From: a virus
Lineage: Duplodnaviria > Caudoviricetes
DNA: 50,973 nucleotides
Reading direction: 5' to 3' (one strand)
IMG/VR virus record: IMGVR_UViG_3300018080_000032
Span: 1 to 50,973 of that record
Shown piece after piece: positions 1 to 50,973 of this stretch. The position numbers and the translations under genes were made by a program. Every line of letters starts with the position of its first letter. Positions within the stretch are counted from its first letter, which is position 1. Below the pieces are notes generated by a model. That model saw only the letters and a list, made by a program, of their open reading frames with translations. It ran no database searches and was not told the DNA's origin.

Positions 1-123
1 TCTGAGCGGGGGCAATCCTGTCCAGGGGCCGCCCCCGCTCACCCTACGTCTCTCTACCGGATATGTCGGCAACCAACGCCAGGACTCTGGCCTTCCCTTG
101 CGTGCAATCACCCGGCACCAACA
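1..123 (+). repeat. Terminal direct repeat, left copy (identical to 50851-50973)
   Basis: tctgagcggggg...cggcaccaaca occurs at both ends of the window. Confidence 0.98.
3..41 (-). terminator. GC-rich hairpin after the last tail gene (terminator or mRNA-stabilising stem)
   Basis: TGAGCGGGGGC / GCCCCCGCTCA 11-bp inverted repeat just after the stop of 44..439; no clear U-tract. Confidence 0.5.
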
Positions 124-439
124 AGGTTAGGTCGATCGTGTCCGCCGCCGTGTAGACCTTGCCCTTGGTGCAGTAGGCACCGGTTGTCTCCGGCGTGCCT
201 CGGTAGGTTCCCACCGTTCCTTCGGTCACCTCTGTGTTGTCAACCCAGCCATCAGGATCGAGCCCGTCGCCGGCGTCAATCGTCGGATTCGTGCCGTTCC
301 AGGCTTCCGCGATCTTGACCCATACCGCGAGAACAAAGACGTCGGCCGCGAGCGACACGCTTGCGTGCGCCCCGCCGCCGTCTCCGAAGCCGATCTCGTC
401 TCCGACGATCAACCAGGTCTTCGCGATCTCCTGAGTCAT
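44..439 (-). CDS. Small beta-rich virion protein at the end of the tail module
   Basis: 131 aa, Gly/Thr/Asp-rich, ATGA-coupled to the hub gene. Confidence 0.6.
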   Translation of the reverse strand: MTQEIAKTWLIVGDEIGFGDGGGAHASVSLAADVFVLAVWVKIAEAWNGTNPTIDAGDGLDPDGWVDNTEVTEGTVGTYRGTPETTGAYCTKGKVYTAADTIDLTLLVPGDCTQGKARVLALVADISGRET

Positions 440-1686
440 CCGTCGGCTCCCCGGAAGCGCGAGTTGTGGAAAAGTCCGCCGGGCACTCCCACAAACTCCT
501 CGTTGTGCCGGGCGAAACCGCGCCGCATGGTGACATCTCCTACGGCGACAGACAGGTCGAATGGTCTGTCCCCCGACTGCTCGAGGTCCCAGCTTCGGAC
601 CACGCCAGTGCCGCTAACGCCGAAGATCTCGCAGCCCCAGCTGACCTTGTCCCGCTGCGAATAGCGAACGCCGGAGGCGCTGTTGAACTGAGCCGCGACC
701 GTGTCAGTGAGCGACAACGTGACGAATTCTTGCGCAGCGCCTTGCTCGTCGAGTAGCGCCGCGGCTTCGGTGGCCGATGCGGAGTATGTGCCGTTCTGTA
801 GCGTGGCTGTGCCCTCAAAGTTCCCGATACTAGACACGCTCGACGGATCCGAGTCCCATGCGACCGTCTGCGGTGAGCCACTACCGGAGCCGAACACGGC
901 CAGGATATTGACCACTTCTTCGTAGGATTCGACTACATCGAGCGCCTTCACCGCCCCCTTACGGGGCGTCAGAAGCACGCGCCTGCTATAGTCGTTATTC
1001 TCGTACGTGGTTGCGACGCGCACCTCGTGCGTTCCGGCTGGGTTCTCAACCGTGTAGAGATAGAGCCCGTCCTTCGCGGCCACGTGGAAGCAGAAACCTC
1101 TTAGGTTGTTGCGCGACTGCTCGTTGACGGTGATGCTGTTGCCGTTGCCCTGGTTGGCCTGGCCCTGGTACGTCCAATAGGGCCCGGCGCTGCCGCGCGT
1201 CTCGGGGTAGTTTGTGGGAGTCACCGGCGAAGGACCCCATGCATTGCGCACCGCCGTGAGGATGATGTCGTCGGAGTAGGTACTGTAGCTGGCATCCGAG
1301 TTCGTCGCGCTGAGGTTGATTCCGCGGCGCAGGATGTTGTTCAGCCAGGTCTCGCCGGTGAACTGGATCCGAGCGCTATCGGGCGTGCCGTCGTGGATCA
1401 AGCGCCGAGACATGAGCGGGCCTGACCAGGCCGGCGTCGTGTCGTTGCGAATATACGCGTCGATCGACCAGTGATACCAGGCGTTGTAGGGGTTGAAGGC
1501 GTCAGCATCGTTGGCGACCTCGTCGAGCCATGCGACGTCGAGGGGCACGGTCAGGCTAAACTGGCCGATCTGGTGATCGACAAGACCGCACTTCACGTGT
1601 TCCCAGTGGCCGATCCGGTACGCGCGGGCCCGCGTCGTGTTCTTGATCCAGAATGCGACGTTCCTGTGACTCAGGTAGTCGGCCAC
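436..1686 (-). CDS. Minor tail / baseplate hub protein (ReqiPepy6 Gp37-like)
   Basis: Follows TMP and Dit; VVNILAVFGSGSG motif and C-terminal beta-strand pattern typical of hub proteins. Confidence 0.7.
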   Translation of the reverse strand: MADYLSHRNVAFWIKNTTRARAYRIGHWEHVKCGLVDHQIGQFSLTVPLDVAWLDEVANDADAFNPYNAWYHWSIDAYIRNDTTPAWSGPLMSRRLIHDGTPDSARIQFTGETWLNNILRRGINLSATNSDASYSTYSDDIILTAVRNAWGPSPVTPTNYPETRGSAGPYWTYQGQANQGNGNSITVNEQSRNNLRGFCFHVAAKDGLYLYTVENPAGTHEVRVATTYENNDYSRRVLLTPRKGAVKALDVVESYEEVVNILAVFGSGSGSPQTVAWDSDPSSVSSIGNFEGTATLQNGTYSASATEAAALLDEQGAAQEFVTLSLTDTVAAQFNSASGVRYSQRDKVSWGCEIFGVSGTGVVRSWDLEQSGDRPFDLSVAVGDVTMRRGFARHNEEFVGVPGGLFHNSRFRGADG

Positions 1687-2576
1687 TACCAGCTCCCGAA
1701 CTCCGGCAACCAGACGCCGGTCAGCGTTGCTGTGCCGGTTCCCGTCGTCCGGGTCGCGGTGTAGGTCGCGCCAGCGGCCGTTGCTGGTACCCAGTCAAGC
1801 GGATTGATGCTGATGTTCGACGGGTCGCTAATCACAAGCTGTCCGCGCGTGGTGTAGCCGAAGTCGATGTAGTCGCCGTTCGCGAAAGCGCTGGCGTGGG
1901 TCAGCGTCGCGTAGGTGGTCGCCCCGATGGTGAGTGTCACAACTGTGATCGTCCCGCTGACCGAGGAGAAGGTCAGCCGACAACCAACTTCCTTGATCTG
2001 ATCCGTGCTACCCCCGAGGGTGAAGGTGTCCGGACTCGCACCAATGCTGGCCGTGTCGCTCGGCGGTGTGCCGCCCTCGATCCAGACGCCGTCCGGGTTG
2101 CGGAAGTAGACCGGATAGAGGTAGAACGTCGTCCGGTAGCCGTCATCCCGTTCGCCGTACTGGGGAGTGAAGGCGGGCCGCAGGCTCTTAGGCCGGAGCG
2201 CATGGACGTTGGCGTGCCGCGTGACTGTGGCTGGAACTGCGTTCTTGCGGCTGATCTCAAGCTCGACCAGGTCGTCGAACGGGTTGTAGCGCTGCTGCAT
2301 CAGGCCCCAGTCGTCGAGCAGCACGCGGTCTATCACGGCCTGGTCGCTCGAGGAGCCGCCGTATTCGCCGAGTATCAGCATCAGGCCAGTCCCTGGCTGA
2401 GCCTGGATGTCGCCGAGCTTCACCCGAATGCCATTGAAGAGCACCGCTTCCGGGCGGATCGTGTCGCCTTCGTTGAATTCGGGGAACAGCAGGATCGACC
2501 GGTCAACGTCGCCCACGGTCTCGGCACATGCTGTGCCGTTCCACTTGACCGTGACCTCGCTCAGCGGGGCCGTCAT
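1686..2576 (-). CDS. Distal tail protein (Dit-like)
   Basis: 296 aa directly downstream of the tape measure gene; beta-rich. Confidence 0.65.
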   Translation of the reverse strand: MTAPLSEVTVKWNGTACAETVGDVDRSILLFPEFNEGDTIRPEAVLFNGIRVKLGDIQAQPGTGLMLILGEYGGSSSDQAVIDRVLLDDWGLMQQRYNPFDDLVELEISRKNAVPATVTRHANVHALRPKSLRPAFTPQYGERDDGYRTTFYLYPVYFRNPDGVWIEGGTPPSDTASIGASPDTFTLGGSTDQIKEVGCRLTFSSVSGTITVVTLTIGATTYATLTHASAFANGDYIDFGYTTRGQLVISDPSNISINPLDWVPATAAGATYTATRTTGTGTATLTGVWLPEFGSW

Positions 2577-5500
2577 GTCGTCACCGCCGATCCCTCGCGT
2601 CGCTTCTCGAGCGCGCGGCCGAGCTCGTCGAGCAGAATCACGTTGTTCTTGATGTCCTTCACCGCGAGCTCGCCGAAGTTGTGGCCGCCTGGGAGTTCCA
2701 GCGTAGCGACGATCGTGTTCTGGATGGTCGGGGAGAAGTGCTCGACCTCGACCGCCTGTGCCTGCACCGGCCCCGAGAACGTGAACCCCTCGCCCGCCGT
2801 GAACGCCCCGCCTTCCGTGAAGCCCGACCCGCCGATATCAGCGAAGGCCTCGCCGAGCTCGCCGACCAGCTCGATTGTCGTCGTCAGTCCTATCGACAGG
2901 GGGTCGAAGAACATGTCCTGGATGACCGACGAGGCCTCGATCGCCGCAGTGACCAGCGGTGCGAAGATGCCCGTTCCAGCCGCCGCGCCGGTGCCCTCGC
3001 GCTGCAGTCGCTCCATCTCGCCAGGGAACCACTGCTCCATCCAATCGGCGAATCCCGCTGCCCGGAAGCCCTCCTTACCAGCGTAGGACTGGGCGCGCTG
3101 CCATAGCCGCTGGTAGTAGGCTAGCGTCTTGCCTTCTTCGCCCCCGGTGGCGGCCCCGAGGGGGTCACCTAGGTCGAGTCGAATCGGTATGGCGATTGGC
3201 TGCTCGGCCTGGCTCCGGAACTCAGCTACGCCCTGGGCGATCGCGTCGATGGCCGTCAGCGTCGCCTGTTCCGTCTCGTCGATGCTTGTTCCTGCCAGAT
3301 CCACGATTGTGGCCACGCCGCCGGAGCCGGCCTGCGTCGTCTGTTCGATCGCCCGCTCCGCCTCCTTGGCCGACTGGCCGTAGATCTCCGCGGCCCGGCG
3401 CCCGATCTCTTCGGCGATTCGCTGAGCCTCGCGCACTAGCGCGTCGATCTCTTCCTGACTATGGTCGAGGAGCGCCAGTTCGTAGGCGAACTCGGCTGCA
3501 ATATCGGCCATTCGCTGCTGATGTCGGTCGCGCTCCGCGTCGACGCGAAGATCGTGATTGTCCTTCCATGCATCGTAGGCGTCCCGCTCAGCCTCCTTTA
3601 GTCCATCAATGCGGGCCGTCTCCGCGTTGTGGAACTCCTCAGCGACTCTCTCGCGTTCGGCGATGCCTTCCAGGATCGTCTGGACGCGGTCCTGCTCGAT
3701 CTTCAGCAGGTACTCCTCGTTGGCGATGTGCTCCTTCAGCTTGTCGATCTCGGCCTGCTTCGCATCGATGATCGATTGCTGGGCGCCGATCTGGCCGCCG
3801 AGGTCCCTCTCTATCTCGGCGAACAGGTCGCGCACCGTCGATGCGCGCTGCGAGTACCCGGCCAGTAGTAGCTCGATGCTGCGTAGTTGCTCGCCGGAGA
3901 AGAGATGCTTCGATGCCTCGAGCATCTCCCGCTGCTCTTGCGTTGTCAGGCGGATCCGCTCGGCCTGAGACTTGCGCATCTGCTCGCGCTCGCGCGCCGA
4001 ATCCGGACCGAAGACCTGTAGCGAGTCGACCACGGTCTTGAGCTCGGCGAGCTTGCCCTGGAGTAGTGCGAGCCGTTCCAGCTCGGCCGGGATGTTCAGG
4101 TCGACCTCGAGGGTCGCAAGATCGAGCTTCAGATCGGAGATGCGCTCGGCCCAGTCGGTGAGGTGCTTCTGCCACGTCTCACGCTCCTTCTTCAGTCCGT
4201 CCATCACCGACTTGTGCCGCTTGTCCTCGGCATCCTGCAGGTCATCGAGGGCTGCCATGGCGGCATCGTAGGCCGCCTTCCGAGCCTCGGCCTCGTCTTC
4301 GAGCATCTGCATCACCGCCTCGTTGACCCGCTCCGCGTAGTTCTCGGCCCCCTCCTGGGCCCGCTCGATTGCCTCTACTGCCCTATCGTGGGCCTCCTCG
4401 ACAGCTTCCGCTCCGGCGACCCACGTCTCGTAGACCTCCTCGAGCCGTCGCTCCTCGTCGTCGAGCTGCTTCATACGCTCTTCGTAGGCGGCCTTGGCGT
4501 TGTCCTTCTGGACCTCGATGGCCTCGACATACCACTCCTTCTGCGAGCCGGACGCCGCCTTGTCGAGCTGGTCGAGGTGCTCGTCGTGGGATTCCTTCAG
4601 CTTACGGCGCGTCTCCTCGAGGCTCTTGCGGTACGCCTCCATCCGCTGCTCAAGGTTGTCCCAGTCCTTCACCTCGACCTGAGGATTGACGTCGGCCCAC
4701 ACGGTCTCGAACTCGGAGCGCAGTTGATCGAGCTCGGACCTCAAGCCCATCAGGTCGTTGATGGCCTCGCGCATCGCATCGAGCGGTAGCTGGCCGCCGT
4801 AGCGGATGCCTAGGGCCAGGCCCTCCATGATCAGGCGCCCGATCTCCATCATCAGACGGGACGGCGACTCGATGCCGAAGAACTGCTTGATGATGGCGGG
4901 TAGGGCCTCTATCTTCTCGGCCACCCACCCCTTGATGATCTCCCAGGCGTAGTCCATCCCGTCCTTAAGGCCGGTCATGATGTCCTCGCCGATCTTGCTC
5001 AGGTCGACGCTCTTGAACTTGTCGACTAGCCTGTCCCACTCGCGCTTCAGGTTCTTGAAGAATCCGACGATCTTCTTGACAGCCTTGTCGGTCTTGCCCT
5101 GGATATCGCCCCAATTCTGGGTCCAGGCCATGTAGAGAACGCCGATGAGGACGAGTAGCAGGCCGATACCGGTGGAGCCAAGAAGGAGCTGGATCGCGGT
5201 GCGCATCACGCCGGTGGAGATCGCCCCGGTAGCCATCGCAGCCTGGTAGGCCTTGAGGGCGGTAACGGCAGCATTTACAGCGCCCCCGATCATCAAACCG
5301 GCCTTGAACAGGGCGAGAACGGCGATGAAGTTGACGACGATCTGCTTGTTGTCCTTGATCCAGCCGAGAATGTCCTGGATCGCCTCAAGGGCGCCCTGCA
5401 CGGCCTCCTTGTTTTCGTCCCACATGTCGCGCATCTCGACGAGGGTTTCGTAGAGCTCGGATTGCTCGGTGCCGGCCTCGCCGCTGGCCTCGCCGGTCAG

Positions 5501-6730
5501 AAGCATCCGCTCGTTGTAGGAAGCGGACTGCTCCTCGGCAAGCCCCAGCGCGTTTCGCACGTCATCGATCGCCGGGATGAGAGTGGTGTTGATGAACTGC
5601 TTGGCCGTGTCGATTGCGCCCGGCATGGCATCGCGGAACATCGTCACGACGTCTTGGGCGACGGGAAGAAGGGCATCACCGAGAGCAGCCATGCCATCCG
5701 CCGCCATGGCTTTGATCTGCTTCGCCGCGTTAGGCAGAGAGGAGGCGGCCGTCCGCTCGAAATCGCCCGCAGCCTTTGTGCTGTCCTCCTGGATGAGCGC
5801 CCACGCGGCTTGAGCCTTGGCGCCCGCATCCAGCTCGCCGATGGACTCCTTGACGGAGCCAGCTGTCTTGCGCTGGGCCGACTCTAGACGCAGCTGCGAT
5901 TCGCGCGCCTCGAGGCTCTCAGCGCCGTATTTCGCGACGACACCGGCATGCTTCTCCTGAGCAATGGCCAGCTTCTCGGCGGCTCCCTCGGCCACGGTGT
6001 GTGTGTAGGTGACCTCGACCAGGCCCATCTCGAGAGCCTTGGCCTCGATGCGCGCCTGGTTGAGATTGACTCCGAGGGCCTTCAGCGGCTCCGCCTCACC
6101 GACGAGCCCAGCCCGCAACTTCTCGAGCACGTCCGCCGTCGGCAGGTTGTTGAACGAGCCCAGATCAGCCGCGAGCTGCACGATCTCCGTCGACATTCCA
6201 GCGGCGGCCTCTTCGTTGAGGCCCATTGCCACCAGTAGGTTGCCGTACGTACCCGACGCTTCCAGCGCTTCCCCCCGGCTCATGCCGAGGGCCATGGCCG
6301 AGTCGGCGGCGAACTCATCGATGATGTGCGCACTCTCGCCGAAGACGACGTTCACCTTGTTCTGACTCTCGGACACGTCCGAGGCCATCATCACTGACTT
6401 CAGCCCGAATCCAGCGGCGGCGATACCGCCAGCCGCGAGCCCCGCGATCGCCCACTTGGCCGCCTTGCCGAGAAGCTCCATCTGCCGTGAGGAGCTAGCG
6501 GCCGCATCGCCGGCGGCCTTCACGTCCCGGGCGGCCCCTTCGGCTTCGTCACCTAGGCCTTCCACGCGATCGCCAGCGCTCTCAGCCGACTTGCCGAACC
6601 CTACTACTTCGGTGTCAGCCACCTCAGCGGCTTCCGCCACGCCAACGACCTCCGCCTTCACCGCGCGGAGATCGCCGGTGTCGGCATCGGTGTCGATGAC
6701 GAGTACGACTTCGGTTCGGCCGCTGCTCAC
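2573..6730 (-). CDS. Tape measure protein
   Basis: 1385 aa; Ala/Gly-rich helical N-terminus (SESQNKVNVVFG, LAADLGSFNN), hydrophobic segments, GIESPSR motif, long coiled coil. Confidence 0.95.
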   Translation of the reverse strand: MSSGRTEVVLVIDTDADTGDLRAVKAEVVGVAEAAEVADTEVVGFGKSAESAGDRVEGLGDEAEGAARDVKAAGDAAASSSRQMELLGKAAKWAIAGLAAGGIAAAGFGLKSVMMASDVSESQNKVNVVFGESAHIIDEFAADSAMALGMSRGEALEASGTYGNLLVAMGLNEEAAAGMSTEIVQLAADLGSFNNLPTADVLEKLRAGLVGEAEPLKALGVNLNQARIEAKALEMGLVEVTYTHTVAEGAAEKLAIAQEKHAGVVAKYGAESLEARESQLRLESAQRKTAGSVKESIGELDAGAKAQAAWALIQEDSTKAAGDFERTAASSLPNAAKQIKAMAADGMAALGDALLPVAQDVVTMFRDAMPGAIDTAKQFINTTLIPAIDDVRNALGLAEEQSASYNERMLLTGEASGEAGTEQSELYETLVEMRDMWDENKEAVQGALEAIQDILGWIKDNKQIVVNFIAVLALFKAGLMIGGAVNAAVTALKAYQAAMATGAISTGVMRTAIQLLLGSTGIGLLLVLIGVLYMAWTQNWGDIQGKTDKAVKKIVGFFKNLKREWDRLVDKFKSVDLSKIGEDIMTGLKDGMDYAWEIIKGWVAEKIEALPAIIKQFFGIESPSRLMMEIGRLIMEGLALGIRYGGQLPLDAMREAINDLMGLRSELDQLRSEFETVWADVNPQVEVKDWDNLEQRMEAYRKSLEETRRKLKESHDEHLDQLDKAASGSQKEWYVEAIEVQKDNAKAAYEERMKQLDDEERRLEEVYETWVAGAEAVEEAHDRAVEAIERAQEGAENYAERVNEAVMQMLEDEAEARKAAYDAAMAALDDLQDAEDKRHKSVMDGLKKERETWQKHLTDWAERISDLKLDLATLEVDLNIPAELERLALLQGKLAELKTVVDSLQVFGPDSAREREQMRKSQAERIRLTTQEQREMLEASKHLFSGEQLRSIELLLAGYSQRASTVRDLFAEIERDLGGQIGAQQSIIDAKQAEIDKLKEHIANEEYLLKIEQDRVQTILEGIAERERVAEEFHNAETARIDGLKEAERDAYDAWKDNHDLRVDAERDRHQQRMADIAAEFAYELALLDHSQEEIDALVREAQRIAEEIGRRAAEIYGQSAKEAERAIEQTTQAGSGGVATIVDLAGTSIDETEQATLTAIDAIAQGVAEFRSQAEQPIAIPIRLDLGDPLGAATGGEEGKTLAYYQRLWQRAQSYAGKEGFRAAGFADWMEQWFPGEMERLQREGTGAAAGTGIFAPLVTAAIEASSVIQDMFFDPLSIGLTTTIELVGELGEAFADIGGSGFTEGGAFTAGEGFTFSGPVQAQAVEVEHFSPTIQNTIVATLELPGGHNFGELAVKDIKNNVILLDELGRALEKRREGSAVTT

Positions 6731-7017
6731 TTCTTGCCCTTCTTACCAGCCTTCTTGACCTTCTCGGCCTGCTTCTTCTCCTGGGCCAACAGCTCGTTGA
6801 CCATCTCGTCGATCACCGGCTCCTCGTCGGCCCTCAGCGCCCGCAGGTCTTCCATCGTGAACTGGCACCCGTTCCGGCCCAGCACAGCCAACCGCCACAA
6901 GTTACGGTAGAGCTGCGCATGGCGTGGATCATCGAAGCGCCCGTCTACTCCTCTGAGCTGTCCGGTATCTCTTCGGAAGCAGGCTCGGATCCGGCGGGTG
7001 CTTCCGTCGCTTTTTCC
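6727..7017 (-). CDS. -1 frameshift extension of the tail chaperone (gpGT-like), absent from the ORF track
   Basis: G GAA AAA at 7017-7011; the -1 frame is open (SDGSTRRIRAC...LYRNLWRLAVLG...EMVNELLAQEKK...KKGKK*) to a TGA overlapping the TMP GTG. Confidence 0.8.
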   Translation of the reverse strand, partial: GKSDGSTRRIRACFRRDTGQLRGVDGRFDDPRHAQLYRNLWRLAVLGRNGCQFTMEDLRALRADEEPVIDEMVNELLAQEKKQAEKVKKAGKKGKK

Positions 7018-7400
7018 ACCTCGACGGTCTCCTCCGTGTCACCCGTCTTCTCGCGCGAGTACTTCGTCACGAAGCGGCCGATCTGCGCCGCTGCCCGCGG
7101 GTGAAGCCCCTCGATCTTGCTGGCCACGATCCGCTTCTGTTGACCGTCCCTGCTCTCCAGAGACCACGTGAGGAGCCAGGTCTTCATCTCGGCCATCTCG
7201 CGCTTCTTCGCGTCCACCACGAAGATCTGGCGCCCCTCGTCGTCCGTGATACCAACCAGCGCCGCCGACCGAATGTCGAGCTGCTCGCCGTAGGTGATCA
7301 TCTCCCGTACGAAGATCGTCTCGCCCTCGAGCGCGCCGTCCTCGAAGGTGTGCGAGATGTTCGCCTTCGTGTCGACGAAGAAGAAATCCAGCTTGCCCAT
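6945..7400 (-). CDS. Tail assembly chaperone (gpG-like)
   Basis: Lies between the tail tube and TMP genes; slippery heptamer near its 3' end. Confidence 0.8.
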   Translation of the reverse strand: MGKLDFFFVDTKANISHTFEDGALEGETIFVREMITYGEQLDIRSAALVGITDDEGRQIFVVDAKKREMAEMKTWLLTWSLESRDGQQKRIVASKIEGLHPRAAAQIGRFVTKYSREKTGDTEETVEVEKATEAPAGSEPASEEIPDSSEE

Positions 7401-7424
7401 AGTCGTTTGCTCCTGTTGTACTGA

Positions 7425-7476
7425 TGGCCCGAGCGCGGGCGGGCACTATGGGCGCATCCCGTCCGCTCTCGGGCCT
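7425..7476 (-). terminator. Long GC hairpin between tail tube and chaperone genes
   Basis: GGCCCGAG...CTCGGGCC stem with inner GCGG/CCGC and CGGG/CCCG pairs. Confidence 0.45.
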
Positions 7477-7513
7477 TGGAACTCCCAGCCGCGGCGCCAC
7501 GCGGCATGCAGGC

Positions 7514-7933
7514 TTAGTCGAGCACCCAGCTACCGGTGATGACCAGCTCGATCTCGAGGAGCGTCTCGTCCTCCGATGGCTGCACGGGCTTGCAGCTCTG
7601 GATGAAGCAGTCGCCCGTGAAGGTCCAGCCCGACTCGAACGTCCACACGCAATCGCGCGGCTCGCCGGTGCCCATGCCCTCCCAGAAGGCAGCCTTCGCA
7701 TCAGGCGAGCCGCCGGCGTTGGGCTCCATTGTGATCTTCACGTTGTCGCAGCGCTGGAAGCCGGTGCGAGCGTAGCGCGGCTCGGTGTCACACGAGCCGG
7801 TCAGCTCCTGCAGCTTCGAGATGATCGCGCCGGCGCCTTCCACGTCGCCCACGATGACCGAATCCCAGGTCGTCAGGGAGTCGCTCTGGTTGTCGATCTG
7901 AATAACTCGGTCGCTTGGTCCAGGTGCAGCCAT
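7514..7933 (-). CDS. Major tail (tube) protein
   Basis: 139 aa upstream of the chaperone; C-terminal FTGDCFI...LEIELVITG pattern of siphovirus tube proteins; strong RBS. Confidence 0.75.
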   Translation of the reverse strand: MAAPGPSDRVIQIDNQSDSLTTWDSVIVGDVEGAGAIISKLQELTGSCDTEPRYARTGFQRCDNVKITMEPNAGGSPDAKAAFWEGMGTGEPRDCVWTFESGWTFTGDCFIQSCKPVQPSEDETLLEIELVITGSWVLD

Positions 7934-7945
7934 GGTCTATCTCCC

Positions 7946-8692
7946 TTAGAGTCGATCGAAGCCGATGAAGGTCGTGTCTGTCTCGGAGCCGCCCGGGGTT
8001 CCGGCATGGGCACCCTTGCAGGCCACATAGCGCTCCACCGTCCCGCTGACGGTGACCCGCTGACCGGATGTCGGCCAGGCGGTGATCTGTGTGAAGCTCA
8101 CGAGCGTCCCGAAGGTGATGTCGTCTGCGCTGTCGATAACCTCGTGAGTGATGCCGTCACCACCGTCGAGGTCCCCGTCCGTCGAGATCAGGTGCGCGAT
8201 GCCGCCGTTGGCAGACGATGCGCTGTTGTCCTGCGAGCTCGCCTCGGTGTCCCAGTCGGTGGTCTCGGCCGTCAAGTTGTGAAGGATGATGCCGAGCTCG
8301 AGCTTCCCCTCGACCTTGCCCCCGAAGTCGAAGCACGTGAGCTCCCCGCCCGGTTGCAGCACGCCCACCTTGGCGTCGTGGATGCGACAGCCCACGTAGG
8401 TACTACCGATGGCATCCGTGTTGAATGGCGAGAAGCAGACCACACGCGCACTGCTGGCCAGCGCGTGCATGCTGTCCATCAGTGCCTGCAGGTCATCCTC
8501 GGCCCACAGCACGAGTCCGAGCTCGCCGTCCTCCTGAAAGCCGACGGCCGCGTAGGTGGGCTCGGTCTCAAATGGCCCTTCTTTCTCCTGCAGCCGCTGC
8601 TTCCGAGCCGGTGTATCGAATTCCTTGGTGTAGCCGCTGGTCGAGAGCGCTATCTGGTCGTAGTACAGGAACCGTGCGGATGGGCCACTCAT
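7946..8692 (-). CDS. Second tail-tube-like protein with a C-terminal beta-sandwich domain
   Basis: N-half resembles the adjacent tube gene (TEPTYAAVGFQ vs TEPRYARTGFQ); C-half contains DSADDITF...VERYV. Confidence 0.55.
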   Translation of the reverse strand: MSGPSARFLYYDQIALSTSGYTKEFDTPARKQRLQEKEGPFETEPTYAAVGFQEDGELGLVLWAEDDLQALMDSMHALASSARVVCFSPFNTDAIGSTYVGCRIHDAKVGVLQPGGELTCFDFGGKVEGKLELGIILHNLTAETTDWDTEASSQDNSASSANGGIAHLISTDGDLDGGDGITHEVIDSADDITFGTLVSFTQITAWPTSGQRVTVSGTVERYVACKGAHAGTPGGSETDTTFIGFDRL

Positions 8693-9309
8693 TCGGCCAC
8701 CTCCAAGTACTCCAGCACGTCGGGCTTCGTGATCTTCCCGTCAGTGCCGCTACCAGCGATGAGGTCCGGATCCAGCCCGTGCTCAGCGATCAGCTCTGCC
8801 GCGGCGTTCGACATCGCCGGGCCCTGCGGGGCCTCGCCGCCCGTCTCGTCGGTGACATCCGAAGTCGGAACGATGACTACTGCGTTCGGGTCGCGCTCCA
8901 CGGGAACCAGGGCTCGCACCTCGGGATACTCGACCTGGAGATCCGCCATGCTCACCATCCCGCAGGCACCCGTCGGCTCGATCATCGATACGTCGAGCTT
9001 GTGGTCGGCGATGAGCTCCGCTGCGGCGTAGACGTCGTCATCCCCGTTCTCTTCGCAGATCCAGCCATGCTCCGTCATCCAATCGATGCTGGCTGCCGGG
9101 ACACCGACAACGATCTCTCCTGGCTCGTAGGACTTCATCGCCGCGTTCTTCTCGCGCTGGGCGACGGTCTCCTTGTTGAGGATCCGCGCCAGCAACGCAT
9201 CGTCCGCTATCACGTGGATCCGGAAGTCCGGCCGGCCAGGAAGCGGTAGGACCCTCCGTGGTACCGTGTCTCTCAGTTCTGTCATGATCGTGTCTCCCTG
9301 AACCGGCAA
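8689..9309 (-). CDS. Protein with two E3-binding (peripheral subunit-binding)-like domains
   Basis: AAAELIADHKLDVSMIEPTGACGMVSMADL and AAAELIAEHGLDPDLIAGSGTDGKITKPDV match the PSBD consensus; true start may be slightly downstream. Confidence 0.75.
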   Translation of the reverse strand: MPVQGDTIMTELRDTVPRRVLPLPGRPDFRIHVIADDALLARILNKETVAQREKNAAMKSYEPGEIVVGVPAASIDWMTEHGWICEENGDDDVYAAAELIADHKLDVSMIEPTGACGMVSMADLQVEYPEVRALVPVERDPNAVVIVPTSDVTDETGGEAPQGPAMSNAAAELIAEHGLDPDLIAGSGTDGKITKPDVLEYLEVAE

Positions 9310-9785
9310 GTCGTCATAACGAAGGCGTCGGAGGAGTAGCGGCTGTCTTTGACGAATACCGCGCCGTAGTCCTGGTCGAACTGGGCTCCGTCGCCGGTGT
9401 TCCAGTGGTAGCCCAGCGAATCGATCGAATCAGTCAGTAGCTCCATCAGCGCCAGGGTGTAGCGAGACATCTTCGATTCCAGCGTGGCGGTGTCTTGCTC
9501 GCGAACGAAGACGCCGACCCTGACTGTGTATGTCGCGTCGTGCACCTGGGCCGTCAAGGGACCGCGGATCCGCGATCGTTCGACCATCACGTAGGCTATC
9601 GGCCAAGTCTGGATGGCCTTGCGGTCGGGCTGGCCCAGACGCACCTCGGCGAAGGTATCGAGGGCAAGGCTGTCGCCATAGGCCGACTGAGCAGCTGCTT
9701 CGATGGCCGCGATCTTCGCATCGCAGTTGTCCTCGATGTAGCCCTTGACGTCCTGGGCGATCTTCTCTGCGCCGAGCCAAGCCAT
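9282..9785 (-). CDS. Tail terminator / tail completion protein
   Basis: Position in the neck region; WPIAYV motif and alpha/beta pattern like gpU-type proteins. Confidence 0.6.
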   Translation of the reverse strand: MAWLGAEKIAQDVKGYIEDNCDAKIAAIEAAAQSAYGDSLALDTFAEVRLGQPDRKAIQTWPIAYVMVERSRIRGPLTAQVHDATYTVRVGVFVREQDTATLESKMSRYTLALMELLTDSIDSLGYHWNTGDGAQFDQDYGAVFVKDSRYSSDAFVMTTCRFRETRS

Positions 9786-10243
9786 CAGCCGATGATCCTC
9801 TGGAGGTACTGCAGCGTCCGGGCCGCTAGATCGGACTCAATCTCCTCGGCATCCGGTATCAGCTGCCGGAGTGGGAGGCTACGGCTCGGCGCGCCGCGGT
9901 CATGGGCGGCGGCGTAGCCGATGTCAGTTCCCATTACCGCCGTGCCGGGGCCAAGCCGGAGAACCTGCCCGGGCGCTCCTGGATCCGAGAGCGCAGCTTC
10001 GAGATCGCCGTCATAGACCATGATCCTGCGACCCGGTCGCTCACGCTCTTTGCGAGCAGCGTAGGTCGGCGATAGCGGCTGCCAGCCCCCGACGAGGCCG
10101 CCCTGCGAGATGAACTGCGCGCGCATCATCGACAGGAAGTCCTTGTGGTACTCCCGGAAGACCGGGCGCCAGTCCTGCAGGGCGTCGATCCAACGGCCGA
10201 CCTCCGGGATAAGGCGGCGCACCTCACGGGCGTCAACGCGCAT
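9785..10243 (-). CDS. Virion morphogenesis protein (Mu gpG / P2 gpS-like)
   Basis: WQPLSPTY, GTDIGYAAAHDRG and LPLRQLI motifs. Confidence 0.85.
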   Translation of the reverse strand: MRVDAREVRRLIPEVGRWIDALQDWRPVFREYHKDFLSMMRAQFISQGGLVGGWQPLSPTYAARKERERPGRRIMVYDGDLEAALSDPGAPGQVLRLGPGTAVMGTDIGYAAAHDRGAPSRSLPLRQLIPDAEEIESDLAARTLQYLQRIIG

Positions 10244-10704
10244 CAGAATACCTTGTCCATGATCGTCCCGAGCTCCGAGCGGTCGCCTAGGTCCTCGACC
10301 TCGTCAGGGTTTCGAGTGAGCTCCGTCGACGGCAGCGGCTTGGCAAGCGAGTAGGTCGCGTCATGCGGCACCAGCCCACCCGACTTCAGTCCGGCGATGA
10401 TCGAGCGATACTCGTCGGCCCAGAACTTCCAAGCCGACTCGGCTCCCGGCGGCCGCTCCTCCGGGAACATGCTCTTGAGCACCTGCGCCGCCGTCCCGTA
10501 CTTCGAACAGCTGCGCAGAAGCCCCACAAACCGCTCCGGCTCGGTGACCGGAACGGTGAGGCCAAGCCCCGCCAGGACTCCGTCGATCGTGTCGTCGACT
10601 CCTTGGCGGATGGCTTGGACCTGCGTTGAAGAGGGTTTCGTGGAGGAGCTGATGTCCCACTGGGCCAGCAGCCCCTCCACGTCTCCCAGATCAGAGTACG
10701 CCAT
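10243..10704 (-). CDS. Head-tail adaptor (Mu gp36-like)
   Basis: MAYSDLGDV start and IDGVLAG...VPV; directly after the capsid gene. Confidence 0.75.
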   Translation of the reverse strand: MAYSDLGDVEGLLAQWDISSSTKPSSTQVQAIRQGVDDTIDGVLAGLGLTVPVTEPERFVGLLRSCSKYGTAAQVLKSMFPEERPPGAESAWKFWADEYRSIIAGLKSGGLVPHDATYSLAKPLPSTELTRNPDEVEDLGDRSELGTIMDKVF

Positions 10705-10728
10705 GCGCCCGGCTACTCAGTCACGCTG

Positions 10729-11688
10729 CTACGTGGTGTAGATGCAGAGGCGCGGGTCGCCATAACCGACCGCGAAGCTGCCGCGCACGGCGTAGACGAA
10801 CTGCTCCTTCAGCACGGCGCTCTCGCTGTCGGCACTTTCGATGCCCTCCAGGTACGGCGCGAATTCCTGCTGGAACAGGAAGGGCGCGCGTCCCGGAGAC
10901 ACGTGGCAGAAGTACTCCCCGCCAGTGTCATCGATGTAGGACGTGGCGAGCACCATGTGGCCGGTCTTTGCCGTGAAGAAGATCGTGCCGTCCGGAGAGA
11001 TCGGCGGGACCGGAGCATCGTCCGACCCGCTTCCGATGTTCAGCGCCTCCCACCAAGCCGCCAGGCCCGTCGGGTGGATCACGATCAGGTTCGGCGCCTT
11101 GTTGATCGGCTTGCCCCGGGTGTCTCCGTACCCCATCATGGCGGTTGTTGCCGCGGCAAGGTTGGTGCGCTTGTTGGCCGCCGACGTGCCCGCCGTGGCG
11201 AGCGTGTTGTCGATCGTGCCACTGTCCAGAATGGTGCGGGCCGATCCGAAGAAGGCGGCGGCGTCGAACACCGGCGAATCGGTGGAAGCCGAGCCGCCGT
11301 TGTTCAGCAGGTCGAAGAGGTTCTCGCCGATGAAGCGCACCGCCTCCTCGGACAGCTGCCTCGTCTTCGGCGGGATCATCTGCATCTGGTCGCGCTCGAG
11401 CGCCAGCCGGTCGACGGCGAAGGCCGCCTTGTGCAGGTGGTTGACGAGTGTGAAGTCGGCACCGACCAGGTCGCCGAGCTCCAGCTCGCCCTTCCACCGC
11501 GTCATGAGCGGTACGTCCCACAGCCAGCCGTACTGGATGGACTCCTTGCCCTGCGAGTCCTGCGGCCGGTTGTCGAGCACCATCTTCAGCCACGGCGCCT
11601 GGTCGAGGCGGGCGGTGAAGTCGTCGTTGAAGATCTTTCGCGCCCCGGTCAGGGTGGCGGAAAGCAGATCGCTAGATAGTACTGGCAT
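10729..11688 (-). CDS. Major capsid protein (Mu gpT-like)
   Basis: YGWLWDVPLMTRWKGE, FTLVN, VDRLALERD, P.LIVIHP and C-terminal VGYGDPRL motifs. Confidence 0.92.
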   Translation of the reverse strand: MPVLSSDLLSATLTGARKIFNDDFTARLDQAPWLKMVLDNRPQDSQGKESIQYGWLWDVPLMTRWKGELELGDLVGADFTLVNHLHKAAFAVDRLALERDQMQMIPPKTRQLSEEAVRFIGENLFDLLNNGGSASTDSPVFDAAAFFGSARTILDSGTIDNTLATAGTSAANKRTNLAAATTAMMGYGDTRGKPINKAPNLIVIHPTGLAAWWEALNIGSGSDDAPVPPISPDGTIFFTAKTGHMVLATSYIDDTGGEYFCHVSPGRAPFLFQQEFAPYLEGIESADSESAVLKEQFVYAVRGSFAVGYGDPRLCIYTT

Positions 11689-11701
11689 CGTCTATCTCCC
11701 C

Positions 11702-12679
11702 TTAGGCCATCGGCACGACGCGGTAGTAGACGGTGACCTTCAGGTCGCCGTCGCCAGTCGTGAACTCGTTGGCGCCGTTGTTGTCGAGGTCGATCGCGGT
11801 GTTGGCGACCGGCACGACACTGGCTCCGACGTCGGCCCACAAGCGCGCGTCGGCGCTGGCTTCGACTAGGGCGGTGCACTGCGCCTCGCTGCCGAGCTCG
11901 GAGATCTCGGTGCTCGCGCTGTAGCGGACCGCGAGATGGTCGGTACCGGCGGTCTGGACGAAGTCGGTGCCGCCGTGATCCATGAACAGCATCACGCCGA
12001 CGGGGATGATCGCCAGCCCCGCGCCGGGCGCGGCCACCAACTCGATGTTGGTCGCGGCGAGCGCCTTCAGCTGAGCAGCGGTCACCGTCACCTGCGCCCG
12101 CCCGATCACGGCCCCGAGGGCAGCGCTTGCATCGAGCAGGTTCAGCTCGCCGTAGGTCACCGTCGCGCCGTCGAGGATGTTCAGCTCGGCGTAGGTCGCG
12201 GTGCAGCCGTCGAGGATGTTGAGCTCCGCAACGGAGGCCGTCACGCCGCTCGTCGGGTACGCCACCGGCCCGGGCACGAAGACCCAGCATAGCGCAGCGC
12301 TGACGTACTCCGTCATGATCCCGACGAACACGTCGTTGGTTGCACCGGCGGCATCGTCGACGGTGTTGTCGTCGACCATGTACATAGGGGTGCCGAGCAT
12401 GGCCTGAGTGACGCTGGAGGCCGCGAACAGGAACTCGCAGCCGAAGCGCACCTTGACCGAAACAGCGCCGTCGGTCGCGCCGCCAGTGGCAGCTTCGATC
12501 GCGACGCCAACGGTCAGCCGGTTGGCGGCGTCGGTGCCATCGTAGGCGTAGCCGCTCGCGCTCGTGTTGACGGCTACGAGGGAACCCTCGTAGACCACCT
12601 CCGAAGCGGCAAGCGGTACCTCTACGATGTAGCCGACTCCACGAGACCGGCGCCCGTAGTCACCAGATAGTGCAGTCAT
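11702..12679 (-). CDS. Capsid decoration/cement protein with fibre-like extension
   Basis: N-terminal cement-like domain, three 13-aa AELNILDG-type repeats, and a C-terminal beta domain. Confidence 0.7.
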   Translation of the reverse strand: MTALSGDYGRRSRGVGYIVEVPLAASEVVYEGSLVAVNTSASGYAYDGTDAANRLTVGVAIEAATGGATDGAVSVKVRFGCEFLFAASSVTQAMLGTPMYMVDDNTVDDAAGATNDVFVGIMTEYVSAALCWVFVPGPVAYPTSGVTASVAELNILDGCTATYAELNILDGATVTYGELNLLDASAALGAVIGRAQVTVTAAQLKALAATNIELVAAPGAGLAIIPVGVMLFMDHGGTDFVQTAGTDHLAVRYSASTEISELGSEAQCTALVEASADARLWADVGASVVPVANTAIDLDNNGANEFTTGDGDLKVTVYYRVVPMA

Positions 12680-12683
12680 CGTC

Positions 12684-13220
12684 TCACCTCATGTTGGTTC
12701 GGGCCGTCGACTCTGCGCAGCCCACCGCATCGGCCACCTCGGCCGGTTCGGCGTCGGGGTGTAGCTCGACATAGGCGCGCACTGCCTCGGCTTTTGTGTC
12801 GTAGTGATCGGGGTCGAAGTCCGGCTCGACCGGCTCGTCAGGAGGCTCGCTGAGGGGCTCTTCCTCGCCGATGAACACAGGCTCCGAGTCGTCCTCTTCG
12901 TCGTCGGAGGCGTCGTTCGGTGCCTCCTCGGCGGATTCCTCGGGTAGGCTTGCGACCACCGCTTCCCTGGGTTGCTCCGGGAAGGGCTCAACCGTCACAG
13001 GTGTCTGCTCCTCGGCCGGTTCGGCGTCGGGGTCTGGTTCATCACCAGCGGTCGCGCCACCGTCGGCAACGCTGATGCCGGCCTTGGCCAGGAACTCGTG
13101 AGCCACTGGGCCAAGCCATCTCGCCGTCGACTCGGGCCAGCCCGCCTGCAGGCACGCCTCGGTCGGCTCGACCCCCTCGGCCAGCAGCTCGGCCAACTTC
13201 AGGTGGCGTTCCGAAGGCAT
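12684..13220 (-). CDS. Acidic protein with N- and C-terminal HTH-like motifs
   Basis: TEACLQAGWPESTAR and PAEVADAVGCAESTAR flank an Asp/Glu/Pro-rich linker. Confidence 0.65.
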   Translation of the reverse strand: MPSERHLKLAELLAEGVEPTEACLQAGWPESTARWLGPVAHEFLAKAGISVADGGATAGDEPDPDAEPAEEQTPVTVEPFPEQPREAVVASLPEESAEEAPNDASDDEEDDSEPVFIGEEEPLSEPPDEPVEPDFDPDHYDTKAEAVRAYVELHPDAEPAEVADAVGCAESTARTNMR

Positions 13221-13222
13221 GG

Positions 13223-14725
13223 CTAGACCGCCTCGGTCCGAGCGGCGTCGGAGGCCTTCTGGGCACGGAAGTCGTCCTCGGAGATCCCCATAGACCGAGC
13301 TACCTTCTGCTCGGCCGCGGACAGCTCCGCCGGGGGCGTCTGCTCCTCGCTCGAGCCAACCTCGCCGAGGTTGACCCTGGCAAACCCGACCGCCATGTCG
13401 GCAAGCTTCTCTGGGCCGACCCTCTCAGCGAGCGCGATGAGCGCCGGCTTGGCGGCAGGCGCGATCACTCCGTCGCCGTTGTCGGCCATGACGGCATCGA
13501 CGGCAGCCAGGATCTTCTCCTTGGCACGCTCCGCCTCGAGCTCGGCAACGCGCTGAGCCAGCTGGACCGTCGCATCGCCCGGATCGTCTTCGACCGCATC
13601 CTCCGGCTCTTCGGCGTCGCCGCCCGAATCCGGCTCGTCGTTGGTGGTATCGCCGTCGGCGTCTCCACCGGTGTCCTGACTGGTCGTCAGCTCGTCGAGC
13701 TTGGCCAGCACGTCGTCTTCGGAAGCGTCCTCGTCGAGGCCCAGCTTCGCGTTCAGAACCTTCAGGTCCATGTCTGAGTCTCCTTCACTCATTTTGAACG
13801 TGCCCTTGACCACGCGGGCCAAGTCCACTTGAAAGGCCTTCCACCGGCTGCGGAGCGTTCCCGCGCCCGTTCGATTACGGATCATTGTGTCGATGCGCTT
13901 CCAGGCCGCTTCGAGCTCCGAGAATGCCGCAGCGAGCTCCTCGTCGGCCTCGGCAAGCTCTACCGGGATGTACTGCACCGTGACCTCGGCGGGGTCGCCC
14001 AGGGTCACTTCGTGGTCGTCACCGACGGCAAACGGGAAGCGCCATAGCTTTCCGTCGAATTCGACGATCGCCTCATTCAGGTCCGGGTAGGTGTCTCGGA
14101 CCCACGGATGGCCGCGGGCGTCGTCGTCCTCCACTCCGAAGTGGACGCGCACGGCGGCTCGGATCCTATTCGACAGCTCCTCCGAGCCGATCTCGGCCTG
14201 GAAGAGAATCGCGTCCTCGAAGCCGGCGGCCCGCAACGAAACCGCCACGTCGGCCAGCCCGTGCACAGCAGGAATGTCGTCTCCCAGCACCGCCAGGCCA
14301 GTGAGGACCTTGGCGTACTCCTTGCCGGCCACGGTGTATCCCTCCGCAACTAGCGGAATGAGGGTGACCTCCGGACTGCGCAGACGATAGGCGCCGCCCT
14401 GGATCATCTCTGCCAGCCGCACGGGTACCTGCCGCAAATCGACGACCAGCCGATCGCCGACGCGCCTGAGGTTGTCGAGCCAGCCCAGCGCCGGAAAACC
14501 GTCGAGGTCGCCGTCGACGTCGTCACCGAATAGGAGCTTCGCGACGCGCTGCTTGGCGTCATGGCCGATCTTGAGCCGCGGCTTGAACTCGTCCTTGATG
14601 GCCTCGTATACGGCAACGGCCTCGTCCAAGTCCTCGCTACTGAATGCGACTCGACCATGGCTGACGCTGTTCCAAGATCCGACCCGCAGGACCTCGACAT
14701 TGGGAATGTCCACCGTCTTGAGCAT
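13223..14725 (-). CDS. Prohead protease/scaffold (Mu gpI-like)
   Basis: PRLKIGHD, PALGW, GAYRLRSPE, LTGLAVLG..PAV motifs; C-terminal scaffold with VARSMGISEDDF. Confidence 0.88.
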   Translation of the reverse strand: MLKTVDIPNVEVLRVGSWNSVSHGRVAFSSEDLDEAVAVYEAIKDEFKPRLKIGHDAKQRVAKLLFGDDVDGDLDGFPALGWLDNLRRVGDRLVVDLRQVPVRLAEMIQGGAYRLRSPEVTLIPLVAEGYTVAGKEYAKVLTGLAVLGDDIPAVHGLADVAVSLRAAGFEDAILFQAEIGSEELSNRIRAAVRVHFGVEDDDARGHPWVRDTYPDLNEAIVEFDGKLWRFPFAVGDDHEVTLGDPAEVTVQYIPVELAEADEELAAAFSELEAAWKRIDTMIRNRTGAGTLRSRWKAFQVDLARVVKGTFKMSEGDSDMDLKVLNAKLGLDEDASEDDVLAKLDELTTSQDTGGDADGDTTNDEPDSGGDAEEPEDAVEDDPGDATVQLAQRVAELEAERAKEKILAAVDAVMADNGDGVIAPAAKPALIALAERVGPEKLADMAVGFARVNLGEVGSSEEQTPPAELSAAEQKVARSMGISEDDFRAQKASDAARTEAV

Positions 14726-14901
14726 GCTGTCCTCATGTGAAAAGCCCGCCTGTCACGGCGGGCCTCTGTTGAGGGCGGCTGGATTCGGCTATCCAGCGGG
14801 CCTCGGCCGAGGGCGGCCGATCTGGCGGGCGCAGCGGAGCCGTGCAGCCCTTATTGCCTGGGCGAGACGTGGCGCTCCGCGAGGCCACTCTATTCAGCTG
14901 T
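14726..14901 (-). promoter_or_regulatory. Highly structured 5' leader ending in a terminator-like hairpin
   Basis: Series of hairpins; the last is GCCCGCC-gtgaca-GGCGGGC-TTTT just before the protease RBS. Confidence 0.55.
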
Positions 14902-14931
14902 CTATCAGTCTACCACACGGTCTTAGCCCGG
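14902..14931 (-). promoter_or_regulatory. Putative late promoter, copy 2
   Basis: CCGGGCTAAG-N6-TGGTAGACTG-N-TAG with extended -10 TGnTAGACT; same motif at 23469-23498. Confidence 0.7.
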
Positions 14932-14933
14932 CT

Positions 14934-15065
14934 TCAACACGCTTCGCGCAGGGCCTTGGAATACGTGACGATCGCCTGACCCATCTGGATCAGCGCTCGC
15001 CCGACGAGCTCGAGCATCTGGGCCCGGGCCGTGCGCTCGACAATGCCCATCGACGGAACGCTCAC
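14934..15065 (-). CDS. Small hypothetical protein (43 aa, MSVPSMGIVERTAR...)
   Basis: GTG start overlaps the portal TGA (GTGA coupling); below the ORF-track cut-off. Confidence 0.5.
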   Translation of the reverse strand: MSVPSMGIVERTARAQMLELVGRALIQMGQAIVTYSKALREAC

Positions 15066-17431
15066 TTCCTGACCGCGATGAGGATTCCCCTGCAACGCTC
15101 CCTCCCATCACAGCCCTCGTACGGTGCGTATCTGGCTAACTCCTCTGGTTGGTCAGCCGGGATGCGTCGCCCGTCAACCTTCCGACACGGTCCACACGTG
15201 CCGGAGTCCATTACTTCCGAGTTGAGGTAGAAGTCGATCACGTCCTCGTGTCGGACATGCGTCGCGCGACGGCCGGCGTTGAGAGCCTCCGACGTAGCAC
15301 CGTATGCCCGCTTCTGGATCTCGGAGTCGGACAGGGCGGACAGGAGCTCATTGAGTGCTGTCCCATCGAACGCACCTCGCTTGGCCTGGCTCTGCACCTC
15401 GCGGGTGAACGAGGGCCGCAAGCGCTCCGACAGTTCGAATGCAATCAGCGCGGCAGAGCCGGCAAGGAATGCGGCAACGGCGCCTGGACTCGCCCAGTCG
15501 ATTCCCTCCTCGGAGTCAAACTCAGCCTCTTCGGCGGTCGCCTCGGGGAGCTCTGGGGCCGGGGCCTCGCCTAGCTCGTTGGCTGCCTCCACGCGCCCGG
15601 CATCATAGAGCCGCCGTAGCTCTCCCTCGATCGCATCGGCGAGCTCGTCAACGTACCGGATCTCGAAGCCGACCAAGCGCTCTAGCTTGCCACTACGGAT
15701 GATGGCAGCGGCAAACCGGATTAGGTCATCGATCTGCCTAAGCTGCACGTCCTGAGCCACCTTGACGATCGCATTCACCGCGGTGTCGAGGCTTTCCTGC
15801 ATCGATTGGAAGTTGATGGTGACTCCGACCTCATCGATCATGCCAAGGCTCGGTAGTCGGGCGGGCTCGGCGTCCTCCGATGCCATTTGGATCGACCCGT
15901 TGCCGTTGCCGGAGTTCGGCGCGGCGGGTGCTATCTCTGGCATGGGCTTCGGCATCTTCTCGGGTAGCAGGGCGTCGATCACGCCTGGCGTTATGTTGAG
16001 GAACGCGGCAAGCGCGGATGCCCCCTGCTCGCGCGTGAGCTGGCCAGCCTGAACCTGACCGACGATGTCGAGAGCGAGGCTGATCTGATCGCCTCCGAAC
16101 GCCTGACTACCGGAAATGCCCGCCGCTTCCAGCAATGCCTCGGGATCCCCGGCGTCCGACTTCTCCGGCTTCGGCGCCGCATCCGGCAGCCCCAGCAGCT
16201 CGCGCCCGGCAGTCTCGATGTCCTGCGCCAGCGTGTCCATCCGGCCCGTTTGCAGCAGTGCCACAGCGGCGTCAACGTACTCCTTCACGTTTCGAGTGTC
16301 CAGCTTGCCGTGGCGCATCTTCGGGATCCTGGCGCGGTCGTCGATGCCCCAGTTCCAATAGGCGAGATTCGGGGTCAAGTAGCGATTGAACGTCCCATCG
16401 ATGTTCTCCGCAACCGACTTCAGCGCCATCAGAAACAGCGACGAGTGGTCGACGCCGACGGCCCACGCGCCGCTCGTGCCCTTGTCGCCGAGCTGGAGGA
16501 ACTGCGCGAGGCCAGTCTCGAGAATCTGACGGGCGTGGTGCTGCACCCAGGGAAGTGGGTCTAGCACACTGCCCTCCACCCCCTGGATCCGGTACGTGAC
16601 GCCCGGCACTTCCTTGAAGAACATACGGTCAGTCACTCTCACCGTCTGAGCAGCGCGCTCGGCTGCCTCGTCCTGGTCCCCGCTGGTACCCTCCACGGTG
16701 ACCACATCCACGCCGGATGCACGGCGCTGAACGGCGATCGCCGCCACGCGCTCGTAGCCGTCCTTGTACCACCAGTCCTTGTAGGCCTCCCGGAGGATGG
16801 ACCGGCCTCGAATGTCGGGGCCCTCACGAGCATTAACGAAGGCCAGAAGGCGCTCGATCGGAATGGTCACCTCGGGCGGGGATCCACCCTTGTACTGCTT
16901 GATGCCCTTCGGCCCACCGTGGTCGTCGGTGAGCCACTCCGTCACCGTTGCAGGAGGTCGCGGGGCCAGTTTCCTGAGTCGGATCTGGTCGCCCTGCTTC
17001 TCGAGGACCACCTCAAAGGGCATGACGCCGTACAGCAGGTGTTTCAGAATCGCTCGCCTCGTATCGGGCCAGCTGGTGGTCATGTCCTCGAGGTTGTCGT
17101 TGAGCGCCTCGGCAAGCTCGACGTCGCGCTCCTCGTCAGAGGCGGGCTCGAACTGCGCGGCGACGGAAAGTAGGGGGAACTGAATCGCCCTGAGCAGCGC
17201 GCCGACAGTTCCATCGTTGCGCATCTTGTCGTATACGCGGTAGCCGGCCTGGCCCGTCAGGTCGGGGTTATAGTCCTCCTTGCTGAGGAGTACGCCGCCG
17301 AACACCTGCAGACCGGCAGTGCCGATCTCGTCGAGCGGCGGGGCTGGAGGCTTCTTCGATTCGGCGAGTTGGATCGGCTCTGCCAGTCCCACCCGGCTGA
17401 GCATTTGAAGCGTCGTGTCCTTGAGCGTCAT
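15062..17431 (-). CDS. Portal protein (DUF935 / Mu gp29-like) fused to a MuF-like head morphogenesis domain
   Basis: YDKMRND, LLYGVMPFE, GRSILREAY and GAWAVG portal motifs; C-terminal DSGTCGPC...DG...CDGRERCRGI is MuF-like. Confidence 0.88.
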   Translation of the reverse strand: MTLKDTTLQMLSRVGLAEPIQLAESKKPPAPPLDEIGTAGLQVFGGVLLSKEDYNPDLTGQAGYRVYDKMRNDGTVGALLRAIQFPLLSVAAQFEPASDEERDVELAEALNDNLEDMTTSWPDTRRAILKHLLYGVMPFEVVLEKQGDQIRLRKLAPRPPATVTEWLTDDHGGPKGIKQYKGGSPPEVTIPIERLLAFVNAREGPDIRGRSILREAYKDWWYKDGYERVAAIAVQRRASGVDVVTVEGTSGDQDEAAERAAQTVRVTDRMFFKEVPGVTYRIQGVEGSVLDPLPWVQHHARQILETGLAQFLQLGDKGTSGAWAVGVDHSSLFLMALKSVAENIDGTFNRYLTPNLAYWNWGIDDRARIPKMRHGKLDTRNVKEYVDAAVALLQTGRMDTLAQDIETAGRELLGLPDAAPKPEKSDAGDPEALLEAAGISGSQAFGGDQISLALDIVGQVQAGQLTREQGASALAAFLNITPGVIDALLPEKMPKPMPEIAPAAPNSGNGNGSIQMASEDAEPARLPSLGMIDEVGVTINFQSMQESLDTAVNAIVKVAQDVQLRQIDDLIRFAAAIIRSGKLERLVGFEIRYVDELADAIEGELRRLYDAGRVEAANELGEAPAPELPEATAEEAEFDSEEGIDWASPGAVAAFLAGSAALIAFELSERLRPSFTREVQSQAKRGAFDGTALNELLSALSDSEIQKRAYGATSEALNAGRRATHVRHEDVIDFYLNSEVMDSGTCGPCRKVDGRRIPADQPEELARYAPYEGCDGRERCRGILIAVRK

Positions 17432-17511
17432 GCCAGATCCTTCTTGACGTCGAAGAGTGTTCTATCCGCTATGGCGGTCCAAGGCTGAGTCATGGGTCGG
17501 AGGCTGTCCTC

Positions 17512-17808
17512 CTAGTCGACCAGGCTATCCACAACCTTGAACGCGGTCTCGGCTACGCCCGCCGCGGCCCCAGTTCCGATCCACCGGTATATCCACGTCC
17601 CCGTCTCGTCCGGCTGCACGTCCTTGTAATAGACTCCCGTCGCGCCCTTGGTCACCTGGCCCAGCGCGTAGGTATAGCTATCGATGTTCCCGCTGGGGTC
17701 CTTGACCTTCAGGGTGACGGTCGTCGGGTCGGTGTTTGAGCCGCCGACGGCGAATGTGGCCTGTACCCTGACTGTGGCTCCCTCGAGGTACTCGCTGCCG
17801 TAGCTCAC
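17512..17808 (-). CDS. Small Ig-like beta-sandwich virion protein
   Basis: 98 aa with DPTTVTLKVKDPSG, GVYYKD and GTWIYRW; good RBS. Confidence 0.7.
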   Translation of the reverse strand: MSYGSEYLEGATVRVQATFAVGGSNTDPTTVTLKVKDPSGNIDSYTYALGQVTKGATGVYYKDVQPDETGTWIYRWIGTGAAAGVAETAFKVVDSLVD

Positions 17809-17817
17809 ATCGACCTC

Positions 17818-17979
17818 CTAGCACTTCGAATCGGACAGCGTGACCGTGGTCGTCTCCGCGTCGGCTAGCGACACGGCGGTCGTCTCGGCGTCGTCGAGCG
17901 CCACGGCAGTGAGGGCCGAGTCGGTAGGGGTGACGACCGTGATCTCCGCATCGGCCAGCGTCACGCATGCGTTAGCCAT
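17818..17979 (-). CDS. 53-aa microprotein with a 10-aa internal repeat
   Basis: MANACVTLADAEITVVTPTDSALTAVALDDAETTAVSLADAETTTVTLSDSKC; fills the gap between neighbouring genes. Confidence 0.65.
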   Translation of the reverse strand: MANACVTLADAEITVVTPTDSALTAVALDDAETTAVSLADAETTTVTLSDSKC

Positions 17980-18133
17980 CGCAGCCGCTCGTGTCGTTCA
18001 GTGTCACTGTTGTCGTCTCCGCGTCCTCGATCTGCACACACGCCCTCGCGTAGCCGAGCTTCGGCAAGCCGCGATCCGGCCAGCCCCAATCGGGGAGCGC
18101 ATTCTGCGGAATGCCGATCACGTCATCGCTCAC
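17972..18133 (-). CDS. 53-aa microprotein sharing the repeat of its neighbour
   Basis: MSDDVIGIPQNALPDWGWPDRGLPKLGYARACVQIEDAETTTVTLNDTSGCDG; GTGA-coupled to the 964-aa gene. Confidence 0.6.
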   Translation of the reverse strand: MSDDVIGIPQNALPDWGWPDRGLPKLGYARACVQIEDAETTTVTLNDTSGCDG

Positions 18134-21024
18134 GAGCCGTCCACCGTCACCGCCGTTCGGTTGCCCTGCGCGTCGACCGTCCCGGCTATCCTGTCCTTGG
18201 AGTCGGCCTGGTCACGGAATGCGATTGCTGTGGTCCCTCCTCCCGACGCCTTGCCAGCAGCGAAGGCTAGGAGGATGCGCTGAATCTCGCGGAGCGTCAG
18301 CTCGTGTGCGCCGCCCTCGTCCTCAACAGGCTCGTCCAGCACATCGTCCGCCGTAATCGACGAGATACCAGCAATCGCAAGCAACACCGCCGCCTCGGTC
18401 GCCGTCAAGCCTGCCGCCGTCGCCAGGGCCGACACGTCGGCTTTGTACTGTGACGGGTTGTCGAGGTCGGTCTGTAGTGCAGCTAGCTGAGTGTCGAGAT
18501 TCGCGGCGGCGAGGCCCACGGCAGAGCGGATCGTGGCCTCATCTATCGCGCCTGCCCACTCGTCCACGGCCCCGAAGCTACCAGCCGTCGTATGCTCTGA
18601 TCGCAGCACTTCCCAGACCGCAGAGGCTAGCGTGCCTACCGAGATCGGAATAGCAATCGGCGGCGTGACCGGCATGGCCGATGCCCACAAGTCCATCGAG
18701 CCAAGGTCCAGGGTGGTATTCGGCGGAAAGGCTATGCTGAAGTCATCCCAGTAGACGTAGGCGTCGGAGCCGGTAGCGTCGGTTCTTCCCGACAGAGTTA
18801 CCGTGATTCGCGGGAAGTCGGTCGTCGGTGTGAATGGCACAGTGAGCAGTTGCCAGTCGGTTGATTCTGCCGCCTCGGCATACGCCGTTGTTCCGTCATC
18901 ATAGTCGACAGTCAGACGCGGAAGCTGGTGAGTGCCGCCATAGTACGCTGCGTTGTTGATCTTGCACCATACGCCAATGAACATCGTCAGGTCGGTGAGG
19001 TCGCCGGTCGGAATGGTGAACGACCATTCCAGATTGTCACTATCCGAGAGCGGCTCAAACCTGACCGCGAAGCCTCCGGTGTGACACGTCGTATCGGTCA
19101 GGCCCGTTCCACTCGACCGGATAATGCCCGCTGGCAGGTAGTTGCGGTGATCGTCGCCCCCATCCCCGCTGAAGTCGTGAATGCCCACGAGCGTCCCCGG
19201 CAACATGTTGGTCAATTCCGTCGTGTCCACAGACACTACGCCGTCGGGCGCTCGGATCAGGACGTCGGTGCTGTATCCCTCCACGAAGTCCATCAGGACG
19301 TCGGTGCCACTTTCCGGCGAGAGGTTGATACCAGCAATCTCGACCTTTACGCAATTGGTCATGCGTAGGCCGGCGACCAAAGCGCCGTTTATCATCAGTC
19401 CGTCTATCGTAGAACCATTGAGGCTGCCGAGCACTACCCCGTAGTTTCCCATACACCACGCCGCTAGGTTCGTCGCCGTCAGCCGGGTCGTGGTACTGAA
19501 ACCGAATGCGTATTGAGCCGTAGTGTTTCGCATCGCGGCGTGCAACACGTTGTCGAGAACCAGGTCATTGCAGCCGGCGAAAGAGACGTTAGCTCTTGTG
19601 GCGGAATAGGAAGAGCGAACGAACAGCACATCCTCAAAGACGCACGCCCACAAATTCGAGAACGAACCCAACACGGAATAGGCGTTGTGGCGGTCAAAAA
19701 CAACGTGTGTGAGGTAGTGCGCAAACGTCTTGATCGCTTGGCCGCAAGAGAGCGAGTGGCCGTCAAAGAAACAGTGATCGAGGCGGGTATCCTCCCTCAG
19801 CCCTCCGTCGTAAAGGGTCATCTGTCCCTGAGTCGCGGACGTGTTATAGTAGACGCCGCTCAGGACAAGGGCCGATCTGTCATACCAGCTATAGCGAAAC
19901 GTTCCTCCCGCTGTGGCCGTAACCTTGACCCCGTAGCACGTGTCAGTGGTCAGATAGACGGGCATCCCCGCATAGTAAGACTTGCTCAGATTTCCCGTGA
20001 GCGTGACTGTCGTGCCAACCACGGAAAGGATCGTTGCCGCCTCAGAGTCGGCATAGTAAGCCCCGCAGACGTAGACGGTATCGCCTGCCTGCCAGTCGGC
20101 CGACACATCGTCCTCAAGCTCAATGACTGGTTGCCCTGACGAGGCCGCAGCGGCCAGCTTGGTCCAGATAATGTCGGGCGACTCGCCATAGAACCTTAGC
20201 TCCCCGAGCCGGTAGCGCCGGTAGGAGACGTAAGCCGGATCAGTCCCGTACATCTTGCCCGCGCCTGGCCCATCAAACACCAGGTTGAACTGCTCGCTCG
20301 CCGGCACCGGGGCGATTTCCGTACCAACCAAGAACTGAGCATCGCCGCCTATCTGCCACATTCCAGTAAGGGTCAGCGTGTACGACGCGGCAGGCGGATC
20401 TTCCAGCTGGAGCACGCCTCCATTCGCCAGGAACAACGCCCAGGTCGAGCCGGAATCCTGCTCCAGCGGCCCAAGCGCCCAGCTCTGGTCCATCGTGATC
20501 GTGTGCATGACCATCGCCGCATCGGAGGCCCCCGGCACGCCCGTCGCTGCGTCGGTGATGCAAGCTCGCACCATCTGCGTCTTGCCAGAATCCTTGTATT
20601 CGACATAGGGATTGCCGGTGCCTCCCGACCCCTTCTCGACCTGAAGTCGCCATGTGTTTGCCGCTGTCGTCACGGCGTAGGGCGAGGCAAATACGAACGG
20701 CACCCAGCAGTAGTAGCACAACGGCGCGTCGGCATACGAGAGCATCTCGGTGTAGCTCAACTCCACGCTCACCCGGTCAACCCACGAGCCGGTATTCTCT
20801 TGCAGCGTCACCTTCACCGGCCTGGTGTTGCCGTTGAACCACATCAGCAGCACAACGCCATGCAGGTTGCAGTTGTTGGCGAATGAAAGCACTTGCGTCG
20901 CAACGGTCGTTGCGAGCGCATCTTCCCAGACGCCCAATATCTCCAATGGCAACTGGTATTCCTCGCTCCGATACCATGTCGAAGCGGAGAGGCCCTCGTC
21001 GGCAGACGTGATGTAGACAGCCAC
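18130..21024 (-). CDS. Large fibre/spike protein: G8-like region, parallel beta-helix, CBM-like domain, helical stalk and short C-terminal domain
   Basis: 964 aa with repeating beta-helix-like rungs, DWQLLTVPFTP...VYWDDF (CBM-like) and GKASGGGTTAIAFRD...GNRTAVTVD at the end. Confidence 0.65.
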   Translation of the reverse strand: MAVYITSADEGLSASTWYRSEEYQLPLEILGVWEDALATTVATQVLSFANNCNLHGVVLLMWFNGNTRPVKVTLQENTGSWVDRVSVELSYTEMLSYADAPLCYYCWVPFVFASPYAVTTAANTWRLQVEKGSGGTGNPYVEYKDSGKTQMVRACITDAATGVPGASDAAMVMHTITMDQSWALGPLEQDSGSTWALFLANGGVLQLEDPPAASYTLTLTGMWQIGGDAQFLVGTEIAPVPASEQFNLVFDGPGAGKMYGTDPAYVSYRRYRLGELRFYGESPDIIWTKLAAAASSGQPVIELEDDVSADWQAGDTVYVCGAYYADSEAATILSVVGTTVTLTGNLSKSYYAGMPVYLTTDTCYGVKVTATAGGTFRYSWYDRSALVLSGVYYNTSATQGQMTLYDGGLREDTRLDHCFFDGHSLSCGQAIKTFAHYLTHVVFDRHNAYSVLGSFSNLWACVFEDVLFVRSSYSATRANVSFAGCNDLVLDNVLHAAMRNTTAQYAFGFSTTTRLTATNLAAWCMGNYGVVLGSLNGSTIDGLMINGALVAGLRMTNCVKVEIAGINLSPESGTDVLMDFVEGYSTDVLIRAPDGVVSVDTTELTNMLPGTLVGIHDFSGDGGDDHRNYLPAGIIRSSGTGLTDTTCHTGGFAVRFEPLSDSDNLEWSFTIPTGDLTDLTMFIGVWCKINNAAYYGGTHQLPRLTVDYDDGTTAYAEAAESTDWQLLTVPFTPTTDFPRITVTLSGRTDATGSDAYVYWDDFSIAFPPNTTLDLGSMDLWASAMPVTPPIAIPISVGTLASAVWEVLRSEHTTAGSFGAVDEWAGAIDEATIRSAVGLAAANLDTQLAALQTDLDNPSQYKADVSALATAAGLTATEAAVLLAIAGISSITADDVLDEPVEDEGGAHELTLREIQRILLAFAAGKASGGGTTAIAFRDQADSKDRIAGTVDAQGNRTAVTVDGS

Positions 21025-21320
21025 TACGGCCTCTCGAAGATTGGCTCGACTACCGCCTTGGTCGCCGCGAGATCGGCGTCAATCCTGGCTAGCTCGTCCT
21101 CGATCAGCCGCCTCGACCGTGCAGTGTTTGACAGCGCCGGGTAGTTGTCTCGCGCCCACTTCAGCAGCTCGGCGTCGGTCGGCTCGCCGGGTAGCTCGGC
21201 CAGCTGAGCCTTCAGGTCACGCTGCTGTGACAGCAGCTCCTTGCGGCTCAACACTTGGGCACGTCGGCCATCGAGCTTCACCCACGTGTCGGCGTTCCGG
21301 GTCGCTATGTACTCAGTCAT
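21024..21320 (-). CDS. Hypothetical coiled-coil protein
   Basis: 98 aa, coupled to the fibre gene. Confidence 0.65.
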   Translation of the reverse strand: MTEYIATRNADTWVKLDGRRAQVLSRKELLSQQRDLKAQLAELPGEPTDAELLKWARDNYPALSNTARSRRLIEDELARIDADLAATKAVVEPIFERP

Positions 21321-21326
21321 CTCGCG

Positions 21327-21602
21327 TCAGACTCCCAGTATGAAATGGACCGCCAGCACGAACATCGCCACGCCGACCGCGAAGCGCCGCCAGTTGTTTC
21401 CCCAGACCCAAGCCGAGATCCGGCGGCTCGCGGTGTGCTCGCAGCCCCAGCGCCACCAAGCGTACAGCTCCGCCGCCAGAACGCCAGCGGCAACGGCGCG
21501 CCACAGAGCATCCGACTCCTGGAGACCTAGTGCCCCGACCAGGATCGCCCACGCCAGCACGGCAACGCTCACCGTCACGCACGCCGCCCACGCGAGTCTC
21601 AC
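21327..21602 (-). CDS. Small membrane protein (about 3 TM)
   Basis: Three hydrophobic stretches in 91 aa. Confidence 0.6.
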   Translation of the reverse strand: MRLAWAACVTVSVAVLAWAILVGALGLQESDALWRAVAAGVLAAELYAWWRWGCEHTASRRISAWVWGNNWRRFAVGVAMFVLAVHFILGV

Positions 21603-21820
21603 CGACGCGCCTCCAAGCCGGCCAGCAGCAGCTCGCCGTAGGTGACGAACTGGCTGTGGTACCGCTCGTCGTGACGGCCGGCGTCGATCACGTCGTCGAG
21701 CGCCACGTCGTAGCAGATGCGCATGGCCAGACGTGTCAGCCAGTCGGCGACGTAGACGCGGATGGTGGTGATCACTAGAACACCTTCTCGCTCACGCCTG
21801 CCATCTCGGCACCTCGCCAC
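21599..21820 (-). CDS. Small hypothetical protein (start probably near 21775)
   Basis: Fills the gap after TerL; stop overlaps the next start. Confidence 0.45.
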   Translation of the reverse strand: MARCRDGRREREGVLVITTIRVYVADWLTRLAMRICYDVALDDVIDAGRHDERYHSQFVTYGELLLAGLEARR

Positions 21821-23043
21821 CTCTTTGCCTCGTCGACGTCATACGTGACAACCACGCGACCCGGTGCAGGAAGGTGAGCTGCGGCGATAGCTAGCGCCAT
21901 CACACCGTCCTGGACCAGGTTCTTGTCATCCCATCGGTACGCCCTGAGCTCGTGCGTCAGCTGTGGGATGTCGGCCCGTAGCAGATGTCGCTCGATAAGC
22001 ACCTGCAGGGCCTCAATGGCCTGGACCTTGCTGCGAGCCGTCGTGACGAATGGCTCGGCCCGGACATTCAGGTTCTCGATAACCGGGTCGCCGGGTCCGT
22101 TGGACTCGACGATTGTCCGTCCGCCGTATGCCTTGTGTCGACGCTCGATCATGTGCTGGATCTCGGGATATGGCACCCCAAGCACGCGCTCGCTGGCCAC
22201 AATCTCATATGGCTCCGTCGACCAGTCGATCGTCATGCCCCACGTGGCGTCGCGCCGCCGGCCGATATCCCATGCGGATAGGTAGCGGGTTCCGCGCGAG
22301 GGCTCCCGGAGACCCCTCCAGCCGGCGGCCATCGCTTCTACATCCGCGGACGCGAAGACCGCGTCGCCTGAGTCCACAAATTCGGCGAGGATCTCCTGAC
22401 GGAAGGTCATCAGCGGCATGGTCTGGAACAGCGCTTTGATCTCGCTGAACGAGATGTCGGGGTTCTCGAGCGGATGGGGCTCGCGTACCAATCCAGCGTC
22501 GGTGACACGCACGCCCAGCGTCGGAGCTCGCCACGCTGCAGCATCCGGGGTGACTCCGCCCTCCGCCTTCTGCCACTCTTCGTAGAACCAGTTGAGGCCC
22601 TTCGGCGTACCTCCGGCCCACAGCCAGCCGCCCGTGTCCAGCAGCATCGGGCGTAGCACTTCCTGCCACGCCCATGCCTTCACGTCGCCGACCTCGTCGA
22701 CGATGATCCCATCGGCGGTATGGCCGCGGGCACTGTCGGGATCGTCTAGCGAGCGATAAACTATGCGGCCGCCCCCGGGGAACGTCGCCGTCATGCGACT
22801 CGTGTTAAAGTCGACGGTATCGCCGCATGCCTTCCGGGTCTCGTCCCAGCCGATGCGGACCTGGTCGTATGTCGGCGCGCCCCAGAAGATCGTCTGGTGT
22901 TCGGCGGCCGCCTCGACGCCGATGCACATGAACATCGTGGTCTTCCGCCACCTTCTTCCTGCCGCTATCCAGCAGAATCTCTTGGCCGCTCGGCGAACAG
23001 CCTGCTGGCCAGGGTGCGGGTACGGAAGGACAATCTCACGCAT
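21775..23043 (-). CDS. terL: Terminase large subunit
   Basis: PHPGQ adenine-binding motif, AGRRWRKT Walker A variant, IIVDE Walker B, GTPKG, FRQEILAEF; nuclease WDIG and DGVMALA. Confidence 0.95.
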   Translation of the reverse strand: MREIVLPYPHPGQQAVRRAAKRFCWIAAGRRWRKTTMFMCIGVEAAAEHQTIFWGAPTYDQVRIGWDETRKACGDTVDFNTSRMTATFPGGGRIVYRSLDDPDSARGHTADGIIVDEVGDVKAWAWQEVLRPMLLDTGGWLWAGGTPKGLNWFYEEWQKAEGGVTPDAAAWRAPTLGVRVTDAGLVREPHPLENPDISFSEIKALFQTMPLMTFRQEILAEFVDSGDAVFASADVEAMAAGWRGLREPSRGTRYLSAWDIGRRRDATWGMTIDWSTEPYEIVASERVLGVPYPEIQHMIERRHKAYGGRTIVESNGPGDPVIENLNVRAEPFVTTARSKVQAIEALQVLIERHLLRADIPQLTHELRAYRWDDKNLVQDGVMALAIAAAHLPAPGRVVVTYDVDEAKRWRGAEMAGVSEKVF

Positions 23044-23443
23044 CGGGATTACGCCAGTCGTTCACATGTCGCAAGAGCAGCTCAATTGGCCCCCCGTCGC
23101 TACCTTCGAGCTGGTGCGCCTGAACAGGTTTGCCGATCAGGCGATCGAGAATCTCGCGGATGGCGGACATGTCCCCGGCTTGCGCCCGAGCCATCTGGAC
23201 GCGAAACATCTTACGGAGCTCCTCTTCAACCGCGAGCTCCTCATGCATGATGCGGAGCACCAAGGCCGCAATGTCGGCCGTCTTCACCAAGCCCTTCGCC
23301 TCGGCTTGCGGCCGAATGCGGACCGACGCCTGGCGAGCGTAGCTGTCCGAATAGCCCGCCTCTCGTGCGGCGGGTTCGTCTGCCATACCGGCGTTTACTA
23401 GCGCAGCCCAGCGCTCGAGTCGTGCTGACATTTGCTTATACAA
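23036..23443 (-). CDS. terS: Terminase small subunit
   Basis: AAREAGYS HTH, GDMSAIREILDRLIGKPVQ and GSDGGPI; directly upstream of TerL. Confidence 0.85.
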   Translation of the reverse strand: MYKQMSARLERWAALVNAGMADEPAAREAGYSDSYARQASVRIRPQAEAKGLVKTADIAALVLRIMHEELAVEEELRKMFRVQMARAQAGDMSAIREILDRLIGKPVQAHQLEGSDGGPIELLLRHVNDWRNPDA

Positions 23444-23468
23444 GGCCCCTGCGCAGAGGGTCGCTCAC

Positions 23469-23498
23469 CTACCAGTCTACCATCCCGGCTTAGCCCGG
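23469..23498 (-). promoter_or_regulatory. Putative late promoter, copy 1
   Basis: CCGGGCTAAG-N6-TGGTAGACTG-N-TAG directly upstream of terS. Confidence 0.7.
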
Positions 23499-23807
23499 TT
23501 CCGGCCATAGAAGCCCCCGCAGCGCCTGGGGAAGCGCATGGTGGTCCAATCGGTACAGAGTAGGGGCGTATCGACCCAGGTCGTCGCGGCCGTGCGGACG
23601 ATCCTCCTCGTAGAGCTCGACGATGTACGTCAGGATGTCCAAGTCGTGCCGGATGGTTCCCCTGGGCACTGCCAGCTGGTCCGCCATCTCGCCGGCCGTC
23701 ATCCCCGTCGGCGACTCGGCAAGCAGCCGGATGATCCGCAGCAGCCGCTCGGACCGATCAGCTCCATCGCGATCAGTCTCGGCGAGCACAGGCTCGGCAA
23801 TCGTCAT
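23490..23807 (-). CDS. Winged-HTH transcription regulator (HTH_11-like), candidate late regulator
   Basis: ERLLRIIRLL...MTAGEMADQLAVPRGTIRHDLDIL; last gene before terS. Confidence 0.75.
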   Translation of the reverse strand: MTIAEPVLAETDRDGADRSERLLRIIRLLAESPTGMTAGEMADQLAVPRGTIRHDLDILTYIVELYEEDRPHGRDDLGRYAPTLYRLDHHALPQALRGLLWPEPG

Positions 23808-24061
23808 GCCGCGACCCAGTTGCGCTCGAATTGCTCTGCTCGCACGATGATTCGCTGGTCGAGCTCGACAACGAGCCGCTCGGGCTCGTTGCCTGGCTTC
23901 TCGAACCCGGCGCGGCGCAGGCGTTCCAGCCTCTTATGGTCGCCTTCCCAGCGCACATCCGTCACGATCCGGATGCGGCCTGAGTGTCTGTTGATCACAC
24001 GGGCGCCGATGAAGGCGAGCGCACGCTTTGGTACAGGCTTTGGAGTGCTGGCGTTCTCCAC
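23804..24061 (-). CDS. Hypothetical protein
   Basis: 85 aa, ATGA-coupled to the next gene. Confidence 0.45.
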   Translation of the reverse strand: MENASTPKPVPKRALAFIGARVINRHSGRIRIVTDVRWEGDHKRLERLRRAGFEKPGNEPERLVVELDQRIIVRAEQFERNWVAA

Positions 24062-24081
24062 TGCTGTTCTCCGTCGTTCGC

Positions 24082-24429
24082 CTATGGCACGAGCACTGTC
24101 GGCTGTGGTTGTCGCTCCTCGATCTCACCGATCTGCATGAGCAGCAGCTGCTGGCCAGGGACCCACTGGTTTTCTGGCGGAAACACGAGCGCCATTGCCG
24201 CGTCCTCCGGGATGAGCGTGTAGCGCAGCGTCCCGAGTTCGTCGGTGGTTGGCAGTCTCCCGGGTGTCGCGACAAGCATCCGCCAGCCATGGCCCGATCC
24301 TGGTGCACCGACTCTGACTTGGCATTCGCCGTAGCGATACCAGCGCGAACTGGGATCCGGTGGCAGGTCGCGAGGAGGCGGGACCTCAACCGGCTTCGGC
24401 GGTGCGGTGGTGATGTTGGATCGTCTCAT
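24082..24429 (-). CDS. Conserved phage hypothetical protein
   Basis: RLPTTDEL...MALVFPPENQWV pattern seen in small phage proteins. Confidence 0.6.
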   Translation of the reverse strand: MRRSNITTAPPKPVEVPPPRDLPPDPSSRWYRYGECQVRVGAPGSGHGWRMLVATPGRLPTTDELGTLRYTLIPEDAAMALVFPPENQWVPGQQLLLMQIGEIEERQPQPTVLVP

Positions 24430-24620
24430 GGGCTCCCTTCGCGTCCGTCGAGCACCTCTCCCGTGCCCTCGTCGACCAGAGGCCGAGAAGCCACTGCCTC
24501 GCCGGACTTGGCGAGATGCGCCTCGACTTCAATGGGGAAACCGTTGTTCGACACTTCGACCTCCTGTGTTATGCCGCTTCTCGGCGCAGATCCGCGCCTG
24601 CCATGCCGATCATGTGACAA
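24426..24620 (-). CDS. Small hypothetical protein (start uncertain)
   Basis: Fills the gap after the DnaC-like gene; VDEGTGEVL motif. Confidence 0.4.
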   Translation of the reverse strand: MSHDRHGRRGSAPRSGITQEVEVSNNGFPIEVEAHLAKSGEAVASRPLVDEGTGEVLDGREGSP

Positions 24621-25522
24621 CAGCCTTCTAGGCGGCTGGCGATCTCGGCTCCACGCGCCACGCCGAACTCGCGCTCAACGTCCGCCGGGCCGCCTTTGGC
24701 GGTGACGATCGTGATCTTCCCATCCAGCGCACCCTGGTAGCGCACGTCTAAGAGCTCCCATGCGACCTCGCCGTGCCAGGGCAGCGACTCCCGAGACCTT
24801 AGCTCGTCGATCACGAGCAGTTCGTGCCGCGAGAGCCCATCCAGGATCTGGCTCTGTGAGGTCGGCGCGTCGGCATCGAAAGTCTGTCTGATGTCGTGCA
24901 GCAACCTCGGGAAGCTGACGAATCGACACGAGACGTACCGGGCAAGAGCAGCCAAAACGCCAATCGCTATACCCGTCTTGCCGACTCCACGCGGGCCGTA
25001 GAGAAACAGGCCCGGTCGATTGTGTTGTTGCCGAAAGCCTCTGGATGACTCGGCGAGCGCCACTGCCGCGAGGTAGGCGTCGGTCTGGCCCGGGCCGATG
25101 CCCCCAAAGCCGCCGCAATGCTCCTCAAACGTGTCGAGCGTCCAACCTCGATATGCTTGCGGGACGAAACACCTAGCCATGAGGTCGCCGACGGGAAGCT
25201 GCGAGAGGCAGTCAGGACATGACATCGCCCTGCCGAAGTCGGTATGAGTCGTCGGAAGATCGCGGCAGACGTACTTCAGGCCACCGCAGCGTGGGCAGAC
25301 ATCGGGTTGCTGATAGCCGGTGCCGCCGCAGTCGGGGCACCATTCCGGGAAGTCCTCGGTGCCAATCCATCCATCGCCAGAGCACGTAGCACAGGGCGGC
25401 TTGTCGCTCTTCGGGATCTCGAGCTCCTCCGCCTTCGCCCGCGCCCAAGTGATCTGCTCAGGCGGGCTCATGCCCTTTGTCTGGCCGAGTACACCAACTT
25501 TGACCTCACTGATGTGCCTCAT
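24569..25522 (-). CDS. DnaC/IstB-like helicase loader with N-terminal Zn fingers
   Basis: GPRGVGKT Walker A, LLVIDE Walker B, IASRL and GADLR; CxxCxGxG repeats; ATGA-coupled start at 25522. Confidence 0.9.
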   Translation of the reverse strand: MRHISEVKVGVLGQTKGMSPPEQITWARAKAEELEIPKSDKPPCATCSGDGWIGTEDFPEWCPDCGGTGYQQPDVCPRCGGLKYVCRDLPTTHTDFGRAMSCPDCLSQLPVGDLMARCFVPQAYRGWTLDTFEEHCGGFGGIGPGQTDAYLAAVALAESSRGFRQQHNRPGLFLYGPRGVGKTGIAIGVLAALARYVSCRFVSFPRLLHDIRQTFDADAPTSQSQILDGLSRHELLVIDELRSRESLPWHGEVAWELLDVRYQGALDGKITIVTAKGGPADVEREFGVARGAEIASRLEGCCHMIGMAGADLRREAA

Positions 25523-26403
25523 GGGTGCCCCTTCGCTCTTCGTTCCTCCGCCGCCTTCAGCCGTGCCTTCGCGGCCTCGATCTCGGCTAGCTGTTCTGGC
25601 GTTGCCGGCTCGTTTCGATTCGGCGTCCGGGGGGAAGCGCGGGCGTGATTGCTGGCCAGCCATTTACCCCAGTTGTCGGCGACGGCCGACTTCCCGCCGC
25701 TGTACTTCCAGTCCGGCGACTTCCGGTAGGCGTCGAACAGGCGATCCGCGTCCGGTGGGCCCAGCCCGTGGAACTTGGCTTTGTTGACCAGGTTGGCATA
25801 CCACGCGAGCCACCTACCGCCGCGTTTTGCGTGGATCGCCGCGCCGGAGTAGGCCGTGACGGGTGAGGTGAAGTCGCGCTCCCAGTCGGCTGTGGTCGGC
25901 GCGGACTTGTCCGCGCACTCCGTAGGAGTAGTGTCTTTCTTGTCCTTCTTAACCTTCTTGTTGCTTAACCTACTTAACCTACTTGGTTCGCAGTCCTGAG
26001 TCAGTCCTGAGTCAGTCCTGACGCAGCCCTCAGCTTCCGGCTGATCCTGAGCTAGGTCAGATTCAGCCGGTTTAGGGGCCGGGAATTGCGGTGCCGCCGT
26101 ATAGTTGAGCTTCTGGTAATGCGACCAACGGCGGAGCTCGATGTACTCCTGACCGTCCACGCGGTAGAGCGTCACGTTTCGGCAATGCGTGAGGACGCTA
26201 TCTCGTGCCGCCTCCACGTCCTCTACCGTCACCTCGTCATATCCGAAAATCTGCTTGCGCAGCACCAAGGGGCTCGCCTGAAGGTGGCCGTAGTCGTCGG
26301 CCATACTCACCATACCGATGAGTAGCAGTCGCTCCATGTGGCTGAGCCTGGCGACGTCTAGATCATCCCAGAAGCCAGGGTCGAGCATTCGCTTACGTGG
26401 CAT
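25519..26403 (-). CDS. Phage replication initiator protein
   Basis: RKRMLDPGFW...LLIGMVSMADDYG...WSHYQK N-terminal domain; internal repeats; adjacent to the loader. Confidence 0.85.
   Translation of the reverse strand: MPRKRMLDPGFWDDLDVARLSHMERLLLIGMVSMADDYGHLQASPLVLRKQIFGYDEVTVEDVEAARDSVLTHCRNVTLYRVDGQEYIELRRWSHYQKLNYTAAPQFPAPKPAESDLAQDQPEAEGCVRTDSGLTQDCEPSRLSRLSNKKVKKDKKDTTPTECADKSAPTTADWERDFTSPVTAYSGAAIHAKRGGRWLAWYANLVNKAKFHGLGPPDADRLFDAYRKSPDWKYSGGKSAVADNWGKWLASNHARASPRTPNRNEPATPEQLAEIEAAKARLKAAEERRAKGHP
25948..26021. repeat. Iteron-like repeats; probable replication origin inside the initiator gene
   Basis: CAGTCCTGAGT x3 in tandem (25991-26021, third copy partial) next to CTTAACCT x3 in an AT-richer patch. 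Confidence 0.75.
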
Positions 26404-26405
26404 CG

Positions 26406-26849
26406 CTAGTCCTGGCTTCCTGGAAGATGCGAGACCTGAAAGCCCCCCATCTCTGGCACCCTCATGATCTCGTCGATGTCCTGCTCGAGCTGTGGATCCA
26501 GCCGCCGCAGACCCTCTATCTTGCGGCAGGCGTGGATCACCGTGGTGTGATCGTGGCGCTGCACCGCCCGCGCTACCTGTGCGAGAGTGGCATCGGTAGT
26601 AGGGCGCATGAGGTACATCGCCACCTGCCGCGGCTCCGCGAGACGGCGCTCACGCGACCGAACCAGGAGCTCGCTCGGCGTCAGTTCGTAGTGCTCTGCC
26701 ACTCGGTCGACGATGTCGTCGAGCTGCTCGGCCAAGTGCATCTCCTGATCGTCGTGGACGATCTCACGCAAGGGCCTTCGCGGATCGCCACGCTTTGTGT
26801 GCACTTTCGCAAGCGTATCTGAAGCTCCCGCACACGAGTCACTCGTCAT
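26406..26849 (-). CDS. Stand-alone DnaA C-terminal (domain IV) HTH protein
   Basis: IVDRVAEHY...RSRERRLAEPRQVAMYL...TLAQVARAVQRHDHTTVIHACRKI; start could be the ATG near 26740. Confidence 0.9.
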   Translation of the reverse strand: MTSDSCAGASDTLAKVHTKRGDPRRPLREIVHDDQEMHLAEQLDDIVDRVAEHYELTPSELLVRSRERRLAEPRQVAMYLMRPTTDATLAQVARAVQRHDHTTVIHACRKIEGLRRLDPQLEQDIDEIMRVPEMGGFQVSHLPGSQD

Positions 26850-27186
26850 GGCTTGCCTCCGCGCTCAACTTGCGCTCGCCCCAAGCGAACCAAGCGGCCA
26901 TGATGCGATCGTACTGCTGACTCGCGGCATCGGCCGTGGCTTCGAAGTCCTCGCCTGGCCAGTAACCCCGCTCGCTGAATCGCTCGCCGGCGGTCTCGTG
27001 GGTCGTGCCATCGAACGGATTCCGAAACCAGAATAGCTCGACGTCGCCGCCTGAACTGTCAGCATTCAGTCGCACCGAGGCCAGGTCCTCGAAGTGCAAC
27101 ACACCGACGGCTTCGCCGCTACTCAGTAGGAGCCCGTCAGGCATCGGCCTAATATCGATCACGCTCTCCCAATAGAGCACGGTCAC
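26839..27186 (-). CDS. Hypothetical protein
   Basis: 115 aa, overlapping both neighbours. Confidence 0.55.
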   Translation of the reverse strand: MTVLYWESVIDIRPMPDGLLLSSGEAVGVLHFEDLASVRLNADSSGGDVELFWFRNPFDGTTHETAGERFSERGYWPGEDFEATADAASQQYDRIMAAWFAWGERKLSAEASHDE

Positions 27187-28613
27187 ACCTCCGGGATCTC
27201 ATCCCATGTTCGCCCGTCGAGCTCGCGGCCGGCCGCCTTCTTGCCATAGCGGCACATCGTTGCCCCGTCGAGCTTCGCCGTAGGATGGTCGCGCCCGTCG
27301 TCTATCGGCTCGCTGAGGGGCGCCCATGCCCCCCAAGACTTGAAGAAGAACGGCACGCCCGCGGCCTGGCACTCGTCGCGCAGCGCCCGGGGCCACGCCG
27401 GATCCATCGGCCTCGCGCCCGGCCCGCTCTCGCCGCCGGCGATCACCCAGTCGAGCGATCCCGGACAGCAAGGCCTGTGCGCTTTGCCATGTGGCAGCCC
27501 AACATGAGGGCCAAACGCAAGGCGGAGGTTGATTGGCCCCAGCAGCGGCTCGCAGCTCACGAACCGCACGGCCGCCGGCGTATCGAGGAGAACCGGGATC
27601 CGCTCGTCGGCGGTCGCCTGATCCTCGACGCTGACGCCGAGCCAAACCCCTGGCAACGGCCACGTAGGCTCGTGCGGCGGCGCCCACTGGCGGCCGGTAG
27701 CGATGTTCCTCGCCTGGGTATCGGAGATGCCGTACCGCCGCCCAAGCTCGGCGCCACTGACGCCGGCTGCGCTCGCTGCGCGCAGCTCTTCAACCTGAGC
27801 CTCCGTCAGCTTCGAGTAGCGACGTCTCGTGCCATGCCGCTTGCTGTCGTCCCAGTTCGATGACTGCGTTCCCCATCGCAGGTTCCACAGGGCGTTGTTG
27901 GTCGGGTTTCCGTCGATGTGGCAGCACTGCTCATCGCCCACACGAGGGCGATCGAAGGCTCCAAGTACGAGGTGGTGGATGAGCGGGCGCCCGGTCTCCT
28001 CACCGCGGTAGAGCATGACTCGCGCGTGTCCTTGACCACCCGACATCGGCGTCATCTCCCGACGCTCTCCCTTGTGGTCGGAAAAGACCCGACCCTTGGT
28101 GGTGACCCAGTAGCCTGGCCAACCCTCAATGGCCTCGAAGCGCTCAGCGGCGAACACCTCCTCGATGCGACCGGCCACCGCAACGTGCTTCATCAGGTCA
28201 ACGCGGGCTGGGAAGCCTGCGTCGCTGAGCAGCGATTGCATCCGCTCCGGCCGCTTCGTGAGCACCTGGAACGTGTGCTGCGGACACGCGGCCATTACTC
28301 CAAACACAACCGCGATCTGTTCGTCAGTCAGCCCCTCGTGGAACAGGTCGCTCATGCTGTCCACGAACACCATCGCCGGCTCGCGCCAGCTGAGGGGCTC
28401 CGCCAGCTTCTCCTCGACCAGCCGGACCTCGCCAGTCCAGCGCGGCCCGGGCGGCGTCATCTCGGCCAGCCCCTCGTAGGGCATGCCCGGCCCCGAGAAG
28501 CGCGCCGCGATCCTCTCGGCGTAGCAGTGCTCGCAGCCAGCCGAGACGCGGGTGCAGCCCCGGATCGGGTTCCAGGTGTGCTCAGTCCATTCGATGTTGC
28601 TCTGCCTACCCAC
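27183..28613 (-). CDS. Phage Gp37/Gp68 (DUF5131) protein with an in-frame NUMOD4-HNH endonuclease insertion
   Basis: IEWTEHTWNP, GCTRVSAGCEHCYA, SMSDLFH, LTKRPER, then the insert, then VWLGVSVEDQ, SCEPLLG, WVIAGGESG and PFFFKSWG. Confidence 0.92.
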   Translation of the reverse strand: MGRQSNIEWTEHTWNPIRGCTRVSAGCEHCYAERIAARFSGPGMPYEGLAEMTPPGPRWTGEVRLVEEKLAEPLSWREPAMVFVDSMSDLFHEGLTDEQIAVVFGVMAACPQHTFQVLTKRPERMQSLLSDAGFPARVDLMKHVAVAGRIEEVFAAERFEAIEGWPGYWVTTKGRVFSDHKGERREMTPMSGGQGHARVMLYRGEETGRPLIHHLVLGAFDRPRVGDEQCCHIDGNPTNNALWNLRWGTQSSNWDDSKRHGTRRRYSKLTEAQVEELRAASAAGVSGAELGRRYGISDTQARNIATGRQWAPPHEPTWPLPGVWLGVSVEDQATADERIPVLLDTPAAVRFVSCEPLLGPINLRLAFGPHVGLPHGKAHRPCCPGSLDWVIAGGESGPGARPMDPAWPRALRDECQAAGVPFFFKSWGAWAPLSEPIDDGRDHPTAKLDGATMCRYGKKAAGRELDGRTWDEIPEV

Positions 28614-28809
28614 GCGCCCTCCTGATCTGCGGGCCCACCGAGCTCGGCTCACCGGACTCCCGCTCAGCCCTTCGCATCGTCTCGATCGCCACCATCACCG
28701 CGCGAGCCAGACCAACCGCCTCGTCGTGCCGGACCTGGCCGCCGTTGTCGTGGATCACGAGTATGCGATCCGCTAGGCGCTCAGCTTCGGCAAGGTGGTG
28801 GCTACTCAT
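28606..28809 (-). CDS. Small hypothetical protein
   Basis: MSSHHLAEAERLADRIL...; overlaps both neighbours. Confidence 0.45.
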   Translation of the reverse strand: MSSHHLAEAERLADRILVIHDNGGQVRHDEAVGLARAVMVAIETMRRAERESGEPSSVGPQIRRARG

Positions 28810-29149
28810 CGACGTACTCAAATTCGATGCGCTTGCAGTAGTACGCCAATCCACCGAACAGCTCGCGCAGCAGGGCGTGAAACTCCTCGGGTGCCATATG
28901 CCCGCAGCCTTCTCGATCCAACTCTGCCCGATCCAGAGGCTCGTCAATCGCAACCGCCTTGACGCTGACGATTCGGATCTCAGCCAGGACGTTGTGTTTT
29001 TCGCCCTTCTTCAGGCCCTGTGTCCTCTCGACCGCTAACAGCCGGTCACCTCGCCGCAGTCGGTCCCATGTGCCCATGCGCCGCCGCGTGACTGTCTTAG
29101 TCCGGTTGCAGATCGCTTCTGTGGTGCGGCTGAAGCTCATTCGGCGCAT
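28802..29149 (-). CDS. ASCH domain protein
   Basis: MSF...KTVTRR...W..L..GD, REG and RIEFEY motifs. Confidence 0.85.
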   Translation of the reverse strand: MRRMSFSRTTEAICNRTKTVTRRRMGTWDRLRRGDRLLAVERTQGLKKGEKHNVLAEIRIVSVKAVAIDEPLDRAELDREGCGHMAPEEFHALLRELFGGLAYYCKRIEFEYVDE

Positions 29150-29154
29150 GAGAC

Positions 29155-29394
29155 TTACTCCTCAGCGACCTCGTGACCGGGGCAGCCACGGCCTGAATAG
29201 TCGAATCCCTCGCAGGCCTCGCTCATGGGGATGACCTCGTGCCCCTTCGCCAGTTCGTCCAACAGGGCGAGCTTCGCCTCTCGGGCCGTCATTGGCGAAC
29301 CATCGTCGTGCTGGAGCAGGGTCGCCAAGTCGTCGTCAGACCAGTTCACCAGTGCGCCACGGACATTCAGGGACATGTGGTAGCGCTTCATCAC
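29155..29394 (-). CDS. Small phage hypothetical protein
   Basis: 79 aa ending CEGFDYSGRGCPGH. Confidence 0.6.
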   Translation of the reverse strand: MMKRYHMSLNVRGALVNWSDDDLATLLQHDDGSPMTAREAKLALLDELAKGHEVIPMSEACEGFDYSGRGCPGHEVAEE

Positions 29395-29410
29395 CTCACC
29401 CTCCTCGCCT

Positions 29411-29875
29411 CTACCATGGCATCACCATGCTCGACACATCCTTCTCCTTGGCAATGCAATCGATGCATGTCCGCGAGCACGCGACCAGCCCACGCGGACC
29501 GCCGAACCAGTGAGAGGGCTTATCGCCTACCCTCTCCACCTTGGCTACCTTGCCGCAACCATCGCAGACGCACTGCGCGCGCAGCTCCGGTACGTCAACG
29601 TCCAAGGCTTCGGCTTGCCGCCCGTATTCCCATTCCTCGGGGCCACCCCGGTGCAGAGATCGCAAGTAGTCCTCAGATGCGACCTTGTACAGCCGGTGCC
29701 GCCGTTCTTGCTCTTCAGTGGGCTGAGCCACCTTGTCCGAGTGGTCGCTGAAGAACGTGCCGGTCGTCCAGCCGCAATAGGGACACCACCACTCCTTACC
29801 GTGAAAGGCGAATGTCCACAGCAGTGGCGTCTCATATTCGTCACGGTGATTCGGACATACACGCATATTGCTCAT
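29411..29875 (-). CDS. Cys-rich (Zn-finger) hypothetical protein
   Basis: CPNH, CPYCG, CDGCG and CSRTC motifs. Confidence 0.6.
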   Translation of the reverse strand: MSNMRVCPNHRDEYETPLLWTFAFHGKEWWCPYCGWTTGTFFSDHSDKVAQPTEEQERRHRLYKVASEDYLRSLHRGGPEEWEYGRQAEALDVDVPELRAQCVCDGCGKVAKVERVGDKPSHWFGGPRGLVACSRTCIDCIAKEKDVSSMVMPW

Positions 29876-30603
29876 TCGCCGTCCTCCAGATAGAGCAGCA
29901 TTGGCCTGGTTGACCGATCCGCCCTTAGACCCTCGATCCAGCCGCCGTCAATGCCGCGCAGCAGCTGATTGCCACATGAGGCGTTGCTGGCGTAATGGTG
30001 GTACTGGATGCCCTCCACTGTCTCCTTGATCGTCGAGCCCGGATTGCGCTCGAGGTACTGCTTCACCGCCTGCACCATTGCCTTGAACGGCGTCCAGTAG
30101 CTGCCGTCGGCGGTCCCGGCCTTGGCGTAGGTGGCGTGCTGCTCCGTCAGGAGCTCGCGCCAGGCGACGGCTAACCGCGGCTCCCTCACAAGGTGTCCCG
30201 GTCGACGCTCCTTGATCCGCACCTGTCGCTGCCACCGGCTCGGGTCGCCAGGAGGCACCTGGTAGTTGCAGACCTGCTCCCGCTCCGCGATCAGAACGCC
30301 GATTCCCAAGTGCTGAAGACACTCCCACGCGGCCCTGCCGCGGTAGGCCGAGCGCCGCTTCCACGGGATGCACACCGACACGCGGTTCGCCTGGTCGCGC
30401 CAGTCATACGCCTGCTCGATGAGCGCCCACGTAAACGACCGCTTCAGCTCGATGACCCAGCTCACGGGGCCGCGCAGCGCTACCACGTCAGCTACCTTGC
30501 CGCCGGCCCTGGCCTGCACCTCCTGGTACACGTCCCAGCCTAGCGACTGGAGCCACGGCACGACGGCCTCTCCGAGCTGTTCTTCAGATTCGCACCAGCT
30601 CAC
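29872..30603 (-). CDS. PD-(D/E)XK nuclease-fold protein with C-terminal winged-helix-like region
   Basis: DVYQEV...ADVVA...VIELK...IEQA motifs. Confidence 0.7.
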   Translation of the reverse strand: MSWCESEEQLGEAVVPWLQSLGWDVYQEVQARAGGKVADVVALRGPVSWVIELKRSFTWALIEQAYDWRDQANRVSVCIPWKRRSAYRGRAAWECLQHLGIGVLIAEREQVCNYQVPPGDPSRWQRQVRIKERRPGHLVREPRLAVAWRELLTEQHATYAKAGTADGSYWTPFKAMVQAVKQYLERNPGSTIKETVEGIQYHHYASNASCGNQLLRGIDGGWIEGLRADRSTRPMLLYLEDGE

Positions 30604-30818
30604 CTCACTCTCCTCGCCTTCACCCCGCGCCTCACGCAGATTTCCTCGCACCGAAACACCCGGTGCGAAAGCTCGCCGACGTAGTGGCCGGTCTCCGGGT
30701 CGATGTTGGCAGTCGCTGTCTCGATGTCCGGCTGAAACACCCACGCTCCCCGCAGACGGCCGTAGCGCTCACAGAGACGCACGTAGCAGCGACCTTCACC
30801 GGAGTAGGCCCTACACAT
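30600..30818 (-). CDS. Small hypothetical protein
   Basis: MCRAYSGEGRCYV...; GTGA-coupled to the next gene. Confidence 0.45.
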   Translation of the reverse strand: MCRAYSGEGRCYVRLCERYGRLRGAWVFQPDIETATANIDPETGHYVGELSHRVFRCEEICVRRGVKARRVR

Positions 30819-30819
30819 C

Positions 30820-31083
30820 TCAAGCTGCCTCCGCTCCTTCAGTGCCTCCTCCGGCGCACTCCAGGGCCGCCGCCGGCACAATGCCGCGCGAGACAACGTG
30901 ACCGTGCGCGTCCCGCACCAGCTTGATGTCGCCGTCACGCTCCAGGCCCCGAAGGTGGTACGAGATGACGCTTGTCGAGGCGCCACCAACAGCTTCAGCG
31001 AGCTCGCGGATGGATGGGCTAATGCCGTGCTCGGCCCGGTGGTCGAGTATGGCTTGTAGGATGTCAGATCGTCTGTCTGTCAC
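30820..31083 (-). CDS. LexA-type N-terminal DNA-binding domain protein (no S24 peptidase)
   Basis: TDRRSDILQAI...HGISPSIRELAEAVGGASTSVISYHLRGLERDG...SRGI. Confidence 0.9.
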   Translation of the reverse strand: MTDRRSDILQAILDHRAEHGISPSIRELAEAVGGASTSVISYHLRGLERDGDIKLVRDAHGHVVSRGIVPAAALECAGGGTEGAEAA

Positions 31084-31183
31084 CGGTTCTTCCTCTCTTC
31101 GCTCCTCGGGGGCACCGGCTGCCCCAACCGATGCCCCCTCAAGGAGGAGGACCCGTGACCGTTCTAGCGAACGGCTGGGTCAG

Positions 31184-31338
31184 TGTGGTCGGCGGGGCCT
31201 CGAACCCCGTCAGGGCTTTCGCGCGGTTGCTACTCCGCTGGGCCGTCTCTCGCTGGTGTGCGGCCTGGTTGTCATTCACGTCCAGAGCAGAACGCTTCAC
31301 CACGTCAGCGCCCAAGCGCGCCTTTACGCGTCGACCAC
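31184..31338 (-). ncRNA. tRNA-like RNA (~155 nt) with multi-hairpin insert
   Basis: Closing stem GTGGTCG/CGACCAC + A, T-arm CGGGG-TTCGAGG-CCCCG, D-like CGCG-TAAAGG-CGCG; no anticodon arm. Confidence 0.65.
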
Positions 31339-31349
31339 TTGGTTGTTAA

Positions 31350-31465
31350 TGGGGCCGTCCAGGTCGCTCACCTGCCGGATGCCGACGCCGTTCGTTCTTG
31401 TCAGCACGGCCTCACACTGTGCCTCCGGCCACGCCTTAGCGACGCGGTGCCCTCGATGCGGCCCC
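31350..31465 (-). ncRNA. Acceptor-stem-closed structured RNA (~116 nt)
   Basis: GGGGCCG/CGGCCCC + A, 3' hairpin CAGG-TGAGCGA-CCTG with a non-canonical T-loop, two further internal hairpins. Confidence 0.5.
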
Positions 31466-31468
31466 AAG

Positions 31469-31570
31469 TGGCAGCGTCCGGAGTCGAACCGGGGTTGTAG
31501 TGCCAACCGGCCAGTACTAGGGCATTGCCCGTTCCCAACCGTGCGCGCTCCGATGGGCGCCGCCGCTGCC
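31469..31570 (-). ncRNA. tRNA-like RNA (~102 nt) with a branched domain replacing the anticodon arm
   Basis: GGCAGCG/CGCTGCC + A, CCGG-TTCGACT-CCGG T-arm, GCGC-CCATCGGA-GCGC D-like arm, GGTTG/CAACC-closed insert. Confidence 0.65.
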
Positions 31571-31597
31571 AAGTTGTGAAGGTGCACTTACCCTCAA

Positions 31598-31670
31598 TGG
31601 GCTGGGGAGGACTCGAACCTCCGACACCGGCCTTATCAGAACCGTGCTCTCACCGCTGAGCTACCAGCCC
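31598..31670 (-). tRNA. tRNA-Ile(GAT)
   Basis: GGGCTGGTAGCTCAGCGGTGAGAGCACGGTTCTGATAAGGCCGGTGTCGGAGGTTCGAGTCCTCCCCAGCCCA folds as a full cloverleaf with loop CTGATAA; CCA not encoded. Confidence 0.95.
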
Positions 31671-31676
31671 GACAGG

Positions 31677-31877
31677 TCACCTCTCGTGCCACGCCTTGAT
31701 GCCGTGGCGCTTGCGAACGATCGTTCCGGCCTCGTTGATCGGCCGCAGACCGATGGTCTTGTAGCCCTCCGCGAGTGCTATTCGCTCAGCTTCCTCGAGG
31801 ACCTCGTCCATCTTGTCCTCGCCGAGCTGATACTTGAGGGCGCCCAGGCTATCCCTCGCCGCGCGAGTCAGCTTCAT
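31677..31877 (-). CDS. 66-aa helical protein (histone-fold-like or PCP_red-like)
   Basis: MKLTRAARDSL...EEAERIALAEGYKTIGLRPINEA; ATGA-coupled. Confidence 0.55.
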   Translation of the reverse strand: MKLTRAARDSLGALKYQLGEDKMDEVLEEAERIALAEGYKTIGLRPINEAGTIVRKRHGIKAWHER

Positions 31878-31999
31878 CGGTCGTCCTCGAGATCGCGCGC
31901 CGTGCCGACGATGCCGACCGTCAGCAGCCCGAGCATGAAGCACAGCGGGCCGTAGAGCGCGATGAAGACCCAGACCCAGGTGCTATCGCACTGCGCCAT
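31874..31999 (-). CDS. 41-aa single-TM peptide
   Basis: MAQCDSTWVWVFIALYGPLCFMLGLLTVGIVG..., preceded by a GGAGG RBS. Confidence 0.5.
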   Translation of the reverse strand: MAQCDSTWVWVFIALYGPLCFMLGLLTVGIVGTARDLEDDR

Positions 32000-32363
32000 T
32001 GACGGCCTCCTTCGGTAGCCTGATGTACAGGACGTTGCCGGCGAGCTTGGGAGCAGCACGAACCGGCTCTTCGACGCTGATGCCGTAGTGGGCCATTGCG
32101 CACCCAACACTCACCAGGCGCGAGCTCGTGCCGTTGCCGGGGGCTCTTAGGGCATAGCCATGTCCCTCGCCCTTCTTGGCCGCGCGCACCCCGATGGCGC
32201 GGTTGTCGGCATCCCACATGATCACGACCTGGTCGGGGTAGTGGATCATCCGGGCCGCCTCGTCGGTGAGCTGCAGCTTCCCGCTTGGCCAAAGCGACAT
32301 CATCGGACCGTTCGGCTTGTGCACCCGCTTGTGCACGAATTGCTCGAAGTGAAGCTCGGGCAT
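31983..32363 (-). CDS. Hypothetical protein
   Basis: 126 aa, strong RBS, coupled to the upstream gene. Confidence 0.6.
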   Translation of the reverse strand: MPELHFEQFVHKRVHKPNGPMMSLWPSGKLQLTDEAARMIHYPDQVVIMWDADNRAIGVRAAKKGEGHGYALRAPGNGTSSRLVSVGCAMAHYGISVEEPVRAAPKLAGNVLYIRLPKEAVNGAVR

Positions 32364-33334
32364 CAGTCGACCTCCATTTCAGCCTGCTTGGCCTTGCCCT
32401 TCTTGGGGGAGGGGGCAGCATCGCCGCCGCCCCCTCCATCGGCAGGTGTGGGGGTATCGCCAGACCATTCGTAGTCCTCGTCGGCCATCTCATCGAGGCG
32501 CTCGTTGATCTCCGACGTGCCCGTATCGCGCTTGGCCTTGAAGTCGAAGTGGTCGGAGCGCTTGGAGTTGCCGTCGCGGATGGACGTATAGACACCGCGT
32601 AGGTCGGCGAGCTCGTCTTCCGTGATGAGCTCCAGGTCATGCTCGAGGTGGTCCGCCAACATCGCTGACGTGACCCCGATCTGGTCGAACGCCAAGGCCA
32701 GGCGGCGAATGGCGGCCCCCTTGTCTTGGGCAATCTCGTTCCGAGCCGCCTTCGTCAACGTCTCGACCGCCGTTCGCTCGGCCTCTTCCGTCACGTCCGG
32801 AGGAATGAGCTGGAGGATGCAGTTGCGCACCAGGACGGCGCCGCGCCTGTTGGTGAGCTCCCGCAGGTCCCGCTCGTCGGGCTCGACCCACTCCGTGCGG
32901 CCGTTGCGCTTCCGTTGGATCAGTCGAGCGAACTGGTCTTCGGCCTCGACGTAGCCGTTGGTTTCCAGATCCAACGCGTAGGCCCGAATGTGGACGTTCT
33001 GCTCGTCGACGCTCACGATTCGGAGGCCGTATCTGATGTTTCCCCATACACGGGCCATCTCGCGGGCCAACTTCACGCTCGGTCCGCTGACCTGCTTGCC
33101 GCCACGAGGGAAAGCGTAGCGGGCGCCTTCCGCGAAGCCCGGCCGCTGACACGAGCGGATGATCTTGGTGTAGGCCGCGGCCTCGTCACGCGGGAAGCGC
33201 TTGGCGACGACGATGGCCGACTCGATCTCGGTCTTCTCGCGTTGGACGATGGACTGGATACCGCCGTCCTGTTGCTCCTGCTCCTCGAATCCGGCGAGCT
33301 CTGCCGGGGACGGTACGATCTCTGTGTTCGTCAT
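32363..33334 (-). CDS. Putative single-strand annealing recombinase partnering the exonuclease
   Basis: AKRFPRDE...YAFPRGG...GPSVKLA...WGNI phage family; ATGA-coupled to the RecE-like gene; acidic tail. Function inferred from context. Confidence 0.65.
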   Translation of the reverse strand: MTNTEIVPSPAELAGFEEQEQQDGGIQSIVQREKTEIESAIVVAKRFPRDEAAAYTKIIRSCQRPGFAEGARYAFPRGGKQVSGPSVKLAREMARVWGNIRYGLRIVSVDEQNVHIRAYALDLETNGYVEAEDQFARLIQRKRNGRTEWVEPDERDLRELTNRRGAVLVRNCILQLIPPDVTEEAERTAVETLTKAARNEIAQDKGAAIRRLALAFDQIGVTSAMLADHLEHDLELITEDELADLRGVYTSIRDGNSKRSDHFDFKAKRDTGTSEINERLDEMADEDYEWSGDTPTPADGGGGGDAAPSPKKGKAKQAEMEVD

Positions 33335-34170
33335 GCTGCCTCTCCTAGCCTCTCGTCTATCTGTCGCGGGGCCCAGACGGGGATGTCGATCACCTCGACG
33401 TTCTCGCTGTATCCCGGCCATGTGTCGGATTCCAAGCACTCTGCGTACCGATCCAGCAGCGGCCGCAGCTCACGCGTGCCGTCTTGGATTGCCTCGATGG
33501 ACAACTCGTATAGCGCGACGCCATAGGGCGGATCCTTCTCAATCGCCACAAACGCGAAGTTGCGGAACGGTAGTCCCAGCGCCTTCGCTCCACCCAGGTA
33601 GTGAGCCGCCTGGATGTGGTAGCCGTAGTTCCAGATGTCGCGGTGGAACGGATCGCGGGCTGCGCATCGAGTCGTTTTCAAATCGACGATGGTGCCCGTT
33701 TTGTGCCCCAATAGGTCAAATCGCCCTCGCGCCAGCACCCCCGTCGGCTCGTCGATCCATAGCGCCGACTGCTCGGCATCCCCGATCAGAAGCTGCCGCG
33801 CCTTCGGATGCGCCGCGATCGCGTCGCGGATCGCAAGGCAGGTGTCGTGGTCGGACGCTGACAACACCGTTGCCTCGGGATGCTCAGCAGCGAGAGCCGC
33901 GCGCGCTTCCTTGACCGCTTTCGTCCGACCGTCGCCCTCGACGTTGCGGACCCAGGCCGTCTCGAAAAGCTCCGGCAGTAGCACGCAGTCGTGCACCGCC
34001 GAGCCGAGGATCTGCGCCGGCGTCGACGGTGACGGATGATCCATCTGCCACTTGAGGTGCGCCGGCGAGAGGTCGCGAAGCGTCTTCAGCATTGACTGCG
34101 AGACGCCCGGAAGCTGGTGGTACTCCTCCATCGGGATGTTCGGGTAGAGTCCTGGCGCGAGCTCGCTCAT
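33331..34170 (-). CDS. RecE/exonuclease VIII-like PD-(D/E)XK nuclease (DUF3799)
   Basis: EEYH...SQSMLK, GSAVH, RGRFD, DLKTT, YGYHIQAAHY, EKDPPY and WPGY motifs. Confidence 0.9.
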   Translation of the reverse strand: MSELAPGLYPNIPMEEYHQLPGVSQSMLKTLRDLSPAHLKWQMDHPSPSTPAQILGSAVHDCVLLPELFETAWVRNVEGDGRTKAVKEARAALAAEHPEATVLSASDHDTCLAIRDAIAAHPKARQLLIGDAEQSALWIDEPTGVLARGRFDLLGHKTGTIVDLKTTRCAARDPFHRDIWNYGYHIQAAHYLGGAKALGLPFRNFAFVAIEKDPPYGVALYELSIEAIQDGTRELRPLLDRYAECLESDTWPGYSENVEVIDIPVWAPRQIDERLGEAA

Positions 34171-35411
34171 GCCGATACCCTCTCAGCCACCTCTCCATCC
34201 TCGATCAGCACGCTGACCTCGGGACCATCGGAGACCCTTTCCAGCCACACTTGCGCCTCAGCCTCTTCGGCCATCTTCGCCACCAGCGCCAGGTTGTCGT
34301 CGTCGAGGAGCGAGCCGTCGCGGATCAGCAGCACCCGCAGCTCGGGGTTCGCGGCGAGACCCATCGCGACCGACACGCGCAGTTGCTCGGCGCTCGACGC
34401 CTGGTCGAAGGGGATGCCGTTCAGCAGCACGCGATCCTCGTCGAAGCTCAGGCCCTCGACGGGGAACGCGGCTTCGGCGAGCGCGTGTCGCTTCTGGTTG
34501 TCGAGCTCGGCGATCTTGGCCGTCAGGTCGTCGTAGGCCAGGTGCGCGGCCATGTGCTCGCGCTCAACGCTGGTGCGTTCTTGTGCAGCGCGGTGCTTCG
34601 CGTTGAGCTCGTCGGCGTCGGCGATCTGCTCTTCCCACGGCGCGGTATCAATCGCCATTATCGACTTCAGCGCCTCCTCGCCCTCAGCTACGTCTTTCTG
34701 CGCTCTGCTGAGCGTGGCGCGCGCCTGTTTCAGCAGTCCCTCCAGTTCCTTGACCTTCCGCTCCGCTAGCTCTAGGGAATGCCGACGGTCCTCTAGCACC
34801 CTCCCAGCCTCGGCGTAGCGAGCATTGTGCGCCTGCGCCGTCTTCAGCTTCTCCATCAGCTCGGCAACACTCACCAGCTTCTCCGGCGCGTCCTCGACAA
34901 CAGGCATTCCCGCCAGCTGGCCCTCGAGCCGCTTCACGTCGCGGCCGATCTCGGTGCGGTCGTGGTAGACCTGGTCGCGCTCGGCATCGAGGTCCGCGAA
35001 GTCCAGCCCCACCAGCTCCTTCAGGGCCTCGACCTGGTCGCGCGGCGTCATTGCCGTGAAGGCCAGCGGATCGAACGACAGCCGACCCACCAGCCCGTCG
35101 AGCACTGTCTGCGGCGACTTGGCGCTGAACCCGTTGCCGGAAGTCACCCGCAGGTAGCTATCCTTCTCTGTCCAGGTGCGCTCGACTACGAACTCGCCAA
35201 GGTCGACCCTGGCACATGCCTTCTCTTCACCATCGCGAATCGGCTTCGACGGGCACAGCGCCTTGCCTCCGAGGGCGTAGGCGATCGAATCGAGCACCGA
35301 TGTCTTTCCCGCGCCGTTCTTGCCACCGATCACGACCAGGCTACCGTCGGGCTCGATGTGAACGGCCTTGAGTCGCTTGACGTTGGTTGCTTCCAGGGCA
35401 ACGATCTTCAT
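34167..35411 (-). CDS. SMC/Rad50-like AAA ATPase
   Basis: GKNGAGKTSVLD Walker A, coiled coil, ASSAEQ signature and LLIRDGS. Confidence 0.9.
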   Translation of the reverse strand: MKIVALEATNVKRLKAVHIEPDGSLVVIGGKNGAGKTSVLDSIAYALGGKALCPSKPIRDGEEKACARVDLGEFVVERTWTEKDSYLRVTSGNGFSAKSPQTVLDGLVGRLSFDPLAFTAMTPRDQVEALKELVGLDFADLDAERDQVYHDRTEIGRDVKRLEGQLAGMPVVEDAPEKLVSVAELMEKLKTAQAHNARYAEAGRVLEDRRHSLELAERKVKELEGLLKQARATLSRAQKDVAEGEEALKSIMAIDTAPWEEQIADADELNAKHRAAQERTSVEREHMAAHLAYDDLTAKIAELDNQKRHALAEAAFPVEGLSFDEDRVLLNGIPFDQASSAEQLRVSVAMGLAANPELRVLLIRDGSLLDDDNLALVAKMAEEAEAQVWLERVSDGPEVSVLIEDGEVAERVSA

Positions 35412-35710
35412 GCGTGCACCCTCCTTGTGCGCTCCACCTCCAGCCTCTTCTCGAGGCGGTAGTTCTTGTCGCTCAGGCGGACCAGGCTCTGGCGAACATC
35501 CTCCGCCTTGCGATGGTTCCGCGCGGCCTCTTCGGTCATCGCGTCGATGCGGTCCATCAGCGCCAGCATCAGGTCCGGCACCATGTCGTCGGCGCCCTCG
35601 CGATCGAGAAACGCCATCACCGAAGCGGCATCAGCCTCGGTGTAGACGCGCCGGCCGCTGATGAGGTCGTCGTGCAGGACTGCGTGGAGGTAGTCGATGT
35701 AGCCGCTCAT
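35408..35710 (-). CDS. Hypothetical coiled-coil protein
   Basis: ATGA-coupled on both sides. Confidence 0.6.
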   Translation of the reverse strand: MSGYIDYLHAVLHDDLISGRRVYTEADAASVMAFLDREGADDMVPDLMLALMDRIDAMTEEAARNHRKAEDVRQSLVRLSDKNYRLEKRLEVERTRRVHA

Positions 35711-36099
35711 CGCTCCGGCTCCATCTCCGCCAGGTGCTCCCAGATCTCGTCGTAGAGCGCCGGCGATTCGAGATGCTTCTGCAGCACGTCGTCCGGCACC
35801 GGGCCGTCGAGCGACCGAGCGCTCAGCAGGTCGAGCGTCGGATACTCCTCCGGCGCTGCCCGGTCGTTGGGGTACATCCGCGCCGGGCGGTAGCGTCCGC
35901 TGATGCAGTACTCGACCTCGACCTCAAACTGCTCGCCGTCGTGGTCGAGTGGACCGACATAGGTGGATGCCGCGACCGGGGAGGTGCGGCGGGGGAAGAC
36001 GGGCTGCGCCGATTCGGGTTCCGCTGTTACCTGATTGAGACCTTGACGCGTATCAGCCCTTCGGTAGAATGTGAGGTGCTCGGGTGTGAGTGTTGACAA
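35707..36099 (-). CDS. Hypothetical protein, first gene of the early operon
   Basis: Strong AAGGAGGAG RBS; exact start uncertain (TTG near 36093-36099). Confidence 0.6.
   Translation of the reverse strand: MSTLTPEHLTFYRRADTRQGLNQVTAEPESAQPVFPRRTSPVAASTYVGPLDHDGEQFEVEVEYCISGRYRPARMYPNDRAAPEEYPTLDLLSARSLDGPVPDDVLQKHLESPALYDEIWEHLAEMEPER
36043..36070 (+). promoter_or_regulatory. Sigma70-type antisense promoter
   Basis: TTGACG-16 nt-TAGAAT. Confidence 0.65.
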
Positions 36100-36172
36100 G
36101 ACGCTCCTCCTTGAGCTTCTGTCGGGGGCTTCGGATCGAGTTTGGCGACTTTGCCCGAAGCCCTCTTTGCTT
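36077..36172 (+). ncRNA. Putative cis-antisense sRNA over the RBS and start of 35707..36099
   Basis: Lies between the + strand promoter and the GGGCTTCGG/CCGAAGCCC hairpin plus T-rich tail; contains anti-SD CTCCTCCTT. Confidence 0.55.
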
Positions 36173-36188
36173 GTTAGATCACGGCATC

Positions 36189-36220
36189 ATTGTACCACGG
36201 ACTATGGCGTCTGACATAGT
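36189..36220 (-). promoter_or_regulatory. Early leftward promoter with overlapping palindromic operator
   Basis: ATGTCA-17 nt-TACAAT with TG extension; ACTATG-N8-CATAGT at 36201-36220. Confidence 0.65.
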
Positions 36221-36226
36221 AACATA

Positions 36227-36481
36227 CTAATTGGCTGCTGTGCGCCGTTTCCTGGCGGCAACGCGACCAGCGTCGGTGAGCATGACCCCGCGTGCCGTCT
36301 CGGCCCATAATGTGACATGGCCCTTGCGCTCCAGTTGCTCCAAATGCCATCGCGCCGACGTGTATGAGCGCCCGACTGCCTCGCCAATCTCGCGATGTGT
36401 CGGCGGCAACTCACCCGCCTCTTCGCGTCTCAGAAGCTCGACCAGGATCGCCAGCCGAACTGCGTCTCCCTTGTCTGTCAC
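36227..36481 (-). CDS. Second LexA-type DNA-binding-domain protein (Cro/repressor candidate)
   Basis: PPTHREIGEAVGRSYTSARWHLEQLERKG...ARGVML; GTG start after an AGGAGGAG RBS. Confidence 0.85.
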   Translation of the reverse strand: MTDKGDAVRLAILVELLRREEAGELPPTHREIGEAVGRSYTSARWHLEQLERKGHVTLWAETARGVMLTDAGRVAARKRRTAAN

Positions 36482-36525
36482 GGCTCCTCCTCTCGGAGCC
36501 GCGATTGTAGCAGCCGAAGAAGTCA

Positions 36526-36561
36526 TTGCGCTAGACCTCCGATCGTGGTAGGCTCGATCGG
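36526..36561 (+). promoter_or_regulatory. Rightward promoter with an inverted repeat around the -10
   Basis: TTGCGC-17 nt-TAGGCT with TG extension; CCGATCG...CGATCGG flanks the -10. Confidence 0.55.
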
Positions 36562-36579
36562 CCTGAAAGGAGAAAGCGC

Positions 36580-37206
36580 ATGCGCAAAGTACGCAACTAC
36601 GGCCTTGGTTGTCTTGGTCTCTTGGTGGTCGCCTTCGTTGCCTTGATGGTCCTGATGCCGAGCCCTGATGAAGAGCCGGAGGCAACGCCAGTTCCCACGA
36701 GCCTTGATGTCGAGGATGTGATTGACGCTACCAAGGAGGCAAGGGCTGAGCTTCCAACATCGACGCCTGCTCCAACGGTCCCCCAGAACACCGAGGCGGG
36801 ACTGCGCACCGCGCTGTCGAAGGAACTCGGGAAGGGCAATCGCGACGCTCGGAGGCTGGAGAGCGTGACAGTTGAGTCCAACGAGGCCACTGGCACGGTG
36901 GTCACAATCCGCTGGGCCATCAACGATAACCTGACCGAGGGCATGATCCGCACTGGCGCTCGGTCCGATGCCTTCGACATACTCGGGGTAGTTGCCAGCG
37001 CCGGCTTCGACGACTTGGCTCAAGTCGACCTCGAGGGCACGTTCTCCATGCTGGATCAGTACGGCAACGCGAGCGAAGACGTCGTTGTCGACACGTCCTA
37101 TACCGGCGAGACGGTTGCGAGAATCAACTACGACAACATCCTCGTCCAGGACTCCATCTTCGAGATTGCCGATGGCGGAACGGTGCACCCGCTGTTCCGG
37201 GAGTAG
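36580..37206 (+). CDS. Membrane-anchored extracytoplasmic protein (moron; possible superinfection exclusion)
   Basis: N-terminal TM, Pro/Thr linker and globular domain; own promoter and AAGGAG RBS; opposite strand to neighbours. Confidence 0.75.
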   Translation: MRKVRNYGLGCLGLLVVAFVALMVLMPSPDEEPEATPVPTSLDVEDVIDATKEARAELPTSTPAPTVPQNTEAGLRTALSKELGKGNRDARRLESVTVESNEATGTVVTIRWAINDNLTEGMIRTGARSDAFDILGVVASAGFDDLAQVDLEGTFSMLDQYGNASEDVVVDTSYTGETVARINYDNILVQDSIFEIADGGTVHPLFRE

Positions 37207-37208
37207 CC

Positions 37209-37613
37209 TCACACCGCCACCTCCGCCCGCGGCTCGATCGCAGTCACAATTTGCTCAATATACCCGGCCGGGTCGCTCGATAGCATGTCGCTGGTGATCT
37301 CGATCACGATCCAGCCGAGCATCTGAGCCGCGTTCATCTTCTCCCGATCATCCCGGAAGCCAGCGCCGCGCGTGTGGCGGCCTCGCGCATACGTCGCGCC
37401 GTGGAGCTCGACAGCAACGCGACTCGGCACGTGTGCGAAGTCCAGTCGCCAATCCTTCAGCCCCGCCTCGCATAGCCGCTTTCGGATACCAGGGCCGAGG
37501 CCGACGTGGTGTGCTGCGAAGCGGTACTCGCGCTCGAGCTCGACGCCGTTGCCGAGCTGTCGCCAGCGCGTGGCGAAGGAGCGCTCGAGAGGGGAGGGGT
37601 TGGAGAGGGTCAC
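37209..37613 (-). CDS. Vsr/DUF559-like endonuclease
   Basis: EREYRF...WRLDFA...VAVELHG...GRH...DREKMNAAQMLGW. Confidence 0.8.
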   Translation of the reverse strand: MTLSNPSPLERSFATRWRQLGNGVELEREYRFAAHHVGLGPGIRKRLCEAGLKDWRLDFAHVPSRVAVELHGATYARGRHTRGAGFRDDREKMNAAQMLGWIVIEITSDMLSSDPAGYIEQIVTAIEPRAEVAV

Positions 37614-38398
37614 TCGGCAGCCTCCTCCTCTGCATCGTCAGATAGTAAGCCGTGCCTTCGTAGCGCCGCGGAGAGCTCGATGAACCCCGGCTCGTTCGCC
37701 CGAGCCCTGGCGTGCGCCAAGAAGAAGCTGTGGTGCTGTGCCCACGCGCTGTGCGCCTTGTAGTCAAGTCCGACAACATAGTCATCTGGGCCCACATACT
37801 CCAGGAGCTCTGAGTATGATGCGCAGTACTCGTCAACGGCCGCGAGGGTGGACGCATGGCTGCAGTGATCGTTGGCAAACGCTTCAGCCACCTTCCTGGA
37901 TGACTCTAGAGCTTCAGTGATCACGTACTTGCGGAGCAGTCGACTGAGGGGCAGGTGCGGCATGTATGGCGTTGCCCAGCCGTCCAAGTTGTCGCAAGCG
38001 TCCTTCAGGCTCAATAGCGCCTGGTTGTAGGCGGGGGCCATGAGTTCTAGCGCGTGCCTCAGATGCAGCTTCGCCTCCAGCGAAGAGCCCGTCCGGTACA
38101 CGGCAACGCCGAACAGCGCGAGCCCGGCAGCGAGACTCCACTGCCATGGGTTACCCAGGGGCAGGTCCGCGATAGGTATCTGCGGCAGGTCGGTGGCGTG
38201 CTCCAGTATGAACTCCGCTGTGTCCATCACTTCTACTGCCTGCCACAATCGCGGTACCACTGCGGACGCAACCGCAACGGCGAGTCCGAGACGTCCGTCG
38301 CGTCGGCGCAGTGCCTGAGCGGCGCCGAGCCGTGCCTTCGTTGTCCAGTCCATGCGGCGAATCCTCCTTGTGGACTCGCCATGGTACCAGACGCCCAC
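37610..38398 (-). CDS. Hypothetical membrane protein (start possibly near 38353)
   Basis: Two hydrophobic segments followed by a helical domain. Confidence 0.55.
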   Translation of the reverse strand: MGVWYHGESTRRIRRMDWTTKARLGAAQALRRRDGRLGLAVAVASAVVPRLWQAVEVMDTAEFILEHATDLPQIPIADLPLGNPWQWSLAAGLALFGVAVYRTGSSLEAKLHLRHALELMAPAYNQALLSLKDACDNLDGWATPYMPHLPLSRLLRKYVITEALESSRKVAEAFANDHCSHASTLAAVDEYCASYSELLEYVGPDDYVVGLDYKAHSAWAQHHSFFLAHARARANEPGFIELSAALRRHGLLSDDAEEEAAE

Positions 38399-38401
38399 CC
38401 A

Positions 38402-38920
38402 TTAGGTAGCGGCACGACAGCCTTCCCACCCAAAGAACTTGCTCGCCCACTCGAAGTCGCAGCATGCTCGCGCCGCCGCCTCGGAGTCCGTGTGCATATC
38501 TCCGACGAACAGCGTCTCTCGCGGACTCACTCCATACGCCCCCATAATCGACAGCAGCATCCCGGGCTTCGGCTTCCGGCACGCGCAGTGCGATCGCGGC
38601 CCGTGCGGGCAGATCCGGATCCCGAGCGCAGAGTTGTGAACAAGGCCGTTGCCCCGCTCCCATCCGAAGGCCTGCTCGGCCAGATCGCGCAGTAGGCCGA
38701 GAGCAATCGGAGCAGTCAAGTAGCCAAGAGCGATCCCGGCCTGGTTGCTGGCGATGCCGAGGTGGCAGTCGAGGTCCGCAATCCTCTCTCGGACTCCAGG
38801 GATCAGCTCCCACTCACCGGCCCGGTTAGGACACGGCTGACCCTCCACCGTGCACCGCCGGAGCGTGCCGTCAGCGTCGAAGATGATTAGGTGGTATTTG
38901 GATACGTGCTTACTGGGCAA
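38402..38920 (-). CDS. HAD-IIIA phosphatase (GmhB / polynucleotide 3'-phosphatase-like)
   Basis: FDADGTL, ASNQAG, ICPH, CACRKPKPGM and FVGD motifs. Confidence 0.9.
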   Translation of the reverse strand: MPSKHVSKYHLIIFDADGTLRRCTVEGQPCPNRAGEWELIPGVRERIADLDCHLGIASNQAGIALGYLTAPIALGLLRDLAEQAFGWERGNGLVHNSALGIRICPHGPRSHCACRKPKPGMLLSIMGAYGVSPRETLFVGDMHTDSEAAARACCDFEWASKFFGWEGCRAAT

Positions 38921-39062
38921 GTGCGTCGATTACCTCCCAGATCTCACACGTGTCCTATAGTCACGCTTCCTTCCTGAAGGTCGGCCCAATTGGGGTCGGC
39001 CTTCGTCGTTGGAGGTGCCTGGTGTGGACACGCGCGTTGACAATATACTGAGTGTCGCCTCG

Positions 39063-39995
39063 CTAGTCAAGAGCTTTCTCCATCGCGCCAGCCGCCAGGG
39101 CTTGCGTCTTGCGGTCGACGTGGCTGTAAATGCTCATCGTGTGAGCCATCGTGGAGTGGCCCAGCGTCTGCTGGATGACTCGCGGATGCACGCCCTGCTC
39201 GACCAACAAGGTGGCGCAGGTGTGGCGCAGGTCGTGGAACCTCCGGTTCTTCAATCCGGCCCCCTTGAGCTGGCGCTGGAACTCCCGCTGGACAGTCGAT
39301 CGATGCAGCGGCCGGCCGAGCCGAGTGGTGAAGACCAGGTCGCTATCGTGCCAGTTCTTGGTGCCAACCTGCAGCCTCCTCCTCGACTGAGCTTCCCACC
39401 TTCGAGCCAGTGCTTCCGCGGCGAGCTCAGGCATCCGGAGCGACCGGACACTATCCTGCGTCTTCAGCGGCACCAGCATGAACTCGTGGTCAATGATTTG
39501 AAGCTGCTGACGAATGTGCAACGTCCGCGTGCTGAAGTCGACGTCCGACCACTTGAGGCCAAGGAGCTCTGCCTGGCGCAATCCCATCGTGATTGCCACG
39601 ACGTAGAGCGCCTCGTACCAGTCGCCGGCGACGTGCTCGAAGAACGTGTGAACCTCCGACGACGACAGCGGCATGCCCTTCTTCGGAACCACCCGCGGCA
39701 GATCCACTGCGTCGGCCGCGTTGGTCATCACGAGGCCCCAGGCGATCGCGCGCCTGAGCGCAATCCTGAGCGTGCTGCGGATCTTGCCGACCGTGCCGGG
39801 CTTCAGGCCCTCGGCGAGCATCTGAGCGATGAATCGCTGCACCTGGTAGGGCGTGAGCTCGTCGATCGGAATCTCCCCGAGAGCAGGCACGATGTGTACT
39901 CTCACGTGTGACTCGTGGATCGACCAGGTCTTCCAGCGGCGGTTCGGTTTCACTGCCACGTCGAGCCACTCGGCCAGGTACTCCTCGAGCGTCAT
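39063..39995 (-). CDS. int: Tyrosine integrase
   Basis: GLRQAELLGL, PLKT, FHDLRHT, LGHS and TMSIYSHV give the R-K-H-R-H-Y set; ATG 39995 is coupled to the upstream gene. Confidence 0.93.
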   Translation of the reverse strand: MTLEEYLAEWLDVAVKPNRRWKTWSIHESHVRVHIVPALGEIPIDELTPYQVQRFIAQMLAEGLKPGTVGKIRSTLRIALRRAIAWGLVMTNAADAVDLPRVVPKKGMPLSSSEVHTFFEHVAGDWYEALYVVAITMGLRQAELLGLKWSDVDFSTRTLHIRQQLQIIDHEFMLVPLKTQDSVRSLRMPELAAEALARRWEAQSRRRLQVGTKNWHDSDLVFTTRLGRPLHRSTVQREFQRQLKGAGLKNRRFHDLRHTCATLLVEQGVHPRVIQQTLGHSTMAHTMSIYSHVDRKTQALAAGAMEKALD

Positions 39996-40363
39996 GGCTC
40001 CCACCTTCGGCCCTGGCCGGGAGTCCAGGGCGTTGCAGCCTTGTATTCCCCCCAGGCCTGGGCGACGCACATCCAGTAGACGACCGTGTGGGTCCATTGA
40101 TCGGTTCGCAGGAGCACCATGTAGGGTAGGCGCCCCTGGTCGCGCAGCACCTTCACTCGACCGCGACCGATCATCATGTGCTCGCCCGCCGTCGTGCTCC
40201 CGACGGCTAGCTGAGAGATGTCGATCGACGGCAACAGCCGGGCCTGCAGCGCCGCGTTGACATCGCTCAGCCCCTGATCCAGGAGCTGCTGCTGCAGGAT
40301 CTCGCGGGCTCGGTCTCGGAGTGGGTCCGGCAGCGCGGACCACCTCCACGTTTCTTCCGTCAC
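39992..40363 (-). CDS. Hypothetical protein coupled to the integrase
   Basis: AGGAGGAG RBS and ATGA overlap with int. Confidence 0.6.
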   Translation of the reverse strand: MTEETWRWSALPDPLRDRAREILQQQLLDQGLSDVNAALQARLLPSIDISQLAVGSTTAGEHMMIGRGRVKVLRDQGRLPYMVLLRTDQWTHTVVYWMCVAQAWGEYKAATPWTPGQGRRWEP

Positions 40364-40624
40364 GGCTCCTCCTGTCGGTTACGGGGGCTGCAGTATCCTC
40401 CGCGGATGAGGGGAGCGAACGTGACAGTCTGGTTACAGGCGCATCGCTTTCGGCAGGGGGCCGATTTGTTGCGGCTCTCGAGCGGAGCGATGTATCATGC
40501 GAGGCTGCCGCCGGAGCTGGACGATCCAGCGGCATGGCCTCGGGGTGGTCACTCACCACGGGGCCTTCTCCTTTGGGTTGATGTGAAGACGGATCGAGCC
40601 TGGCGACTCGGAGCTACCTCATAG

Positions 40625-40643
40625 ATGATAGCACAGACGTTCT
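40625..40643 (-). promoter_or_regulatory. SOS-box-like site overlapping an extended -10, facing the integrase operon
   Basis: AGAAC-GTCT-GTGC-TATCAT; one mismatch to GAAC-N4-GTTC. Confidence 0.5.
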
Positions 40644-40670
40644 AAGACCGGGGGCGGATACGGCCAGTTG

Positions 40671-40690
40671 TTGTCCACCGGCTATCCACA
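40671..40690 (+). promoter_or_regulatory. Two tandem DnaA-box-like 9-mers
   Basis: TTGTCCACC and CTATCCACA compared with consensus TTATCCACA. Confidence 0.4.
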
Positions 40691-40724
40691 GCGCTGGTTT
40701 GATGTGCTGCGTATCCTAGACGAC

Positions 40725-40895
40725 AGGCGTCCCCGCTTGCCTGGCGTTTGCCATGCGACTTCTCAACGCAAATGGGATCCGGCCGGTTCCCAAGCCTCAC
40801 ACCCGTGCGATCCGGAGGGTTGGCGACTGCACGTTACCGCGAACGGTGCCTCATCGCCAGGGGGTAGGCGCCAGGATTGGGACAGGGGAGCGCCT
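40725..40895 (+). ncRNA. Orphan structured RNA (~170 nt)
   Basis: Ends pair (AGGCG-TCCCC / GGGGA-G-CGCCT; CCTGGCGTTTGCC / GGTAGGCGCCAGG with G-U pairs); TATCCT lies 7 nt upstream. Confidence 0.55.
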
Positions 40896-42329
40896 CTACA
40901 CGCCCAGCTTCCCTTGCTCGCCCTCCGTCCTCTTCGCCTTTGGGGCTTTCTTGAATGTCACGTCGACGCCGGCGCGGGGGTAGTCGACCCCGTGCCCCTC
41001 GAGGAGCTCCTCGACCGTGAGTAGTTGAATCCGGTGGTGCTTGCTCCCGAGCGGCGACTCATAGAACCCGGCGCTCGCGGCCTCGGCGCGCATGTGAGAA
41101 GTCGGCTCTTGCATCGAGATCAGGACGCCGATCTGTGCCTTGACGCGGTCGATCGTCCCGACGAGATCGCGGACGTGAGCGGACCCGGTGTGCCCCGCCT
41201 TGACCGAGAAGATGATCTGCTTAGTTGCGCCTCTAGGGTCGTCGTGGAAGTAGAGCCGCCCGTCGATCCCCTTATCGGCCCCCTTCTTCTCTTCGGTGGG
41301 GCGCGCCCCGACAAGACCGAGCGACCACCACTGGAACTGGAAGGGGTCTTGCGCCGCAAGCGCCTCGGCGTCGGAGAGTGCGGTCGGTTCGCCTACAACC
41401 TGGTAGTCAAGCTCGTCACCAAAGGCATCCTGTAGTCGAGTTCGCATCAGCCCAATGGCTAGGTGCGTGATGTCGATGCCGATCCACCTTCGTCCAAGGC
41501 GCTGGGCGACTGCCAGCGTGGTTCCGCAGCCGCAGAAAGGATCGAGTACCAAGTCGCCCTCGTCGCTACTGGCGCTGATGACTCTCTCTAGCAATGCCTC
41601 CGGCTTCTGGGTCGGATAGCCAAGCCTCTCTTTGGATACGCTGCTGATGATGCTTATCTCCCACCAGTCGGGCATGATGGCGCCCTTCGGGTTGAAGTCG
41701 ACTCTCTTGCCGTACTGCATTTGGTACGGGCCCCGTTCGTCCTCTTTGATCCCGGCCATGACGTAAGGGACGTGTTGCGGAGCAAAGTCGAACTCCTGGG
41801 TCTTGCTGTAGAACAGCAGCACGTCGTGTTTGCGGCCGAACCTGCGTTTGGTAGCTCCACCAGAGCGGTAGCACCAGACGATCTCATTCTGGAACTGTCG
41901 AGCACCGAACGTACTGTCCATCAGGACTTTCAGGTAGTGACTCGCCGTCGGGTCACAGTGGAGGTAGACGCTCCCGGTGGGCTTCAGGACGCGCCGCAGC
42001 TCGATCAGGCGCGGCGCCATCATCGCGAGGTAGGCGAGCATGTCGTTGTCGCCCAGTAGGATTCGGAAGGCGCGCATCGCCTCCGCAACCTGGCCGCCGG
42101 ACTCGACTACCTCGAAGTAAGACTCGGCTGCGGCTTCATCCCAGTGCCAGAAGTCGTCGAACGCCTCGATCTGCGCGGCGGCGTCGGTGCCGTCCTTCTC
42201 TTTGAACAAGACGTTGTAGGTAGCCTGCGAGTTGAACGGCGGGTCGAGGTAGATTAGGTCGACCGACTCGTCGTCGATGTACCGCTTCAGGATGTCGAGG
42301 TTGTCGCCGTAATAGAGGGTGTTGGGCAT
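40896..42329 (-). CDS. Beta-class N6A/N4C DNA methyltransferase with C-terminal Mrr-like domain
   Basis: YLDPPF precedes YPTQKP and DPFCGCGT; C-terminal DKGIDG...SVKAG. Confidence 0.92.
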   Translation of the reverse strand: MPNTLYYGDNLDILKRYIDDESVDLIYLDPPFNSQATYNVLFKEKDGTDAAAQIEAFDDFWHWDEAAAESYFEVVESGGQVAEAMRAFRILLGDNDMLAYLAMMAPRLIELRRVLKPTGSVYLHCDPTASHYLKVLMDSTFGARQFQNEIVWCYRSGGATKRRFGRKHDVLLFYSKTQEFDFAPQHVPYVMAGIKEDERGPYQMQYGKRVDFNPKGAIMPDWWEISIISSVSKERLGYPTQKPEALLERVISASSDEGDLVLDPFCGCGTTLAVAQRLGRRWIGIDITHLAIGLMRTRLQDAFGDELDYQVVGEPTALSDAEALAAQDPFQFQWWSLGLVGARPTEEKKGADKGIDGRLYFHDDPRGATKQIIFSVKAGHTGSAHVRDLVGTIDRVKAQIGVLISMQEPTSHMRAEAASAGFYESPLGSKHHRIQLLTVEELLEGHGVDYPRAGVDVTFKKAPKAKRTEGEQGKLGV

Positions 42330-42470
42330 CGGAGCCTCCTCGCCGCAGTGTAGCACGGGCAACGCCCTGGGCAAGGCAATCTGGCCGTATCCCCGTGAGA
42401 CCGCTGGCGTCAATCCTACTGTGACGCCGCGCCCCTGCCCATGGGGCTTGAAGTACCGGAGGAGTGATTC

Positions 42471-43040
42471 ATGCGTGCCCCACGCCTACTTGTCCTGTCG
42501 AGCATCCTTGTGGCGCTGGTCTGCGCCGTCGGATGGCCCGTGCTGACCGCTCACGCTGTGGTCGTCGGTGGCAGCGCTGGCGTTGCGGTTGGCGACGAGA
42601 CCGCTGTCGGCGTCGGTGTAGCCGGCAGGGCAACGGTCGGGGTCGGCGGCGGAGTCGAGGTCGCCTGGAGCGGGTGATCACCGACGGTGACGCCGATGCT
42701 ACCTCCCACGTCGACGCCTATGCAGCCGGCGACTCCAACAGTAACAGCCATTCCACCGCCGACCATGTCACCAGTCCCGACCCCGGTTCCGACTGCGACC
42801 CTGATCCCCGGATTCACACCGAAGGTCGACCCTTCGATATCCGGAAAGGTGCCGTCAGCGGCGGTCAGCTATGCGCTCGCCAATCCGGCCAAGGTCCGGG
42901 GATGGGGGCTGCTACTGAACCCTGCAGTCCCGTTCCATCCGTTGTACAATCCCCACAGAACATGCCTGACGCTGACGAACCCCGGGGTGCCCTACGCACC
43001 GGTCTTCAACGACCTGGTGTTCAAGGCGGGGTGTCCGTAG
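42471..43040 (+). pseudogene. Secreted Pro/Thr-rich protein gene interrupted by an internal inversion and an in-frame TGA
   Basis: Signal peptide, then 42551-42677 encodes a Pro/Thr linker only on the minus strand, TGA at 42675-42677, then in-frame Pro/Thr linker and a C-terminal domain ending KAGCP. Confidence 0.65.
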
Positions 43041-43139
43041 GCTAAGCGGACTGCAAAACTGACAGCGTCTAGCAGACAGCTGGAGCCCGTCGTGCGCCGC
43101 GGCGGGCTTCGGCCTGCAGATCGATGCGGAGAGAGGGAA

Positions 43140-43418
43140 GTGGACGAGGTCGAACGACTCTCGGACGTGCTGAGCGACCTGCGCAGCGCGATCGAGGAGG
43201 CGGTGCTTAGCCGGTACCAGACTGTGCCGGATCACGAGCCCAGTACGATACAGACCACCCCGGGGGTCTCGACGAAGGCCTACAAGAAGCTGATGGCCCT
43301 CATCCCGACACTGAGGTGGGACGAGCGGATCACGCTCCTGCAGATAGTCGACAGCCCACGGTCACCGGTCGAGAAGCTGGCGGCACTTGAGGGGTGGCTT
43401 CGGGAGAGCGGGTACTAG
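43140..43418 (+). CDS. Hypothetical protein
   Basis: GTG after a GAGAGG RBS; helical composition. Confidence 0.55.
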   Translation: MDEVERLSDVLSDLRSAIEEAVLSRYQTVPDHEPSTIQTTPGVSTKAYKKLMALIPTLRWDERITLLQIVDSPRSPVEKLAALEGWLRESGY

Positions 43419-43489
43419 GGGCGGAAAGGCGACTCGCGCCGCTAGCTCCCCCGTGGCATCATGCGCTCCTCGCACTCGAGGAGGAGCAC

Positions 43490-43732
43490 GTGGAGCACAA
43501 GAGCAGGCGGTTCAAGATAGTCTACGCCGACGGCAAGGAAGAAGAGATCGAGGCGGAGACCTCCGATTTTCGCGGGGACCTGCTGGTCTTCTTCCAATGG
43601 GTACGGCGTCAAGCGGGACAGTATGAAGACCTCAGTCCGTGCACGGTTCTCGAGCCATCGGTCCTAACTACTCGACGGGCGAAGGACATCAGCAGCATCG
43701 ACGACGTGACGGACCCAACTATCCGCTACTGA
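43490..43732 (+). CDS. Hypothetical protein
   Basis: GTG after a GAGGAGGAG RBS; FKIVYADGKEEEIEA. Confidence 0.55.
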   Translation: MEHKSRRFKIVYADGKEEEIEAETSDFRGDLLVFFQWVRRQAGQYEDLSPCTVLEPSVLTTRRAKDISSIDDVTDPTIRY

Positions 43733-43845
43733 CACCCACACCCCCGCCGAGGAGGCCCCGAACAGCCGCTCGGGCGATTTGCGCTCGCCTGAGTAGTCTA
43801 CTACCCCCTACGCACGTCGGCGCTTAGATCTCCCCCGACAAGCTA

Positions 43846-43869
43846 GGGCCCCGACTCTCGCCGGGGCCC
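43846..43869. terminator. Hairpin between convergent transcription units
   Basis: GGGCCCCG-actctcgc-CGGGGCCC. Confidence 0.55.
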
Positions 43870-43891
43870 TCTGCATTGGTTGGACCAGACC

Positions 43892-44296
43892 CTACAGGCG
43901 TCTAGCCGCCATCGCGTCCGGCAGCCCCACTTGGCCCTTCAGCAAGTCGTACAGCATCTGCTGGGCCTTCCAGAACGAGAGCCAGATGCCGTAGACTGCC
44001 GCGAACCACAGCTGGAGCCCGGCGAGCCACAGCAGCAGGTCACCGCTCCAGTCCGGGAATTGCGGCAGCTTGGAGCCCATCAAGTAGACTGCCAGAAGCG
44101 CCAGCGGCAGAGACGCCGCAGCCGTGACGTTGCGCTTGCCCCACTTCTCCCCGAGTGACGTTTTCGCGACAAAGAAGTTGATGACGATCGTCACCAGCGG
44201 GAGCAGCACCTGCACGGCAGGCGGCAGTTCGGTGTCCTGGAGCAGCGCCATCAGAGCTAGCGATGCCAGGACGAGGACGAGTTGGATCAGAAGCAT
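43892..44296 (-). CDS. Multi-TM membrane protein, putative holin
   Basis: About four hydrophobic helices; last gene of the lysis module; GGAGG RBS. Confidence 0.65.
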   Translation of the reverse strand: MLLIQLVLVLASLALMALLQDTELPPAVQVLLPLVTIVINFFVAKTSLGEKWGKRNVTAAASLPLALLAVYLMGSKLPQFPDWSGDLLLWLAGLQLWFAAVYGIWLSFWKAQQMLYDLLKGQVGLPDAMAARRL

Positions 44297-44354
44297 GTTC
44301 TACCTCCGTTGGTTTGGGCGCGGTCGCCGATCGCTGCGGACGCGGAGCTCTGGG

Positions 44355-44666
44355 TTAGCGATCGTCGTCCTGTACGCCTGCGTGATCGTGCCTGGTCCTG
44401 ATCTCCTCCCTCAGCTCCTTGCGGGCGCGGCCGTGAATGCTGCGCAGGTCGCCAGCCGCCAGGTCGTGGAGGTAGGCCATGTCGTCGGTGAACTCGAGGA
44501 GTTCCTTGATCTCGTGCTTCGCTCGCCGGAAGGTACGCATCTTGTCTGCGTACATCTGGCTGAGCGTCGCGAGGTCCAAGTTGGCGGCCGATACCTCGAC
44601 GGTGGCCACCGATGGATCGAAACAAGTGCCTTCCATGCTGTTTCTCCTTTCCGTCAGGCTCCGCAC
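44355..44666 (-). CDS. Hypothetical helical protein (start probably ATG 44636)
   Basis: AAGGAG RBS before MEGTCF. Confidence 0.55.
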   Translation of the reverse strand: MRSLTERRNSMEGTCFDPSVATVEVSAANLDLATLSQMYADKMRTFRRAKHEIKELLEFTDDMAYLHDLAAGDLRSIHGRARKELREEIRTRHDHAGVQDDDR

Positions 44667-44742
44667 TCACCGCCGCCCTAGGGACTGCGGCAGCCTCGGA
44701 GCTTCACCGGATATGTGAAACGGGATACATTCCCGCGTCCGC

Positions 44743-45063
44743 CTAGCTCAGTCGCCTCAGCACTCCGAAGTCGTAGCCGATCTCCTCGAGCTGCTCCACG
44801 GTCAGGACCGCACTCTCCGGCGGTCTGCCGCGCAGCTTGAACACGATCGCGACATCGCCGACGCCCTGCTGGTACTGAATGCGATTGACGGGCACATCGA
44901 TGTCCAGCAGGCGGCTCAGGATGGCCGCTGTGCTCTCGTGGCCGATGGCGCTCTGCCAGCCGGGCGCATCGGCCAGAAGTCGGCGTGCGCTTTCGATCGT
45001 CGCGGGTGAGTACTGATACTGCCCGAAGGAAGTCAGGATCGACGTGTTGAGTAGAGTGATCAT
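44743..45063 (-). CDS. acrIII-1: AcrIII-1-like viral ring nuclease (DUF1874 / YddF / STIV B116 family)
   Basis: LLNTS, SAIGHESTA.ILS.LL, VPVNR, GD.AIVFKL.GRPPE..VL...LEEIGYDF cover the family motifs including the catalytic His. Confidence 0.88.
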   Translation of the reverse strand: MITLLNTSILTSFGQYQYSPATIESARRLLADAPGWQSAIGHESTAAILSRLLDIDVPVNRIQYQQGVGDVAIVFKLRGRPPESAVLTVEQLEEIGYDFGVLRRLS

Positions 45064-45644
45064 GGATACCTCACTGGTCTGTTTCTCCCGTAGTCGGGCG
45101 CTGCTCCATACGCAGCCCCTCGCATCGCGACCAAGTGCGGCATGACCTGGTCGCCCGGACAGCTCGTCTGAGACAGCTCCCGGTGGCCGCGCCAGACGTT
45201 GTAGCCGAGCACGTCATCGCAGGTGCAGAGCCACACGTAGAGGGCCTGCAACATTTCGGGCGTCGGGTCCGTCTGGGTGTAGTGGCCGCACAACGCCACG
45301 TGGACGCTTGTCGGATTCCACCTCGGCCCCGCCCCCCAGCTCATCTTCGACGGCGGGATCATCAGCTGCAGCCGCCCGTCGGGCGTGATACAAGCGTGGT
45401 AGCCGCCGGTTGTCGTGGCGTAGGGCCAGCGACTCTTGACGAAGAAGCGCCACAGGCAGTGCGCGTCGCACTTCTGCGAACCGGCCGTGTGGTGCACGAC
45501 ATATCGTGCGATGGCCGTCGATCCACCGGGCCGCGCGATGTGGTTGCCGCCGTAGAGCCGGATGAGCTCGTCGCCCAGGTAGGCGAATGAGGAGCCCAGC
45601 CGCTCGCGGAGCTTCCCGACGAAGACCGTATCTCTGTACATCAT
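45060..45644 (-). CDS. N-acetylmuramoyl-L-alanine amidase (Amidase_2) endolysin
   Basis: VVHHTAG, GYHACI, GHREL and TSCPG Zn-amidase motifs; ATGA-coupled start. Confidence 0.9.
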   Translation of the reverse strand: MMYRDTVFVGKLRERLGSSFAYLGDELIRLYGGNHIARPGGSTAIARYVVHHTAGSQKCDAHCLWRFFVKSRWPYATTTGGYHACITPDGRLQLMIPPSKMSWGAGPRWNPTSVHVALCGHYTQTDPTPEMLQALYVWLCTCDDVLGYNVWRGHRELSQTSCPGDQVMPHLVAMRGAAYGAAPDYGRNRPVRYP

Positions 45645-46927
45645 GGTTGAGCCTCCACTGCCGAGAACTCCTGCACCCTGACGGCCACATGCCAGGGCGA
45701 GCGGATCCACACGCCTGTGTGCAGCGCGCCAATGCCCGGATTGGCTGCCCGCAGGTCCTCGATGTCGTCGCGCGTCGGCTCGCAATCGAGTAACCGTCGC
45801 GCAATCGACCACCAGCCGTCACGCCGGCGGACCTCCGTCATTGCGAAGACCTGGCGCGTCGGCGTTGGATTCGGTTCTGGTTCCGGTTCCGGCTCAGGTT
45901 CCGGATCCGGATCCGGATCCACGCGCGGCACCTCACACTTCGTGGTGAAGTCGGCCATGTTCTCGAGTCGCCTCCGCAGGCCTTCGTTCTCCCAGATCAC
46001 GTTCTGGCCGTGCTCGGGCCCGCTGTTCCAGATGAACCAGGTTACCCCGAGCACGCGTCCCGATTGCGCCGCAGCCATGAGGAGCCCCGTCATCGCCGTC
46101 TCCGTCGCGTCGGTCTTGGCGTGGTGGGAGTGCGTCCAAGTGCCGGCCTCGGTGATGAGCAGCGGCTTGTCCGGGAACTGCGCGAGCATCCCGCCGGGAT
46201 CCGAGTCGTTCTTGAAGCCGCGGGGCCGGAAGTCCCGCAGCATGTACCAGTATTCGTCATCGCCGCCCGGCGCCGTCCGCTGGCCGTCCGCTCCCCAGTT
46301 GAGGTAGCAGTAGGGGTGCGAGGCCATGATGTCGCAGCGGTTGATCGCGGCGCGGATCTCCGGCACCTGGTACTCGCCGTCCGGCGGGTACCCTGGCGGC
46401 TCGTGGCCGAAGGCGAGCGCCGACCAGACCCGCAGGCACTTGTGGCCGGGAGCTGCACCGTCGAAGGCTTCCCAGAACAGGCTGTTCCACAGCCCGATGG
46501 CCTGGTAGTCGGCGACGGAATGCGCCACGTGCGGCTCGATGTTTTGCTCGTTCGCCGGCGAGATCGCGACGTAGGGATCGTCGAGTAGAGACGCCGTGCG
46601 GACGTGCCCGTCGGTCCAGTTGTCGAGCATCCTGACCGCGTGCTCTGCCCATCCGGCCGGGTCTAGTTCGCGCCAGTTGGGGTGATAGAGCCGAACGTGG
46701 ATCAGGCGTCGCGGCGCCGGGTCGATCTCCTGCTCGTCGAAGCCGTAGCGGAGCTTGCCGTACCAGAAGCGGTTCTCGACGTCGCCCCATTGGTCTGCAA
46801 CTTCGTCCCTTGCGAACATCAGATGGTGGAGGATCGTGACGGCGCCCTCTGGCCTCGCGACGCGGATCGCCTGTTCAACGTCCCAGTGGCGCGAGTTTGA
46901 GATGTGGATCCCGTTGACGACTCTCAT
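45641..46927 (-). CDS. Clan GH-A-like glycoside hydrolase with Pro-Glu linker and LysM-like domain
   Basis: ANEQN, SHPY and LITEAG; (DP/EP)n linker; DGWWSIARR...LRAANP. Confidence 0.8.
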   Translation of the reverse strand: MRVVNGIHISNSRHWDVEQAIRVARPEGAVTILHHLMFARDEVADQWGDVENRFWYGKLRYGFDEQEIDPAPRRLIHVRLYHPNWRELDPAGWAEHAVRMLDNWTDGHVRTASLLDDPYVAISPANEQNIEPHVAHSVADYQAIGLWNSLFWEAFDGAAPGHKCLRVWSALAFGHEPPGYPPDGEYQVPEIRAAINRCDIMASHPYCYLNWGADGQRTAPGGDDEYWYMLRDFRPRGFKNDSDPGGMLAQFPDKPLLITEAGTWTHSHHAKTDATETAMTGLLMAAAQSGRVLGVTWFIWNSGPEHGQNVIWENEGLRRRLENMADFTTKCEVPRVDPDPDPEPEPEPEPEPNPTPTRQVFAMTEVRRRDGWWSIARRLLDCEPTRDDIEDLRAANPGIGALHTGVWIRSPWHVAVRVQEFSAVEAQP

Positions 46928-47196
46928 GCGGCCCCCTCGTATTTGCGCTCGTAGTCCGGACATTCCCAGACCGGAAGCACTAGTCCCTGTGCCAGACAGA
47001 CGGCGTAGACCAGGTTCGCGATCGGGCAGTTGCCCTCGGGCATTCCAGGGTTGAACTTCGAGCATGTACCGCAAAGGCAGTGCTCCCGGTGCCTACCCTT
47101 CAGGCCGCGCCGCACCGCCACGTTGTTGCCGTGGTGCTCATAGCGAACGAAGTCGCTATCGATGTAGGACAAGGTAGGGTCGGTCGCGGTGCCCAT
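46924..47196 (-). CDS. Small Cys-rich hypothetical protein
   Basis: HCLCGTC, NCPIA and WECP motifs; coupled on both sides. Confidence 0.6.
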   Translation of the reverse strand: MGTATDPTLSYIDSDFVRYEHHGNNVAVRRGLKGRHREHCLCGTCSKFNPGMPEGNCPIANLVYAVCLAQGLVLPVWECPDYERKYEGAA

Positions 47197-48539
47197 CAGT
47201 TACTCCTCAGCTCCGGCGGCACTCCGACGCTGAAGTGCCCCACGTAGTCTCGTTCGGGGTGGTACAGGTAGCACTCGGCGGCGCGTTTGTGCTTGTAGCC
47301 CTTCTCGGCATGCCATTGGTCCCGAGCCACTAGACTCGGCATCACGCGCACGCGGACGCCATGGTCCTCGTCGACCGAGACGTACTTGACCTCTCGCTTG
47401 CGATGGGTGTGAGCCGTCCACCATTCGTGATGACTCGTCTCCGCCCAGAGCTCCGGCACGTCGGTGGCCATGATGACCGCCAGGTCTTTCTCCGGTGCCT
47501 CGTCGCCGTGAGCTAGCCCGATCAGCGTGTTGCAGTAGCGGAAGTACCGATGCGGTGTCGGCTCGTTGCGGATGGTCACGGCTTCGTCGGCGTGGAACCA
47601 GCACCACACTGAGTGCCCGAGGGTGAACATCGAGTCCTTGTCGTGGTTGCCCGGCACGACGACGACTTCGGTCGGCGCGATCATCCGCAGGCGCTCGATG
47701 ACTCGCACCAGGGCCCAGAATGCCCGCAAGTACATCTTCTGCCGCCGCGTGTCCACGTCGAGGCTCGTGCCCTTGGTCGTGGCACCTCCGGCTCCCTCGA
47801 TCGTCTGGTCTGCGTGCAGCCAGTCGTTTCCGGCGACGAATAGGATCTTCTCGACCTCGAAGCGCGTGACGTAGCTCAAGAGCTGCTCCAGCGCGTGGTC
47901 GAGGATTCGATCTGCAAGGTCGATGTCGTAGTCGTCGCCCGTCTCCTCGCCCCACGCCAGCAGGCCAAAATGGTGGTCGGCAATGCTCAGCGCCAGTAGA
48001 TGCGGGTCGGAGACCTTCGGGTACTTCGGCTTGCGGTAGTTCGGCGCGTGGTTCTTCAGGTCGTCCAGGAGGCCGGCCACGATGGCCTTCGCGTCGACCA
48101 GCGGCTGCAGCGGCCTCAGCCACGCTTTCACCTGCCACAGCGGCTCGACGATGATCTCGCCGTCTACGTTGGCCCCGACTTCCCACTTGTTGAGCACATG
48201 TCGGTATACCTCCCATCGCTCCAGGTCGACCTCGCAGACCTCGAGCAAGTGGTCGAGCGTGCGGATACGGTTGCTCCGCCGCGCCTCCAGGATGCGGCCC
48301 TGCTCGCTCGCGCTGTCGGTGACTTGCTCTCGTGGGCCGTCGGTGACAGCGGGGTCTTCCTCTTCCCGCTCGCCAGCGACCTCGACTCGCTTCTGCGAGC
48401 GCCGATAGACGGCAACGCGCGTCGCTGTTGCCGACTTGCCGAACTTCGCGCCTACCTCTTTCCACGTCAGTCCCTTGGCTTTGAGTGCTTCCGCCCGGTC
48501 GAGCAGTGCGTCCGTCCATACCTCCGGTCCGACGCTCAT
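47196..48539 (-). CDS. Calcineurin-like metallophosphoesterase with N-terminal HTH
   Basis: DHHFG, GNDWLH, PGNHD, HGD and AHTH motifs. Confidence 0.88.
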   Translation of the reverse strand: MSVGPEVWTDALLDRAEALKAKGLTWKEVGAKFGKSATATRVAVYRRSQKRVEVAGEREEEDPAVTDGPREQVTDSASEQGRILEARRSNRIRTLDHLLEVCEVDLERWEVYRHVLNKWEVGANVDGEIIVEPLWQVKAWLRPLQPLVDAKAIVAGLLDDLKNHAPNYRKPKYPKVSDPHLLALSIADHHFGLLAWGEETGDDYDIDLADRILDHALEQLLSYVTRFEVEKILFVAGNDWLHADQTIEGAGGATTKGTSLDVDTRRQKMYLRAFWALVRVIERLRMIAPTEVVVVPGNHDKDSMFTLGHSVWCWFHADEAVTIRNEPTPHRYFRYCNTLIGLAHGDEAPEKDLAVIMATDVPELWAETSHHEWWTAHTHRKREVKYVSVDEDHGVRVRVMPSLVARDQWHAEKGYKHKRAAECYLYHPERDYVGHFSVGVPPELRSN

Positions 48540-48587
48540 CTCCGCACCTTGGGTTACGGGTTAGCCTACTGACAAGGAGAATCGTCG

Positions 48588-48782
48588 CTACGGGCCGAAT
48601 CCGTTGACCAGCAGGTTCACTGCGAACAGGAGCGCAGATGTCGCCAGCGCCACCAGGATCCCGGTGAGCTTCTGGTTCATGGCCTCCACACAGTCACGCA
48701 TTTCCTTCATCTCGGACTCCAGATGGGTCACACGCACGTCGAGCTTGGCGACCGTCACCCGGTTGTTGTTGTCATCCGTCAT
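48588..48782 (-). CDS. Small coiled-coil plus C-terminal TM protein (XhlA-like)
   Basis: 64 aa; heptad pattern followed by a hydrophobic tail. Confidence 0.6.
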   Translation of the reverse strand: MTDDNNNRVTVAKLDVRVTHLESEMKEMRDCVEAMNQKLTGILVALATSALLFAVNLLVNGFGP

Positions 48783-48815
48783 GCGCGCAGCCCTCCGTCT
48801 TGGGCCGGATTGCCC

Positions 48816-48920
48816 CTACGTGTCTTGATAGATGCCGTACAGCAGCTTGAAGATGAGCAATGCGACCACGAGGCTCGCTGCCACCACGCCGACGATGATC
48901 CCGATTGTGAGTGCCGTCAT
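48816..48920 (-). CDS. 34-aa hydrophobic peptide
   Basis: MTALTIGIIVGVVAASLVVALLIFKLLYGIYQDT; ATGA-coupled with GGAGG RBS. Confidence 0.55.
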   Translation of the reverse strand: MTALTIGIIVGVVAASLVVALLIFKLLYGIYQDT

Positions 48921-49261
48921 GACTTCACCTCCGCAAAGCTCTTCGTGCCGCTCACGCAGCCGAGCAGTCGTCGCAGTTGGGCGGAATGGCTTGCCTCACG
49001 CTCGCACGGTAGCTCGCCGGGGAATCGCTCGCATTCTTCCATGTCGTCGGCCAGCGCCATTAGGAGGCGGAATAGTTCCCCGGTCATCGCGCCGTCAGGA
49101 AAGGCGGTGTAGCGTTCAAGCACCTCGCCCAACTCATCCCTTGCCATCACCGAGTGCTTGGGCATGTGCGCCGGGTGCAACCACTCGTCCGCCCAGTGCC
49201 GTATCTCGTCTAGTAGGGTCGGCCTATACTTGCTCGTATCAAACACCACCACCTCAACCAC
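48917..49261 (-). CDS. Hypothetical protein
   Basis: 114 aa; AGGAGG RBS. Confidence 0.55.
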   Translation of the reverse strand: MVEVVVFDTSKYRPTLLDEIRHWADEWLHPAHMPKHSVMARDELGEVLERYTAFPDGAMTGELFRLLMALADDMEECERFPGELPCEREASHSAQLRRLLGCVSGTKSFAEVKS

Positions 49262-49264
49262 ATC

Positions 49265-49360
49265 TCACCTCCTGATCAGCCATCGAATCGTCCAGATGTT
49301 CGCCGCCGTGATTGCCGCGAACGCGAGTGCCACCGTCAGGAGTGCGAACCAGTCGCTCAT
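49265..49360 (-). CDS. 31-aa hydrophobic peptide
   Basis: MSDWFALLTVALAFAAITAANIWTIRWLIRR; ATGA-coupled. Confidence 0.5.
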   Translation of the reverse strand: MSDWFALLTVALAFAAITAANIWTIRWLIRR

Positions 49361-50505
49361 CGCCCCAATAGCCTCCCGGCCAACATGGCTAGGGATGCAT
49401 CCGTCAGCCCGAAGCCCCGCTGATCCCACGGATCTCCCGATTGATCTGCGCGGTAGATGATCGCCAGCGGGATGTCCTCCGCCTCAAGCACGTCCAGCAT
49501 GTTGCCAAGAACGGCATGTTGTTGCGGCGAGTTGTCCCCGAACTCCGTCACCCAGATCGGCACCGAGCTCGGCAAGTACTTGTGGACCAGCTTGCGGAAC
49601 TCCTGCAGCTTGCTTGCGTCCGACGCCCAGCCGCCCGCGTGGTACAGGTGCACTGCCGCCGCGTCCAAGCACTCGCCGTTGCGTGTGCCTGGACACTGGT
49701 AGCCCGAGAGCGCCCTGAAGTAGCGATCGGCCCACCAGTATTGGGCGGTGGTCTCGAAGGTGAGGCCCGGAGCCGATACAATCAGAGCTGGCGTATTGGC
49801 CACTCGCTGCCTAGCGTCGGTGATCTCGCTGCGCGTACCGGCCAGCGGGTCTACACCTGATGTAGCCTCGCGGACTGCCGTGTAGACCGCCGCCTGCCGG
49901 TAGGCGAAGAACTCCGGCCCCTGAGCACACTGGTCCGGCTCGTTGTCGGCCCGCATCGCAATCAGCCGCGGGCCGAAGGTGCGAGCCAGGTGCGCCACCT
50001 CTTGCGCATACTGCGCTGAGCTGCCGGGGTAGCAGGTGCCGTAAGTGGCGAGGGAGGCAACGAGCCCGGCGGCCTCGGCCTTGGAGATCTCCCCGTTGGC
50101 CCAGGCGTCGACGTTCTTGCCCGGCTCCTGCTGCACCCTTACGTCGGCGAGCTCGATGCCCGCCGCCGGGACTCTCTCCCACGAGGATGCGGGCTCGTTG
50201 CCAAGCCACCGCGCCCCCACGAGGATCGGGCAGTAGACTGGCCGCGTTGGTACAGCCGTGGGCAGAATTGTCGGACGAGGTGTGACTTCCGTGCCGTGGG
50301 CTGTTGGCGTCGGCACTAGATCCGGCGTTCGTGTTAGTGTTTGCGACGGTATTACACTAGGCGGCGGCGTCATCGTGGCGCAGACTGTCACTTCCCAGCA
50401 CACCTCGCCGGGGGCGCACTCTGCCTCACTGTCCGCGCCAATGGCGACGGCCAGCAGCCACGCCAGGACGAACGCCAGCAGGAACGCCAGGAGCCAGCGC
50501 TTCAT
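49357..50505 (-). CDS. Secreted clan GH-A glycoside hydrolase with signal peptide and Pro/Thr linker
   Basis: MKRWLLAFLL signal peptide; DNEPD, AVHLY and PIWVTEFG motifs. Confidence 0.82.
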   Translation of the reverse strand: MKRWLLAFLLAFVLAWLLAVAIGADSEAECAPGEVCWEVTVCATMTPPPSVIPSQTLTRTPDLVPTPTAHGTEVTPRPTILPTAVPTRPVYCPILVGARWLGNEPASSWERVPAAGIELADVRVQQEPGKNVDAWANGEISKAEAAGLVASLATYGTCYPGSSAQYAQEVAHLARTFGPRLIAMRADNEPDQCAQGPEFFAYRQAAVYTAVREATSGVDPLAGTRSEITDARQRVANTPALIVSAPGLTFETTAQYWWADRYFRALSGYQCPGTRNGECLDAAAVHLYHAGGWASDASKLQEFRKLVHKYLPSSVPIWVTEFGDNSPQQHAVLGNMLDVLEAEDIPLAIIYRADQSGDPWDQRGFGLTDASLAMLAGRLLGR

Positions 50506-50732
50506 GGCAGGTATCCCGCGAAGCCGAACGGTGCCTCGTCGCCCCAGTCGTCACCGTCGTAGTCGTCCGTGTAGGGGTCCGGCGCCCCGACGGCGCCCGT
50601 GAACTCCGGCGAGTCGGCCATGACGTGTACCGTCCGATCCGGCTCATACGACACGGCGCGCATCACGAGATAGATGCTCGCCGGAATGGCCGCGATAGCC
50701 GACACGAGAACGCAGGCCGTGGGGCGGTCCAT
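50502..50732 (-). CDS. Small single-TM protein with acidic tail
   Basis: 76 aa, coupled on both sides. Confidence 0.55.
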   Translation of the reverse strand: MDRPTACVLVSAIAAIPASIYLVMRAVSYEPDRTVHVMADSPEFTGAVGAPDPYTDDYDGDDWGDEAPFGFAGYLP

Positions 50733-50830
50733 CAGCTCATCAGCCAGTCGAGCACAGCGCTGGCCAAGCGAATCGTGACCAGTGCAGCCACGACTAGCGG
50801 GACCAGCGTCAATCGTGCTATTGTCGCCAT
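50732..50830 (-). CDS. 32-aa hydrophobic peptide
   Basis: MATIARLTLVPLVVAALVTIRLASAVLDWLMS; AGGAGG RBS and TGATG coupling. Confidence 0.5.
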   Translation of the reverse strand: MATIARLTLVPLVVAALVTIRLASAVLDWLMS

Positions 50831-50850
50831 GCGGACCTCCTACGGTCTGC

Positions 50851-50973
50851 TCTGAGCGGGGGCAATCCTGTCCAGGGGCCGCCCCCGCTCACCCTACGTC
50901 TCTCTACCGGATATGTCGGCAACCAACGCCAGGACTCTGGCCTTCCCTTGCGTGCAATCACCCGGCACCAACA
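50851..50973 (+). repeat. Terminal direct repeat, right copy; probably assembly circularisation overlap
   Basis: Exact copy of 1-123 that cuts through the 3' end of CDS 44..439. Confidence 0.98.

What the first reader, a model, noticed from the sequence alone, without database searches (positions are those of the whole stretch)
31184..31670. Tandem array of tRNA-scaffolded non-coding RNAs behind a genuine tRNA-Ile
Seen: a ~500-bp stretch with no convincing protein gene holds four head-to-tail minus-strand units separated by only 27, 3 and about 11 nt. They are tRNA-Ile(GAT), then units of ~102, ~116 and ~155 nt. Each extra unit is closed by a perfect 7-bp acceptor-like stem followed by A (GGCAGCG/CGCTGCC, GGGGCCG/CGGCCCC, GTGGTCG/CGACCAC). 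Two have canonical GGTTCGA T-arms and D-like hairpins, but the anticodon arm is replaced by different multi-hairpin inserts. Known: acceptor stem plus T-arm is what RNase P, RNase Z and the CCA enzyme recognise, as used by tmRNA and P1 C4 RNA; YrlA Y RNAs also mimic tRNA. Inference: the phage uses a tRNA scaffold to cut a polycistronic transcript into several stable cargo RNAs. These could be decoys for anticodon nucleases, antisense regulators or defence-protein sponges. Intact stems with unrelated sequences argue against simple tRNA decay. This is my best candidate for an undescribed system.
Basis: partly seen in the sequence, partly recalled or inferred. Interest (0 to 1): 0.85.

Follow-up and report, generated by a model that had tools for sequence, protein, structure and literature searches.

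The report
tRNA-like stable-RNA array behind phage tRNA
A temperate phage from a sediment metagenome carries, directly behind a normal isoleucine tRNA gene, three structured non-coding units, two of them built on a tRNA frame with the anticodon arm replaced; the layout matches phage T4's long-known RNAs C and D, whose function is still unknown.

Summary
tRNA-Ile(GAT) at 31598-31670(-) is genuine. It is followed after 27, 3 and 11 nt by units of 102, 117 and 155 nt, each closed by a perfect 7-8 bp stem plus A.

Perfect 7-bp stems are common here (12.7 per kb). The strong evidence is different: 3 of the genome's 4 T-arm-like hairpins lie in this 487-nt stretch, each 0-1 nt from an acceptor 3' strand. 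Units 1 and 3 are therefore tRNA-derived scaffolds. Unit 2 has no T arm, but its closing stem is unlikely by chance (130 of 20000 shuffles).

None of the three is a decodable tRNA, an Rfam family or a conserved ORF.

The system is not undescribed. T4 has the same layout, tRNA-Arg, then rnaD, then rnaC with 1- and 6-nt spacers, and rnaC carries a T arm. Their roles are unknown (PMC3014915, PMC9697503). Irregular tRNA polycistrons are also in print (PMC5389517).

I found no homologue of the three units, so covariation could not be tested, and no RNA data exist. Best reading: stable RNAs co-transcribed with the tRNA and cut out by the tRNA-processing enzymes, cargo function unknown. This is a new variant of a known kind.

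The parts
31598..31670 (-). tRNA-Ile(GAT), 73 nt, no encoded CCA
   Evidence: ARAGORN; Rfam RF00005 65.8 bits, E 3.5e-12
31571..31597 (-). 27-nt spacer with a small hairpin between tRNA-Ile and U1
   Evidence: sequence; MFE of the 601-nt stretch
31469..31570 (-). U1, 102 nt. Class-II-tRNA-like scaffold with acceptor 31570-31564/31476-31470 and discriminator A31469. It has a long-stem D-like hairpin, a 6-bp 'anticodon' stem carrying an extra GGGC-AAU-GCCC hairpin instead of a 7-nt loop, and a variable-arm hairpin. The T arm is 31492-31478 (CCGG-TTCGACT-CCGG) plus a C.A layer.
   Evidence: Weak Rfam tRNA-Sec match, 14.2 bits, E 9.6. Not called by ARAGORN. The best non-self match of its covariance model is a class II tRNA-Leu, 16.7 bits, E 1.4.
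31350..31466 (-). U2, 117 nt. Multi-hairpin RNA closed by an 8-bp stem (UGGGGCCG/CGGCCCCA). It has no T-arm consensus; a 5-bp/5-nt-loop hairpin sits 2 nt before the 3' strand.
   Evidence: The closing stem fills the U1-U3 gap in 130 of 20000 shuffles. No Rfam match.
31184..31338 (-). U3, 155 nt. tRNA-like scaffold with acceptor 31338-31332/31191-31185 and discriminator A31184. It has a 5-bp D-like hairpin with a tetraloop, a central hairpin of about 76 nt and two small hairpins. The T arm is 31209-31193 (CGGGG-TTCGAGG-CCCCG), with one extra C (31192) before the acceptor.
   Evidence: No Rfam match. Only a below-threshold, off-register ARAGORN call with lowered scores.
31084..31183 (-). Trailer between U3 and the next gene. 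It holds two hairpins, the second a 14-bp G+C-rich stem enclosed by CUCCUC/GAGGAG, and no T run. The start of the LexA-DBD gene follows.
   Evidence: MFE. No terminator-like site on the minus strand.
30820..31083 (-). Downstream gene: 87-aa protein with a LexA-type winged-helix DNA-binding domain
   Evidence: Pfam PF01726, E 1.2e-10
31677..31943 (-). Upstream small gene (66-88 aa, no family). It ends 6 nt before the tRNA-Ile.
32363..33439 (-). RecT-like/phrog_3657 gene of the recombination module (the ATPase and exonuclease genes lie upstream of it). It served as the anchor for finding related loci.

Best explanation
The stretch is a tRNA-linked array of stable non-coding RNAs, of the kind known from T4 (tRNA-Arg, rnaD, rnaC).

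Proposed mechanism:
1. It is read through from the upstream recombination genes as part of one minus-strand transcript.
2. RNase P cuts at G1 of tRNA-Ile, U1 and U3, because each offers a 7-bp acceptor stem stacked on a T arm with an intact T loop.
3. The 3' ends are trimmed and CCA is added, since none is encoded.
4. U2 is set free as the piece between the 3' end of U1 and the RNase P site of U3, and is trimmed back to its 8-bp terminal helix.
5. U1 and U3 are natural equivalents of the laboratory 'tRNA scaffold': acceptor, D and T arms are kept, and the anticodon arm is replaced by cargo hairpins. This gives precise ends and nuclease resistance.

The cargo most likely acts in trans on a protein, as a binder or decoy, rather than by base pairing with the phage's own RNAs.

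Shown: the structures, their tRNA derivation, their placement, that they are neither tRNAs nor a conserved gene, and the T4 parallel. Inferred: transcription, processing, stability and any trans function.
For: - 3 of the 4 T-arm-like hairpins of the genome lie in this stretch, each 0-1 nt from a perfect 7-bp acceptor partner followed by A. Random expectation is 2.6 per whole genome.
- It is the only chain of three A-terminated stem-closed units in the genome, against 0.12 per random strand.
- The folds keep the closing stems both in context and alone.
- It lies on the same strand as all neighbouring genes, with no promoter- or terminator-like site on that strand.
- T4 shows the same order and spacing, and rnaC has a CCGGG-UUCGAAU-CCCGG T arm. 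Like U1, rnaC gives a weak Rfam tRNA-Sec match (17.5 bits against 14.2).
- The synthetic tRNA scaffold (acceptor, T and D arms kept, anticodon arm replaced) is described as recognised by E. coli cellular factors and as protecting the inserted RNA (passages of PMC3753655).
- Other phage loci with a related RecT-like gene carry a tRNA at the same place: 3 of 118 loci that have enough downstream sequence.
- Two such loci carry a tRNA-like unit that ARAGORN does not call: L105 11677-11814 and L171 about 6461-6541. L171's own fold is weak (z -0.77; the MFE keeps only part of the acceptor pairing).
- The L105 unit shares its 24-nt 3' end exactly with a canonical tRNA-Asn of another viral contig. Such units therefore do arise from tRNA genes.
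Against: - No homologue of U1, U2 or U3 was found, so there is no covariation and no evidence of purifying selection.
- Fold z-scores are modest (-1.6 to -2.4), and the whole 601-nt stretch reaches only -1.65.
- U2 has no tRNA feature beyond the stem and the A.
- The D-like hairpins of U1 and U3 are not canonical. U1 has G8 and U3 has A8 instead of U8.
- The nearest viral relative with the same gene order (L089, RecT-like 62% identical) has a single ordinary tRNA and no extra units. The extras are therefore dispensable in kin.
- No function is known even for the T4 RNAs.
Confidence: 0.5

Rival explanations
1. These are relics of a former tRNA cluster. U1 and U3 are tRNA pseudogenes whose middle parts were disrupted by insertions or recombination, and U2 is filler. 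They may still be cut out, but they have no function of their own.
For: - None has a usable anticodon loop.
- No homologues were found.
- L089 has only one tRNA at this place.
- The L105 unit is visibly derived from a tRNA-Asn-type gene.
- Pseudo-allo-tRNAs with disrupted stems are reported (PMC5389517, section 16).
- Phage genomes are mosaic here: none of the five flanking small genes has a match in the 176 loci tested.
Against: - All three closing stems are perfect Watson-Crick with no G.U pair, and both T loops keep the TTCGA consensus and the closing G-C pair. Free decay long enough to add 30-80 nt would be expected to break some of these.
- The inserted parts themselves fold into clean hairpins.
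- The U2 stem fills the gap exactly (p about 0.0065).
- A temperate 51-kb phage rarely keeps 400 nt of dead DNA inside an operon (general knowledge).
Confidence: 0.25
2. The function lies in the cuts, not in the RNAs. The tRNA-like elements act as RNase P/RNase Z punctuation. They separate the mRNA of the upstream recombination genes from that of the downstream LexA-type regulator and replication genes, and so set different stabilities or translation for the two halves.
For: - The array sits exactly between two gene blocks, with no promoter- or terminator-like sites.
- The trailer forms a strong hairpin that pairs a CUCCUC with a GAGGAG just ahead of the next gene's ribosome-binding region.
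- Related loci keep a single tRNA at the same junction.
Against: - One tRNA would be enough for punctuation. Three more units of 102-155 nt with elaborate inserts are not needed.
- No such role is documented for the T4 array. I did not search the literature for one.
Confidence: 0.12
3. U1, and perhaps U3, is a working non-canonical tRNA of the allo-tRNA/tRNA-Sec-like kind. It would be charged and used in translation or as a suppressor, possibly after removal of an insert.
For: - U1 has a long variable arm, a 6-bp anticodon stem, a long D stem and a 7+1+4 acceptor/T branch. It also has a weak tRNA-Sec match.
- U3 has a D stem with a tetraloop and a 13-layer branch.
- Such shapes are described for allo-tRNAs, some of them in phages (PMC5389517, section 13).
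- RecT-like relatives occur in MAGs labelled Acidobacteriota and Planctomycetota. Acidobacteria carry allo-tRNAs (PMC5389517).
Against: - There is no 7-nt anticodon loop with U33 in either unit. The U1 loop is 20 nt with an internal hairpin.
- ARAGORN intron mode finds nothing at default scores.
- The Rfam scores lie far below gathering (14.2 against 47).
- The discriminator is A, not the G or U of most allo-tRNAs (PMC5389517, section 13).
- No bacterial splicing route for such inserts is known (general knowledge).
Confidence: 0.06
4. The stretch encodes a small protein (the 87-aa ORF 31324-31587, or its 47-aa 3' part), and the RNA structures are incidental.
For: The 47-aa part, 31324-31467, scores like the weakest real small genes in my codon model (11.4 in total). 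GC3 is 0.75.
Against: - No Pfam or PHROG family.
- No relative among 5.8 billion proteins, and the ORF itself is not on record as a called protein.
- The whole-ORF codon score is 0.096 per codon, against 0.19-0.64 for real genes.
- There is no Shine-Dalgarno motif before either start.
- The ORF cannot explain the T arms and acceptor pairs.
Confidence: 0.04

Closest known systems
Phage T4 rnaC (species 1 RNA, 139 nt) and rnaD (species 2 RNA, 119 nt)
   Same: - Both lie head to tail directly 3' of a tRNA gene on the same strand, with tiny spacers (T4: 1 and 6 nt; here: 27, 3 and 11 nt) and sizes of 100-160 nt.
- rnaC has a canonical T arm next to an acceptor-like closing helix, and long hairpins where the anticodon arm would be. 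Like U1, it gives only a weak Rfam tRNA-Sec match.
- rnaD has no T arm, like U2.
- The function is unknown (passages of PMC3014915 and PMC9697503).
   Different: - There is no sequence similarity beyond the 19-nt T-arm consensus.
- The closing helix of rnaC is imperfect in my fold, whereas the stems here are perfect.
- There are three units here instead of two.
- This is a temperate, 64% G+C, 51-kb phage with one tRNA, not a T-even phage with eight.
Allo-tRNAs and polycistrons of irregular tRNA-like sequences (Mukai et al. 2017, PMC5389517)
   Same: - tRNA-Sec-like shapes: a long V arm, long D stem, longer anticodon stem and unusual acceptor/T split.
- Five-stem junctions and polycistronic arrangement.
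- Found in soil and sediment data and in phage tRNA clusters.
- The authors suggest that some are regulatory non-coding RNAs (sections 13 and 16).
   Different: - Allo-tRNAs keep a 7-nt anticodon loop and mostly have G73 or U73. U1 and U3 have no anticodon loop and have A73.
- The 8/4 or 9/3 split is not clearly met.
- The paper's structure figures and supplements could not be seen.
Synthetic 'tRNA scaffold' for recombinant RNA (Ponchon and Dardel; PMC3753655)
   Same: Acceptor, T and D arms are kept and the anticodon stem-loop is replaced by a hairpin-closed insert. The design is described as recognised by E. coli cellular factors and as protecting the inserted RNA (passages).
   Different: It is an engineered construct, not a natural family. 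It shows how the design works, not what these RNAs do.
tmRNA and YrlA-type bacterial Y RNAs (tRNA mimics)
   Same: They use a tRNA-like module (acceptor and T arm) joined to other RNA domains.
   Different: - ARAGORN at default settings finds no tmRNA, and there is no tag reading frame.
- There is no Rfam match to tmRNA or Y RNA families.
- In YrlA the RNA ends lie in the Ro-binding stem, not in the acceptor stem (recalled).
- No Ro/TROVE protein was found among the 50 ORFs scanned.

Membership tests
Canonical tRNA (Rfam RF00005 / ARAGORN) | Cloverleaf scoring above threshold | tested here: not met
   Only 31598-31670 passes (65.8 bits). U1-U3 give no tRNA match even at E up to 10. ARAGORN at default and in intron mode finds none.
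Canonical tRNA (Rfam RF00005 / ARAGORN) | 5-bp anticodon stem with a 7-nt loop (U33, anticodon, R37) | tested here: not met
   In U1 the loop region is 20 nt with an inner hairpin. In U3 it is a hairpin of about 76 nt. U2 has none.
Canonical tRNA (Rfam RF00005 / ARAGORN) | 7-bp acceptor stem, discriminator, and 5-bp T stem with a T-loop consensus directly stacked on it | tested here: met
   U1: 7 bp + A, T stem of 4 bp plus a C.A layer, loop TTCGACT. U3: 7 bp + A, T stem of 5 bp, loop TTCGAGG, one extra C. U2: stem and A only.
T4 rnaC/rnaD-type tRNA-cluster stable RNAs | Placed directly 3' of a tRNA gene, on the same strand, with spacers of a few to a few tens of nt | tested here: met
   Window gaps are 27, 3 and 11 nt. 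T4 gaps are 1 and 6 nt.
T4 rnaC/rnaD-type tRNA-cluster stable RNAs | 100-160 nt, with a T arm beside a terminal closing helix in at least one member | tested here: met
   U1 and U3; rnaC.
T4 rnaC/rnaD-type tRNA-cluster stable RNAs | Sequence homology to rnaC or rnaD | tested here: not met
   blastn finds only the 19-nt T-arm consensus, E 0.06-0.1. The covariance models R1-R3 find nothing in the T4 locus L166.
T4 rnaC/rnaD-type tRNA-cluster stable RNAs | Accumulates as a discrete stable RNA during infection | not testable with these tools
   No RNA run holds the phage.
Allo-tRNA (PMC5389517) | 12-bp acceptor branch split 8/4 or 9/3 | tested here: inconclusive
   U1 has 7 Watson-Crick pairs + G.A + 4 = 12 layers only if the G.A is counted. 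U3 has 7 + an A.C or bulge + 5 = 13.
Allo-tRNA (PMC5389517) | Long V arm, and a long D stem with a tetraloop | tested here: inconclusive
   U1 has a 5-bp V-arm hairpin, and a D stem of 6-8 bp whose loop is 3 or 8 nt. U3 has a 5-bp D stem with an AAAG tetraloop but no single V arm.
Allo-tRNA (PMC5389517) | Normal anticodon loop; G73 or U73 in most | tested here: not met
   No 7-nt loop, and A73 in all three.
tmRNA | tRNA-like domain plus a tag reading frame and pseudoknots; detected by ARAGORN or Rfam | tested here: not met
   None at default settings. There are only unidentified-tag calls at an 80% threshold, and no Rfam match.
attP copy of a host tRNA 3' half | Only the 3' part of a tRNA is present, next to the integrase | tested here: not met
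   The 5' acceptor strands are present. The integrase gene is 7.4 kb away, at 39063-40004. True 3'-half fragments were seen in L109 and L164/L165 for contrast.

The most novel reading that the evidence does not exclude
tRNA-scaffolded cargo RNAs may be a widespread, overlooked class of phage accessory RNA. The class would run from T4 rnaC/rnaD to this high-G+C temperate phage. It would also take in look-alikes seen here in unrelated contigs: the L070 three-unit array with repeated hairpin spacers, the L105 138-nt unit at the same tRNA slot behind the RecT-like gene, and the L026 tRNA-Met followed by about 370 nt of strongly structured RNA. The scaffold hijacks host tRNA processing to deliver protein-binding cargo, for example decoys or sponges for host defence or RNA-surveillance proteins. 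If so, this would finally give the T4 RNAs a function.
Probability: 0.15. Interest if true: 0.8.

Novelty: new variant of a known kind. Interest (0 to 1): 0.5.

Why it matters
The T4 RNAs C and D have been known for about fifty years without a function. A second, sequence-unrelated array with the same layout, in a very different temperate phage, shows the arrangement is not a T-even oddity. Two of its three units are textbook tRNA scaffolds with replaced anticodon arms. This gives a cleaner model: perfect stems, defined predicted ends, and only one true tRNA beside it. If the cargo RNAs prove to bind host or defence proteins, this would be a general way for phages to make stable regulatory RNAs by borrowing tRNA maturation. 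It would also be a natural precedent for the synthetic tRNA scaffold. If they are relics, the locus still documents how tRNA genes turn into other RNAs.

Tried and rejected
Homologue search for U1-U3 (all negative):
- blastn 'distant' of 31100-31750 against 50,697 phage records hit only the tRNA part (11 records).
- blastn and nhmmer of the units against 85 loci, 79 loci and 11 loci (blastn only): nothing with E below about 0.03.
- Exact 3'-end strings of U3 and U1 in viral contigs: 0 hits each.
- Whole records of the five viral contigs queried, chosen from the higher-identity RecT-like hits: one 14-nt match, E 0.1.
- Single-sequence covariance models R1 (U1), R2 (U3) and R3 (U2) over the window plus 178 loci (1.99 Mb): only the self matches are significant. 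Non-self matches all have E of 1 or more. R1's best is the class II tRNA-Leu of L027. I folded only one of them, L095 6416-6524, which has z -0.57.
- R1 over five MAGs: 0 matches.
- R1 over 151 + 151 genomes of two phyla: one match of 30.6 bits. It is a 21-nt G+C-rich identity inside coding-looking DNA without a T arm, so I rejected it.

Flanking genes: the five small flanking proteins have no tblastn match in the 176 loci searched. The 87-aa LexA-DBD protein has no relative in viral contigs.

RNA evidence: no RNA holder is listed. Laying the contigs of X1-X3 showed only the same phage (identical 216-nt and 151-nt pieces) and unrelated tRNA pieces, so there were no variants to use.

Antisense idea: the longest complementarity of U1-U3 to either strand of the genome is 11-13 nt, the same as for shuffled units.

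Other readings considered and dropped:
- Archaeal-type or group I intron-bearing tRNA: ARAGORN intron mode is negative, the sizes are wrong, and the relatives are bacterial.
- Permuted or two-piece tmRNA.
- attP fragment (see Membership tests).
- Chance: see the statistics.

Loose scan: my scan for 'T arm + 7-bp partner' over all loci gives many hits that I take as mostly chance; I ran no shuffle control for it. I use only L070-B, L105 and L171, each of which has further tRNA features and lies between genes. I make no claim of enrichment from that scan.

The supplementary figures of PMC5389517 (irregular tRNA structures, S5 and S6) could not be seen and may bear on whether U1 and U3 resemble those sequences.
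Full report
**What the window is.** The window is a complete viral record: 50,973 bp, direct terminal repeats, 64% G+C. Nearly all genes lie on the minus strand. It is a temperate phage with a tyrosine integrase at 39063-40004. The finding sits inside an early block:
- an AAA/SbcC-like ATPase (34167-35411);
- a PD-(D/E)XK exonuclease (33331-34170);
- a RecT-like phrog_3657 protein (32363-33439);
- two small genes;
- the RNA stretch;
- an 87-aa LexA-type DNA-binding protein (30820-31083);
- replication genes further on.

The nearest cultured phages are Arthrobacter phages, at about 45% identity in the ATPase. RecT-like relatives occur in MAGs labelled Planctomycetota, Longimicrobiales and Acidobacteriota. 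The host is unknown.

**Checking the observation.** ARAGORN and Rfam agree on one tRNA, tRNA-Ile(GAT), at 31598-31670(-). Three units follow on the same strand:

| Unit | Coordinates | Length | Closing stem |
|---|---|---|---|
| U1 | 31469-31570 | 102 nt | 7 bp + A |
| U2 | 31350-31466 | 117 nt | 8 bp including the A |
| U3 | 31184-31338 | 155 nt | 7 bp + A |

The gaps are 27, 3 and 11 nt. The minimum-energy fold of the whole 601-nt region, and of each unit alone, keeps all three closing stems.

This genome has 645 such stems with spans of 70-170 nt per strand. Chains of three occur about nine times per random strand. Requiring an A after each stem leaves this chain as the only one in the genome, against 0.12 per random strand.

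The strong evidence is the T arm. Hairpins with a stem of at least 4 bp and a TTCRANN loop number four in both strands (2.6 expected at random). Three of them lie within this 487-nt stretch on the minus strand, each ending 0-1 nt before an acceptor 3' strand. U1 and U3 are therefore tRNA-derived beyond reasonable doubt. U2 has no T-arm consensus, but a perfect stem that spans the U1-U3 gap end to end arises in only 130 of 20,000 shuffles.

**What the units are not.**
- *Not tRNAs.* There is no Rfam tRNA match even at E up to 10. U1 gives only a 14.2-bit tRNA-Sec match at E 9.6. ARAGORN finds nothing at default or intron settings, and only off-register calls at lowered thresholds. There is no 7-nt anticodon loop.
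- *Not another Rfam family*, and not a tmRNA.
- *Not a conserved gene.* The 87-aa ORF 31324-31587 has no Pfam or PHROG match. It has no relative among 5.8 billion proteins, and it is not itself on record as a called protein. Its codon score is below all real genes. A 47-aa sub-ORF scores like the weakest small genes, so I keep a small residual probability for coding.
- *Not an attP half-tRNA.* Both acceptor strands are present and the integrase is 7.4 kb away.

**Anatomy.**
- *U1* reads as a class-II-like tRNA frame. It has a 7-bp acceptor and a long-stemmed D-like hairpin whose loop contains GG. A 6-bp 'anticodon' stem carries an extra GGGC-AAU-GCCC hairpin instead of a loop. It also has a 5-bp variable-arm hairpin and a T arm of 4 bp plus a C.A layer, then A73. 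The best non-self match of its covariance model in 2 Mb of related loci is a class II tRNA-Leu, at 16.7 bits and E 1.4, which is not significant.
- *U3* has the acceptor, a 5-bp D-like stem with a tetraloop, a central hairpin of about 76 nt, two small hairpins, a 5-bp T arm, one extra C, and A73.
- *U2* is a three-hairpin RNA inside an 8-bp terminal helix.

None encodes CCA, and neither does the tRNA-Ile.

**Comparison with what is known.**
- *Phage T4.* The T4 record shows tRNA-Arg, then 1 nt, rnaD (species 2, 119 nt), then 6 nt, rnaC (species 1, 139 nt), all on one strand. This is the same layout. rnaC folds with a canonical T arm (CCGGG-UUCGAAU-CCCGG) beside an imperfect terminal helix, and with long hairpins in the middle. 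It gives the same kind of weak tRNA-Sec match as U1, at 17.5 bits. rnaD has no T arm, like U2. There is no sequence similarity beyond the T-arm consensus.
- *Function of the T4 RNAs.* Two papers state that their roles are unknown. [quoted passage not shown]
- *Irregular tRNAs.* Mukai et al. (PMC5389517; abstract and sections 13, 14 and 16 read) describe allo-tRNAs with tRNA-Sec-like shapes, five-stem junctions, inactive forms, and polycistrons of irregular tRNA-like sequences in soil and peat metatranscriptomes. Some are in phage tRNA clusters, and some may be regulatory RNAs.
- *Synthetic scaffold.* The laboratory tRNA scaffold (passages of PMC3753655) keeps the acceptor, T and D arms and replaces the anticodon arm with an insert. 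The paper describes it as recognised by E. coli cellular factors and as protecting the embedded RNA.

It is not undescribed.

**Relatives and the same genomic slot.** I collected 171 loci around RecT-like relatives: 79 viral after two were left out as ATPase-only hits, 80 metagenomic and 11 from MAGs, plus one early hit.
- None holds a homologue of U1-U3 (see Tried and rejected), so covariation cannot be tested.
- The position does recur. Of 118 loci with at least 1.5 kb downstream, 3 have a canonical tRNA within 1.5 kb after the RecT-like gene: L089 tRNA-Arg, L168 tRNA-Met and L026 tRNA-Met. These are 3 of only 7 tRNAs in all 171 loci.
- L089, whose RecT-like protein is 62% identical, has the tRNA alone.
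- L105 has at that place a 138-nt unit that ARAGORN does not call. It has a 7-bp acceptor, a class-II-like D arm, a canonical 7/5 T arm and an insert of about 75 nt. Its 24-nt 3' end is identical to that of a canonical tRNA-Asn in another viral contig. This is direct evidence that such units descend from tRNA genes.
- L171 has a 590-nt non-coding stretch ending in an 86-nt tRNA-like sequence with CCA that ARAGORN does not call. Its own fold is weak (z -0.77; the MFE keeps only part of the acceptor pairing).
- L026 follows its tRNA-Met with about 370 nt of strongly structured RNA (z -3.6).
- L070, elsewhere on its contig, has three stem-closed units of 76, 97 and 136 nt separated by four copies of a 21-nt hairpin repeat. 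The middle unit is tRNA-like, with a tRNA-Sec match of 21.4 bits at E 0.25.

These are analogies, not homologies. My loose scan that found them has a high chance rate, which I did not quantify with a control.

**How it most likely works.** The array is transcribed with its operon; no promoter- or terminator-like site lies on that strand. RNase P cuts at the 5' ends of tRNA-Ile, U1 and U3. The 3' ends are trimmed and receive CCA. U2 is released as the piece in between, protected by its terminal helix. The tRNA frames give U1 and U3 defined ends and stability.

All of these steps are inferred from the structures, from the T4 parallel and from the behaviour of synthetic scaffolds. None is shown here.

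The cargo function is unknown. Pairing with the phage's own transcripts is not supported. Among 50 ORFs scanned, none is a Ro, RNA ligase or CCA enzyme. One is a HAD/PNK3P-like phosphatase (E 1e-4). I give 0.5 to 'processed stable tRNA-linked RNAs of the T4 rnaC/rnaD kind'. The rivals get 0.25 (functionless relics), 0.12 (punctuation only), 0.06 (working odd tRNA) and 0.04 (coding).

**Verdict.** This is a new variant of a known but unexplained kind. Interest is moderate (0.5): the structures are real and clean, and the class has lacked a function for decades. Against that, there is no conservation or expression evidence for this instance, and the claim of an undescribed system does not stand.

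Noticed in passing
L070:6217-6605 (+): A low-G+C metagenomic phage contig holds three stem-closed units: 76 nt, 97 nt (tRNA-like with D and T arms; Rfam tRNA-Sec 21.4 bits, E 0.25; not called by ARAGORN) and 136 nt. Each is flanked by a 21-nt hairpin repeat (four copies). The whole-region fold has z -3.6. The repeat has no exact match in viral contigs.
   Followed up: partly
L105:11677-11814 (+): A 138-nt tRNA-like unit lies in the intergenic gap at the same slot behind the RecT-like gene. It has a canonical 7/5 acceptor/T branch and an insert of about 75 nt. Its 24-nt 3' end is identical to that of a canonical tRNA-Asn(GTT) in viral contig L178 (816-891).
   Followed up: partly
L026:8013-8380 (+); L171:5995-6585 (+): In L026, tRNA-Met directly after the RecT-like gene is followed by about 370 nt of strongly structured non-coding RNA (z -3.6). 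L171 has a 590-nt non-coding stretch at the same place, ending in an 86-nt tRNA-like sequence with CCA that ARAGORN does not call; its own fold is weak (z -0.77).
   Followed up: partly
window 31084-31183 (-): The trailer after U3 forms two hairpins. The second is a 14-bp G+C-rich stem enclosed by CUCCUC/GAGGAG, just upstream of the ribosome-binding region of the LexA-DBD gene. It could be an attenuator or a translational control element.
   Followed up: no
window 27183-28652 (-): The DUF5131 (PF07505) protein matches the family in two stretches, with NUMOD4 and HNH_3 matches between them (about residues 165-325). This suggests an in-frame homing-endonuclease insertion or an intein-like element.
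   Followed up: no
window 38402-38920 (-) and 39063-40004 (-): A HAD-type phosphatase with a weak polynucleotide kinase 3'-phosphatase match (PF08645, E 1e-4) lies next to the tyrosine integrase. The 532-nt gap at 40364-40895 may hold attP.
   Followed up: no
window 30820-31083 (-) and 36227-36481 (-): There are two small proteins with LexA-type DNA-binding domains and no peptidase domain (PF01726, E 1e-10 and 9e-8). One lies immediately downstream of the RNA array.
   Followed up: no
window 31464-31471 and 31335-31342 (-): An 8-bp perfect alternative helix (CCACUUGG/CCAAGUGG) could pair the U1 3' end and spacer with the spacer and U3 5' end. It would enclose U2 and compete with the U2 stem. 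It is possibly a precursor structure, possibly chance.
   Followed up: no
L109:2279-2352; L164 and L165:3334-3405: These are tRNA 3' halves (anticodon arm to CCA) without a 5' acceptor strand, typical of attP/att sites. They served as a contrast to the complete units in the window.
   Followed up: partly
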